In this document: positions 1 through 64,000 of the stretch, piece after piece
Layout: each line of letters begins with the position of its first letter
Position numbering within the stretch: the stretch's first letter is position 1
NCBI GenBank assembly: GCA_964016885.1
Contig: OZ024743.1
Location: 2,852,001-2,916,000 of the forward strand
Direction: 5' to 3'
DNA from: Eledone cirrhosa
Lineage: Eukaryota
DNA: 64,000 bases
Made by a program: the position numbers and the translations under genes
Notes under the pieces: generated by a model
What the model was told of the DNA's origin: nothing
Database searches by the model: none
What the model saw: only the letters and a program-made list of their open reading frames with translations

Positions 1-375
1 CCCCCCCCACATAGCTCCATCCCCACCCTATTTCATATGTAATAATATGTTTATGCTTCTAACATTGATTCTCTATCCCCTGCCCACCACCACCATCATC
101 AGTATCACCTCTATCACCATCATAACAACCACTATCACCAATATTACACTTAGCACCATCACCACAATAACCACCAGCAGCACCAGCACTACCATTTCCC
201 CCTTGTAATGTTTCACAGATTGTTAAATGTTACAAACTATGAATGGATTATGTTGGCCATTTGCAATAACCCCACCCCTCCTTCCTCCTCTACACCACTC
301 CCTTCTTCTTCAACGTTACACCTCCCACATGCTATATCTTTGCTTTTTACTTTTCTCACCTCCTCCTTCTCAACT

Positions 376-1280
376 ACTACCACCACCACCAATGATGCCG
401 CCACCACCAATGTCACCACCACCACCACCGCCACCATCAATGTCACCACATCCACCACCAATGTCACCACCAATGTCACCACCACCACCACCACCACCAA
501 TGTCACCACCACCACCACCACCACCACCAATGTCACCACCACCACCACCACCACCAATGTCACCACCACCACCACCGCCACCACCAATGTCACCACCACC
601 ACCACCGCCACCATCAATGTCACCACATCCACCACCAATGTCACCACCACCACCACCACCATCAATGTCACCACCACCACCACCACCACCATCAATGTCA
701 CCACCGCCACCATCAATGTCACCGCCACCACCAATGTCACCACATCCACCACCGCCACCACCAATGTCACCGCCACCACCAATGTCACCACCACCGCCAC
801 CATCAATGTCACCACATCCACCACCAATGTCACCACCACCACCACCGCCACCATCAATGTCACCGCCACCACCAATGTCACCACATCCACCACCGCCACC
901 ACCAATGTCACCACCACCACCACCACCACCATCAATGTCACCGCCACCATCAATGTCACCACATCCACCACCACCACCACCACCGCCACCACCAATGTCA
1001 CCACCACCGCCACCACCAATGTCACCACCACCACCACCGCCACCACCAATGTCACCACATCCACCACCAATGTCACCACCACCACCACCGCCACCATCAA
1101 TGTCACCGCCACCACCAATGTCACCACATCCACCACCACCACCACCACCGCCACCACCAATGTCACCACCACCACCACCGCCACCACCAATGTCACCACA
1201 TCCACCACCAATGTCACCACCACCACCACCACCACCGCCACCACCAATGTCACCACATCCACCACCATATCTACCACCAC
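376..1280. repeat. Compound (ACC)n microsatellite punctuated by AATGTC, GCC, ATC and ACATCC
   Basis: Runs of ACC interrupted every ~15-36 nt by AATGTC; interruptions keep frame, giving Thr-, Pro-, Val- and Gly-rich ORFs in four frames. Confidence 0.9.
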
Positions 1281-1722
1281 ATTTGACAGTTTCACAAATG
1301 CCTATAATATCATTTAATAAGAGCATGATTAAAAATAACAAGCAATGGTACTGAACAAACTCTCTCCCCCACCCTCCCTCATTTGTCTTAACACATACAC
1401 ACACACATACATGTATACACTCAACCCACCCCCAATTTCTCAAAAACACACCCATTCTCTTCTCTCTCACACACATACTACCCTGTACACACCCACACAC
1501 ATTCTTCTCACCCCCAACCGCCACAACCTCCTTGCATGCACAAACACACTCTTAAATATCAACACAAACACATACTTTGTCTACTTTAAAATATCACACC
1601 TACACATGTTCTCTCACATTTCTACTTACACTAGTGTGCGCACATACACACACGCTCATACACACACACACACACATGCTACCACCATCATCATCACCAC
1701 CACCACCACCACCGCCGCCATC

Positions 1723-2010
1723 ACCATCATCATTTAATGTTTTCCCTGCTAGCAAGTGCTGGACAGGTTAGGTCAGTACTTAATCGGAGATACTGACCTC
1801 TCAGAAGGGCCAGCAGCCTGATTCTTACTTACATACATTCCCTCATTCTACAGAATCTGCCATGTTCATTTTATCATGGCACCAGCACAAGGGAGCGTGT
1901 AATGTTTTTGGCATAGTTTAAAGAGTCCTCATGACTCTTCGTTTGGCAAGTTTTCTGCAGCTGGATGCCCTTCCTATCACCAATCATTGTACAGAGTACA
2001 CTGGGTATGT
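1723..2010 (-). mobile_element. Degenerate fragments of the RTE-type SINE/LINE 3' tail
   Basis: catcatcatttaatg...gctagcaag start and gctggatgcccttcctatcaccaa motif match the tail family at 2181 and 56200-56370. Confidence 0.6.
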
Positions 2011-2063
2011 ATGTATTTTCGTATGTATGTATGTATGCATATATGTACGTACGTATATAAATA

Positions 2064-2106
2064 CAGGATGTCCTAAAAAATGTATACATATTTTGGTGAC
2101 ACCCTG
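2064..2106. mobile_element. 43-bp palindromic mini-MITE, Tc1/mariner-like
   Basis: TA|CAGGATGTC...GACACCCTG|TA; inverted termini, TA on both sides, central TGTATACA palindrome. Confidence 0.55.
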
Positions 2107-2180
2107 TATCTCTCTCTATATATATATATATATATGTGTACATATATATAGTTATGCATGTGTGTGTTTGTATATATATA

Positions 2181-2525
2181 TCATCATCATCATCATTTCA
2201 TTTTATGTCCGCTTTTTCCCTGCTTGCAAGGGTGGGACGGGAACTGATTCTGACTTGATTTCTACAGCTGGATGCCCTTCCTAACACCAACCTCATTTAC
2301 AGTGAGCGCTGGGTGCTTTTTTTGCCGTGGCACCTCTACGACCACTTTGTAGTGGAATGATAGGACCCCAGTCCCTATCATCTCATTTCTACAGCTGAGT
2401 AAACTGGAGCAATGTGAAATAAAGTGTCTTGCTCAAGGAAACAACACATCACCCGGTCTGAGAATTGAACTCACAACCTTTCGATTGCAAGGCCAATGTT
2501 CTAACCACTAAGCCATGTGCCTCCA
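2181..2525 (-). mobile_element. Full-length tRNA-derived CORE-type SINE with RTE-type tail
   Basis: Minus strand: A box TGGCTTAGTGG, B box GAGTTCAATTC, CORE-like ccttgagcaagacactttatttcacattgctccag, one ~48-bp module, then (GAT)n end; near-identical copy at 59448-59782; flanked by TA repeats. Confidence 0.88.
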
Positions 2526-2774
2526 TATATATAAATTGTGTATGTGTAAATAAATGTATTTATGTGTATGTTTCCACACACACGCACGCACGCGCACGCG
2601 CGCAACAAACAATTTCAGTAGATTTCCTCAGTGAATATTTCCCAACATAATAAATTCTTGTCTCTGCTTTTTTTTTCTATTTTGTTTAATTTCCTAATTT
2701 GTTTCCTGAAATGAAATGATCAGGAATTCAAATTTAACTCCTGCTGTAGAAAAAACATTTAAGAAGATAGAGCA

Positions 2775-3390
2775 TAGGACAACTTGCTTTGTAGCATGTA
2801 GTTACAACCTTTTATATTCTGAGTTCAAATCATGTTGAGGTTAGCTTTGCCTTTTATCCTTATGGGGTCGATAAAATGAAGTACCTGTAATGCATTGGGG
2901 TTGATTGAATTGACTTTCCCCTTCCCTTTAAATTGTTAACCTTGTGCCACAAATAGAAACAATTATTATTACTGATAGTGCAGTGGATTAGTAGAACTGG
3001 TAGATAAACAGTGGATTGGCAGTACAGTAGAGTATCGGGCACTATGCTTTGTGGTATATAGTTATGGCCCTTTACATTCTGAGTTCAAATTCCACTGAGG
3101 TTAGCTTTGCTTTTCATCCTTACGGGGTCAATAAAATAAAGTACCAGTCATGCCCCGGCCGATTTACCCCCCCCCCCCCAAAAAAAAAAGGCTGGCCTTG
3201 TGCCTAAATCAGAAACCATTATTTAGTTATGACTTACTATATCCTGAATTCAAATCTGGCCATGGTTAACTTTGCCTTTTATTCTTACAGTTTCTAAGCT
3301 TAGTTAAGTACTGGGTCGATATAATCAACTTTCTGTTTCTCACAAATTGCGAGCCTTTGTGTCAAAGTTAGGAAGTATTATTAGTATTAT
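2775..3390 (+). mobile_element. Three head-to-tail copies of a second SINE family (possibly Meta/Sauria-like central domain)
   Basis: Repeated ctgagttcaaat...ctttgccttt(c/t)atcctta(c/t)ggggtc(g/a)ataaaat..agtacc motif ending in ATT-rich tails; superfamily label is from memory, not a search. Confidence 0.7.
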
Positions 3391-3859
3391 TGATGGTTTG
3401 CATTGTAAATATGATAATTACTGGATCTCCTGTTTATCAAGTCTCAACAAAGACCCTACATAGACAGTAATTTCCAGAGTATATATTCAGTGTCCACAAG
3501 GCAGTCTTTTGTAGGAGAGCAGCTTGTAATTCAAGGTCTATTTACTCAAGATATACTCCTCTCAGTTTTAGTGGTATCAAGCTGAAAGCTCTGATGACAA
3601 CTGGAATTATCTTGATACTGTGAGGCAGTATTAACCTTATTCATGTAATTTTGATCTTTAAGTCAGAATATTTTGATATTTTTCCATTTTTCTTTTTCAA
3701 AATCCATCTAAAGCAATGTCTGTAGGTTACTTCTTGGCAAAAAGAGAGTGGAGGGTGACAGCTTGACCATAGTAATGCTTTATTAGAGAGAAGAGTCTAA
3801 ACAGCAATATTGTTGAATGAATCTCTATAAAAAATTATGAGGCCATCTTTGTAGTCCAT

Positions 3860-4045
3860 TGCTCTGTTAGAAATAACAGCCAAATCTTTCTCAAATCAAA
3901 CCCTATCATCTCACATAGAAAAAGGATACATTAGATAATGTAGACAGATATATTATGTCTGAGAAAAAGATGGGATAGTCATGATTGGAACACCTTTGAT
4001 TATATGCCTGCTTAATCAGTACTGACTTTTGGCTAAATAACTAAA
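3860..4045. mobile_element. Degenerate dispersed repeat fragment
   Basis: Reverse-complement similarity to 12880-12945, 13170-13205 and 13363-13440. Confidence 0.45.
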
Positions 4046-4295
4046 TTAGTTGATGAAAGCAATCATTTGGTTAGTGGAAACTGTACCTTAAATATATATA
4101 TCTATTGTATGTATTCAGATCTTCAATCATTCTGAATAGAAACTGTAACAATCAAAGTTGTCTACATTTAGGGCAATGTTAAATGTAGGCTTGTTATTTT
4201 AATCTATGAACAATTGGGTTTGCCACTTATATATTTCTGTTTTGTGGTTTGAATATTAGCCTTTCAAGTACCAAGTTATCTGAAATGGCCACCGT

Positions 4296-4414
4296 TTCTA
4301 CAATACTGAACTATTTGTTTTAAAGTGTTTATATTCAAATTTAAACCTTCCATTCGTTCTACAATACTGAACTATTTGTTTTAAACTGTTTATATTCAAA
4401 TTTAAACCTTCCAT
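4296..4414. repeat. 61-bp-period tandem duplication
   Basis: ttctacaatactgaactatttgttttaaa(g/c)tgtttatattcaaatttaaaccttccat at 4296 and 4357. Confidence 0.9.
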
Positions 4415-4910
4415 CATATTTCATCTAAGAAAACTTTGTTTCATCTAAGAAAACTTCGCTTAATAATGAGAAAGTTATATTACTAAATCGCTCTAAATTT
4501 TTGATTATTTTCAAAATATGAAATCATAGGCAGTGCTTATCATTAGAAATATGTTAATGAAAGAGTTAATAATGGTTTCTGATTTAGACACAAGGCCAGC
4601 AATTTTTGGGGAGGGGAACATCGCTTAAATCGACCACAGTGTATGACTGGTACTTTATTTTATTGACCCCGTAAGGATGAAAAGCAAAGCTAACCTCGGC
4701 GGGATTTGAATTCAGAACATAAAGGGCTGTAACTCTATGCTGCCAAGCATGGTGTCCGACACTCTACCGATTCTGCCAATCCACTGCCCTAACGAAAGAG
4801 TTAATAATGAGAAAGTTAATTATATTAGTAAATCCTTACAAATTCCTGATTATCAAAATGATTTGAAAATCATAGGCAGTGTCTTTCATTAGAAATATGC
4901 TAAGAAAGAA
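4400..4910. mobile_element. AT-rich dispersed repeat with internal ~105-bp duplication, split by a SINE
   Basis: ttaataatgagaaagtt...aaatcataggcagtg...tcattagaaatatg at ~4460 and 4801; related to 63295-63370 and, inverted, to 61960-62310. Confidence 0.6.
4575..4793 (-). mobile_element. Second-family SINE with 16-bp target-site duplication
   Basis: Reverse complement of the 3005-3222 family; GAAAGAGTTAATAATG at 4559-4574 and 4794-4809. Confidence 0.85.
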
Positions 4911-6269
4911 ATTGGCTATGTTCAAACCTGGGAAGAGGCTGTGCTCTGCCAGTTTTAAAATACCCACTCTGTCATGACATTACCCCTATGGCTACATCAG
5001 GAGTTACAGGTTGATACATATATACCCAGATATGCAACCAACTCCCTACAGCAACTCGGTGAATTGAGGTGATGTAGAATATAATGTTCTACCCAGAAAC
5101 ACCACAAACCCTGATTTGAATTCAGACCTGATGTATTTATTTCTATTTAACCAATACTGTTTGGTGGCTAGGACTCATCCATTTTGCAGTTGAAGTTCCT
5201 AAATACAATCAGAATTGCTATTCTGATAGTTTCTTTCCTCACACATCTCACCTTTGGAATTCTCTTTCTGCTTCCCTGACAACTACAATTTGCAAAAATT
5301 CAAAAACATCAATCACCACCTCTCTTCTTGAATTATGTTCTCTGTCTTGTCCTTTTCTCTTCTCATTAACCCCTTGCATTTTAGTGGCTTTATTGTCTTG
5401 CTTGGAGTAAATAAATTAAAAAAATTAGACCAAAACAGTTAAGTATTTAACCAATACTGTTAGCTGATTTCTCCATCTACTATTAAGAACTTCTTTATTA
5501 TTACTGTCATAGGTAAAATATCACTTTCAAGTGACAACACTATACACATGTAATAAAAAATTCCTTATAGTCTTCTACTTCCATTTTTGTCCATGCAAAA
5601 ATATTTTTTCTTCTTGTGTGTGTGTGGACAAATTTAAAGTATTGAGATAAAAATCAAGGAAGTGTGCTCACAGTAAATTCTTTAGCCTTGTTAAAACTTC
5701 TGGTAGTTTTCATTTATTACTATCCTCATTAATATTATTATTTTATTTTTTTTTTGTAGAAATTATTATTATTTTTTTTTGTAGAACTTATCAATGTTCT
5801 GATTGTCTTTTGTAACTCCTTCTTGTTTTCAAGGAAACAGATAAAGTCTGTGAAATTTTGTTCTACTTTGTTAATACCATATGGTTTCATTTTCTGCTAC
5901 CCTCCACCAAAAAAAAAAAGAAGAGAAAGAAAAAATGTTTCTTAAATAGAAAAGTTTATTTGCATTTCAGCTTGTACAATACTGTCATTGAAACATGTAG
6001 TTGAGTCAGTCGTTGCAGTTCCTATTTGTCTGCATTGACCAACCATTCTAGCCCAACAGCCAGTTTCATTATCTAGCTAAGATATATGGTTTTGTTTGTT
6101 TAGATCTATTCAAAAATTTCTGCTAGAGAACCAAACATTATCTTAATCAAGAAACCTTAAAAAGCTGATAGGGTAACACAGCATATTCCATATTGTTTTA
6201 GGAACATTTACTATTCCTCAGTTTTTTTTCTAAATTCTATTTCTAATCTATATCATTTGGCTATTGTCA

Positions 6270-6520
6270 GTACATTAGATAGAATGCTTTGCAGTATTTG
6301 CTCTGGTTCTATGTGTTCTGGGTTCAAATCCCACTAAAGTCAACTTTGCCTTTCATCCTTTTGAAGTCGATAAAAAAAGTACCAGTCCAGTACTGGAGTC
6401 AATTCTTTCTCTATATCGCTTTCAGACTTCCTCTCTCTTATTCTCTTCTGCTCTGAAAGAAATCAGCTGTATTTAGATCTGGAGATGGGATAGGTTGTGC
6501 CAGGTTTAAAGTGCCCAAGA
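6270..6520 (+). mobile_element. Second-family SINE variant with extended 3' region
   Basis: gttcaaatcccactaaagtcaactttgcctttcatcc core plus ctctgaaagaaatc...ttagatctggaga..ggatagg...gtttaaagtg.cca, shared with 16497-16745. Confidence 0.7.
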
Positions 6521-6592
6521 CATACTGTATATCACAATGGCACCTCTATGACTCCATCAGGGCTATACATACATTACTGTTGTACTATGTCT

Positions 6593-6862
6593 AGGTACAT
6601 GACCGAGTGGTTAGGCTGTTGTACTCATGTTCACAAGGTCATGGGTTTGATTCCTGGACTGGATGACATGTTCTTGAACAAAATACTTTATTTCATGTTG
6701 CTCCTACTGCCAGGAATTGTAGCGAGCAGATGCTACCAGTAATGGAAAAATTAGTTCTTTGGTCTAATCTGACGACCAGCAGAGAATATCAGCAATGGAA
6801 AAACCAATGGAAACCTTGTTTCCTTGGTCCAATCTGATGATCAATAGATAGTATCAGCAATG
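6593..6862 (+). mobile_element. tRNA/CORE SINE with alternative, partly tandemised 3' tail
   Basis: Degenerate A box tgaccgagtggtt, B box gggtttgattcc, CORE actttatttcatgttgctcc; tail shared with 11386-11592. Confidence 0.7.
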
Positions 6863-6955
6863 TCTTGTGTGGTATAGATCTGCTGAATGAGATTGAGTAT
6901 AAGTTTATGGACAATAAGGTGGTTACCAGACATTGTCATGTGTGTATGTGCATAC

Positions 6956-7035
6956 CACCATCACTTCTTATATATGTGCGCACACCATCACTTCTTATAT
7001 ATGTGCGCACACCATCACTTCTTATATATGTGCGC
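6956..7035. repeat. 27-bp minisatellite, 3 copies
   Basis: caccatcacttcttatatatgtgcgca at 6956, 6983, 7010. Confidence 0.9.
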
Positions 7036-7107
7036 CTGCACAACCATTAACATTTCCATAAAAGTCTACCAAAGTACTACTGCCTTTTGAAAAATGGCAA
7101 TAACTTT

Positions 7108-7140
<33 letters not shown>

Positions 7141-7281
7141 CACACACACACAGTTAGACACTTTATTTGAATGTCACTTTGTGTAAGTTAGAATTTGAAT
7201 CCTATTTATATGGAGACAGAGAAACAAAACAGTTCATTGAAATTATCACAAATGTAACTTCTCAAATTTTAACCACCCCAT

Positions 7282-7332
7282 CTCTCTCTCTCTATATATA
7301 TATACATATATATACACATACACACAGACATA

Positions 7333-7377
<45 letters not shown>

Positions 7378-7510
7378 ATATACATACACATATACACACA
7401 CACGTATACACATACTTATATATATACACACACATATATATATATATATACATATATATAAATATATATATATACATATATATACATATATATATATACA
7501 CATATATACA
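7282..7510. repeat. TA/CA microsatellite
   Basis: Direct reading. Confidence 0.95.
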
Positions 7511-7511
7511 C

Positions 7512-7752
7512 ATCATCATCGTTTAACGTCCATCTTCCACGCTTGCATGGGTTTGGACGGCAATTTTCCCACTTGAGGCAAGATTGGTTGTCCTGCTCGT
7601 ATAGGACTGTCTGGCGGGTTTTCTACGGCTGGATGCCCTTCCTAACACCAACCACATTTACAGTGTGGACTGGGAGGCTTTTACCGTGTTACCTACACGG
7701 CCACATTACAGCGTGGACTATGTGTTTTTTTTTTGTCGTGACACCTACACGA
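7512..7752 (-). mobile_element. RTE-type 3' tail fragment with two modules
   Basis: catcatcatcgtttaacgtcc...ggctggatgcccttcctaacaccaacc followed by two ttacag.gtggact...acctacacg units. Confidence 0.8.
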
Positions 7753-7924
7753 GCTCATTTATTTCGGACTGGATGTTGTGGTACCAACATAACTTTACAT
7801 CAAAAGGGGTGGTGTGGATGGGGTGGGGGTAGTGGGACGGGGGGTGTATTTTTGTTAAGAGGTGCCTACTGACTGTAGGTTTCGCTTTGTACTTAGGCAA
7901 GGCGGCCTTCTGTATTACTACGTA

Positions 7925-8142
7925 ATATATATATATATTTATATATACATATATATATATATATATTTATATATACATATATATACATATATATTTATAT
8001 ATACATATATATATATACATATATATTTATATATACATATATACATATATATACATATACATATATATTTATATATACATATATATATATACATATATAT
8101 ACATATATATATAAAAATATATATGTGCATACATACATATAT
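7925..8142. repeat. TA-rich microsatellite
   Basis: Direct reading. Confidence 0.95.
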
Positions 8143-8451
8143 CATTTAGTCTGACTGTCTCTTTCTCCCCCTCCCCTCCCATACAATGTTACCTTGTGTC
8201 TCTCATAACATAAGACAGATATTGTTAGGTTTCCATAATTGCTAAGTAGTGGCAGTTAACTACTAATGTTGTGTACCACAAAACCAGATTCTTGAAAAGT
8301 ATAAAACAGCACTCTGACTAAATCATGTTTTAAAAATTAGTCTTTACTCTAATACTGTTAATCTTCACAATGATCTGTCTAGTAGTAAATATACTATACA
8401 CATTTGAATTAACAAACCAGTTTTTAGATATTTTCTGCTAAATCACTACAG

Positions 8452-8631
8452 GATGTATATGGTTTAAACTTTATGTTGTGTGTTTTGGTGTATAGTTTAA
8501 GCCCTATGTTTGATGTTTTGATGGGTTGTTTAAACTCTGATTGATGTGCAGTTTAAACTCTGTTAAGGTCTGCTTGGATGTGTGGTTTAAGCTCTATGTT
8601 GATGTGTAGTTTAAGCTCTGCTCTATGTTGA
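8452..8631. repeat. Degenerate ~24-32-bp minisatellite (gatgtgtggtttaagctctatgtt-like)
   Basis: About six diverged gtttaa(a/g)c(t/c)ct-type units; resumes at 8939-8976 after a SINE. Confidence 0.6.
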
Positions 8632-8935
8632 TCATCATCATCACCGTTTTACGTCCGTTCTTCCACGCTAGCATGGGTTAGACAGGTTGTCTTGCTCATA
8701 CAGGAACTGATTCTGGCTTGATTTCTACAGCTGGATGACCTTCCTAACACCAACCTCATTTACAGTCAGTGCTGGGTGCTTTTTTTCCGTGGCACCTTCA
8801 CGTCCACTTTACAGTGTGGGCTGGGTGCTTTTTTGCTGTGGCACCTCCACAACCACTTTTGTAGTGGAATGATAGGGATCCCAGTCCTATCATCTCATTT
8901 CTACAGCTGAGTAAACTGGAGCAATGTGAAATAAA
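8632..8935 (-). mobile_element. 5'-truncated CORE SINE with RTE-type tail and two modules
   Basis: Same body as 2181-2525 but two ttacagt..gctgggtgctttttt units; stops inside CORE. Confidence 0.85.
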
Positions 8936-8976
8936 ATTGATATATACTTTAATCCTTGTTTTGATGTGTGGTTTAA

Positions 8977-9182
8977 CCCTTTAACATTTACATTACTCTA
9001 TATATATACTATTGTATTATTGTGGTAAAGGCTTTATCTCACATATCAAATCTAAGAGATTTTGATATTATTTAATTTGAGAACATACCTTAACATTAGT
9101 ATGAGTGGTTAGTTTCGGCCGGTTTGAACAGAAAGAGGTGAGAGAATTCTGGCTGGATATGGCCGGCTTAGATGCCAAAGTG
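8977..9182. mobile_element. piggyBac-like MITE
   Basis: TTAA|CCCTTTAACATTT...AGATGCCAAAGTG|TTAA; inverted copy at 12950-13165. Confidence 0.8.
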
Positions 9183-9578
9183 TTAAACCATATTTCATAG
9201 AATCTTTCTCAAATGAAAAGATTATAACATGTTTCTGTATTGGCAAATAAAATATCCATAAGAATGTATAATGTGTATATTTAGTTGTTCTGGTAGCCAT
9301 GCTCCAGTATTGGGAATTTTTATATTCTAACTGGGACTGATAAAACCTCTGGGGAAGATCATCTTGTCAGTGTCATCTCTACTTGTTCCCTGGCATAGTA
9401 AGTAGACATATTATAGAGCCCAGGATATGTCCCTTAATTCTTATGGTTAAGTGAAGTCTTTCTTATCAACTTTCACAAGCAATCCTAGTATCACTCTTTC
9501 TCTTTCTTTCTCAACTCTTTCATTTTATTGTCTGGATTTTCCTTCTTTTGTTTTTGCTTCTTTGTCTTTTGTCTTTTG

Positions 9579-9688
9579 TTCTTCTTCTTCGTCTTCTTCT
9601 TCGTCTTCTTCTTCGTCTTCTTCTTCGTCTTCTTCTTCATCTTCTTCTTCGTCTTCTTCTTCATCTTCTTCTTCGTCTTCTTCTTCTT
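9579..9688. repeat. (TCTTCTTCTTCR)n microsatellite
   Basis: 12-nt periodic TCT repeat. Confidence 0.95.
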
Positions 9689-10400
9689 GCCCTCTCTCTT
9701 ATTGGCTGTTATTTCTCCTCTTTCCTCAAGAATTTCAGGAGTGAAAGAAATCCTTGGAGACAGCATTAAGTAAATGTATGAAAATAAAATAAAATAGAAT
9801 AAAAATAAAATATATAAATAAAAGTAATTCAATTGAGATAAAAATACCCCCCCCCCCCAAAAAAAAAACACTCCCTCCCTATCCCTCATCACCGCCCCTC
9901 CCTCCCCAGTCCTTGCCCCTCCCCTATTCTAAAAAGACAACCAAATGAAAAGGAAACAAAACAGAATGCCTGGTAGTGGTGTCTCATGATACAAGTCTTA
10001 GATTAGTCTCCATCTCCATCATATATTAGTCATAAGTCACCAAGAGGTAGAAGTAAAACAAGTGAAGTCCTGAAAGATATTTATTTGTACTATAGAAGTT
10101 AAGAAAGAGAGACATTAGTACTGGTGTTGGTAATTTGGTGTTGGAATCTTACTACTTAGGATATTATAAACCTTCATTATTTCTCAACATTCTCTCTATC
10201 TCTCTCTCACTCTCTCTGTCCTTCTTCTGCAATCTTCAATCTCCAAACATATTACCAACCTACTCCAGTCATCTATGTAAGTCCCTAATATTTACTTGTT
10301 CTCTCACGTTTTGATTCTTAAATTCCATTTGTTTTCTTTTGTTATACTATACTGTATATACATATTCATATCCATATATACACACACTCACACACACACT

Positions 10401-10432
<32 letters not shown>

Positions 10433-10582
10433 TACACGCACACAAACATGTAAACACACATATATATAAACACGCACGCACACAATATTCTGAACTAAAA
10501 TGTCACTTTTAGAATCCAACCACATATATTTTTTTTCTGTTTAATCTTTGGTACTGTGTTTTCTTGAATAGCCCCCCCCCCA

Positions 10583-10584
<2 letters not shown>

Positions 10585-10667
<83 letters not shown>
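10585..10667. repeat. (CT)n microsatellite
   Basis: Direct reading; another (CT)n at 10968-11027. Confidence 0.95.
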
Positions 10668-10670
<3 letters not shown>

Positions 10671-10966
10671 ACTGCTCCAAGAAGTCTCTAAGAACTAATA
10701 AGATTTCAACAAGTCCTGCTTGTTTTGTTTTCACATATTTACTCTGCTTCTAACACGTTAGTCTGTGAGAAATTGTTTTTTTGTATTTTGACTGAGACAT
10801 GGAATTCCTAATATTTCGTGTGTGTGTGTGTGTGTGTGATACAATATTTGTGTGTGTGTGTGTCTGTATGTGTGTGTATAAATGTTTATTTATTTATTTA
10901 TGTATAAATCTACCTACCTATCTATCTATATATAAATCTCTATATATCTACATATATATCTATCTG

Positions 10967-11026
<60 letters not shown>

Positions 11027-11030
<4 letters not shown>

Positions 11031-11168
11031 GCTGTAAAAACCGAGACAAAATGCAGTTCTGTTTGAGCATGGCATGCAATGGCCAACTGGCCAGACTTAT
11101 AAAGTGGACACTCCGTCTGACCCATGCAAGCATGGATATAAGACGTTAAATGGTAATGATGATGATGA
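11027..11168 (+). mobile_element. RTE-type 3' tail fragment
   Basis: ccagctgtaaaaacc...ccgtctgacccatgcaagcatgg...gacgttaaatggtaatgatgatgatga. Confidence 0.75.
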
Positions 11169-11385
11169 GAATATATATATATATACACACACACATGAAT
11201 GTACTCAGCTAGATGAAATGACCAGGCTGAAACTTCAAATTCACTGCCACTTTCCTAGTTAGAAAATATATTTCTCTACAGTACTCACCAGTATTGAGTG
11301 CACTCATTCATTTAATGTTTGAATGTTTTAAATACTACAGTATTTTATACACATATTCTTATTTATACACATATTCTTTTTTTAT

Positions 11386-11592
11386 GTGAAGGTGTGTGGC
11401 TGAGGGGTTAGAGAATTGGATTCACAATCTTGAGATTGTGAGTTCGATTCCTGGACCGGGCGGTGCATTATGCCCTTGGGCAAGACACTTTATTTCATGT
11501 TGCTCCTTCTACCTGGAGTTGCGACCGATAGATAGTACTAGCAACTGGAAAGACCGATGGAAACATTGTTTCCTCGGTCCGATTTGACGAAA
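11386..11592 (+). mobile_element. tRNA/CORE SINE with alternative tail
   Basis: A box tggctgagggg, B box gagttcgattcc, CORE cccttgggcaagacactttatttcatgttgctcc, tail hairpin gaccga-t-ggaaac-att-gtttcc-tcggtc. Confidence 0.82.
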
Positions 11593-11984
11593 GTCGATCG
11601 ATTCTTATTTATGTATATGTGTGTCTCTGTGCATGTGTGTGTGTGTGCTTAGTATTGGTCACGAGCATGAATACTCAATACCATAGTAGAGATTAATATA
11701 TTCTTTATTAAAGCCAAGTTACTTCTGTTACTCTGGAGTTTCTCCTGTGTTTTGCAAAGAATTAAATAGTACATTGATAATGTTAATTATTAACAGGTTT
11801 TAAATCTATTCTGTGAAAGCAAACTTTGCCCCGCAAAACAATTTTAGAAGGGGTAACTTTACAGCAAAGACTGGATACACTTTATGTTGTTGTTTAGTTC
11901 CAGTTCATGTATGTCTAATGTATATATATTAATAAATTTATATAAAACACCAGTATCCTTACTTTTGGGACAAACCTTGTATGT

Positions 11985-12145
11985 ATCATTATCATCATCA
12001 TCACTGTTTAACGTCTACTATTCCATGATAGCATGGGTTAGATGGGTTGTCTCATTTGAGACAAATTGGGTCCAGTGACCTGTCTTGCTCATATAGAACT
12101 GTTTCTGGCTTGGTTTCTACGGCTGGATGCCCTTCCTAACGCCAA

Positions 12146-12148
<3 letters not shown>
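11985..12148 (-). mobile_element. RTE-type 3' tail fragment
   Basis: catcatca...tttaacgtc...gcatgggttagatgg...ggctggatgcccttcctaacgccaac. Confidence 0.75.
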
Positions 12149-12181
<33 letters not shown>

Positions 12182-12186
<5 letters not shown>

Positions 12187-12464
12187 AACAACATAAGGCA
12201 ATTATTTCATTTACCAGTGGTTTCTTAAAAGCAAAAACATTTTGCTTTCAATCATCAGAATGAAAAAATCCTGGCGTATTTATTGACATTGGTTTTTAAA
12301 ATCCAATGTCAATAAATACGCCAGGATTTTTTCATTCTGATGATTGAAAGCAAATTTTTTTTGCTTTTAAGAAACCACTGGTAAATGAAATAATTGCCTT
12401 ATGTTGTTTATTACATAACTATAGAGCACTCTTTTTTCCTGGACTTTTCCGACGGAATTACTTC

Positions 12465-12467
<3 letters not shown>
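12182..12467 (+). mobile_element. Spacerless 232-bp palindrome plus 54-bp one-sided tail between (TA)n tracts; putative Penelope-like relic
   Basis: Arms 12182-12297 and 12298-12413 are complementary with about 3 mismatched pairs; CTGATGA-TT-GAAA at 12337-12349. Palindrome is certain, element class is inferred. Confidence 0.6.
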
Positions 12468-12518
<51 letters not shown>

Positions 12519-12564
12519 TATAGAGATAACAGAGATTGTGTAAATGTATATATAAATTTACATA

Positions 12565-12815
12565 AAGGCAAACGATCTCCTTCCATCACAAATGACGATA
12601 GGATTTGCACCTAGAAAGTTCCCCTCTGAAATACAAGTCTAGGCAAGGTTTGTGGAAGACCAGCGGTCACCCATGCATACCAATCTCCCCTCTCCATGCC
12701 ACCATTATTGTCCCAGGGAAAGACAATGGCTGATACACCTTGGCACCAGTGATGTAGCAACTCATTTCTACAGCCAAGTAAACTGAAGCAACATGAAACA
12801 ATTGTCTTTCTTAAG
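12565..12815 (-). mobile_element. Truncated CORE SINE with a third tail type
   Basis: Right end aactcatttctacagccaagtaaactgaagcaacatgaaac matches the CORE segment of 2181-2525; remainder differs. Confidence 0.65.
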
Positions 12816-12949
12816 TGGAACCTCAGTTCATGAATGCCCCTCATGGTAAATGACATCACAATCTGTCTTTTTCTTTTTTCTAACACAGGGTATCTAGGAC
12901 TATATTATCCAATGTGTCCTTTCTTTTAAAAGATGGTAGTGTGATTTAA

Positions 12950-13165
12950 CACTTTAGTATTTAAACAGGCCGTATCCAGCCAGAATTTTTTCACCTCTTT
13001 CTGTTCAAACCGGCTGTAACCAGCCACTCATACTAATGTTAAGGTATTTTTCTCAAAATAAATAATATCAAAATCTCATAGATTCAATATGTGAGATAAT
13101 TATGTGAGCTAGCCTTTAGCGTGAAAATACAATAGTAAATATAGAGTAATGTAAATGCTAAAGGG
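12950..13165. mobile_element. piggyBac-like MITE, inverted copy of 8977-9182
   Basis: TTAA|CACTTTAGTATTT...AAATGCTAAAGGG|TTAA. Confidence 0.82.
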
Positions 13166-13240
13166 TTAAGGTGAATTTCTTATTTCTAGTAAGTTAAACA
13201 ACCATAACAACTGCATTGTGCATGTTTGTGAAAAGCTTGC

Positions 13241-13273
<33 letters not shown>

Positions 13274-13492
13274 TGTTGTATTTGAGACATTGGAAGATGA
13301 GATAAAGTAAATATATATGTATGTGTTGTGTTGTGTGTGTTTGGGATGTTGTGGTTGTAGATGTTGTTTAGCCCCAGGTCACCTCTAGTTCAGTAGACCT
13401 ATGAATAAAGGCACTCAATCCATGACCACCCTATCTTTATTCAAAGCGACCATAATACTTTGAAACCAGTAGGCTATAATTTCAGGTACATT

Positions 13493-13808
13493 TCATCATC
13501 ATCATCATCACCGTTTTACGTCCGTTCTTCCACGCTAGCATGGGTTAGACGGGTTGTCCTGTTGTGGGCAGTGTCTGGTCGGCTGACCATGCCTTGCTCA
13601 TACAGGAACTGATCTGGCTTGATTTCTACAGCTGGATGCCCTTCCTAACACCAACCTCATTTACAGTGAGTGCTGGGTGCTTTTTTGTGGCGCCTACACG
13701 TCCACTTTACAGTGTGGGCTGGGTGCTTTTTTGCCGTGGCACCTCCACAACCACCTTGCGGTGAGGGGGGGGGGGGCATATTGTTTATATGCTTCAGCAT
13801 GTACCCAA
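13493..13808 (-). mobile_element. 5'-truncated RTE LINE 3' UTR
   Basis: Reverse complement closely matches 56060-56370, including tgggtaca.gctgaagcatata.acaatatgccccc and two modules. Confidence 0.85.
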
Positions 13809-13902
13809 TAGTATGTGTATGTATGCAAAGGCTTGTGTGAATTGTGAATGTATGTATTTGGATGCGCATGTTTGTGTGAATGCATGTATATGTATACTTA
13901 TG

Positions 13903-13957
<55 letters not shown>

Positions 13958-14236
13958 AAATTATGCATGCAAACTAATCAAGGAGAGATAAGAATTTGGT
14001 ATTTGGTATTTTTTTAAACATTTAATTTCTCTATCTCTCTATATGTATATATAAAATGGTGTGTACCCTACAATACTGCTAGACATCACTCACTTCCCCA
14101 AAGGCTACCTCTCCTCCCTCCATGGCATAGCAACATGCAGCCGATTCCTCTTCTTCGCATCACTGTCTTCCCAGCCAAGGATACACGTGCCTGAGTGTTG
14201 AAATGTGGAAGTTCTGTTCCACAATAAAATGCTCTA

Positions 14237-15834
14237 CTGTAAAGTATAGTGCTTGTACCATGATAAAATATACCCAGACCATGCTGTAAAGTATAGTGCT
14301 TGTACCATGATAAAATATACCCAGACCATGCTGTAAAGTATAGTGCTTGTACCATGATAAAATATACCCAGACCATGCTGTAAAGTATAGTGCTTGTACC
14401 ATGATAAAATATACCCAGACCATGCTGTAAAGTATAGTGCTTGTACCATGATAAAATATACCCAGACCATGCTGTAAAGTATAGTGCTTGTACCATGATA
14501 AAATATACCCAGACCATGCTGTAAAGTATAGTGCTTGTACCATGATAAAATATACCCAGACCATGCTGTAAAGTATAGTGCTTGTACCATGATAAAATAT
14601 ACCCAGACCATGCTGTAAAGTATAGTGTTTGTACCATGATAAAATATACCCAGACCATGCTGTAAAGTATAGTGTTTGTACCATGATAAAATATACCCAG
14701 ACCATGCTGTAAAGCATAGTGCTTGTACCATGATAAAATATACCCAGACCATGCTGTAAAGTATAGTGCTTGTACCATGATAAAATATACCCAGACCATG
14801 CTGTAAAGTATAGTGCTTGTACCATGATAAAATATACCCAGACCATGCTGTAAACTATAGTGCTTGTACCATGATAAAATATACCCAGACCATGCTGTAA
14901 AGTATAGTGCTTGTACCATGATAAAATATACCCAGACCATGCTGTAAAGTATAGTGTTTGTACCATGATAAAATATACCCAGACCATGCTGTAAAGTATA
15001 GTGCTTGTACCATGATAAAATATACCCAGACCATCCTGTAAAATATAGTGCTTGTACCATGATAAAATATACCCAGACCATGCTGTAAAGTATAGTGCTT
15101 GTACCATGATAAAATATACCCAGACCATGCTGTAAAGTATAGTGCTTGTACCATGATAAAATATACCCAGACCATGCTGTAAAGTATAGTGCTTGTACCA
15201 TGATAAAATATATCCAGACCATGCTGTAAAGTATAGTGCTTGTACCATGATAAAATATACCCAGACCATGCTGTAAAGTATAGTGCTTGTACCATGATAA
15301 AATATACCCAGACCATGCTGTAAAGTATAGTGTTTGTACCATGATAAAATATACCCAGACCATGCTGTAAAGTATAGTGCTTGTACCATGATAAAATATA
15401 CCCAGACCATGCTGTAAAGTATAGTGCTTGTACCATGATAAAATATACCCAGACCATGCTGTAAAGTATAGTGCTTGTACCATGATAAAATATACCCAGA
15501 CCATGCTGTAAAGTATAGTGTTTGTACCATGATAAAATATACCCAGACCATGCTGTAAAGTATAGTGTTTGTACCATGATAAAATATACCCAGACCATGT
15601 TGTAAAGTATAGTGCTTGTACCATGATAAAATATACTCAGACCATGCTGTAAAGTATAGTGTTTGTACCATGATAAAATATACCCAGACCATGCTGTAAA
15701 GTATAGTGTTTGTACCATGATAAAATATACCCAGACCATGCTGTAAAGTATAGTGCTTGTACCATGATAAAATATACCCAGACCATGCTGTAAAGTATAG
15801 TGCTTGTACCATGATAAAATATACCCAGACCATG
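14237..15834 (+). repeat. 47-bp tandem array, 34 near-identical units
   Basis: ctgtaaagtatagtgcttgtaccatgataaaatatacccagaccatg; 1598 bp / 47 = 34. Confidence 0.97.
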
Positions 15835-16230
15835 CTGTAAAGTGGTTGTATTGGTACCATGATAAAATCCACCCAGACCACACTGTAAATTGGTGGTGCT
15901 GATGCCATGATAAAATGTACCCAGTACACTCTGTAAAGTGGTAGTCTTAGTGCCACGAGAGAATGCATGCAGCATGCACTGTAAAGTGATATTGCTGGTG
16001 TCAATACACTCAACCCACTCTGTAAAGTGGTTGTATTGGTGCCACAATAAAACACATCTGTCACATACTCTGAAGTGGTTGGCATTAGGAAGGACATCCA
16101 GTCACAGAAACTATGCCAAAATGGGATGCATGAGCAAGACAGTCATTTAACCTGTCTTACCTTAGAATGTGACAACTATTTCAACCTATGCAACCATAGA
16201 AAATAAGTGTAAAATGGTGATGATGATGAT
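15835..16230 (+). mobile_element. Five diverged modules followed by RTE-type 3' tail
   Basis: ctgtaaa-starting units at ~15835, 15883, 15931, 15978, 16020, then gtggttggcattaggaaggacatccag...gtaaaatggtgatgatgatgat. Confidence 0.85.
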
Positions 16231-16496
16231 ATATATATATCTTTGTCACTTTGTCACTACATTTCAACCAATGACAAGTTGGCACTATTGAAAATATATA
16301 CATTCAGTATATCATATTGAATATTTTTATGAAAATGTCTGGTCTTAGTTCTCGTGGGAACTTAGTTTGCTTTCTTCTCAATAGATCATGTTTTGTGGCT
16401 GAGTGGTTAAAAAGTAGACCTGAAAAATCACTCAAGTAGTCATGGGATCAAAATTTCTTACAACCATCTAGTTTTTAGGCATAGAATATAGACCAG

Positions 16497-16745
16497 AAGG
16501 CAGTGAATTGCAGAGTTGTTAGAATGCCAGAAAGAATACTTTGTGGTGTTTGTTCCAGCTTTGAGTTCAAATCCCACTAAAGTCAACTTTGCCTTTCATC
16601 CTTTTGAAGTTGATAAAAAAAAGTACCAGTCCACTAGTGAAGTCAATTCTTCCTTTATATTTCTTTCTCTTTTTCTCTGAAAGAAATCGGCTGTTTAGAT
16701 CTGGAGAGGGGATAGGCTCAGCCAAGTTTAAAGTGTCCATATACC
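16497..16745 (+). mobile_element. Second-family SINE variant with extended 3' region
   Basis: Matches 6270-6520. Confidence 0.7.
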
Positions 16746-17384
16746 ACAGCATATATACCTGCATATATACATACATAAGTACACATACATACACACGCCT
16801 ATACACTTGTATATACATACACACACATTCATGTATACACATATGCACACATACATACACACACATATACATACACACACATATATAAACCAGACTATGC
16901 CAGTTATTCTATCAGTTGCACTATCTACTCATTAAATTAATATGTATATGGCTAAGTATTCTACAGACGTGTACCAATTACACAGACCTCTGGCAGAATC
17001 GGTGTGATACAGTGTGTGATATGGATGACTCTTTGAATTACAGGTATACTCCACGTGTTGACCTTTCACCCAGTTTGTTTTTCAAATTCCTCTTGTAATG
17101 TATTGACCAATGCTAGTGAAGGTAACACACAATAGGATCAAATTTGATACTCCTGCAGGTGTGAAGTGGACTTCCTATCTATATAGCTACATTGTATACA
17201 TACATATATAACTACAATACAACTGTCACTCACAATCAAGTTTGACTTGGTAGTGTTTACCATGCTGTCCCTAAAGATTTTAGGTTCCCGGACAGTCATG
17301 AGCAATCACAGACACTCTCTCGACCTTCCCTCTTTTTATCAAGTGCAACATCCAGGAGAGAGAGAGAGAGAGAGCGAGAAGGTG

Positions 17385-17736
17385 GACTACACCAGCACTG
17401 GGTTAGTACTTTCTTTATTGACCCTGAAAGGACGAAAGGCAAAGTGGACTTTGGCAGGATTTAAACTCAGAACACAGAGACTTAGAACAAATATACAACA
17501 CTTTAATGACTCTGTTACGTTGACTGTATATACTCATCATCATCATTATTTAATTGGCAGTATCGGTAGAGGGTCGGACGCCATGCTTTGCAGCAAAGAG
17601 TTACGGCCCTTTATGGTCTGAGTTCAAATCCCGCCAAGGTTAACTTTGCCTTTCATCCTTACGGGGTCCATAAAATAAAGTACCAGTAATGCACTTGGTA
17701 ATTGCTGGCCTTGTGCCAAAAGTAGAAACAATTATT
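17385..17736. mobile_element. Two second-family SINEs in divergent orientation (17385-17525 minus, 17552-17736 plus)
   Basis: gtactttctttattgaccctgaaggacgaaaggcaaagt (minus) and ctgagttcaaatcccgccaaggttaactttgcctttcatccttacgggg (plus). Confidence 0.75.
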
Positions 17737-17860
17737 TAACATCTATTATTCCTGCAAGCAAGGGTTGGATGGTTCTTCACAGGTTGAATCAGCACTCAAG
17801 AGGAGTTAGTGACCTCTTGTATGGCTCGGGGAGTGGAGGACGGAAAGCACACAGTCCACC

Positions 17861-20800
17861 ATGTAAAGTGGTTGTGCTGGAGACAACAGTTAGCACCCAG
17901 TTGTCCCTGTAAAGTGGTTGTGCTGCAGACAACAGTTAGCACCCAGTTGTCCCTGTAAAGTGGTTGTGCTGCAGACAACAGTTAGCACCCAGTTGTCCCT
18001 GTAAAGTGGTTGTGCTGCAGACAACAGTTAGCACCCAGTTGTCCCTGTAAAGTGGTTGTGCTGGAGACAACAGTTAGCACCCAGTTGTCCCTGTAAAGTG
18101 GTTGTGCTGGAGACAACAGTTAGCACCCAGTTGTCCCTGTAAAGTGGTTGTGCTGGAGACAACAGTTAGCACCCAGTTGTCCCTGTAAAGTGGTTGTGCT
18201 GCAGACAACAGTTAGCACCCAGTTGTCCCTGTAAAGTGGTTGTGCTGCAGACAACAGTTAGCACCCAGTTGTCCCTGTAAAGTGGTTGTGCTGAAGACAA
18301 CAGTTAGCACCCAGTTGTCCCTGTAAGGTGGTTGTGCTGGAGACAACAGTTAGCACCCAGTTGTCTCTGTAAGGTGGTTGTGCTGGAGACAACAGTTAGC
18401 ACCCAGTTGTCCCTGTAAAGTGGTTGTGCTGAAGACAACAGTTAGCACCCAGTTGTCCCTGTAAGGTGGTTGTGCTGGAGACAACAGTTAGCACCCAGTT
18501 GTCTCTGTAAGGTGGTTGTGCTGGAGACAACAGTAAGCACCCAGTTGTCCCTGTAAGGTGGTTGTGCTGGAGACAACAGTTAGCACTCAGTTGTCCCTGT
18601 AAAGTGGTTGTGCTGGAGACAACAGTTAGCACCCAGTTGTCCCTGTAAAGTGGTTGTGCTGGAGACAACAGTTAGCACCCAGTTGTCCCTGTAAAGTGGT
18701 TGTGCTGAAGACAACAGTTAGCACCCAGTTGTCCCTGTAAAGTGGTTGTGCTGCAGACAACAGTTAGCACCCAGTTGTCCCTGTAAAGTGGTTGTGCTGA
18801 AGACAACAGTTAGCACCCAGTTGTCCCTGTAAGGTGGTTGTGCTGGAGACAACAGTTAGCACCCAGTTGTCCCTGTAAGGTGGTTGTCTGCAGACAACAG
18901 TTAGCACCCAGTTGTCCCTGTAAGGTGGTTGTGCTGAAGACAACAGTTAGCACCCAGTTGTCCCTGTAAGGTGGTTGTGCTGGAGACAACAGTTAGCACC
19001 CAGTTGTCCCTGTAAGGTGGTTGTCTGCAGACAACAGTTAGCGCCCAGTTGTCCCTGTAAAGTGGTTGTGCTGAAGACAACAGTTAGCTCCCAGTTGTCC
19101 CTGTAAAGTGGTTGTGCTGAAGACAACAGTTAGCACCCAGTTGTCCCTGTAAGGTGGTTGTGCTGGAGACAACAGTTAGCACCCAGTTGTCCCTGTAAAG
19201 TGGTTGTGCTGAAGACAACAGTTAGCACCCAGTTGTCCCTGTAAAGTGGTTGTGCTGCAGACAACAGTTAGCACCCAGTTGTCCCTGTAAAGTGGTTGTG
19301 CTGGAGACAACAGTTAGCACCCAGTTGTCCCTGTAAAGTGGTTGTGCTGCAGACAACAGTTAGCACCCAGTTGTCCCTGTAAAGTGGTTGTGCTGGAGAC
19401 AACAGTTAGCACCCAGTTCTCCCTGTAAGGTGGTTGTCTGCAGACAACAGTTAGCACCCAGTTGTCCCTGTAAAGTGGTTGTGCTGAAGACAACAGTTAG
19501 CACCCAGTTGTCCCTGTAAAGTGGTTGTGCTGGAGACAACAGTTAGCACCCAGTTGTCCCTGTAAAGTGGTTATGCTGGAGACAACAGTTAGCGCCCAGT
19601 TGTCCCTGTAAGGTGGTTGTGCTGAAGACAACAGTTAGCACCCAGTTGTCCCTGTAAAGTGGTTGTGCTCGAGACGACAGTTTACACCCAGTTGTCCCTG
19701 TAAAGTGGTTGTGCTGGAGACAACAGTTAGCGCCCAGTTGTCCCTGTAAAGTGGTTGTGCTGCAGACAACAGTTAGCACCCAGTTGTCCCTGTAAAGTGG
19801 TTGTGCTGCAGACAACAGTTAGAATCCAGTTGTCCCTGTAAGGTGGTTGTGCTGGAGACAACAGTTAGCACCCAGTTGTCCCTGTAAAGTGGTTGTGCTG
19901 GAGACAACAGTTAACACCCAGTTGTCCCTGTAAAGTGGTTGTGCTGGAGACAACAGTTAGCGCCCAGTTGTCCCTGTAAGGTGGTTGTCTGCAGACAACA
20001 GTTAGCACCCAGTTGTCCCTGTAAAGTGGTTGTGCTGCAGACAACAGTTAGAACCCAGTTGTCCCTGTAAAGTGGTTGTGCTGGAGACAACAGTTAGCAC
20101 CCAGTTGTCCCTGTAAAGTGGTTGTGCTGGAGACAACAGTTAGCACCCAGTTGTCCCTGTAAAGTGGTTGTGCTGGAGACAACAGTTAGCACCCAGTTGT
20201 CCCTGTAAAGTGGTTGTGCTGGAGACAACAGTTAGCACCCAGTTGTCCCTGTAAGGTGGTTGTGCTGGAGACAACAGTTAGCACCCAGTTGTCCCTGTAA
20301 AGTGGTTGTGCTGAAGACAACAGTTAGCACCCAGTTGTCCCTGTAAAGTGGTTGTGCTGGAGACAACAGTTAGCACCCAGTTGTCCCTGTAAAGTGGTTG
20401 TGCTGCAGACAACAGTTAGCACCCAGTTGTCCCTGTAAAGTGGTTGTGCTGGAGACAACAGTTAACACGCAGTTGTCCCTGTAAGGTGATTGTCTGCAGA
20501 CAACAGTTAGCACCCAGTTGTCCCTGTAAAGTGGTTGTACTGGAGACAACAGTTAGCACCCAGTTGTCCCTGTAAAGTGGTTGTGCTGGAGACAACAGTT
20601 AGCACCCAGTTGTCCCTGTAAAGTGGTTGTGCTGGAGACAACAGTCAGCACCCAGTTGTCCCTGTAAGGTGGTTGTGCTGGAGACAACAGTTAGCACCCA
20701 GTTGTCCCTGTAAGGTGGTTGTGCTGGAGACAACAGTCAGCACCCAGTTGTCCCTGTAAGGTGGTTGTGCTGGAGACAACAGTTAGCACCCAGTTGTCCC

Positions 20801-23800
20801 TGTAAGGTGGTTGTGCTGGAGACAACAGTTAGCACCCAGTTGTCCCTGTAAGGTGGTTGTGCTGGAGACAACAGTTAGCACCCAGTTGTCCCTGTAAGGT
20901 GGTTGTGCTGGAGACAACAGTTAGCACCCAGTTGTCCCTGTAAGGTGGTTGTGCTGGAGACAACAGTTAGCACCCAGTTGTCCCTGTAAAGTGGTTGTGC
21001 TGGAGACAACAGTTAGCACCCAGTTGTCCCTGTAAAGTGGTTGTGCTGGAGACAACAGTCAGCACCCAGTTGTCCCTGTAAGGTGGTTGTGCTGGAGACA
21101 ACAGTTAGCACCCACTTGTCCCTGTAAGGTGGTTGTGCTGGAGACAACAGTTAGCACCCAGTTGTCCCTGTAAGGTGGTTGTGCTGGAGACAACAGTTAG
21201 CACCCAGTTGTCCCTGTAAGGTGGTTGTGCTGGAGACAACAGTTAGCACCCAGTTGTCCCTGTAAGGTGGTTGTCTGCAGACAACAGTTAGCACCGAGTT
21301 GTCCCTGTAAGGTGGTTGTGCTGGAGACAACAGTTAGCACCCAGTTGTCCCTGTGAGGTGGTTGTGCTGAAGACAACAGTTAGCACCCAGTTGTCCCTGT
21401 AAGGTGGTTGTCTGCAGACAACAGTTAGCACCCAGTTGTCCCTGTAAGGTGGTTGTGCTGGAGACAACAGTCAGCACCCAGTTGTCCCTGTAAGGTAGTT
21501 GTGCTGGAGACAACAGTTAGCACCCAGTTGTCCCTGTAAAGTGGTTGTGCTGCAGACAACAGTTAGCACCCAGTTGTCCCTGTAAAGTGGTTGTGCTGGA
21601 GACAACAGTTAGCACCCAGTTGTCCCTGTAAAGTGGTTGTGCTTGAGACAACAGTTAGCACCCAGTTGTCCCTGTAAGGTGGTTGTTTGCAGACAACAGT
21701 TAGCACGCAGTTGTCCATGTAAAGTGGTTGTGCTGGAGACAACAGTTAGCACCCAGTTGTCCCTGTAAAGTGGTTGTCTGCAGACAACAGTTAGCACCCA
21801 GTTGTCCCTGTAAGCTGGTTGTGCTGAAGACAACAGTCAGCACCCAGTTGTCCCTGTAAGGTGGTTGTGCTGGAGACAACAGTTAGCACCCAGTTGTCCC
21901 TGTAAGGTGGTTGTGCTGGAGACAACAGTTAGCACCCAGTTGTCCCTGTAAGGTGGTTGTGCTGCAGACAACAGTCAGCACCCAGTTGTCCCTGTAAGGT
22001 GGTTGTGCTGGAGACAACAGTTAGCACCCAGTTGTCCCTGTAAGGTGGTTGTGCTGGAGACAACAGTTAGCACCCAGTTCACCCTGTAAGGTGGTTGTGC
22101 TGGAGACAACAGTCAGCACCCAGTTGTCCCTGTAAGGTGCTTGTGCTGGAGACAACAGTTAGCACCCAGTTGTCCCTGTAAAGTGGTTGTCTGCAGACAA
22201 CAGTTAGCACCCAGTTGTCCCTGTAAGGTGGTTGTGCTGGAGACAACAGTCAGCACCCAGTTGTCCCTGTAAGGTGGTTGTCTGCAGACAACAGTTAGCA
22301 CCCAGTTGTCCCTGTAAGGTGGTTGTGCTGAAGACAACAGTTAGCACCCAGTTCACCCTGTAAGGTGGTTGTCTGCAGACAACAGTTAGCACCCAGTTGT
22401 CCCTGTAAAGTGGTTGTGCTGAAGACAACAGTTAGCACCCAGTTCACCCTGTAAGGTGGTTGTCTGCAGACAACAGTTAGCACCCAGTTGTCCCTGTAAA
22501 GTGGTTGTGCTGGAGACAACAGTTAGCACCCAGTTGTCCCTGTAAAGTGGTTGTGCTGCAGACAACAGTTAGCACCCAGTTGTCCCTGTAAAGTGGTTGT
22601 GCTGGAGACAACAGTTAACACGCAGTTGTCCCTGTAAGGTGATTGTCTGCAGACAACAGTTAGCACCCAGTTGTCCCTGTAAAGTGGTTGTACTGGAGAC
22701 AACAGTTAGCACCCAGTTGTCCCTGTAAAGTGGTTGTGCTGGAGACAACAGTTAGCACCCAGTTGTCCCTGTAAAGTGGTTGTGCTGGAGACAACAGTCA
22801 GCACCCAGTTGTCCCTGTAAGGTGGTTGTGCTGGAGACAACAGTTAGCACCCAGTTGTCCCTGTAAGGTGGTTGTGCTGGAGACAACAGTCAGCACCCAG
22901 TTGTCCCTGTAAGGTGGTTGTGCTGGAGACAACAGTTAGCACCCAGTTGTCCCTGTAAGGTGGTTGTGCTGGAGACAACAGTTAGCACCCAGTTGTCCCT
23001 GTAAGGTGGTTGTGCTGGAGACAACAGTTAGCACCCAGTTGTCCCTGTAAGGTGGTTGTGCTGGAGACAACAGTTAGCACCCAGTTGTCCCTGTAAGGTG
23101 GTTGTGCTGGAGACAACAGTTAGCACCCAGTTGTCCCTGTAAAGTGGTTGTGCTGGAGACAACAGTTAGCACCCAGTTGTCCCTGTAAAGTGGTTGTGCT
23201 GGAGACAACAGTCAGCACCCAGTTGTCCCTGTAAGGTGGTTGTGCTGGAGACAACAGTTAGCACCCACTTGTCCCTGTAAGGTGGTTGTGCTGGAGACAA
23301 CAGTTAGCACCCAGTTGTCCCTGTAAGGTGGTTGTGCTGGAGACAACAGTTAGCACCCAGTTGTCCCTGTAAGGTGGTTGTGCTGGAGACAACAGTTAGC
23401 ACCCAGTTGTCCCTGTAAGGTGGTTGTCTGCAGACAACAGTTAGCACCGAGTTGTCCCTGTAAGGTGGTTGTGCTGGAGACAACAGTTAGCACCCAGTTG
23501 TCCCTGTGAGGTGGTTGTGCTGAAGACAACAGTTAGCACCCAGTTGTCCCTGTAAGGTGGTTGTCTGCAGACAACAGTTAGCACCCAGTTGTCCCTGTAA
23601 GGTGGTTGTGCTGGAGACAACAGTCAGCACCCAGTTGTCCCTGTAAGGTAGTTGTGCTGGAGACAACAGTTAGCACCCAGTTGTCCCTGTAAAGTGGTTG
23701 TGCTGCAGACAACAGTTAGCACCCAGTTGTCCCTGTAAAGTGGTTGTGCTGGAGACAACAGTTAGCACCCAGTTGTCCCTGTAAAGTGGTTGTGCTTGAG

Positions 23801-26800
23801 ACAACAGTTAGCACCCAGTTGTCCCTGTAAGGTGGTTGTTTGCAGACAACAGTTAGCACGCAGTTGTCCATGTAAAGTGGTTGTGCTGGAGACAACAGTT
23901 AGCACCCAGTTGTCCCTGTAAAGTGGTTGTCTGCAGACAACAGTTAGCACCCAGTTGTCCCTGTAAGCTGGTTGTGCTGAAGACAACAGTCAGCACCCAG
24001 TTGTCCCTGTAAGGTGGTTGTGCTGGAGACAACAGTTAGCACCCAGTTGTCCCTGTAAGGTGGTTGTGCTGGAGACAACAGTTAGCACCCAGTTGTCCCT
24101 GTAAGGTGGTTGTGCTGCAGACAACAGTCAGCACCCAGTTGTCCCTGTAAGGTGGTTGTGCTGGAGACAACAGTTAGCACCCAGTTGTCCCTGTAAGGTG
24201 GTTGTGCTGGAGACAACAGTTAGCACCCAGTTCACCCTGTAAGGTGGTTGTGCTGGAGACAACAGTCAGCACCCAGTTGTCCCTGTAAGGTGCTTGTGCT
24301 GGAGACAACAGTTAGCACCCAGTTGTCCCTGTAAAGTGGTTGTCTGCAGACAACAGTTAGCACCCAGTTGTCCCTGTAAGGTGGTTGTGCTGGAGACAAC
24401 AGTCAGCACCCAGTTGTCCCTGTAAGGTGGTTGTCTGCAGACAACAGTTAGCACCCAGTTGTCCCTGTAAGGTGGTTGTGCTGAAGACAACAGTTAGCAC
24501 CCAGTTCACCCTGTAAGGTGGTTGTCTGCAGACAACAGTTAGCACCCAGTTGTCCCTGTAAAGTGGTTGTGCTGAAGACAACAGTTAGCACCCAGTTCAC
24601 CCTGTAAGGTGGTTGTCTGCAGACAACAGTTAGCACCCAGTTGTCCCTGTAAAGTGGTTGTGCTGAAGACAACAGTTAGCACCCAGTTCACCCTGTAAGG
24701 TGGTTGTCTGCAGACAACAGATAGCACCCAGTTGTCCCTGTAAGGTGCTTGTTCTGAAGACAACAGTTAGCACCCAGTTCACCGTGTAAGGTGGTTGTCT
24801 GCAGACAACAGTTAGCACCCAGTTGTCCCTGTAAGGTGGTTGTGCTGGAGAGAACAGTCAGCACCCAGTTGTCCCTGTAAAGTGGTTGTGCTGGAGACAA
24901 CAGTTAGCACCCAGTTGTCCCTGTAAGGTGGTTGTGCTGAAGACAACAGTTAGCACCCAGTTGTCCCTGTAAAGTGGTTGTGCTGCAGACAAGTTAGCAC
25001 CCAGTTGTCCCTGTAAAGTGGTTGTGCTGGAGACAACAGTTAGCACCCAGTTGTCCCTGTAAAGTGGTTGTGCTGGAGACAACAGTTAGCACCCAATTGT
25101 CCCTGTAAGATGGTTGTGCTGAAGACAACAGTTAGCACCCAGTTGTCCCTGTAAAGTGGTTGTGCTGGAGACAACAGTTAGCACCCAGTTGTCCCTGTAA
25201 AGTGGTTGTGCTGGAGACAACAGTTAGCACCCAGTTGTCCCTGTAAGGTGGTTGTGCTGAAGACAACAGTTAGCACCCAGTTGTCCCTGTAAAGTGGTTG
25301 TGCTGGAGACAACAGTTAGCACCCAGTTGTCCCTGGAAAGTGGTTGTGCTGCAGACAACAGTTAGCACCCAGTTGTCCCTGTAAAGTGGTTGTGCTGCAG
25401 ACAACAGTTAGCACCCAGTTGTCCCTGTAAAGTAGTTGTGCTGCAGACAACAGTTAGCACCCAGTTGTCCCTGTAAAGTGGTTGTGCTGGAGACAACAGT
25501 TAGCACCCAGTTGTCCCTGTAAAATGGTTGTGCTGGAGACAACAGTTAGCACCCAGTTGTCCCTGTAAAGTGGTTGTGCTGGAGACAACAGTTAGCACCC
25601 AGTTGTCCCTGTAAAGTGGTTGTGCTGGAGACAACAGTTAGCACCCAGTTGTCCCTGTAAAGTGGTTGTGCTGGAGACAACAGTTAGCACCCAGTTGTCC
25701 CTGTAAAGTGGTTGTGCTGAAGACAACAGTTAGCACCCAGTTGTCCCTGTAAAGTGGTTGTCTGCAGACAACAGTTAGCACCCAGTTGTCCCTGTAAGGT
25801 GGTTGTGCTGGAGACAACAGTTAGCACCCAGTTGTCCCTGTAAAGTGGTTGTGCTGAAGACAACAGTTAGCACCCAGTTGTCCCTGTAAAGTGGTTGTCT
25901 GCAGACAACAGTTAGCACCCAGTTGTCCCTGTAAGGTGGTTGTGCTGGAGACAACAGTTAGCACCCAGTTGTCCCTGTAAAGTGGTTGTGCTGAAGACAA
26001 CAGTTAGCACCCAGTTGTCCCTGTAAAGTGGTTGTGCTGGAGACAACAGTTAGCACTCAGTCGTCCCTGTAAGGTGGTTGTGCTGGAGACAACAGTCAGC
26101 ACCCAGTTCACCCTGTAAGGTGGTTGTGCTGGAGACAACAGTCAGCACCCAGTTCACCCTGTAAAGGTGGTTGTCTGCAGACAACAGTTAGCACCCAGTT
26201 GTCCCTGTAAGGTGGTTGTGCTGGAGACAACAGTTAGCACCCAGTTCACCCTGTAAGGTGGTTGTGCTGGAGACAACAGTCAGCACCCAGTTCACCCTGT
26301 AAGGTGGTTGTCTGCAGACAACAGTTAGCACCCAGTTGTCCCTGTAAGGTGGTTGTCTGCAGACAACAGTTAGCACCCAGTTGTCCCTGTAAGGTGGTTG
26401 TGCTGGAGACAACAGTTAGCACCCAGTTGTCCCTGTAAGGTGGTTGTGCTGAAGACAACAGTTAGCACCCAGTTGTCCCTGTAAAGTGGTTGTGCTGGAG
26501 ACAACAGTTAGCACCCAGTTCACCCTGTAAGGTGGTTGTGATGGAGACAACAGTCAGCACCCAGTTCACCCTGTAAGGTGGTTGTCTGCAGACAACAGTT
26601 AGCACCCAGTTGACCCTGTAAGGTGGTTGTGCTGGAGACAACAGTTAGCCCCCAGTTCACCCTGTAAAGTGGTTGTGCTGGAGACAACAGTTAGCACCCA
26701 GTTGTCCCTGTAAGGTGGTTGTCTGCAGACAACAGTTAGCACCCAGTTCACCCTGTAAAGTGGTTGTGCTGGAGACAACAGTTAGCACCCAGTTGTCCCT

Positions 26801-29800
26801 GTAAAGTGGTTGTGCTGGAGACAACAGTTAGCACCCAGTTGTCCCTGTAAAGTGGTTGTGCTGGAGACAACAGTTAGCACCCAGTTGTCCCTGTAAAGTG
26901 GTTGTGCTGGAGACAACAGTTAGCACCCAGTTGTCCCTGTAAAGTGGTTGTGCTGGAGACAACAGTTAGCACCCAGTTGTCCCTGTAAAGTGGTTGTGCT
27001 GGAGACAACAGTTAGCACCCAGTTGTCCTTGTAAGGTGGTTGTGCTGGAGACAACAGTCAGCACCCAGTTGTCCATGTAAGGAGGTTGTGCTGGAGACAA
27101 CAGTTAGCACCCAGTTGTCCCTGTAAAGTGGTTGTGCTGGAGACAACAGTTAGCACCCAGTTGTCCCTGTAAAGTGGTTGTGCTGGAGACCACAGTTAGC
27201 ACCCAGTTGTCCCTGTAAGGTGGTTGTTTGCAGACAACAGTTAGCACCCAGTTGTCCCTGTAAAGTGGTTGTGCTGAAGACAACAGTTAGCACCCAGTTG
27301 TCGCTGTAAGGTGGTTGTGCTGAAGACAACAGTTAGCACCCAGTTGTCCCTGTAAAGTGGTTTTGCTGGAGACAACAGTTAGCACCCAGTTGTCCCTGTA
27401 AAGTGGTTGTGCTGGAGACAACAGTCAGCACCCAGCTGTCCCTGTAAAGTGGTTGTGCTGGAGACAACAGTCAGCACCCAGTTGTCCCTGTAAAGTGGTT
27501 GTGCTGGAGACAACAGTTAGCACCCAGTTGTCCCTGTAAGGTGGTTGTGCTGGAGACAACAGTTAGCACCCAGTTGTCCCTGTAAAGTGGTTGTGCTGGA
27601 GACAACAGTTAGCACCCAGTTGTCCCTGTAAGGTGGTTGTGCTGCAGACAACAGTTAGCACCCAGTTGTCCCTGTAAAGTGGTTGTGCTGGAGACAACAG
27701 TTAGCACCCAGTTCACCCTGTAAGGTGGTTGTGATGGAGACAACAGTTAGCACCCAGTTGTCCCTGTAAAGTGGTTGTGCTGGAGACAACAGTCAGCACC
27801 CAGTTGTCCCTGTAAGGTGGTTGTGCTGGAGACAACAGTTAGCACCCACTTGTCCCTGTAAGGTGGTTGTGCTGGAGACAACAGTTAGCACCCAGTTGTC
27901 CCTGTAAGGTGGTTGTGCTGGAGACAACAGTTAGCACCCAGTTGTCCCTGTAAGGTGGTTGTGCTGGAGACAACAGTTAGCACCCAGTTGTCCCTGTAAG
28001 GTGGTTGTCTGCAGACAACAGTTAGCACCGAGTTGTCCCTGTAAGGTGGTTGTGCTGGAGACAACAGTTAGCACCCAGTTGTCCCTGTGAGGTGGTTGTG
28101 CTGAAGACAACAGTTAGCACCCAGTTGTCCCTGTAAGGTGGTTGTCTGCAGACAACAGTTAGCACCCAGTTGTCCCTGTAAGGTGGTTGTGCTGGAGACA
28201 ACAGTCAGCACCCAGTTGTCCCTGTAAGGTGGTTGTGCTGGAGACAACAGTTAGCACCCAGTTGTCCCTGTAAAGTGGTTGTGCTGCAGACAACAGTTAG
28301 CACCCAGTTGTCCCTGTAAAGTGGTTGTGCTGGAGACAACAGTTAGCACCCAGTTGTCCCTGTAAAGTGGTTGTGCTTGAGACAACAGTTAGCACCCAGT
28401 TGTCCCTGTAAGGTGGTTGTTTGCAGACAACAGTTAGCACGCAGTTGTCCATGTAAAGTGGTTGTGCTGGAGACAACAGTTAGCACCCAGTTGTCCCTGT
28501 AAAGTGGTTGTCTGCAGACAACAGTTAGCACCCAGTTGTCCCTGTAAGCTGGTTGTGCTGAAGACAACAGTCAGCACCCAGTTGTCCCTGTAAGGTGGTT
28601 GTGCTGGAGACAACAGTTAGCACCCAGTTGTCCCTGTAAGGTGGTTGTGCTGGAGACAACAGTTAGCACCCAGTTGTCCCTGTAAGGTGGTTGTGCTGCA
28701 GACAACAGTCAGCACCCAGTTGTCCCTGTAAGGTGGTTGTGCTGGAGACAACAGTTAGCACCCAGTTGTCCCTGTAAGGTGGTTGTGCTGGAGACAACAG
28801 TTAGCACCCAGTTCACCCTGTAAAGGTGGTTGTCTGCAGACAACAGTTAGCACCCAGTTGTCCCTGTAAGGTGGTTGTGCTGGAGACAACAGTTAGCACC
28901 CAGTTCACCCTGTAAGGTGGTTGTGCTGGAGACAACAGTCAGCACCCAGTTCACCCTGTAAGGTGGTTGTCTGCAGACAACAGTTAGCACCCAGTTGTCC
29001 CTGTAAGGTGGTTGTCTGCAGACAACAGTTAGCACCCAGTTGTCCCTGTAAGGTGGTTGTGCTGGAGACAACAGTTAGCACCCAGTTGTCCCTGTAAGGT
29101 GGTTGTGCTGAAGACAACAGTTAGCACCCAGTTGTCCCTGTAAAGTGGTTGTGCTGGAGACAACAGTTAGCACCCAGTTCACCCTGTAAGGTGGTTGTGA
29201 TGGAGACAACAGTCAGCACCCAGTTCACCCTGTAAGGTGGTTGTCTGCAGACAACAGTTAGCACCCAGTTCACCCTGTAAAGTGGTTGTGCTGGAGACAA
29301 CAGTTAGCACCCAGTTGTCCCTGTAAAGTGGTTGTGCTGGAGACAACAGTTAGCACCCAGTTGTCCCTGTAAAGTGGTTGTGCTGGAGACAACAGTTAGC
29401 ACCCAGTTGTCCCTGTAAAGTGGTTGTGCTGGAGACAACAGTTAGCACCCAGTTGTCCCTGTAAAGTGGTTGTGCTGGAGACAACAGTTAGCACCCAGTT
29501 GTCCCTGTAAAGTGGTTGTGCTGGAGACAACAGTTAGCACCCAGTTGTCCTTGTAAGGTGGTTGTGCTGGAGACAACAGTCAGCACCCAGTTGTCCATGT
29601 AAGGAGGTTGTGCTGGAGACAACAGTTAGCACCCAGTTGTCCCTGTAAAGTGGTTGTGCTGGAGACAACAGTTAGCACCCAGTTGTCCCTGTAAAGTGGT
29701 TGTGCTGGAGACCACAGTTAGCACCCAGTTGTCCCTGTAAGGTGGTTGTTTGCAGACAACAGTTAGCACCCAGTTGTCCCTGTAAAGTGGTTGTGCTGAA

Positions 29801-32800
29801 GACAACAGTTAGCACCCAGTTGTCCCTGTAAGGTGGTTGTGCTGAAGACAACAGTTAGCACCCAGTTGTCCCTGTAAAGTGGTTTTGCTGGAGACAACAG
29901 TTAGCACCCAGTTGTCCCTGTAAAGTGGTTGTGCTGGAGACAACAGTCAGCACCCAGCTGTCCCTGTAAAGTGGTTGTGCTGGAGACAACAGTCAGCACC
30001 CAGTTGTCCCTGTAAAGTGGTTGTGCTGGAGACAACAGTTAGCACCCAGTTGTCCCTGTAAGGTGGTTGTGCTGGAGACAACAGTTAGCACCCAGTTGTC
30101 CCTGTAAAGTGGTTGTGCTGGAGACAACAGTTAGCACCCAGTTGTCCCTGTAAGGTGGTTGTGCTGCAGACAACAGTTAGCACCCAGTTGTCCCTGTAAA
30201 GTGGTTGTGCTGGAGACAACAGTTAGCACCCAGTTCACCCTGTAAGGTGGTTGTGATGGAGACAACAGTTAGCACCCAGTTGTCCCTGTAAAGTGGTTGT
30301 GCTGGAGACAACAGTCAGCACCCAGTTGTCCCTGTAAGGTGGTTGTGCTGGAGACAACAGTTAGCACCCACTTGTCCCTGTAAGGTGGTTGTGCTGGAGA
30401 CAACAGTTAGCACCCAGTTGTCCCTGTAAGGTGGTTGTGCTGGAGACAACAGTTAGCACCCAGTTGTCCCTGTAAGGTGGTTGTGCTGGAGACAACAGTT
30501 AGCACCCAGTTGTCCCTGTAAGGTGGTTGTCTGCAGACAACAGTTAGCACCGAGTTGTCCCTGTAAGGTGGTTGTGCTGGAGACAACAGTTAGCACCCAG
30601 TTGTCCCTGTGAGGTGGTTGTGCTGAAGACAACAGTTAGCACCCAGTTGTCCCTGTAAGGTGGTTGTCTGCAGACAACAGTTAGCACCCAGTTGTCCCTG
30701 TAAGGTGGTTGTGCTGGAGACAACAGTCAGCACCCAGTTGTCCCTGTAAGGTGGTTGTGCTGGAGACAACAGTTAGCACCCAGTTGTCCCTGTAAAGTGG
30801 TTGTGCTGCAGACAACAGTTAGCACCCAGTTGTCCCTGTAAAGTGGTTGTGCTGGAGACAACAGTTAGCACCCAGTTGTCCCTGTAAAGTGGTTGTGCTT
30901 GAGACAACAGTTAGCACCCAGTTGTCCCTGTAAGGTGGTTGTTTGCAGACAACAGTTAGCACGCAGTTGTCCATGTAAAGTGGTTGTGCTGGAGACAACA
31001 GTTAGCACCCAGTTGTCCCTGTAAAGTGGTTGTCTGCAGACAACAGTTAGCACCCAGTTGTCCCTGTAAGCTGGTTGTGCTGAAGACAACAGTCAGCACC
31101 CAGTTGTCCCTGTAAGGTGGTTGTGCTGGAGACAACAGTTAGCACCCAGTTGTCCCTGTAAGGTGGTTGTGCTGGAGACAACAGTTAGCACCCAGTTGTC
31201 CCTGTAAGGTGGTTGTGCTGCAGACAACAGTCAGCACCCAGTTGTCCCTGTAAGGTGGTTGTGCTGGAGACAACAGTTAGCACCCAGTTGTCCCTGTAAG
31301 GTGGTTGTGCTGGAGACAACAGTTAGCACCCAGTTCACCCTGTAAGGTGGTTGTGCTGGAGACAACAGTCAGCACCCAGTTGTCCCTGTAAGGTGCTTGT
31401 GCTGGAGACAACAGTTAGCACCCAGTTGTCCCTGTAAAGTGGTTGTCTGCAGACAACAGTTAGCACCCAGTTGTCCCTGTAAGGTGGTTGTGCTGGAGAC
31501 AACAGTCAGCACCCAGTTGTCCCTGTAAGGTGGTTGTCTGCAGACAACAGTTAGCACCCAGTTGTCCCTGTAAGGTGGTTGTGCTGAAGACAACAGTTAG
31601 CACCCAGTTCACCCTGTAAGGTGGTTGTCTGCAGACAACAGTTAGCACCCAGTTGTCCCTGTAAAGTGGTTGTGCTGAAGACAACAGTTAGCACCCAGTT
31701 CACCCTGTAAGGTGGTTGTCTGCAGACAACAGTTAGCACCCAGTTGTCCCTGTAAAGTGGTTGTGCTGAAGACAACAGTTAGCACCCAGTTCACCCTGTA
31801 AGGTGGTTGTCTGCAGACAACAGTTAGCACCCAGTTGTCCCTGTAAGGTGCTTGTTCTGAAGACAACAGTTAGCACCCAGTTCACCCTGTAAGGTGGTTG
31901 TCTGCAGACAACAGTTAGCACCCAGTTGTCCCTGTAAGGTGGTTGTGCTGGAGAGAACAGTCAGCACCCAGTTGTCCCTGTAAAGTGGTTGTGCTGGAGA
32001 CAACAGTTAGCACCCAGTTGTCCCTGTAAGGTGGTTGTGCTGAAGACAACAGTTAGCACCCAGTTGTCCCTGTAAAGTGGTTGTGCTGCAGACAAGTTAG
32101 CACCCAGTTGTCCCTGTAAAGTGGTTGTGCTGGAGACAACAGTTAGCACCCAATTGTCCCTGTAAGATGGTTGTGCTGAAGACAACAGTTAGCACCCAGT
32201 TGTCCCTGTAAAGTGGTTGTGCTGGAGACAACAGTTAGCACCCAGTTGTCCCTGTAAAGTGGTTGTGCTGGAGACAACAGTTAGCACCCAGTTGTCCCTG
32301 TAAGGTGGTTGTGCTGAAGACAACAGTTAGCACCCAGTTGTCCCTGTAAAGTGGTTGTGCTGGAGACAACAGTTAGCACCCAGTTGTCCCTGTAAAGTGG
32401 TTGTGCTGCAGACAACAGTTAGCACCCAGTTGTCCCTGTAAAGTGGTTGTGCTGCAGACAACAGTTAGCACCCAGTTGTCCCTGTAAAGTAGTTGTGCTG
32501 CAGACAACAGTTAGCACCCAGTTGTCCCTGTAAAGTGGTTGTGCTGGAGACAACAGTTAGCACCCAGTTGTCCCTGTAAAATGGTTGTGCTGGAGACAAC
32601 AGTTAGCACCCAGTTGTCCCTGTAAAGTGGTTGTGCTGGAGACAACAGTTAGCACCCAGTTGTCCCTGTAAAGTGGTTGTGCTGGAGACAACAGTTAGCA
32701 CCCAGTTGTCCCTGTAAAGTGGTTGTGCTGGAGACAACAGTTAGCACCCAGTTGTCCCTGTAAAGTGGTTGTGCTGAAGACAACAGTTAGCACCCAGTTG

Positions 32801-35800
32801 TCCCTGTAAAGTGGTTGTCTGCAGACAACAGTTAGCACCCAGTTGTCCCTGTAAGGTGGTTGTGCTGGAGACAACAGTTAGCACCCAGTTGTCCCTGTAA
32901 AGTGGTTGTGCTGAAGACAACAGTTAGCACCCAGTTGTCCCTGTAAAGTGGTTGTCTGCAGACAACAGTTAGCACCCAGTTGTCCCTGTAAGGTGGTTGT
33001 GCTGGAGACAACAGTTAGCACCCAGTTGTCCCTGTAAAGTGGTTGTGCTGAAGACAACAGTTAGCACCCAGTTGTCCCTGTAAAGTGGTTGTGCTGGAGA
33101 CAACAGTTAGCACTCAGTCGTCCCTGTAAGGTGGTTGTGCTGGAGACAACAGTCAGCACCCAGTTCACCCTGTAAGGTGGTTGTGCTGGAGACAACAGTC
33201 AGCACCCAGTTCACCCTGTAAAGGTGGTTGTCTGCAGACAACAGTTAGCACCCAGTTGTCCCTGTAAGGTGGTTGTGCTGGAGACAACAGTTAGCACCCA
33301 GTTCACCCTGTAAGGTGGTTGTGCTGGAGACAACAGTCAGCACCCAGTTCACCCTGTAAGGTGGTTGTCTGCAGACAACAGTTAGCACCCAGTTGTCCCT
33401 GTAAGGTGGTTGTCTGCAGACAACAGTTAGCACCCAGTTGTCCCTGTAAGGTGGTTGTGCTGGAGACAACAGTTAGCACCCAGTTGTCCCTGTAAGGTGG
33501 TTGTGCTGAAGACAACAGTTAGCACCCAGTTGTCCCTGTAAAGTGGTTGTGCTGGAGACAACAGTTAGCACCCAGTTCACCCTGTAAGGTGGTTGTGATG
33601 GAGACAACAGTCAGCACCCAGTTCACCCTGTAAGGTGGTTGTCTGCAGACAACAGTTAGCACCCAGTTGTCCCTGTAAGGTGGTTGTGCTGGAGACAACA
33701 GTTAGCCCCCAGTTCACCCTGTAAAGTGGTTGTGCTGGAGACAACAGTTAGCACCCAGTTGTCCCTGTAAGGTGGTTGTCTGCAGACAACAGTTAGCACC
33801 CAGTTCACCCTGTAAAGTGGTTGTGCTGGAGACAACAGTTAGCACCCAGTTGTCCCTGTAAAGTGGTTGTGCTGGAGACAACAGTTAGCACCCAGTTGTC
33901 CCTGTAAAGTGGTTGTGCTGGAGACAACAGTTAGCACCCAGCTGTCCCTGTAAAGTGGTTGTGCTGGAGACAACAGTTAGCACCCAGTTGTCCCTGTAAA
34001 GTGGTTGTGCTGGAGACAACAGTTAGCACCCAGTTGTCCCTGTAAAGTGGTTGTGCTGGAGACAACAGTTAGCACCCAGTTGTCCTTGTAAGGTGGTTGT
34101 GCTGGAGACAACAGTCAGCACCCAGTTGTCCATGTAAGGAGGTTGTGCTGGAGACAACAGTTAGCACCCAGTTGTCCCTGTAAAGTGGTTGTGCTGGAGA
34201 CAACAGTTAGCACCCAGTTGTCCCTGTAAAGTGGTTGTGCTGGAGACCACAGTTAGCACCCAGTTGTCCCTGTAAGGTGGTTGTTTGCAGACAACAGTTA
34301 GCACCCAGTTGTCCCTGTAAAGTGGTTGTGCTGAAGACAACAGTTAGCACCCAGTTGTCCCTGTAAGGTGGTTGTGCTGAAGACAACAGTTAGCACCCAG
34401 TTGTCCCTGTAAAGTGGTTTTGCTGGAGACAACAGTCAGCACCCAGTTGTCCCTGTAAAGTGGTTGTGCTGGAGACAACAGTTAGCACCCAGTTGTCCCT
34501 GTAAGGTGGTTGTGCTGGAGACAACAGTTAGCACCCAGTTGTCCCTGTAAAGTGGTTGTGCTGGAGACAACAGTTAGCACCCAGTTGTCCCTGTAAGGTG
34601 GTTGTGCTGCAGACAACAGTTAGCACCCAGTTGTCCCTGTAAGGTGGTTGTGCTGGAGACAACAGTTAGCACCCAGTTGTCCCTGTAAAGTGGTTGTCTG
34701 CAGACAACAGTTAGCACCCAGTTGTCCCTGTAAGCTGGTTGTGCTGAAGACAACAGTCAGCACCCAGTTGTCCCTGTAAGGTGGTTGTGCTGGAGACAAC
34801 AGTTAGCACCCAGTTGTCCCTGTAAGGTGGTTGTGCTGGAGACAACAGTTAGCACCCAGTTGTCCCTGTAAGGTGGTTGTGCTGAAGACAACAGTCAGCA
34901 CCCAGTTGTCCCTGTAAAGTGGTTGTGCTGGAGACAACAGTTAGCACCCAGTTGTCCCTGTAAGGTGGTTGTGCTGGAGACAACAGTTAGCACCCAGTTC
35001 ACCCTGTAAGGTGGTTGTGCTGGAGACAACAGTCAGCACCCAGTTGTCCCTGTAAGGTGCTTGTGCTGGAGACAACAGTTAGCACCCAGTTGTCCCTGTA
35101 AAGTGGTTGTCTGCAGACAACAGTTAGCACCCAGTTGTCCCTGTAAGGTGGTTGTGCTGGAGACAACAGTCAGCACCCAGTTGTCCCTGTAAGGTGGTTG
35201 TCTGCAGACAACAGTTAGCACCCAGTTCACCCTGTAAGGTGGTTGTCTGCAGACAACAGTTAGCACCCAGTTGTCCCTGTAAAGTGGTTGTGCTGAAGAC
35301 AACAGTTAGCACCCAGTTCACCCTGTAAGGTGGTTGTCTGCAGACAACAGTTAGCACCCAGTTGTCCCTGTAAAGTGGTTGTGCTGAAGACAACAGTTAG
35401 CACCCAGTTCACCCTGTAAGGTGGTTGTCTGCAGACAACAGTTAGCACCCAGTTGTCCCTGTAAGGTGCTTGTTCTGAAGACAACAGTTAGCACCCAGTT
35501 CACCCTGTAAGGTGGTTGTCTGCAGACAACAGTTAGCACCCAGTTGTCCCTGTAAGGTGGTTGTGCTGGAGAGAACAGTCAGCACCCAGTTGTCCCTGTA
35601 AAGTGGTTGTGCTGGAGACAACAGTTAGCACCCAGTTGTCCCTGTAAGGTGGTTGTGCTGAAGACAACAGTTAGCACCCAGTTGTCCCTGTAAAGTGGTT
35701 GTGCTGGAGACAACAGTTAGCACCCAGTTGTCCCTGTAAAGTGGTTGTGCTGCAGACAACAGTTAGCACCCAGTTGTCCCTGTAAAGTGGTTGTGCTGGA

Positions 35801-38800
35801 GACAACAGTTAGCACCCAGTTGTCCCTGTAAAGTGGTTGTGCTGGAGACAACAGTTAGCACCCAGTTGTCCCTGTAAAGTGGTTGTGCTGGAGACAACAG
35901 TTAGCACCCAGTTGTCCCTGTAAAGTGGTTGTGCTGGAGACAACAGTTAGCACCCAGTTGTCCCTGTAAAGTGGTTGTGCTGGAGACAACAGTTAGCACC
36001 CAGTTGTCCCTGTAAGGTGGTTGTGCTGAAGACAATAGTTAGCACCCAGTTGTCCCTGTAAAGTGGTTGTGCTGGAGACAACAGTTAGCACCCAGTTGTC
36101 CCTGTAAAGTGGTTGTGCTGCAGACAACAGTTAGCACCCAGTTGTCCCTGTAAAGTGGTTGTGCTGCAGACAACAGTTAGCACCCAGTTGTCCCTGTAAA
36201 GTAGTTGTGCTGCAGACAACAGTTAGCACCCAGTTGTCCCTGTAAAGTGGTTGTGCTGGAGACAACAGTTAGCACCCAGTTGTCCCTGTAAAATGGTTGT
36301 GCTGGAGACAACAGTTAGCACCCAGTTGTCCCTGTAAAGTGGTTGTGCTGGAGACAACAGTTAGCACCCAGTTGTCCCTGTAAAGTGGTTGTGCTGGAGA
36401 CAACAGTTAGCACCCAGTTGTCCCTGTAAAGTGGTTGTGCTGGAGACAACAGTTAGCACCCAGTTGTCCCTGTAAAGTGGTTGTGCTGGAGACAACAGTT
36501 AGCACCCAGTTGTCCCTGTAAAGTGGTTGTGCTGAAGACAACAGTTAGCACCCAGTTGTCCCTGTAAAGTGGTTGTCTGCAGACAACAGTTAGCACCCAG
36601 TTGTCCCTGTAAGGTGGTTGTGCTGGAGACAACAGTTAGCACCCAGTTGTCCCTGTAAAGTGGTTGTGCTGAAGACAACAGTTAGCACCCAGTTGTCCCT
36701 GTAAAGTGGTTGTCTGCAGACAACAGTTAGCACCCAGTTGTCCCTGTAAGGTGGTTGTGCTGGAGACAACAGTTAGCACCCAGTTCACCCTGTAAGGTGG
36801 TTGTGCTGGAGACAACAGTCAGCACCCAGTTCACCCTGTAAGGTGGTTGTCTGCAGACAACAGTTAGCACCCAGTTGTCCCTGTAAGGTGGTTTTACTGG
36901 AGACAACAGTTAGCACCCAGTTGTCCCTGTAAGGTGGTTGTACTGGAGACAACAGTTAGCACCCAGTTCACCCTGTAAGGTAGTTGTGCTGGAGACAACA
37001 GTCAGCACCCAGTTCACCCTGTAAGGTGGTTGTCTGCAGACAACAGTTAGCACCCAGTTGTCCCTGTAAGGTGGTTGTCTGCAGACAACAGTTAGCACCC
37101 CGTTGTCCCTGTAAGGTGGTTGTCTGCAGACAACAGTTAGCACCCAGTTGTCCCTGTAAGGTGGTTGTGCTGGAGACAACAGTTAGCACCCAGTTGTCCC
37201 TGTAAGGTGGTTGTGCTGAAGACAACAGTTAGCACCCAGTTGTCCCTGTAAAGTGGTTGTGCTGGAGACAACAGTTAGCACCCAGTTCACCCTGTAAGGT
37301 GGTTGTGATGGAGACAACAGTCAGCACCCAGTTCACCCTGTAAGGTGGTTGTCTGCAGACAACAGTTAGCACCCAGTTGTCCCTGTAAGGTGGTTGTGCT
37401 GGAGACAACAGTTAGCCCCCAGTTCACCCTGTAAGGTGGTTGTCTGCAGTCAACAGTTAGCACCCAGTTCACCCTGTAAAGTGGTTGTGCTGGAGACAAC
37501 AGTTAGCACCCAGTTGTCCCTGTAAGGTGGTTGTCTGCAGACAACAGTTAGCACCCAGTTCACCCTGTAAAGTGGTTGTGCTGGAGACAACAGTTAGCAC
37601 CCAGTTGTCCCTGTAAAGTGGTTGTGCTGGAGACAACAGTTAGCACCCAGTTGTCCCTGTAAGGTGGTTGTGCTGGAGACAACAGTTAGCACCCAGTTGT
37701 CCCTGTAAGGTGGTTGTGCTGGAGACAACAGTTAGCACCCAGTTCACCCTGTAAAGTGGTTGTGCTGGAGACAACAGTCAGCACCCAGTTGTCCCTGTAA
37801 GGTGGTTGTCTGCAGACAAGTTAGCACCCAGTTGTCCCTGTAAGGTGGTTGTCTGCAGACAACAGTTAGCACCCAGTTCACCCTGTAAGGTGGTTGTGCT
37901 GGAGACAACAGTTAGCACCCAGTTGTCCCTGTAAGGTGGTTGTGCTGGAGACAACAGTTAGCACCCAGTTCACCCTGTAAGGTGGTTGTGCTGGAGACAA
38001 CAGTCAGCACCCAGTTCACCACGTAAGGTGGTTGTCTGCAGACAACAGTTAGCACCCAGTTGTCCCTGTAAGGTGGTTGTGCTGGAGACAACAGTTAGCA
38101 CCCAGTTCACCCTGTAAGGTGGTTGTGCTGGAGACAACAGTCAGCACCCAGTTGTCCCTGTAAAGTGGTTGTGCTGGAGACAACAGTTAGCACCCAGTTG
38201 TCCCTGTAAGGTGGTTGTCTGCAGACAACAGTTAGCACCCAGTTCACCCTGTAAAGTGGTTGTGCTGGAGACAACAGTTAGCACCCAGTTGTCCCTGTAA
38301 AGTGGTTGTGCTGGAGACAACAGTTAGCACCCAGTTGTCCCTGTAAAGTGGTTGTGCTGGAGACAACAGTTAGCACCCAGTTGTCCCTGTAAAGTGGTTG
38401 TGCTGGAGACAACAGTTAGCACCCAGTTGTCCCTGTAAAGTGGTTGTGCTGGAGACAACAGTTAGCACCCAGTTGTCCCTGTAAAGTGGTTGTGCTGGAG
38501 ACAACAGTTAGCACCCAGTTGTCCTTGTAAGGTGGTTGTGCTGGAGACAACAGTCAGCACCCAGTTGTCCATGTAAGGAGGTTGTGCTGGAGACAACAGT
38601 TAGCACCCAGTTGTCCCTGTAAAGTGGTTGTGCTGGAGACAACAGTTAGCACCCAGTTGTCCCTGTAAGGTGGTTGTGCTGCAGACAACAGTTAGCACCC
38701 AGTTGTCCCTGTAAGGTGGTTGTGCTGGAGACAACAGTTAGCACCCAGTTGTCCCTGTAAAGTGGTTGTCTGCAGACAACAGTTAGCACCCAGTTGTCCC

Positions 38801-41800
38801 TGTAAGCTGGTTGTGCTGAAGACAACAGTCAGCACCCAGTTGTCCCTGTAAGGTGGTTGTGCTGGAGACAACAGTTAGCACCCAGTTGTCCCTGTAAGGT
38901 GGTTGTGCTGGAGACAACAGTTAGCACCCAGTTGTCCCTGTAAGGTGGTTGTGCTGAAGACAACAGTCAGCACCCAGTTGTCCCTGTAAAGTGGTTGTGC
39001 TGGAGACAACAGTTAGCACCCAGTTGTCCCTGTAAGGTGGTTGTGCTGGAGACAACAGTTAGCACCCAGTTCACCCTGTAAGGTGGTTGTGCTGGAGACA
39101 ACAGTCAGCACCCAGTTGTCCCTGTAAGGTGCTTGTGCTGGAGACAACAGTTAGCACCCAGTTGTCCCTGTAAAGTGGTTGTCTGCAGACAACAGTTAGC
39201 ACCCAGTTGTCCCTGTAAGGTGGTTGTGCTGGAGACAACAGTCAGCACCCAGTTGTCCCTGTAAGGTGGTTGACTGCAGACAACAGTTAGCACCCAGTTC
39301 ACCCTGTAAGGTGGTTGTCTGCAGACAACAGTTAGCACCCAGTTGTCCCTGTAAAGTGGTTGTGCTGAAGACAACAGTTAGCACCCAGTTCACCCTGTAA
39401 GGTGGTTGTCTGCAGACAACAGTTAGCACCCAGTTGTCCCTGTAAGGTGCTTGTTCTGAAGACAACAGTTAGCACCCAGTTCACCCTGTAAGGTGGTTGT
39501 CTGCAGACAACAGTTAGCACCCAGTTGTCCCTGTAAGGTGGTTGTCTGCAGACAACAGTTAGCACCCCGTTGTCCCTGTAAGGTGGTTGTCTGCAGACAA
39601 CAGTTAGCACCCAGTTGTCCCTGTAAGGTGGTTGTGCTGGAGACAACAGTTAGCACCCAGTTGTCCCTGTAAGGTGGTTGTGCTGAAGACAACAGTTAGC
39701 ACCCAGTTGTCCCTGTAAAGTGGTTGTGCTGGAGACAACAGTTAGCACCCAGTTCACCCTGTAAGGTGGTTGTGATGGAGACAACAGTCAGCACCCAGTT
39801 CACCCTGTAAGGTGGTTGTCTGCAGACAACAGTTAGCACCCAGTTGTCCCTGTAAGGTGGTTGTGCTGGAGACAACAGTTAGCCCCCAGTTCACCCTCTA
39901 AGGTGGTTGTCTGCAGACAACAGTTAGCACCCAGTTCACCCTGTAAAGTGGTTGTGCTGGAGACAACAGTTAGCACCCAGTTGTCCCTGTAAGGTGGTTG
40001 TCTGCAGACAACAGTTAGCACCCAGTTCACCCTGTAAAGTGGTTGTGCTGGAGACAACAGTTAGTACCCAGTTGTCCCTGTAAAGTGGTTGTGCTGGAGA
40101 CAACAGTTAGCACCCAGTTGTCCCTGTAAGGTGGTTGTGCTGGAGACAACAGTTAGCACCCAGTTGTCCCTGTAAGGTGGTTGTGCTGGAGACAACAGTT
40201 AGCACCCAGTTCACCCTGTAAAGTGGTTGTGCTGGAGACAACAGTCAGCACCCAGTTGTCCCTGTAAGGTGGTTGTCTGCAGACAAGTTAGCACCCAGTT
40301 GTCCCTGTAAGGTGGTTGTCTGCAGACAACAGTTAGCACCCAGTTCACCCTGTAAGGTGGTTGTGGTGGAGACAACAGTTAGCACCCAGTTGTCCCTGTA
40401 AGGTGGTTGTGCTGGAGACAACAGTTAGCACCCAGTTCACCCTGTAAGGTGGTTGTGCTGGAGACAACAGTCAGCACCCAGTTCACCACGTAAGGTGGTT
40501 GTCTGCAGACAACAGTTAGCACCCAGTTGTCCCTGTAAGGTGGTTGTGCTGGAGACAACAGTTAGCACCCAGTTCACCCTGTAAGGTGGTTGTGCTGGAG
40601 ACAACAGTCAGCACCCAGTTCACCCTGTAAGGTGGTTGTCTGCAGACAACAGTTAGCACCCAGTTGTCCCTGTAAGGTGGTTGTGCTGGAGACAACAGTT
40701 AGCACCCAGTTCACCCTGTAAGGTAGTTGTGCTGGAGACAACAGTCAGCACCCAGTTCACCCTGTAAGGCGGTTGTCTGCAGACAACAGTTAGCACCCAG
40801 TTGTCCCTGTAAGGTGGTTGTCTGCAGACAACAGTTAGCACCCCGTTGTCCCTGTAAGGTGGTTGTCTGCAGACAACAGTTAGCACCCAGTTGTCCCTGT
40901 AAGGTGGTTGTGCTGGAGACAACAGTTAGCACCCAGTTGTCCCTGTAAGGTGGTTGTGCTGAAGACAACAGTTAGCACCCAGTTGTCCCTGTAAAGTGGT
41001 TGTGCTGGAGACAACAGTTAGCACCCAGTTCACCCTGTAAGGTGGTTGTGATGGAGACAACAGTCAGCACCCAGTTCACCCTGTAAGGTGGTTGTCTGCA
41101 GACAACAGTTAGCACCCCGTTGTCCCTGTAAGGTGTTTGTCTGCAGACAACAGTTAGCACCCAGTTGTCCCTGTAAGGTGGTTGTGCTGCAGACAACAGT
41201 TAGCACCCAGTTCACCCTGTAAAGTGGTTGTGCTGGAGACAACAGTTAGCACCCAGTTCACCCTGTAAAGTGGTTGTGCTGGAGACAACAGTTAGCACCC
41301 AGTTGTCCCTGTAAGGTGGTTGTCTGCAGACAACAGTTAGCACTCAGTTCACCCTGTAAAGTGGTTGTGCTGGAGACAACAGTTAGCACCCAGTTGTCCC
41401 TGTAAAGTGGTTGTGTTGGAGACAACAGTTAGCACCCAGTTGTCCCTGTAAGGTGGTTGTGCTGGAGACAACAGTTAGCACCCAGTTGTCCCTGTAAGGT
41501 GGTTGTGCTGGAGACAACAGTTAGCACCCAGTTGTCCCTGTAAAGTGGTTGTGCTGGAGACAACAGTCAGCACCCAGTTGTCCCTGTAAGGTGGTTGTCT
41601 GCAGACAAGTTAGCACCCAGTTGTCCCTGTAAGGTGGTTGTCTGCAGACAACAGTTAGCACCCAGTTCACCCTGTAAGGTGGTTGTGCTGGAGACAACAG
41701 TTAGCACCCAGTTGTCCCTGTAAGGTGGTTGTGCTGGAGACAATAGTTAGCACCCAGTTCACCCTGTAAGGTGGTTGTGCTGGAGACAACAGTCAGCACC

Positions 41801-44800
41801 CAGTTCACCACGTAAGGTGGTTGTCTGCAGACAACAGTTAGCACCCAGTTGTCCCTGTAAGGTGGTTGTGCTGGAGACAACAGTCAGCACCCAGTTGTCC
41901 CTGTAAGGTGGTTGACTGCAGACAACAGTTAGCACCCAGTTCACCCTGTAAGGTGGTTGTCTGCAGACAACAGTTAGCACCCAGTTGTCCCTGTAAAGTG
42001 GTTGTGCTGAAGACAACAGTTAGCACCCAGTTCACCCTGTAAGGTGGTTGTCTGCAGACAACAGTTAGCACCCAGTTGTCCCTGTAAAGTGGTTGTGCTG
42101 AAGACAACAGTTAGCACCCAGTTCACACTGTAAGGTGGTTGTCTGCAGACAACAGTTAGCACCCAGTTGTCCCTGTAAGGTGCTTGTTCTGAAGACAACA
42201 GTTAGCACCCAGTTCACCCTGTAAGGTGGTTGTCTGCAGACAACAGTTAGCACCCAGTTGTCCCTGTAAGGTGGTTGTCTGCAGACAACAGTTAGCACCC
42301 CGTTGTCCCTGTAAGGTGGTTGTCTGCAGACAACAGTTAGCACCCAGTTGTCCCTGTAAGGTGGTTGTGCTCGAGACAACAGTTAGCACCCAGTTGTCCC
42401 TGTAAGGTGGTTGTGCTGAAGACAACAGTTAGCACCCAGTTGTCCCTGTAAAGTGGTTGTGCTGGAGACAACAGTTAGCACCCAGTTCACCCTGTAAGGT
42501 GGTTGTGATGGAGACAACAGTCAGCACCCAGTTCACCCTGTAAGGTGGTTGTCTGCAGACAACAGTTAGCACCCAGTTGTCCCTGTAAGGTGGTTGTGCT
42601 GGAGACAACAGTTAGCCCCCAGTTCACCCTGTAAGGTGGTTGTCTGCAGACAACAGTTAGCACCCAGTTCACCCTGTAAAGTGGTTGTGCTGGAGACAAC
42701 AGTTAGCACCCAGTTGTCCCTGTAAGGTGGTTGTCTGCAGACAACAGTTAGCACCCAGTTCACCCTGTAAAGTGGTTGTGCTGGAGACAACAGTTAGTAC
42801 CCAGTTGTCCCTGTAAAGTGGTTGTGCTGGAGACAACAGTTAGCACCCAGTTGTCCCTGTAAGGTGGTTGTGCTGGAGACAACAGTTAGCACCCAGTTGT
42901 CCCTGTAAGGTGGTTGTGCTGGAGACAACAGTTAGCACCCAGTTCACCCTGTAAAGTGGTTGTGCTGGAGACAACAGTCAGCACCCAGTTGTCCCTGTAA
43001 GGTGGTTGTCTGCAGACAAGTTAGCACCCAGTTGTCCCTGTAAGGTGGTTGTCTGCAGACAACAGTTAGCACCCAGTTCACCCTGTAAGGTGGTTGTGGT
43101 GGAGACAACAGTTAGCACCCAGTTGTCCCTGTAAGGTGGTTGTGCTGGAGACAACAGTTAGCACCCAGTTCACCCTGTAAGGTGGTTGTGCTGGAGACAA
43201 CAGTCAGCACCCAGTTCACCACGTAAGGTGGTTGTCTGCAGACAACAGTTAGCACCCAGTTGTCCCTGTAAGGTGGTTGTGCTGGAGACAACAGTTAGCA
43301 CCCAGTTCACCCTGTAAGGTGGTTGTGCTGGAGACAACAGTCAGCACCCAGTTCACCCTGTAAGGTGGTTGTCTGCAGACAACAGTTAGCACCCAGTTGT
43401 CCCTGTAAGGTGGTTGTGCTGGAGACAACAGTTAGCACCCAGTTCACCCTGTAAGGTAGTTGTGCTGGAGACAACAGTCAGCACCCAGTTCACCCTGTAA
43501 GGTGGTTGTCTGCAGACAACAGTTAGCACCCAGTTGTCCCTGTAAGGTGGTTGTCTGCAGACAACAGTTAGCACCCCGTTGTCCCTGTAAGGTGGTTGTC
43601 TGCAGACAACAGTTAGCACCCAGTTGTCCCTGTAAGGTGGTTGTGCTGGAGACAACAGTTAGCACCCAGTTGTCCCTGTAAGGTGGTTGTGCTGAAGACA
43701 ACAGTTAGCACCCAGTTGTCCCTGTAAAGTGGTTGTGCTGGAGACAACAGTTAGCACCCAGTTCACCCTGTAATGTGGTTGTGATGGAGACAACAGTCAG
43801 CACCCAGTTCACCCTGTAAGGTGGTTGTCTGCAGACAACAGTTAGCACCCCGTTGTCCCTGTAAGGTGTTTGTCTGCAGACAACAGTTAGCACCCAGTTG
43901 TCCCTGTAAGGTGGTTGTGCTGCAGACAACAGTTAGCACCCAGTTCACCCTGTAAAGTGGTTGTGCTGGAGACAACAGTTAGCACCCAGTTGTCCCTGTA
44001 AGGTGGTTGTCTGCAGACAACAGTTAGCACCCAGTTCACCCTGTAAAGTGGTTGTGCTGGAGACAACAGTTAGCACCCAGTTGTCCCTGTAAAGTGGTTG
44101 TGTTGGAGACAACAGTTAGCACCCAGTTGTCCCTGTAAGGTGGTTGTGCTGGAGACAACAGTTAGCACCCAGTTGTCCCTGTAAGGTGGTTGTGCTGGAG
44201 ACAACAGTTAGCACCCAGTTCACCCTGTAAAGTGGTTGTGCTGGAGACAACAGTCAGCACCCAGTTGTCCCTGTAAGGTGGTTGTCTGCAGACAAGTTAG
44301 CACCCAGTTGTCCCTGTAAGGTGGTTGTCTGCAGACAACAGTTAGCACCCAGTTCACCCTGTAAGGTGGTTGTGCTGGAGACAACAGTTAGCACCCAGTT
44401 GTCCCTGTAAGGTGGTTGTGCTGGAGACAATAGTTAGCACCCAGTTCACCCTGTAAGGTGGTTGTGCTGGAGACAACAGTCAGCACCCAGTTCACCACGT
44501 AAGGTGGTTGTCTGCAGACAACAGTTAGCACCCAGTTGTCCCTGTAAGGTGGTTGTGCTGGAGACAACAGTTAGCACCCAGTTCACCCTGTAAGGTGGTT
44601 GTGCTGGAGACAACAGTCAGGACCCAGTTGTCCCTGTAAAGTGGTTGTGCTGGAGACAACAGTTAGCACCCAGTTGTCCCTGTAAGGTGGTTGTCTGCAG
44701 ACAACAGTTAGCACCCAGTTGTCCCTGTAAGGTGGTTGTCTGCAGACAACAGTTAGCACCCAGTTGTCCCTGTAAGGTGGTTGTCTGCAGACAACAGTTG

Positions 44801-47800
44801 TCCCTGTAAGGTGGTTGTCTGAAGACAACAGTTAGCACCCAGTTCACCCTGTAAGGTGGTTGTGCTGGAGACAACAGTCAGCACCCAGTTGTCCCTGTAA
44901 GGTGGTTGTGCTGGAGACAACAGTCAGCACCCAGTTGTCCCTGTAAGGTGGTTGTGCTGAAGACAACAGTCAGCACCCAGTTGTCCCTGTAAGGTGGTTG
45001 TGCTGAAGACAACAGTTAGCACCCAGTTCACCCTGTAAGGTGGTTGTCTGCAGACAACAGTTAGCACCCAGTTGTCCCTGTAAAGTGGTTGTGCTGGAGA
45101 CAACAGTCAGCACCCAGTTCACCCTGTAAGGTGGTTGTCTGCAGACAACAGTTAGCACCCAGTTGTCCCTGTAAGGTGGTTGTCTGCAGACAACAGTTAG
45201 CACCCAGTTGTCCCTGTAAGGTGGTTGTCTGAAGACAACAGTTAGCACCCAGTTCACCCTGTAAGGTGGTTGTGCTGAAGACAACAGTTAGCACCCAGTT
45301 GTCCCTGTAAAGTGGTTGTGCTGGAGACAACAGTTAGCACCCAGTTGTCCCTGTAAAGTGGTTGTGCTGCAGACAACAGTTAGCACCCAGTTGTCCCTGT
45401 AAAGTGGTTGTGCTGCAGACAACAGTTAGCACCCAGTTGTCCCTGTAAAGTGGTTGTGCTGGAGACAACAGTTAGCACCCAGTTGTCCCTGTAAAGTGGT
45501 TGTGCTGGAGACAACAGTTAGCACCCAGTTGTCCCTGTAAGGTGGTTGTGCTGAAGACAACAGTTAGCACCCAGTTGTCCCTGTAAAGTGGTTGTGCTGG
45601 AGACAACAGTTAGCACCCAGTTGTCCCTGTAAAGTGGTTGTGCTGCAGACAACAGTTAGCACCCAGTTGTCCCTGTAAAGTGGTTGCGCTGCAGACAACA
45701 GTTAGCACCCAGTTGTCCCTGTAAAGTGGTTGTGCTGGAGACAACAGTTAGCACCCAGTTGTCCCTGTAAAGTGGTTGTGGTGGAGACAACAGTTAGCAC
45801 CCAGTTGTCCCTGTAAGGTGGTTGTGCTGAAGACAACAGTTAGCACCCAGTTGTCCCTGTAAAGTGGTTGTGCTGGAGACAACAGTTAGCACCCAGTTCA
45901 CCCTGTAAGGTGGTTGTGCTGGAGACAACAGTTAGCACCCAGTTGTCCCTGTAAAGTGGTTGTCTGCAGACAACAGTTAGCACCCAGTTGTCCCTGTAAG
46001 GTGGTTGTGCTGGAGACAACAGTCAGCACCCAGTTGTCCCTGTAAGGTGGTTGTCTGCAGACAACAGTTAGCACCCAGTTGTCCCTGTAAGGTGGTTGTG
46101 CTGAAGACAACAGTTAGCACCCAGTTCACCCTGTAAGGTGGTTGTCTGCAGACAACAGTTAGCACCCAGTTGTCCCTGTAAAGAGGTTGTGCTGAAGACA
46201 ACAGTTAGCACCCAGTTCACCCTGTAAGGTGGTTGTCTGCAGACAACAGTTAGCACCCAGTTGTCCCTGTAAGGTGGTTGTTCTGAAGACAACAGTTAGC
46301 ACCCAGTTCACCCTGTAAGGTGGTTATCTGCAGACAACAGTTAGCACGCAGTTGTCCCTGTAAGGTGGTTGTGCTGGAGACAACAGTTAGCACCCAGTTG
46401 TCCCTGTAAAGTGGTTGTGCTGGAGACAACAGTTAGCACCCAGTTGTCCCTGTAAAGTGGTTGTGCTGCAGACAACAGTTAGCACCCAGTTGTCCCTGTA
46501 AAGTGGTTGTGCTGGAGACAACAGTTAGCACCCAGTTGTCCCTGTAAAGTGGTTGTGCTGGAGACAACAGTTAGCACCCAGTTGTCCCTGTAAAGTGGTT
46601 GTGCTGGAGACAACAGTTAGCACCCAGTTGTCCCTGTAAAGTGGTTGTGCTGGAGACAACAGTTAGCACCCAGTTCACCCTGTAAGGTGGTTGTGCTGGA
46701 GACAACAGTCAGCACCCAGTTGTCCCTGTAAGGTGCTTGTGCTGGAGACAACAGTTAGCACCCAGTTGTCCCTGTAAAGTGGTTGTCTGCAGACAACAGT
46801 TAGCACCCAGTTGTCCCTGTAAGGTGGTTGTGCTGGAGACAACAGTCAGCACCCAGTTGTCCCTGTAAGGTGGTTGTCTGCAGACAACAGTTAGCACCCA
46901 GTTGTCCCTGTAAGGTGGTTGTGCTGAAGACAACAGTTAGCACCCAGTTCACCCTGTAAGGTGGTTGTCTGCAGACAACAGTTAGCACCCAGTTGTCCCT
47001 GTAAAGAGGTTGTGCTGAAGACAACAGTTAGCACCCAGTTCACCCTGTAAGGTGGTTGTCTGCAGACAACAGTTAGCACCCAGTTGTCCCTGTAAGGTGG
47101 TTGTTCTGAAGACAACAGTTAGCACCCAGTTCACCCTGTAAGGTGGTTGTCTGCAGACAACAGTTAGCACCCAGTTGTCCCTGTAAGGTGGTTGTGCTGG
47201 AGACAACAGTTAGCACCCAGTTGTCCCTGTAAAGTGGTTGTGCTGGAGACAACAGTTAGCACCCAGTTGTCCCTGTAAAGTGGTTGTGCTGCAGACAACA
47301 GTTAGCACCCAGTTGTCCCTGTAAAGTGGTTGTGCTGCAGACAACAGTTAGCACCCAGTTGTCCCTGTAAAGTGGTTGTGCTGGAGACAACAGTTAGCAC
47401 CCAGTTGTCCCTGTAAAGTGGTTGGGCTGGAGACAACATTTAGCACCCAGTTGTCCCTGTAAGGTGGTTGTGCTGAAGACAACAGTTAGCACCCAGTTGT
47501 CCCTGTAAAGTGGTTGTGCTGGAGACAACAGTTAGCACCCAGTTGTCCCTGTAAAGTGGTTGTGCTGGAGACAACAGTTAGCACCCAGTTGTCCCTGTAA
47601 AGTGGTTGTGCTGGAGACAACAGTTAGCACCCAGTTGTCCCTGTAAAGTGCTTGTGCTGGAGACAACAGTTAGCACCCAGTTGTCCCTGTAAAGTGGTTG
47701 TGCTGGAGACAACAGTTAGCACCCAGTTGTCCCTGTAAGGTGGTTGTGCTGAAGACAACAGTTAGCACCCAGTTGTCCCTGTAAAGTGGTTGTGCTGGAG

Positions 47801-50800
47801 ACAACAGTTAGCACTCAGTTGTCCCTGTAAAGTGGTTGTGCTGGAGACAACAGTTAGCACCCAGTTGTCCCTGTAAAGTGGTTTTGCTGGAGACAACAGT
47901 TAGCACCCAGTTGTCCCTGTAAAGTGGTTGTGCTGGAGACAACAGTCAGCACCCAGTTGTCCCTGTAAAGTGGTTGTGCTGGAGACAACAGTTAGCACCC
48001 AGTTGTCCCTGTAAGGTGGTTGTGCTGGAGACAACAGTTAGCACCCAGTTGTCCCTGTAAAGTGGTTGTGCTGGAGACAACAGTTAGCACCCAGTTGTCC
48101 CTGTAAAGTGGTTGTGCTGGAGACAACAGCACCCAGTTGTCCCTGTAAAGTGGTTGTGCTGGAGACAACAGTTAGCACCCAGTTGTCCCTGTAAAGTGGT
48201 TGTGCTGGAGACAACAGTTAGCACTCAGTTGTCCCTGTAAAGTGGTTGTGCTGAAGACAACAGTTAGCACCCAGTTGTCCCTGTAAAGTGGTTGTCTGCA
48301 GACAACAGTTAGCACCCAGTTGTCCCTGTAAGGTGGTTGTGCTGGAGACAACAGTTAGCACCCAGTTGTCCCTGTAAAGTGGTTGTGCTGAAGACAACAG
48401 TTAGCACCCAGTTGTCCCTGTAAAGTGGTTGTCTGCAGACAACAGTTAGCACCCAGTTGTCCCTGTAAGGTGGTTGTGCTGGAGACAACAGTTAGCACCC
48501 AGTTGTCCCTGTAAAGTGGTTGTGCTGAAGACAACAGTTAGCACCCAGTTGTCCCTGTAAAGTGGTTGTGCTGGAGAAAACAGTTAGCACCCAGTTGTCC
48601 CTGTAAGGTGGTTGTGCTGGAGACAACAGTTAGCACCCAGTTCACCCTGTAAGGTGGTTGTGCTGGAGACAACAGTCAGCACCCAGTTCACCCTGTAAGG
48701 TGGTTGTCTGCAGACAACAGTTAGCACCCAGTTGTCCCTGTAAGGTGGTTGTGCTGGAGACAACAGTTAGCACCCAGTTCACCCTGTAAGGTGGTTGTGC
48801 TGGAGACAACAGTCAGCACCCAGTTCACCCTGTAAGGTGGTTGTCTGCAGACAACAGTTAGCACCCAGTTGTCCCTGTAAGGTGGTTGTCTGCAGACAAC
48901 AGTTAGCACCCAGTTGTCCCTGTAAGGTGGTTGTCTGCAGACAACAGTTAGCACCCAGTTGTCCCTGTAAGGTGGTTGTGCTGGAGACAACAGTTAGCAC
49001 CCAGTTGTCCCTGTAAGGTGGTTGTGCTGAAGACAACAGTTAGCACCCAGTTGTCCCTGTAAAGTGGTTGTGCTGGAGACAACAGTTAGCACCCAGTTCA
49101 CCCTGTAAGGTGGTTGTGATGGAGAAAAAAATTAACACCCATTTCACCCTGTAAGGTGGTTGTCTGCAGACAACAGTTAGCACCCAGTTGTCCCTGTAAG
49201 GTGGTTGTGCTGGAGACAACAGTTAGCCCCCAGTTCACCGTGTAAGGTGGTTGTCTGCAGACAACAGTTAGCACCCAGTTCACCCTGTAAAGTGGTTGTG
49301 CTGGAGACAACAGTTAGCACCCAGTTGTCCCTGTAAGGTGGTTGTCTGCAGACAACAGTTAGCACCCAGTTCACCCTGTAAAGTGGTTGTGCTGGAGACA
49401 ACAGTTAGCACCCAGTTGTCCCTGTAAAGTGGTTGTGCTGGAGACAACAGTTAGCACCCAGTTGTCCCTGTAAGGTGGTTGTGCTGGAGACAACAGTTAG
49501 CACCCAGTTGTCCCTGTAAGGTGGTTGTGCTGGAGACAACAGTTAGCACCCAGTTCACCCTGTAAAGTGGTTGTGCTGGAGACAACAGTTAGCACCCAGT
49601 TGTCCCTGTAAGGTGGTTGTCTGCAGACAACAGTTAGCACCCAGTTGTCCCTGTAAGGTGGTTGTCTGCAGACAACAGTTAGCACCCAGTTCACCCTGTA
49701 AGGTGGTTGTGCTGGAGACAACAGTTAGCACCCAGTTGTCCCTGTAAGGTGGTTGTGCTGGAGACAACAGTTAGCACCCAGTTCACCCTGTAAGGTGGTT
49801 GTGCTGGAGACAACAGTCAGCACCCAGTTCACCACGTAAGGTGGTTGTCTGCAGACAACAGTTAGCACCCAGTTGTCCCTGTAAGGTGGTTGTGCTGGAG
49901 ACAACAGTTAGCACCCAGTTCACCCTGTAAGGTGGTTGTGCTGGAGACAACAGTCAGCACCCAGTTCACCCTGTAAGGTGGTTGTCTGCAGACAACAGTT
50001 AGCACCCAGTTGTCCCTGTAAGGTGGTTGTCTGCAGACAACAGTTAGCACCCAGTTGTCCCTGTAAGGTGGTTGTCTGCAGACAACAGTTAGCACCCAGT
50101 TGTCCCTGTAAGGTGGTTGTCTGAAGACAACAGTTAGCACCCAGTTCACCCTGTAAGGTGGTTGTGCTGGAGACAACAGTCAGCACCCAGTTGTCCCTGT
50201 AAGGTGGTTGTGCTGGTGACAACAGTCAGCACCCAGTTGTCCCTGTAAGGTGGTTGTGCTGAAGACAACAGTCAGCACCCAGTTGTCCCTGTAAGGTGGT
50301 TGTGCTGAAGACAACAGTTAGCACCCAGTTCACCCTGTAAGGTGGTTGTCTGCAGACAACAGTTAGCACCCAGTTGTCCCTGTAAAGTGGTTGTGCTGGA
50401 GACAACAGTCAGCACCCAGTTCACCCTGTAAGGTGGTTGTCTGCAGACAACAGTTAGCACCCAGTTGTCCCTGTAAGGTGGTTGTCTGCAGACAACAGTT
50501 AGCACCCAGTTGTCCCTGTAAGGTGGTTGTCTGAAGACAACAGTTAGCACCCAGTTCACCCTGTAAGGTGGTTGTGCTGAAGACAACAGTTAGCACCCAG
50601 TTGTCCCTGTAAAGTGGTTGTGCTGGAGACAACAGTTAGCACCCAGTTGTCCCTGTAAAGTGGTTGTGCTGCAGACAACAGTTAGCACCCAGTTGTCCCT
50701 GTAAAGTGGTTGTGCTGGAGACAACAGTTAGCACCCAGTTGTCCCTGTAAGGTGGTTGTGCTGGAGACAACAGTTAGCACCCAGTTGTCCCTGTAAGGTG

Positions 50801-53602
50801 GTTGTGCTGAAGACAGCAGTTAGCACCCAGTTGTCCATGTAAAGTGGTTGTGCTGGAGACAACAGTTAGCACCCAGTTGTCCCTGTAAAGTGGTTGTGCT
50901 GCAGACAACAGTTAGCACCCAGTTGTCCCTGTAAAGTGGTTGTGCTGCAGACAACAGTTAGCACCCCGTTGTCCCTGTAAAGTGGTTGTGCTGGAGACAA
51001 CAGTTAGCACCCAGTTGTCCCTGTAAAGTGGTTGTGCTGGAGACAACAGTTAGCACCCAGTTGTCCCTGTAAGGTGGTTGTGCTGAAGACAACAGTTAGC
51101 ACCCAGTTGTCCCTGTAAAGTGGTTGTGCTGGAGACAACAGTTAGCACCCAGTTGTCCCTGTAAAGTGGTTGTGCTGCAGACAAGTTAGCACCCAGTTGT
51201 CCCTGTAAAGTGGTTGTGCTGGAGACAACAGTTAGCACCCAGTTGTTCCTGTAAAATGGTTGTGCTGGAGACAACAGTTAGCACCCAGTTGTCCCTGTAA
51301 AGTGGTTGTGCTGGAGACAACAGTTAGCACCCAGTTGTCCCTGTAAAGTGGTTGTGCTGGAGACAACAGTTAGCACCCAGTTGTCCCTGTAAAGTGGTTG
51401 TGCTGGAGACAACAGTTAGCACCCAGTTGTCCCTGTAAAGTGGTTGTGCTGGAGACAACAGTTAGCACCCAGTTGTCCCTGTAAAGTGGTTGTGCTGGAG
51501 ACAACAGTTAGCACCCAGTTGTCCCTGTAAAGTGGTTGTGCTGAAGACAACAGTTAGCACCCAGTTGTCCCTGTAAAGTGGTTGTCTGCAGACAACAGTT
51601 AGCACCCAGTTGTCCCTGTAAGGTGGTTGTGCTGGAGACAACAGTTAGCACCCAGTTGTGCCTGTAAAGTGGTTGTGCTGAAGACAACAGTTAGCACCCA
51701 GTTGTCCCTGTAAAGTGGTTGTGCTGGAGACAACAGTTAGCACCCAGTTGTCCCTGTAAGGTGGTTGTGCTGGAGACAACAGTCAGCACCCAGTTCACCC
51801 TGTAAGGTGGTTGTGCTGGAGACAACAGTCAGCACCCAGTTCACCCTGTAAGGTGGTTGTCTGCAGACAACAGTTAGCACCCAGTTGTCCCTGTAAGGTG
51901 GTTGTGCTGGAGACAACAGTTAGCACCCAGTTCACCCTGTAAGGTGGTTGTGCTGGAGACAACAGTCAGCACCCAGTTCACCCTGTAAGGTGGTTGTCTG
52001 CAGACAACAGTTAGCACCCAGTTGTCCCTGTAAGGTGGTTGTCTGCAGACAACAGTTAGCACCCAGTTGTCCCTGTAAGGTGGTTGTCTGCAGACAACAG
52101 TTAGCACCCAGTTGTCCCTGTAAGGTGGTTGTGCTGGAGACAACAGTTAGCACCCAGTTGTCCCTGTAAGCTGGTTGTGCTGAAGACAACAGTTAGCACC
52201 CAGTTGTCCCTGTAAAGTGGTTGTGCTGGAGACAACAGTTAGCACCCAGTTCACCCTGTAAGGTGGTTGTGCTGGAGACAACAGTCAGCACCCAGTTCAC
52301 CCTGTAAGGTGGTTGTCTGCAGACAACAGTTAGCACCCAGTTGTCCCTGTAAGGTGGTTGTGCTGGAGACAACAGTTAGCCCTCAGTTCACCCTGTAAAG
52401 TGGTTGTCTGCAGACAACAGTTAGCACCCAGTTCACCCTGTAAAGTGGTTGTGCTGGAGACAACAGTTAGCACCCAGTTGTCCCTGTAAGGTGGCTGTCT
52501 GCAGACAACAGTTAGCACCCAGTTCACCCTGTAAAGTGGTTGTGCTGGAGACAACAGTTAGCACCCAGTTGTCCCTGTAAAGTGGTTGTGCTGGAAACAA
52601 CAGTTAGCACCCAGTTGTCCCTGTAAAGTGGTTGTGCTGGAGACAACAGTTAGCACCCAGTTGTCCCTGTAAGGTGGTTGTGCTGGAGACAACAGTTAGC
52701 ACCCAGTTGTCCCTGTAAGGTGGTTGTGCTGGAGACAATAGTTAGCACCCAGTTCACCCTGTAAAGTGGTTGTGCTGGAGACAACAGTTAGCACCCAGTT
52801 GTCCCTGTAAGTGGTTGTGCTGGAGACAACAGTTAGCACCCAGTTCACCCTGTAAGGTGGTTGTGCTGGAGACAACAGTCAGCACCCAGTTCACCCTGTA
52901 AGGTGGTTGTTTGCAGACAACAGTTTGCACCCAGTTGTCCCTGTAAGGTGCTTGTGCTGGAGAGAACAGTTAGCACCCAGTTCACCCTGTAAGGTGGTTG
53001 TGCTGGAGACAACAGTCAGCACCCAGTTCACCCTGTAAGGTGGTTGTCTGCAGACAACAGTTAGCACCCAGTTGTCCCTGTAAGGTGGTTGTCTGCAGAC
53101 AACAGTTAGCACCCAGTTGTCCCTGTAAGGTGGTTGTCTGCAGACAACAGTTAGCACCCAGTTGTCCCTGTAAGGTGGTTGTGCTGGAGACAACAGTTAG
53201 CACCCAGTTGTCCCTGTAAGGTGGTTGTGCTGAAGACAACAGTTAGCACCCAGTTGTCCCTGTAAAGTGGTTGTGCTGGAGACAACAGTTAGCACCCAGT
53301 TCACCCTGTAAGGTGGTTGTGCTGGAGACAACAGTCAGCACCTAGTTCACCCTGTAAGGTGGTTGTCTGCAGACAACAGTTAGCACCCAGTTGTCCCTGT
53401 AAGGTGGTTGTGCTGGAGACAACAGTTAGCACCCAGTTGTCCCTGTAAGGTGGTTGTGCTGGAGACAACAGTTAGCACCCAGTTCACCCTGTAAAGTGGT
53501 TGTGCTGGAGACAACAGTTAGCACCCAGTCCACCCTGTAAGGTGGTTGTGCTGGAGACACAACACTTAGTATCCAATCCACCCTGTAAGGTGGTTGTGCT
53601 GG
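17861..53602 (+). repeat. ~35.7-kb satellite of 46/45-bp monomers (about 780 units) with higher-order structure
   Basis: Consensus ctgtaa(a/g)gtggttgtgctg(g/c/a)agacaacagt(t/c)agcacccagtt(gt/ca)cc; 45-bp variant gttgtctgcagacaac; single orientation, no interspersed insertions seen. Unit count estimated from length. Confidence 0.98.
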
Positions 53603-53779
53603 CATAAATGAAAAAGCACCCATTCCTTGTAACATGGTTGACATTAGAAATAGCATCCAGCTGTTGAAACCAAGCCAGAAATAGTTCCATATGAACAAGC
53701 TATAGTGGTCACCTGACCTGTCTCAGAATGTAGCAACCTATCCAACCATCGAAATAAAAGGTTAAACGGTGATGATGAT
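53603..53779 (+). mobile_element. RTE-type 3' tail terminating the large satellite
   Basis: aaaaagcaccca...tggttgacattagaaatagcatccagctgttgaaaccaagccagaa...gttaaacggtgatgatgat. Confidence 0.82.
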
Positions 53780-54108
53780 CTCTCTCTCTCACCATGTATA
53801 TGTAATATACTTAAAGATGTAGTGATGGTAGTGTTGACTTTATTTTTGTAAATGGATTTAAAAAACATTTAATACTAGAATTTTAATAAAAAAAAAAAAA
53901 GGCGTAGTCATTTAATATTGTAAGAATTTCACTTGTAACAAAACAATGTTGAAGCTATTTTAATATATTTCTGTATTAATGACATATTGTGTGTGTGAAC
54001 GCGCATAGATGTACATGCCCATATATGTATACATTTGTAGAATATGCTCTCATACACATATTACCAAACATGTCATTTGGTATACAACTAAAACCACAAT
54101 TATTGGCA

Positions 54109-54209
54109 TTGAAAGACCATGACAAGTGGAGAGACGCTTTGCTGAATAGGACCCATCCCACTCTTGCAAGCAGGGAAAAGTGGACGTAAAGTGATGATGA
54201 TGATGATGA
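54109..54209 (+). mobile_element. Extreme 3' end of an RTE LINE lacking the module region
   Basis: Encodes KDHDKWRDALLNRTHP, similar to HDRDLWRHAVIQSTQP of the 55527 LINE; ends ggacgtaaagt(gat)n. Confidence 0.7.
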
Positions 54210-54211
54210 AA

Positions 54212-54570
54212 GTGCCTAGTAGTGCTATTTTCTGTATGCTCTATATATTTGTAAGTCCTGGGGTACTCTGTAATCTGTGCAGTGCCCAGTAGTGCCATTT
54301 TCTGTATGCTGTATATGTTTGTAAGTCCTGGGGTTTTGGTTATGTATCAGTCTCTCTGTGTGCTTTTTTTTATCAATCCTAGAGCACCTTCTCTTTAGGA
54401 ATTGTTTCTGTTTCCACACCCATATTTTGGTTATTTCTAGCTCCAGATTTTTATATTTAGATAATTTTTCCATTTCCTTGAGATGTCAATCCAGAAGTAT
54501 TTCTTTTGCTTGTAATCATTACTTTAATATCTTGTTGATTGGCTTTGATCTCCCTCTCTGTGCACATTTT
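54212..54570 (-). mobile_element. Decayed R4/Dong-like (restriction-like endonuclease) LINE 3' fragment
   Basis: Minus-strand peptides TEREIKANQQDI, EKLSKYKNLELEITKIW and ALLGTAQI resemble the ANRPDI / EKxxKYxDLxxE / LLGTAHI motifs of RLE LINEs; frameshifted, with a 70-bp-period duplication at 54212/54282. Confidence 0.7.
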
Positions 54571-54659
54571 CTTATCTTTACACACTCTGTGTTTTGCACT
54601 GTGCTGTTCTTAATGTTTTTCTTTGTGTGAACCATTTGTGGTTAATAAAAAAATTATTT

Positions 54660-54822
54660 ACATCCCTTTACTTTCTGAGTTCAAATCCTGCCGAGGTTAG
54701 CTTTGCTTTTCATCTTTACGGGGTCGATAAAATAAAGTACCAGTAATGCACTGCGGTCAATTTCATCGACTTTCTCTCTCCCCTAAAATTGTTGGCCTTC
54801 TGTCTATCGTAGAAATTAATAT
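54660..54822 (+). mobile_element. Second-family SINE fragment
   Basis: ttctgagttcaaatcctgccgaggttagctttgcttttcatctttacggggtcgataaaataaagtaccag. Confidence 0.8.
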
Positions 54823-55374
54823 TTGTGTTTTTCCTTTATCTTCAGTTTTGTTGCCATGTCTTGCTGAGTGTCATATTATTATTATCATTATTATTTCTAT
54901 TGACAATATGAAAGTATGAGTATGACAGTTGCAATGAATAAATAAAAATAAAATACCCCTCCCCCAACAAACTATTATATTCTCAATAATAGTTTTTAAG
55001 AGAACACTTTATGACACTTCTGACTTTAACAAAAAATGTAGGCTGGGATGAGGGGGAAAAAGCAACAAATATACAAATAATAAAAGAAAAATGAGGGGTG
55101 GATACAAATAAATGTGAGGTTGGTATTTTATGAATATTGTTGTCTCATGAATTCTTTGGCTGTTCAAAAGTTTTTTTGTGTGTGTATGTATGTATATGCA
55201 GTGTATGTGTGTGTGTATATATATATATATTATATAGAAATGACTTCTACAAGGCACACATATTATATGTATGTATATTTGTGTGTGTGTGTGTATATAT
55301 ATATACACATACTCATATATGTACATACACACAAGTACAAATATATATATAAGCAGGGAAAAGCAGACGTAATA

Positions 55375-55401
<27 letters not shown>

Positions 55402-55409
<8 letters not shown>

Positions 55410-56676
55410 CAAAATGTTAACAAATGAAAAATATTCTCATAATCAAAATATATACTTTATTATATATATTTCAAAGGTACTGTGTTGTTTTTTCGGTACG
55501 TCCTCATCAGACAATATATGATTTGACCGAATTAGCAGCGGAGGTGGGAGTTCAGAAAGTACAATAACTAGGGTAAGAACGGGATGGAAGAAGTTCAGGA
55601 AACTACTGCCACTGCTAGCTGCAAAAGGCTTCTCCCTCAAAATGAAAGGCAGACTGTATGATGCGTGTATCCGAACAGCAATGTTACACGGTAGTGAGAC
55701 CTGGGCGCTGAAGGTGGAAGACTTACGTAGATTAGAGAGAAACGAAGCCTGCATGCTCCGATGGATGTGTAATAGTAATATACGCGAACAAGAAAGCATA
55801 AATGAATTGAGAGAGAGACTGAGCATAAGAGGAATCAAATGCTGTGTGCAGGAGAGGCGGTTGCGTTGGTATGAAGGATGACAGGTGCATAAAAAGGTGC
55901 AGAACACTAGAAGTCAATGGAAGCCGTGGAGTGGCGAGACCCAAGAAGACCTGGAATGAGGTGATAAAAGCCGACCTTACCCAATTACACCTCTCAAAGG
56001 CGATGACACACGACCGTGACCTCTGGCGTCACGCAGTAATACAGAGTACCCAACCTCCCATGGGTACAAGCTGAAGCATATAGACAATATGCCCCCACAC
56101 CCTCCCACTGCAAAGTGGTCGTGGAGGTGCCACGGCAAAAAAGCACCCAGCCCACACTGTAAAGTGGACGTGTAGGCGCCACGGAAAAAAGCACCCAGGA
56201 CTCACTGTAAATGAGGTTGGTGTTAGGAAGGGCATCCAGCTGTAAAAATCAAGCCAAAATCAGTTCCTGTATGAGCAAGGCATGGTCAGCCAACCAGACA
56301 CTGCCCACAACAGGACAACCCGTCTAACCCATGCTAGCATGGAAGAACGGATGTAAAACGGTGATGATGATATATGACATACTGCTACGGTCTTGATTAT
56401 TCAATTCCAGTATTGCCAATACTGGAATTGAATAATCAAGACCGTAGCGGTATGTCATATCAAATCATATATTTTGTCTGATGAGGACGTACTGAAAAAA
56501 CAACATAGTACCTTTGAAATATATATAATAAAGTATATATTTTGATTATGAGAATATTTTTCATTTAACATTTTGAATAATATTAAAAACTCCAGGAAAA
56601 CATTTCCTGTTGAGTGCTTCTAATCTATTGTAAAATTGTATTCGTTGAGTAATCAACGAACCATACTAATCTTTGG

Positions 56677-56677
<1 letters not shown>
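55402..56677 (+). mobile_element. Palindromic hammerhead-motif element (arms ~170 bp, centre 56416) with ~94-bp tail, left arm interrupted by an RTE LINE
   Basis: 55402-55526 plus 56373-56415 is the reverse complement of 56417-56583; CTGATGAggacgtac(t/c)GAAA in both arms; (TA)n on both sides. Confidence 0.7.
55527..56370 (+). mobile_element. 5'-truncated RTE-clade LINE: ORF C-terminus (frameshifted near 55875) and 3' UTR
   Basis: KGRLYDACIRTAMLHGSETW, MLRWM, RRLRWY, RGVARPKKTW, DRDLWR are typical post-RT RTE motifs; stop at 56074; UTR with two modules and (GAT)n end. Confidence 0.92.
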
Positions 56678-56713
<36 letters not shown>

Positions 56714-56717
<4 letters not shown>

Positions 56718-57852
56718 AAAATGGAACGGCAACAAAACAGAGGCAGTACGAACAAAGGTTTATTAGTTTCACGCTCTTGAGAGGGGGGGGGGGCGTTTCG
56801 GGAATAAGCCCTTCTTCAGGCGAAAAGTGTGTGGGAAGAGACTTTCAAGGGTGTGTAGGGGAGTGGGGGAGAGACATTTAGAAAAAAGGGGGTGAGAGGA
56901 AATGGTACAAATGAAAAGAAATATAAAAACATAATAAAAATAAACATGAAGATAAACAAGTGGTGGAAGGGTGTGGGGCGTGTAGGGGTGGAGTGGGGAG
57001 AGGAAGGTGGGGTGTCCGAGCGGGGAGGGCTGAAGGTGGTGTGTGTGTGTGTGTGTGTAGGTGTATGTGAATGTGAGAGTTGGGGGAAGAACAGGGTTGC
57101 ATGTTCAGGAAAAGGTGTGTGTGTGGGGTGGGGTGTAGGTCGGTGTGCGTGTGGGGAGGGGTCAGAGGGGTGGAGGAGGATTCCGGAGGCTGAGTGTGTA
57201 AATATGTGGCGGTACGCACGTGTGTGTGGTGTTTATACGTATTGTGGATGTAGGTGGCGTGTGGGAAAAATTTTTTTTTAGTGTATGTCCGTGGGTAAGT
57301 TCCTAAGGTAGTTCCGTAGAGGGTGTGGTGAGTTGCCGGGTATTTTCCTTGTGATGGAGTTGATTCGTGGGAGCGATGGCCAATGTGTGTAATCCGTGGT
57401 TGGGTTGGTCGGAAGAGAGGAGATGTGGGGTGCGCGCGCAACAGGAAGTGGTCAGAGGGTTGTGTGTCTGTGTGCGGAGAGGTGGTCAGAGATTCAGGGC
57501 ATAGCAGCAGTAGGGGAGAATGGCAGTGGAGAAAGTGGTATTAGTTGTGGGGTGGTGGGAGTGGATGTGTGGGTGAGGGTTAGTGGTGGTAGTAGGGTGT
57601 GTGGTTAGTGTGAGTGCGTGTATATATTTACCGGTAGGTGTGTGTGTGATAAGGGGAGGGAGGGGGGAGAAGAAAGGATGTTAGTATTGTTAGTTGGGGA
57701 AGGGTGGTTGGGTGTGGGGTGGGGGTGTTAGTATGGTTAGTTGTGGGGTGGGCAGTGAAAGGAGGAGTTTGTTAGTGGGGGATATGTGTGGGTCGGGGGC
57801 GGTCGAAGGCTAAATGAATAGGAGTGGGGAGTTCAGGCCGGGGGGGGGGGAA
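56714..57852 (-). mobile_element. ~1.14-kb strand-skewed non-coding insert with 3' hammerhead-like motif (Penelope/retrozyme-like)
   Basis: Minus strand CTGAAGA-A-GGG-cttatt-CCC-GAAA-CGC...GCGT at 56819-56771, then AATAAA; G/T-rich plus strand; TGGTTATATAT on both flanks. Confidence 0.55.
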
Positions 57853-57929
57853 TGGTTATATATCATACAAATACAAATATAGATATACATATAAACACGT
57901 ACATAAATATGTATATGCGCACGCGCACG

Positions 57930-58198
57930 CACCAGGTGCATTTTACCATGGCCACAGCACTAAAGGGAGGAGTAGTTGTCATGTCTTTGGTGGATGCCTT
58001 TCCTATCACCAACCACTCCAGAGTGTACTGGGTGTATTTACCATAACACCAACACTAGAAAGGTAGTCATGCTCTTGACACAAATGATGAGACCTCTTGA
58101 TGCTTTTGTTGGTATGGGTTCTAAGGCTAGATTTCTGTCCTAACACCAACCACTTAACACAGAGTGCTGGCTGTATTTTCTTGTGACCAGCACTAGGG
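57930..58198 (-). mobile_element. Degenerate module/tail fragments of the RTE-type family
   Basis: tggatgcctttcctatcaccaaccactccagagtgtactgggtg and cctaacaccaaccacttaacacagagtgctgg. Confidence 0.6.
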
Positions 58199-58257
58199 AG
58201 CTTCATCATAGACCCAACTGAAGAGTTCTCTCTATTCTTGGGGGTTGAGGTGCAATA

Positions 58258-59200
58258 AAGTATAAGTGTAAAACAGGTGTGGTGGTGTTTGACAGGGTGA
58301 TGTGGGGGAGGGGAGAGGATTGGTGGTTATATAAAGTATAGGTGTGAAACAGGTGTGGTGTTTGACAGGGAGATGTGGGAAGAGAGGAGTGGTTATATAT
58401 AGTATAGGTTTAAGACAGGTGTGGTGTTGTTTGACAGGTTGGTGGGGGAGGAGAGGAGTGGTTATATATAGTATAGGTTTAAGACAGGTGTGGTGTTGTT
58501 TGACAGGGTGGTGGGGGAGGAGAGGAGTGGTTATATATAGTATAGGTTTAAGACAGGTGTGGTGTTGTTTGACAGGTTGGTGGGGGAGGAGAGGAGTGGT
58601 TATATATAGTATAGGTTTAAGACAGGTGTGGTGTTGTTTGACAGGTTGGTGGGGGAGGAGAGGAGTGGTTATATATAGTATAGGTTTAAGACAGGTGTGG
58701 TGTTGTTTGACAGGTTGGTGGGGGAGGAGAGGAGTGGTTATATATAGTATAGGTTTAAGACAGGTGTGGTGTTGTTTGACAGGTTGGTGGGGGAGGAGAG
58801 GAGTGGTTATATATAGTATAGGTTTAAGACAGGTGTGGTGTTGTTTGACAGGGTGGTGGGGGAGGAGAGGAGTGGTTATATATAGTATAGGTTTAAGACA
58901 GGTGTGGTGTTGTTTGACAGGGTGGTGGGGGAGGAGAGGAGTGGTTATATATAGTATAGGTTTAAGACAGGTGTGGTGTTGTTTGACAGGGTGGTGGGGG
59001 AGGAGAGGAGTGGTTATATATAGTATAGGTTTAAGACAGGTGTGGTGTTGTTTGACAGGGTGGTGGGGGAGGAGAGGAGTGGTTATATATAGTATAGGTT
59101 TAAGACAGGTGTGGTGTTGTTTGACAGGGTGGTGGGGGAGGAGAGGAGTGGTTATATATAGTATAGGTTTAAGACAGGTGTGGTGTTGTTTGACAGGTTG
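58258..59200. repeat. 69-bp minisatellite, ~11.7 homogeneous units plus two diverged 5' units
   Basis: ggttatatatagtataggtttaagacaggtgtggtgttgtttgacagg(t/g)tggtgggggaggagaggagt at 58391, 58460 ... 59150. Confidence 0.96.
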
Positions 59201-59447
59201 ATGCTCTTATTCTCTTGAAGTATCTTTCCAAACATCAATTTACTGGGTTTAAAATTTATTTTTAAAATGAATTCCTTCTCTACAACCAATTGCTGAGTTA
59301 AACTACATTTCCTAACCCAATACTCTTTTATTCTTTTACTGGCGCCAGTTGTTGGGAGACTGTGGCCATGCTGGAACACCAGTTTGTTTAGCCAATTTTG
59401 GAGGCAGTAAAGATATAGTGGGACTGGGCTAGAATTAAACCCAGAAT

Positions 59448-59782
59448 CATCATCATCATCATCATTTTACGTCCGCTTTTCCCTGCTTGCAAGGGTGGGA
59501 CGGGAACTGATTCTGGCTTGATTTCTACAGCTGGATGGCCTTCCTAACACCAACCTCATTTACAGTGAGTGCTGGGTGCTTTTTTGCCGTGGCACCTCCA
59601 CGACCACTTTGCAGTGGAATGATATGGATCCCAGTCCCTATCATCTCATTTCTACAGCTGAGTAAACTGGAGCAATGTGAAATAAAGTGTCAAGGAAACA
59701 ACACATCACCCAGTCTGAGAATTGAACTCACAACCTTTCGATTGCAAGGCCAATGCTCTAACCACTAAGCCATGTGCCTCCA
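59448..59782 (-). mobile_element. Full-length tRNA/CORE SINE with RTE-type tail
   Basis: Near-identical to 2181-2525; CCAGAAT at 59441-59447 and 59799-59805. Confidence 0.88.
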
Positions 59783-61959
59783 TGATGTAAAGAAATATCC
59801 AGAATGTAAAGAAATATCAACAAATACCACAAGGCGTTTGGTCCAACCGATTCTGCCATCTGATCAGTTAATAAATGATTATAAGATTGATTTCTGTTAA
59901 ATTCTTCAAGGAAGATTATGCGACCCATTTCTTTTCCTTCTTCTAAATGTCAGTAATATTGTATAATTAATAAAGCTTCAGTTTATTTGGGCTAATGAGA
60001 AACCACTTAGTCTGGAGTCAATTAGTATTAATACAACTCTAAATAGTTTGATTTCCTCACAGTCAGAAAGAACACTTACTCTCTCTTTCTCTCTCTACAG
60101 ACAGAAAAGTTACTCTTTCTCTCTCTATAAAAAGAAGACTTACTCTTTCTATCGACAGACAAGTTATTCTTTTTCCTTCTTTGTCTTTCTTTCTCTCCCT
60201 CTCCCTCATTTTCCCCCTCGCTTCTGACAGACAAATACTCCTCCCCCCTACACACACATACACATACCCTTACTCTCTCTAGATGAGTTACCCTCTTCAC
60301 TTCTCCCCCACCCCCCTTCTCTCTCCAAGAACCAGAGAGTATAACTTTACTTTGAATCTAGAGCAGAGAAAAGTGAAGAGGCCATGGATTGCTGGTAGCA
60401 CACAGCTTCCTTCATCAAAACAAACTACTGTATGATAAACTTTCACAATAACCTCACTGTATGTAGAAATTTATTAGTATTAAACAATTAGAGAGAGAGA
60501 GAGAGAAGGGCGGCGGAGGGATGAGAACGAACAAAAAAAAGCAATGTTTAAGACTGTTGTCAACCAATCCTTCCCTTAATACACTGTGCTTTTTCTTTTT
60601 CTTCATAATCATCGATATACTTGACTGAAGAAGTTAAAAGTATTCACGTAATTGTTATTCCTGTTGTCCACTTGTTTATATAAAACATAATTCTTTTATA
60701 TCTATTTTATTTTTCGTCATTTACTTTCTGCCCACTTGTGTAAGACTAAACTAAACCACACTTCTTATTGCTCTTCACCAAACAACTATTTTATTTGTTT
60801 CTATGTTAAGGTTTTGTTGAGGTTTAACTCTTAATGCCCTGTACTACACGAAACTGCATTAGAAAGACATTCTTCAAAAGTACAAAACATCGCTATGACT
60901 GCATTACATTAAAAGTTAATGTCTTTATTTTAGCTTACTACAAATTTCCACAACAATCTGTCTACTAGAGAAGATTCTATAAACATTTAAATTAACAGAC
61001 TCTTTTTTAAAGACTTTTTCTGCTAAATACTTATAGGATGTTAGGGGTTTAAATAAAAATAAAATAATGATCCTTTTCTGAACCTTCTGTAGTTAACCTA
61101 TTTTACTCCTCGAATAAAAAGGTCATTAGGTCAAAATATTTCAGTGTCTTTAATGTGGCCAGTTTTGGTAGGCTGCGTTACCAAAGAATTTTTTTTTTTA
61201 GTATGTAATGAAAATATCTCATTTATTTGATAGTCTCAGTTACATAAATGACAACAACAAAAGCAACAACATTAACCGAACTACAAGCCACATATTTTGT
61301 CTATGGTTGATTGCGCGTGTGTGTGCGGTGTACGTATGTGTGCAATAATAAATTCATTAATGTACTCATGTATGTGGCAAGTCTAGTTTAATATCTCACC
61401 TGACAAGATGACATACATGACAGCATGACAGTTCTCTAAACTCTTTTGCTGCGATATTTTTATATATATATATCTGCGATCTCTCTCTCTCTCTCTCTAC
61501 TACCTTTGTGTTTTAATTATCAAAATAGTCAACAGTTATGAGAGGTTTAGTGAAATAAACTTTCACACGACAAATATTTAATTACACAATCTAATATTAT
61601 CTGGAATGTAATATAATATTTCAGTCCAAGGATTATGTAAGCATGAGAACATCTGCTTGACGTAAGAAACGTTGGGAAAATAGAAAATATAGACGTACCA
61701 AACCTAAATGACTACAGTAATAGTGAATCACTATAAATAATAGTTGAGAAAGTTGAGTGGAGTATCACCGGAGAGGCGAAAACTAAGTGTATAGAAACAC
61801 CTGTCTTCAGGGCTACTTCACCTGATTTTTCTAAACTTTTATTTATAGTCATGACTAGTTATATTCATTTACGTTGGGAACACTTAAAAAGACGCAGCTT
61901 TTGGCAGGTTAGTGTTTAAATGAAAACTGAGGTGATTCTAGCTGAATTTGAATATAGAA

Positions 61960-62310
61960 CAACCCCCTTTCGTTACCATATTTCTTATGAAAGACACTGT
62001 CTATAATTTCAAAAATAAGATTTGGAAAGATTTAGTAACATAATTATCTTTCTCATTAAGTTGGATCCTACATTAAATTATGATGGAAAGTTTTTAAATA
62101 AATATAAACACTTTAAACCCTTTTGTTACCATATTTTTAATGAAAGATATTGTCTATGGTTTTCAAATCATTTTGAAAATAATCAAGAATTTGAAAGGAT
62201 TTAGTAACATAATTTTCTTATTATTATTTTGGTATTTGGAACATCTTAACAAAGGTTCGTGCATAAAATTATGATGGAAGATTTTTTAGATAAATATAAA
62301 TACTTTAAAA
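61960..62310. mobile_element. Two tandem diverged copies of an AT-rich MITE-like repeat
   Basis: aaccc..tt(c/t)gttaccatattt...tgaaaga.a.tgtctat...gatttagtaacataatt...aaattatgatggaa at ~61961 and ~62116; inverted homolog at 4400-4910. Confidence 0.65.
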
Positions 62311-63559
62311 TAAATAGTCTTCTACTGAAGAATCAGGGGTGGTTTCAGGTGGTTTGTGACTAAAAGAGTTAACCTCCCTTCTTCAACCTTTCTTGATATT
62401 GCTGTTGTCATTGTATCTGTTCCATGCCCCACCTCCACCTTATATCACCCCCACCTCATTTTCCCTTATCATTGTAGCTGAACCATTTTCCATCCCACCT
62501 CCCAGACATTTTTCCTCTCCCCTTCTCGCTTCATTTTCCTATTCCATTACTTGATCTATAATAAATTTCATTATTCTAACTGCTCCCCCTCCTTGCTTTT
62601 GGTGATGAACCCAATGTCTTGCCCCTCTCCTTGTTCCCCACAGCTGTCCTACTTTAGTAAAAAAAAACCATTCACATCCACATCATAATGGCTGTTTATT
62701 CAATGGGATTCTTATATCATCTTTCTTCATTTCTTAATAAACACAGAAACTACCCCCTCTCTCTCCTTGAACACTTTTCAAACTAATTCTATCCACCACC
62801 TTTACCACAATCCCTACCAACACAACCTCCACCAAACACCACTTCTACAACCACCACCTCGACCACAACCACAATCAACAACACCTCCACAACCACCCCT
62901 CAACCACCACCAGCACAAATACTATGAAAAAGTGGGTGTAAAAAGTGATGAGAATGATGGGGGATAATGTATATATCTATCTATTTATCTATCTAACTAT
63001 TTATTTATTTATCTATCTATCTATCTATCGATTTGTGTGTTTGTAGGAGTGTATGTGTTTGTATGTGTACAATGTGTCTGTGTGTATGTCAGATTGTTTA
63101 AGTTTGTGACTGGGAGTGTTTATGTCTGTCTGCCTGTAGGAATGTATTATTACCATATGCAACAAGACATAGTGCAATATTTTTGTGTGGTGAAATGCTA
63201 AAAGGAATTGTATTTGTTTTGTTCTTTATCCCTTTTGATGCCAAACCACATGAAACTGCATCTTGTTTTGTTAAGTGTTATATTTATTTATAGATCTTCC
63301 ATCATAATTATATGTAAACCTAATAATGAGAAAGTTAGTTATATTACAAAAGCCCTCCAAATTCTTGATTCTTTTTTTCTCTTCTTTTAATGACCAAGTT
63401 ATTTTATTTTTCAAAGCTGTTTATACAAAAGTAAAACGCTATTAAATGGGGGGAAAAAAGGAAATGAAAAGAAGAAAAATAAAAAAGAATCAAGCAACAA
63501 AAGAAAGAGAAAGGGTGAGGGACAGACACTACACCCTTGTCTGAGTGGTGTCTCAGCCG

Positions 63560-63885
63560 CGCTCTGCAGACAAAATGGCAAAGCATTACCACAGAGAATA
63601 GCCTGAGAGACCTGCTGCAACAGCCACCCCACCTCATAGGACTCCGTCCTCAAGTGGACTACTGTTGTTTCTGATTTCACAGAGGAAATCAGCAGTGTGG
63701 GGACTAAGGACAACAGATGTCTCGACAGAGACCCTGTACAAAGCGGAAGTGGTCGGTCAGGCCCTGGTATTTAACTGTCTTCTTCTTCTCTGCATTGTGG
63801 GCAGCAGAATGACAAGTTTGGAGGCAGAAAATGAGTCATAGCGCATCATGTCCCAAATCAGGGATTTTCTGGCATGTTTGCATGT
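63560..63885 (-). mobile_element. Decayed CRE-like non-LTR retrotransposon endonuclease fragment
   Basis: Manual minus-strand translation across frameshifts: KSLIWD..YDSFSAS, SAAHNAEKKKTVKYQGLTDHFRFV, VSVETSVVLSPHTADFLCEI, EVGWLLQQVSQAILCGNA, matching the WD / AExxKxxKY / VETxG / QRxSxAxxRGNA series of RLE-bearing CRE-like LINEs. Confidence 0.75.
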
Positions 63886-64000
63886 CTACAAATTATATAT
63901 GTGTATATATTTATACATATTGGTGCAGTCTCTGTTGACATAACTTTATCATACATTTTGGCTAATTATATGCAAATTTGTATGTCCATTTTAGAATAAT

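What the first reader, a model, noticed from the sequence alone, without database searches (positions are those of the whole stretch)
55402..56677. Hammerhead-core palindrome with structured one-sided tail inside (TA)n
Seen: removing the LINE gives a ~340-bp hairpin with a 1-nt loop (56416). Each arm has CTGATGA-GGacgtaC(C/T)-GAAA (plus-strand copy near 56478-56497) then AATAAA; only the right arm continues into a tail with two hairpins (CAGGAAA-aca-TTTCCTG 56593-56609; TTCGTTGA-GTAA-TCAACGAA 56641-56660, a GNRA loop). Known: Penelope-like elements carry minimal hammerheads near their 3' ends and often insert with an inverted partial copy and a tail on one side. Inference: a microsatellite-targeting PLE or retrozyme family. 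Stems I and III pair poorly here, so this copy may be inactive.
Basis: partly seen in the sequence, partly recalled or inferred. Interest (0 to 1): 0.75.

Follow-up and report, generated by a model that had tools for sequence, protein, structure and literature searches.

The report
Head-to-head Penelope-like retroelement ends
This hairpin is two broken-off tail ends of a known kind of jumping gene (a Hydra-clade Penelope-like retrotransposon) lying head to head in a TA microsatellite, each with a hammerhead ribozyme motif that is predicted, not shown, to self-cut; the layout is one already described for this class, so it is mostly ordinary.

Summary
With an 845-bp LINE fragment (55527-56371) taken out, 55402-56583 is a palindrome of two ~167-nt arms (162 matches, 3 mismatches, 3 indels) around one base (56416). 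A 95-nt tail lies on the right only, and (TA)n flanks both sides. The arm plus tail is the 3' end (pseudo-LTR) of an abundant retroelement. Longer copies run upstream through a 1.2-kb UTR into an ORF whose model best matches telomerase reverse transcriptases. That ORF carries the motifs that define Hydra-clade Penelope-like elements: RWK, DKT, CxCx5C, and GIY-YIG without CCHH. The centre is not fixed and copies are 5'-truncated, so this is not a MITE.

It uses the second GAAA (56516), with an 11-bp helix I, a 10-bp helix II that has compensatory changes in five subfamilies, and a 1-bp helix III with a palindromic loop. Rfam misses it.

The tail is the stretch between two fixed 3' ends, read here as reverse-transcription start sites. 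This matches the published in vitro model.

It is a new member of a known kind. Two points stand out: a hypervariable hairpin loop in the tail, and a hot spot of copy 5' ends behind a TATA box.

The parts
55372..55405 (.). left (TA)n flank, the target microsatellite
55402..55526 (-). left copy, outer part (arm positions about 45-167). Its outer end ATATTATTC merges with (TA)n and is the tail-less 3' end ('site 1'). It holds a damaged hammerhead on the - strand.
   Evidence: covariance model R1 hit 55434-55526 (-), 89.9 bits; my descriptor finds no intact motif here
55527..56371 (+). later insertion: 3' terminal ~845 nt of an abundant non-LTR (LINE) family, ending in GATGATGA
   Evidence: 109290 first-look candidates; 1040-aa ORF: Exo_endo_phos, RVT_1, PHD
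56372..56415 (-). left copy, inner part (arm positions 1-44)
56416..56416 (.). centre base (C). In longer copies it is the base that precedes arm position 1, so it belongs to the right copy.
56417..56583 (+). right copy, body (arm positions 1-167), the end of the element's 3' UTR / pseudo-LTR
56467..56538 (+). type I hammerhead motif. Helix I 56467-56477 with 56528-56538; CUGAUGA 56478-56484; helix II 56485-56494 with 56506-56515; GAAA 56516-56519; loop 3 UAUAUA 56520-56525; U16.1 56526; A17 56527. Predicted cut between 56527 and 56528.
   Evidence: 100.2 bits; 0 of 2000 shuffles
56584..56678 (+). one-sided tail. In full-length copies this same stretch runs on into the 5' UTR and ATG. It ends at the second fixed 3' end ('site 2', CTTTGGTY|ATAT).
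56589..56615 (+). hairpin with conserved stem (ACTCCAG / CTG..GAGT) and hypervariable loop (variable part 56600-56609)
56621..56630 (+). TAATCTATTG, complementary to CAATAGATTA in the 5' UTR of full-length copies (predicted long-range stem around site 2)
56641..56660 (+). hairpin TTCGTTGA-GTAA-TCAACGAA. One pair changes G-C to A-U in a sister subfamily. It is not kept in family B.
56679..56713 (.). right (TA)n flank

Best explanation
The palindrome is two 5'-truncated copies of the 3' end (pseudo-LTR) of a Hydra-clade Penelope-like retrotransposon, lying head to head in a (TA)n microsatellite and later split by a LINE; it likely arose in one insertion event.

Shown: the arm plus tail is collinear with the end of a roughly 3.9-kb unit (5' UTR, ~700-750-aa ORF, ~1.5-kb 3' UTR, tail). 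Copies are 5'-truncated. Copies end 3' at one of two fixed points, arm position 167 or 261. Each arm holds a hammerhead motif supported by covariation.

Inferred: the element's GIY-YIG nuclease nicked both strands of the (TA)n target. Reverse transcription was primed on both strands, from start site 1 for the left copy (no tail) and from start site 2 for the right copy (95-nt tail). Both cDNAs ran to the same 5' point of the RNA, which would be the start of a transcript driven by a TATA box in the pseudo-LTR, and were then joined.

The hammerhead is predicted to cut only as a dimer or with protein help. Its role in transposition is unknown.
For: Family and anatomy.
- Arm plus tail had 2762 first-look candidates in the own genome, and the 41 matches that span the whole query were 93-100% identical.
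- 22 of the 30 fetched loci have an inverted partner of variable length.
- 7 of the 30 run on 5' into shared sequence. That sequence extends about 1.2 kb and then into ORF pieces.
- First-look candidate counts are 2762 for the arm plus tail against 334 and 418 for two UTR stretches further 5'. The conserved RT protein fragment gave 21097, but that protein search also collects sister families down to about 72% identity, so these counts do not form a simple gradient.
- Of 12 long copies, 8 end at arm position 167, 3 at 261 and 1 is interrupted.
- In 14 of 20 copies that hold the 5' UTR, the tail lies directly upstream of it.

Protein.
- A sister family has a 750-aa open frame.
- Its AlphaFold model (pLDDT 79.8) best matches telomerase RTs. 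Foldseek gives E 1e-9. VIA gives Z 18.1/16.9/16.0 (rmsd 2.6/4.2/3.8, aligned 262/333/319), ahead of R2 and LINE-1 RTs.
- The conservation line of 40 homologues shows RWK, ADKT, GLYRDD, CNCx5C, VY..YIG..R..H, CxxC-E and N..CxH. These are the features that Craig et al. 2021 list for the Hydra clade (PMC8557442, section 11 read).
- Atlas neighbours carry GIY-YIG in up to 50% of members and RVT_1 in up to 77%.

Hammerhead.
- On 34 sequences of subfamilies A, A2, B, C, D and E, 93% of cells pair. Helix II pairs in 97.4% of cells, with 5 of 9 pairs changed on both sides. Slid controls pair in 30-56%.
- A simple descriptor hits the right arm and 0 of 2000 shuffles.

Mechanism.
- In a sample of 40 of the 186 exact tail 30-mer sites, 23 have an inverted partner. 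All 23 partners end at 168-177, that is, without a tail.
- 10 of the 23 inner ends and 6 of the 40 right-copy starts fall within -8..+1.
- A 12-bp target duplication flanks a whole pair in L108.
- TATA(A/T)AAA lies 25-32 nt upstream of the A at -4 in most of the 28 copies that continue 5'.
- In vitro, Frangieh et al. 2024 (PMC11167929, main text read) found that a Poseidon PLE nicks and extends both strands, and that the tail is the stretch between two internal RT start sites.
Against: - Pfam does not recognise RT or GIY-YIG in this genome's ORFs. Only 1 of 40 homologues matches each family.
- The GIY-YIG fold was not confirmed by structure.
- The unit is about 3.9 kb, while Hydra elements are described as generally under 3 kb.
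- Rfam lists no hammerhead here.
- In this subfamily the 10.1-11.1 pair is G-U, not the usual G-C.
- The minimum-energy fold of the 87-nt RNA (-18.0 kcal/mol) is not the hammerhead fold (-9.7).
- No RNA data were available, so the transcript start, the RT start sites and self-cleavage are all inferred.
- Upstream partial copies of full-length elements often run beyond -4, so not all templates start there.
- One copy (L007) has tails on both arms with the same variable loop. That fits copying of one arm from the other rather than two independent primings.
Confidence: 0.85

Rival explanations
1. The palindrome was made by snap-back: one cDNA (or the finished DNA) folded back and was copied on itself, rather than by separate priming on the two target strands.
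For: The loop is only 1 nt. L007 has two full arms with tails and the same variable loop in both. Small inverted duplications occur at some centres (L081).
Against: A snap-back copy of the right arm should carry the tail. In 23 of 23 sampled pairs the partner stops at 168-177, without a tail. In many pairs the two copies are truncated at unrelated points, for example -4..172 with 158..265 or 197..265. Both-strand nicking and extension is shown in vitro for another PLE (PMC11167929).
Confidence: 0.12
2. The short palindrome with its tail is itself a non-autonomous element (SINE-like or retrozyme-like) that is transcribed and copied as a unit by the PLE enzyme. On this reading the window copy is a daughter of a palindromic master, not a fresh two-strand event.
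For: The short copies are more alike (93-96%) than the arms of long copies (86-93%). L023 and L028 share the same odd centre but have different flanks. L101 and L111 share the start point, variable loop and GGTC end, with different flanks.
Against: Centres and arm lengths vary widely in the unbiased sample. Only 3 of 40 are palindromes like this one. There are no tandem hammerhead units and no direct repeats as in retrozymes. In a palindrome the two hammerheads lie on opposite strands.
Confidence: 0.15
3. It is a DNA transposon: a MITE or foldback element with terminal inverted repeats that targets TA, or a Helitron relic (TA target, 3' hairpin).
For: It has long inverted arms, TA-rich flanks and a hairpin about 18 nt from the right end.
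Against: The centre is not fixed. The arms are unequal and truncated at many points. The 'TIR' runs on into a 3' UTR and an RT-type ORF. The target duplication is about 12 bp, not TA. No transposase or Rep/helicase was met in the extended copies.
Confidence: 0.02

Closest known systems
Hydra clade of Penelope-like elements (Craig, Yushenova, Rodriguez, Arkhipova 2021, PMC8557442; abstract, passages and section 11 read; supplement File S1 searched, which lists Hydra-1_Obim from Octopus bimaculoides: 2507 bp, (TA)n)
   Same: A single ORF with a telomerase-like RT followed by a C-terminal GIY-YIG-type domain. RWK, DKT and CxCx5C are present, there is no CCHH, and CxxC and CxH lie beside E and N. 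Insertion is into (TA)n. A hammerhead lies in the pseudo-LTR. Copies show 5' truncation, partial tandems, an inverted 5'-truncated copy and a one-sided tail.
   Different: The unit is about 3.9 kb because of a ~1.5-kb AT-rich 3' UTR (described: generally under 3 kb). The tail is 95 nt (described: 30-40 bp). A clear pseudo-LTR is present (the catalogued octopus family is noted as 'no pLTR'). No sequence comparison with the catalogued consensus was made.
Poseidon PAc of Anolis carolinensis, in vitro mechanism (Frangieh et al. 2024, PMC11167929; abstract and main text read)
   Same: The tail is the stretch between two alternative internal RT start sites near the pLTR/ORF junction. Both DNA strands are cut and extended. 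Targets are AT-rich. The hammerhead lies near the junction.
   Different: It belongs to another clade (Penelope/Poseidon). Its start sites lie 111-118 nt inside the ORF, whereas here they lie upstream of the ATG. In vitro no strand difference in start site was seen. Here, in 23 of 23 sampled pairs, the partner of a tailed copy has no tail.
Minimal hammerheads of metazoan PLEs (Cervera and de la Pena 2014, PMC4209133; abstract and passages read)
   Same: Type I topology, a long helix II, a 1-bp helix III with a palindromic loop that would pair in a dimer, location in the flanking repeats, and covariation among families within one genome.
   Different: Helix I is long (8-11 bp, against 4-5). Helix II is 10 bp with a conserved C-C mismatch. 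10.1-11.1 is G-U in this subfamily (G-C or A-U in sisters). No unpaired base between positions 9 and 10.1 is evident.
Metazoan retrozymes (Cervera and de la Pena 2020, PMC7229834; search listing and abstract only)
   Same: Non-coding repeats with type I hammerheads, likely mobilised by a retroelement enzyme.
   Different: Retrozymes are tandem units bounded by hammerheads in the same orientation, which give circular RNA. Here there is one motif per copy and the two lie on opposite strands. The sequence is simply the end of a coding element.

Membership tests
Penelope-like element, Hydra clade | Single ORF with a telomerase-like reverse transcriptase | tested here: met
   The model of the 750-aa ORF (pLDDT 79.8) best matches telomerase RTs by Foldseek (E 1e-9) and VIA (Z 18.1, 16.9, 16.0). 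GLYRDD and F..D...YPSI motifs are present. Pfam RVT_1 matches only 1 of 40 homologues.
Penelope-like element, Hydra clade | C-terminal GIY-YIG endonuclease without the CCHH motif, with CxxC and CxH beside the conserved E and N | tested here: inconclusive
   The motifs VY..(x)YIG..F..R..H, C.LC.E and N....C.H are conserved in 40 homologues. Atlas neighbour clusters carry PF01541 in 26-50% of members. Pfam GIY-YIG matches 1 of 40 at E 0.0068. The model of the domain alone was too poor to search with (pLDDT 43).
Penelope-like element, Hydra clade | DKT in place of DKG; an RWK motif; linker CxCx5C | tested here: met
   ADKt.N.Y, RmrWKa and CNCr....C appear in the conservation line. CNCRNRPDC is present in L060. 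The L059 copy has F for the third C.
Penelope-like element, Hydra clade | Short element (generally under 3 kb) | tested here: not met
   The unit is about 3.9 kb: 5' UTR ~55 nt, ORF ~2.2 kb, 3' UTR ~1.5 kb, tail 95 nt. The paper says 'generally', so this is a difference, not an exclusion.
Penelope-like element, Hydra clade | Insertion into (TA)n | tested here: met
   31 of 40 sampled copies have at least 3 TA units at the 3' flank and 26 of 40 at the 5' flank. The window copy has about 17 units on each side.
Penelope-like element (any EN+ clade) | Pseudo-LTR from partial tandems, an inverted 5'-truncated copy, and a one-sided tail | tested here: met
Hammerhead ribozyme, type I (PLE minimal type) | Core CUGANGA ... 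GAAA ... UH with helices I, II and III in the right order | tested here: met
   The core is invariant apart from N7 (U or C). Helix II has 5 pairs with compensatory changes. Helix III is 1 bp with the loop UAUAUA or UAUGUA.
Hammerhead ribozyme, type I (PLE minimal type) | G10.1-C11.1 pair | tested here: not met
   In the alignment the pair is G-U in 16, G-C in 9 and A-U in 9 of 34 sequences. The window copies have G-U.
Hammerhead ribozyme, type I (PLE minimal type) | Match to the curated Rfam hammerhead models | tested here: not met
   No hammerhead family at E up to 10 in 55300-56800 or in four related loci. A second PLE-type motif in the window was also missed, so the models seem blind to this minimal type.
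Hammerhead ribozyme, type I (PLE minimal type) | Self-cleavage | not testable with these tools
   Needs a bench assay.
Metazoan retrozyme | Non-coding tandem units bounded by hammerheads in the same orientation, giving circular RNA | tested here: not met
   There is one motif per copy. In the palindrome the two lie on opposite strands. The sequence is the end of a coding element.
MITE / foldback DNA transposon | Fixed centre, equal terminal inverted repeats, short fixed target duplication | tested here: not met
   Centres and arm lengths are variable. The target duplication is 12 bp in L108.

The most novel reading that the evidence does not exclude
This family would be a natural, nucleotide-level record of the Penelope insertion cycle, which has so far been seen only in one in vitro system. 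Three readings follow. First, a TATA-driven transcript start in the pseudo-LTR, at which a quarter of stump ends pile up. Second, two fixed start sites used asymmetrically, with a tail on one strand only in 23 of 23 pairs. Third, a hairpin loop 25 nt beyond start site 1 that is rewritten at each round of reverse transcription (56 versions in 61 copies), so that it acts as a barcode of single insertion events.
Probability: 0.3. Interest if true: 0.55.

Novelty: new member of a known kind. Interest (0 to 1): 0.35.

Why it matters
Taken alone, the feature is a dead insertion of a catalogued class, so it changes little. Its use is as data.

- The family is abundant and young enough to give many independent junctions. 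With them the two-start-site, two-strand model of Penelope integration, so far based on one lizard element in vitro, can be tested in another clade and in vivo.
- It shows that the curated hammerhead models miss the minimal Penelope type.
- It points to a hypervariable loop with no published explanation that I found in the papers read.

Tried and rejected
- Rfam at E up to 10: no hammerhead in the region, in four related loci or in the second palindrome. Only chance hairpin-type matches came up. Not counted against the motif.
Dropped for the second GAAA.
- An alternative register with a 7-bp helix III: helix I pairs in only 50.6% of cells and the pair next to the cut site pairs in 0 of 21. Rejected.
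- Pfam on ORF pieces and on the 750-aa ORF: nothing. Four homologues gave one sub-threshold RVT_1 match.
- PDB by sequence, with the single protein, the 40-sequence profile and the EN profile: no meaningful match.
- EN domain folded alone from 5 sequences: pLDDT 43, not searched.
- Sequencing runs: no RNA holder listed. Read laying was not used, since contigs cannot show RNA ends.
- Are copy 5' ends enriched at the predicted hammerhead cut? 4 of 40 right copies start 3-6 nt upstream of it. The TATATA there can equally be target sequence, so this is undecided.
- Variable loop made anew at each insertion, or inherited? The two tails of one element differ at 2 loop positions, but also at 7 other positions out of about 137. 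Not decisive.
- MITE, Helitron and retrozyme readings: see the rivals.
- Earlier notes by place and by sequence: nothing.

Full report
THE OBSERVATION

The sequence is as described. Inverted arms 55422-55519/56469-56566 (98 nt, 97%) and 56364-56415/56417-56468 (52 nt, 92%) meet around base 56416. They are parts of one palindrome whose left arm is split by an insert. I place the insert at 55527-56371. With it removed, the left arm (55402-55526 plus 56372-56415) aligns to 56417-56583 with 162 matches, 3 mismatches and 3 short indels. Only the right side runs on for 95 nt (56584-56678). (TA)n lies on both sides.

The insert is the 3' end of a very abundant LINE. A protein piece of it has 109290 first-look candidates in the genome. 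An open copy codes for 1040 aa with Exo_endo_phos, RVT_1 and a PHD finger. The family ends in (GAT)n, as the insert does.

A REPEAT FAMILY, NOT A MITE

The 261-nt right arm plus tail had 2762 first-look candidates in the window's own 3.0-Gb genome. The 40 that were scored gave 63 matches, and the 41 that span the whole query were 93-100% identical. Among the 30 loci fetched:

- the right end is always ...CTAATCTTTGGT(T/C) followed by AT repeats;
- 22 have an inverted partner of very different lengths (41 to 167 nt, and once 261);
- 7 run on 5' of 'position 1' into shared sequence.

So the centre is not fixed.

Following the 5' extension gives about 1.2 kb of AT-rich sequence and then ORF fragments. 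First-look candidate counts are 2762 for the arm plus tail against 334 and 418 for two UTR stretches further 5'. The RT protein fragment gave 21097, but that protein search also collects sister families, so the counts do not form a simple gradient along the element.

THE CODING PARTNER

A sister family (80% identical in the RT piece) has an open 750-aa frame (L059). Pfam finds nothing in it, and PDB sequence searches find nothing. There are 189 homologues of about 700 aa. The few that carry names come from a bryozoan, a coral and an octopod.

An AlphaFold model built on 40 homologues (pLDDT 79.8) matches telomerase reverse transcriptases best. Foldseek gives E 1e-9. VIA gives Z 18.1, 16.9 and 16.0, ahead of R2 (15.2) and LINE-1 (14.7).

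The conservation line of the 40 sequences shows RWK, ADKT, GLYRDD, a CNCx5C linker, VY...YIG..F..R..H, CxxC next to a conserved E, and N....CxH. Point for point, this is the description of the Hydra clade in Craig et al. 2021 (PMC8557442, section 11). That description also says almost all Hydra families insert into (TA)n and carry hammerheads. Their supplement lists a Hydra family from an octopus.

The GIY-YIG domain is supported by motifs, by Atlas neighbours and by 1 of 40 Pfam matches. My attempt to fold it alone failed (pLDDT 43).

WHAT THE TAIL IS

Of 12 long copies, 8 end at arm position 167 (GAATAATAT, then AT repeats), 3 end at 261 with the tail, and 1 is interrupted. In 14 of 20 copies that hold the 5' UTR and ATG, the tail lies directly upstream of the 5' UTR (...CTTTGGTC ATATTTAGCTCCCAGAAGG...ATG), itself preceded by a variable part of the arm. 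So the arm plus tail is the pseudo-LTR of a partial tandem. The 'tail' is the stretch between two alternative 3' ends of insertions. Family B has the same two ends.

This is what Frangieh et al. 2024 (PMC11167929) found in vitro for a lizard Poseidon element: reverse transcription starts at two internal sites of the RNA, the tail is the stretch between them, and the protein cuts and extends both strands of an AT-rich target.

AN UNBIASED SAMPLE OF JUNCTIONS

The first 30 loci were picked by score and so favour full-length matches. I therefore took 40 of the 186 exact matches to a 30-mer of the tail.

- 23 of 40 have an inverted partner next to them. All 23 partners end at 168-177, that is, without a tail. 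If about 3 in 11 ends carried a tail at random, 23 of 23 would be very unlikely. This is a rough figure from a small base.
- The inner ends vary and are independent in the two copies, which argues against simple fold-back copying.
- They are not uniform either. 10 of 23 partner ends and 6 of 40 right-copy starts fall within -8..+1. A further 6 of 40 starts fall at 194-202 and 7 of 40 at 155-169.
- Only 3 of 40 are near-perfect palindromes like the one in the window.
- In L108 a 12-bp duplication (ATACCAGTACAT) flanks the whole pair, so a pair can be one event.

Upstream of the -4 hot spot, most of the 28 copies that continue 5' have TATA(A/T)AAA 25-32 nt before the A of TCACTGC. I read this as a promoter in the pseudo-LTR. 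The many 167- and 261-nt stumps would then be cDNAs that ran off the start of that transcript. This is inference: no RNA data were available, and many upstream partial copies run beyond -4.

THE HAMMERHEAD

With the second GAAA (56516-56519) the motif is:

- helix I: AUAUAUUUUGU with AUAAAGUAUAU (11 bp);
- CUGAUGA;
- helix II: GGACGUACUG with UAGUACCUUU (10 positions, one conserved C-C mismatch);
- GAAA;
- a 1-bp helix III closing the palindromic loop UAUAUA;
- cut site after UA (56527|56528).

On 34 sequences from subfamilies A, A2, B, C, D and E in this genome, 93% of cells pair. Helix II pairs in 97.4% of cells, and 5 of its 9 pairs change on both sides. The first eight pairs of helix I pair in nearly all sequences, with only G-U/A-U changes. 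Slid controls pair in 30-56%. The core is invariant except N7.

A register with a 7-bp helix III fails in helix I. A simple descriptor finds the right-arm motif and nothing in 2000 shuffles. It does not find the left-arm copy, which has a 2-nt deletion in helix I and a mispair in helix II.

The architecture (long helix II, 1-bp helix III with a palindromic loop, location in the flanking repeat) is that of the minimal PLE hammerheads of Cervera and de la Pena 2014 (PMC4209133). Those cut poorly in vitro and are thought to act as dimers.

Rfam misses this motif. It also misses a second one in the window, so its silence is not counted. Against activity: 10.1-11.1 is G-U here, and the hammerhead fold (-9.7 kcal/mol) is well above the minimum-energy fold (-18.0).

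THE TAIL'S 'STRUCTURE'

The stem ACTCCAG/CTG..GAGT is conserved. The stretch after CCAGGAAA has 56 distinct versions in 61 copies, differing in length and sequence and mostly T-rich. Two control stretches of similar length have 9 versions in 66 copies and 7 in 67. The same spot varies in subfamily A2 and in family B.

Ordinary decay of dead copies cannot do this while the flanks differ by about 5%. I suspect that reverse transcriptase stalls or slips at this hairpin, which would also explain the copy starts at 194-202. I could not show it.

Hairpin 2 (56641-56660) has one compensatory change, G-C to A-U in subfamily A2, and is not kept in family B.

RNAalifold predicts a 12-bp stem between the tail (UAAUCUAUUGUA) and the 5' UTR (UGCAAUAGAUUA) that encloses start site 2, with one pair changed on both sides in family B. 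This resembles the stem-loop at the start sites of the lizard element, but it is only a prediction.

VERDICT

The palindrome is a head-to-head pair of pseudo-LTR stumps of a Hydra-clade Penelope-like element in (TA)n, later hit by a LINE. The layout is described in the literature, and such elements are catalogued in an octopus, so this is a new member of a known kind.

Earlier notes of this scan reached similar readings for other windows. They are not independent evidence.

Noticed in passing
window 12148-12513: A second palindrome of the same build from a different family. It runs (TA)n, left arm ~12185-12288, short loop, right arm ~12304-12413, one-sided ~54-nt tail, (TA)n. Each arm has a hammerhead by my descriptor (CTGATGA at 12337 on + and at 12258 on -; helix II 11-12 bp, helix I 7 bp, loop 3 CCACTGG). 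Rfam lists no hammerhead for it.
   Followed up: partly
window 56600-56609 and the same spot in L002-L120: A hypervariable stretch in the loop of a conserved hairpin in the tail. It has 56 distinct versions in 61 copies, against 9 of 66 and 7 of 67 for control stretches. It is also variable in sister families. The cause was not established.
   Followed up: partly
L004, L006, L009, L021, L033-L044, L062-L075 (about 30-40 nt upstream of arm position 1): A TATA(A/T)AAA box lies 25-32 nt before the A of TCACTGC, where many truncated copies end. It is a possible promoter and transcript start inside the pseudo-LTR.
   Followed up: partly
window 55527-56371; L125 1086-4208: The inserted LINE belongs to a very large, apparently young family: 109290 first-look candidates, and several copies with the same open 1040-aa frame. 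Its ORF also matches a PHD finger (27.2 bits, cut-off 24) after the RT domain.
   Followed up: partly
flanks in L009, L028, L030, L036: Another repeat that ends ...GCGTTATGGTCCATCTGGTTCCTTACCACACTTCCTTCGTT directly on (AT)n lies next to several copies. It may be a further (TA)n-associated element.
   Followed up: no
L017, L040, L059, L095, L096 flanks; L035 794-975: A tRNA-like SINE (...GGCAGTATCGGTAGAGGGTCGGACGCCATGCTTTG...) occurs repeatedly beside or inside the copies.
   Followed up: no
L076, L077, L080 (tail and 5' UTR): The tail segment GTTGAGTGC and its look-alike GGTTGAGCGC in the 5' UTR, about 85 nt apart, carry the same T-to-A change in one subfamily. The two direct repeats seem to evolve in concert.
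   Followed up: no
L104 733-810; L111 733-810: Two tails face each other across a short (AT)n (tail-to-tail copies). One microsatellite can therefore be hit from both sides, or more than once.
   Followed up: no
window 56780-57260: A G-rich, GT/GGGG-rich stretch lies just downstream of the right (TA)n. It was not examined.
   Followed up: no
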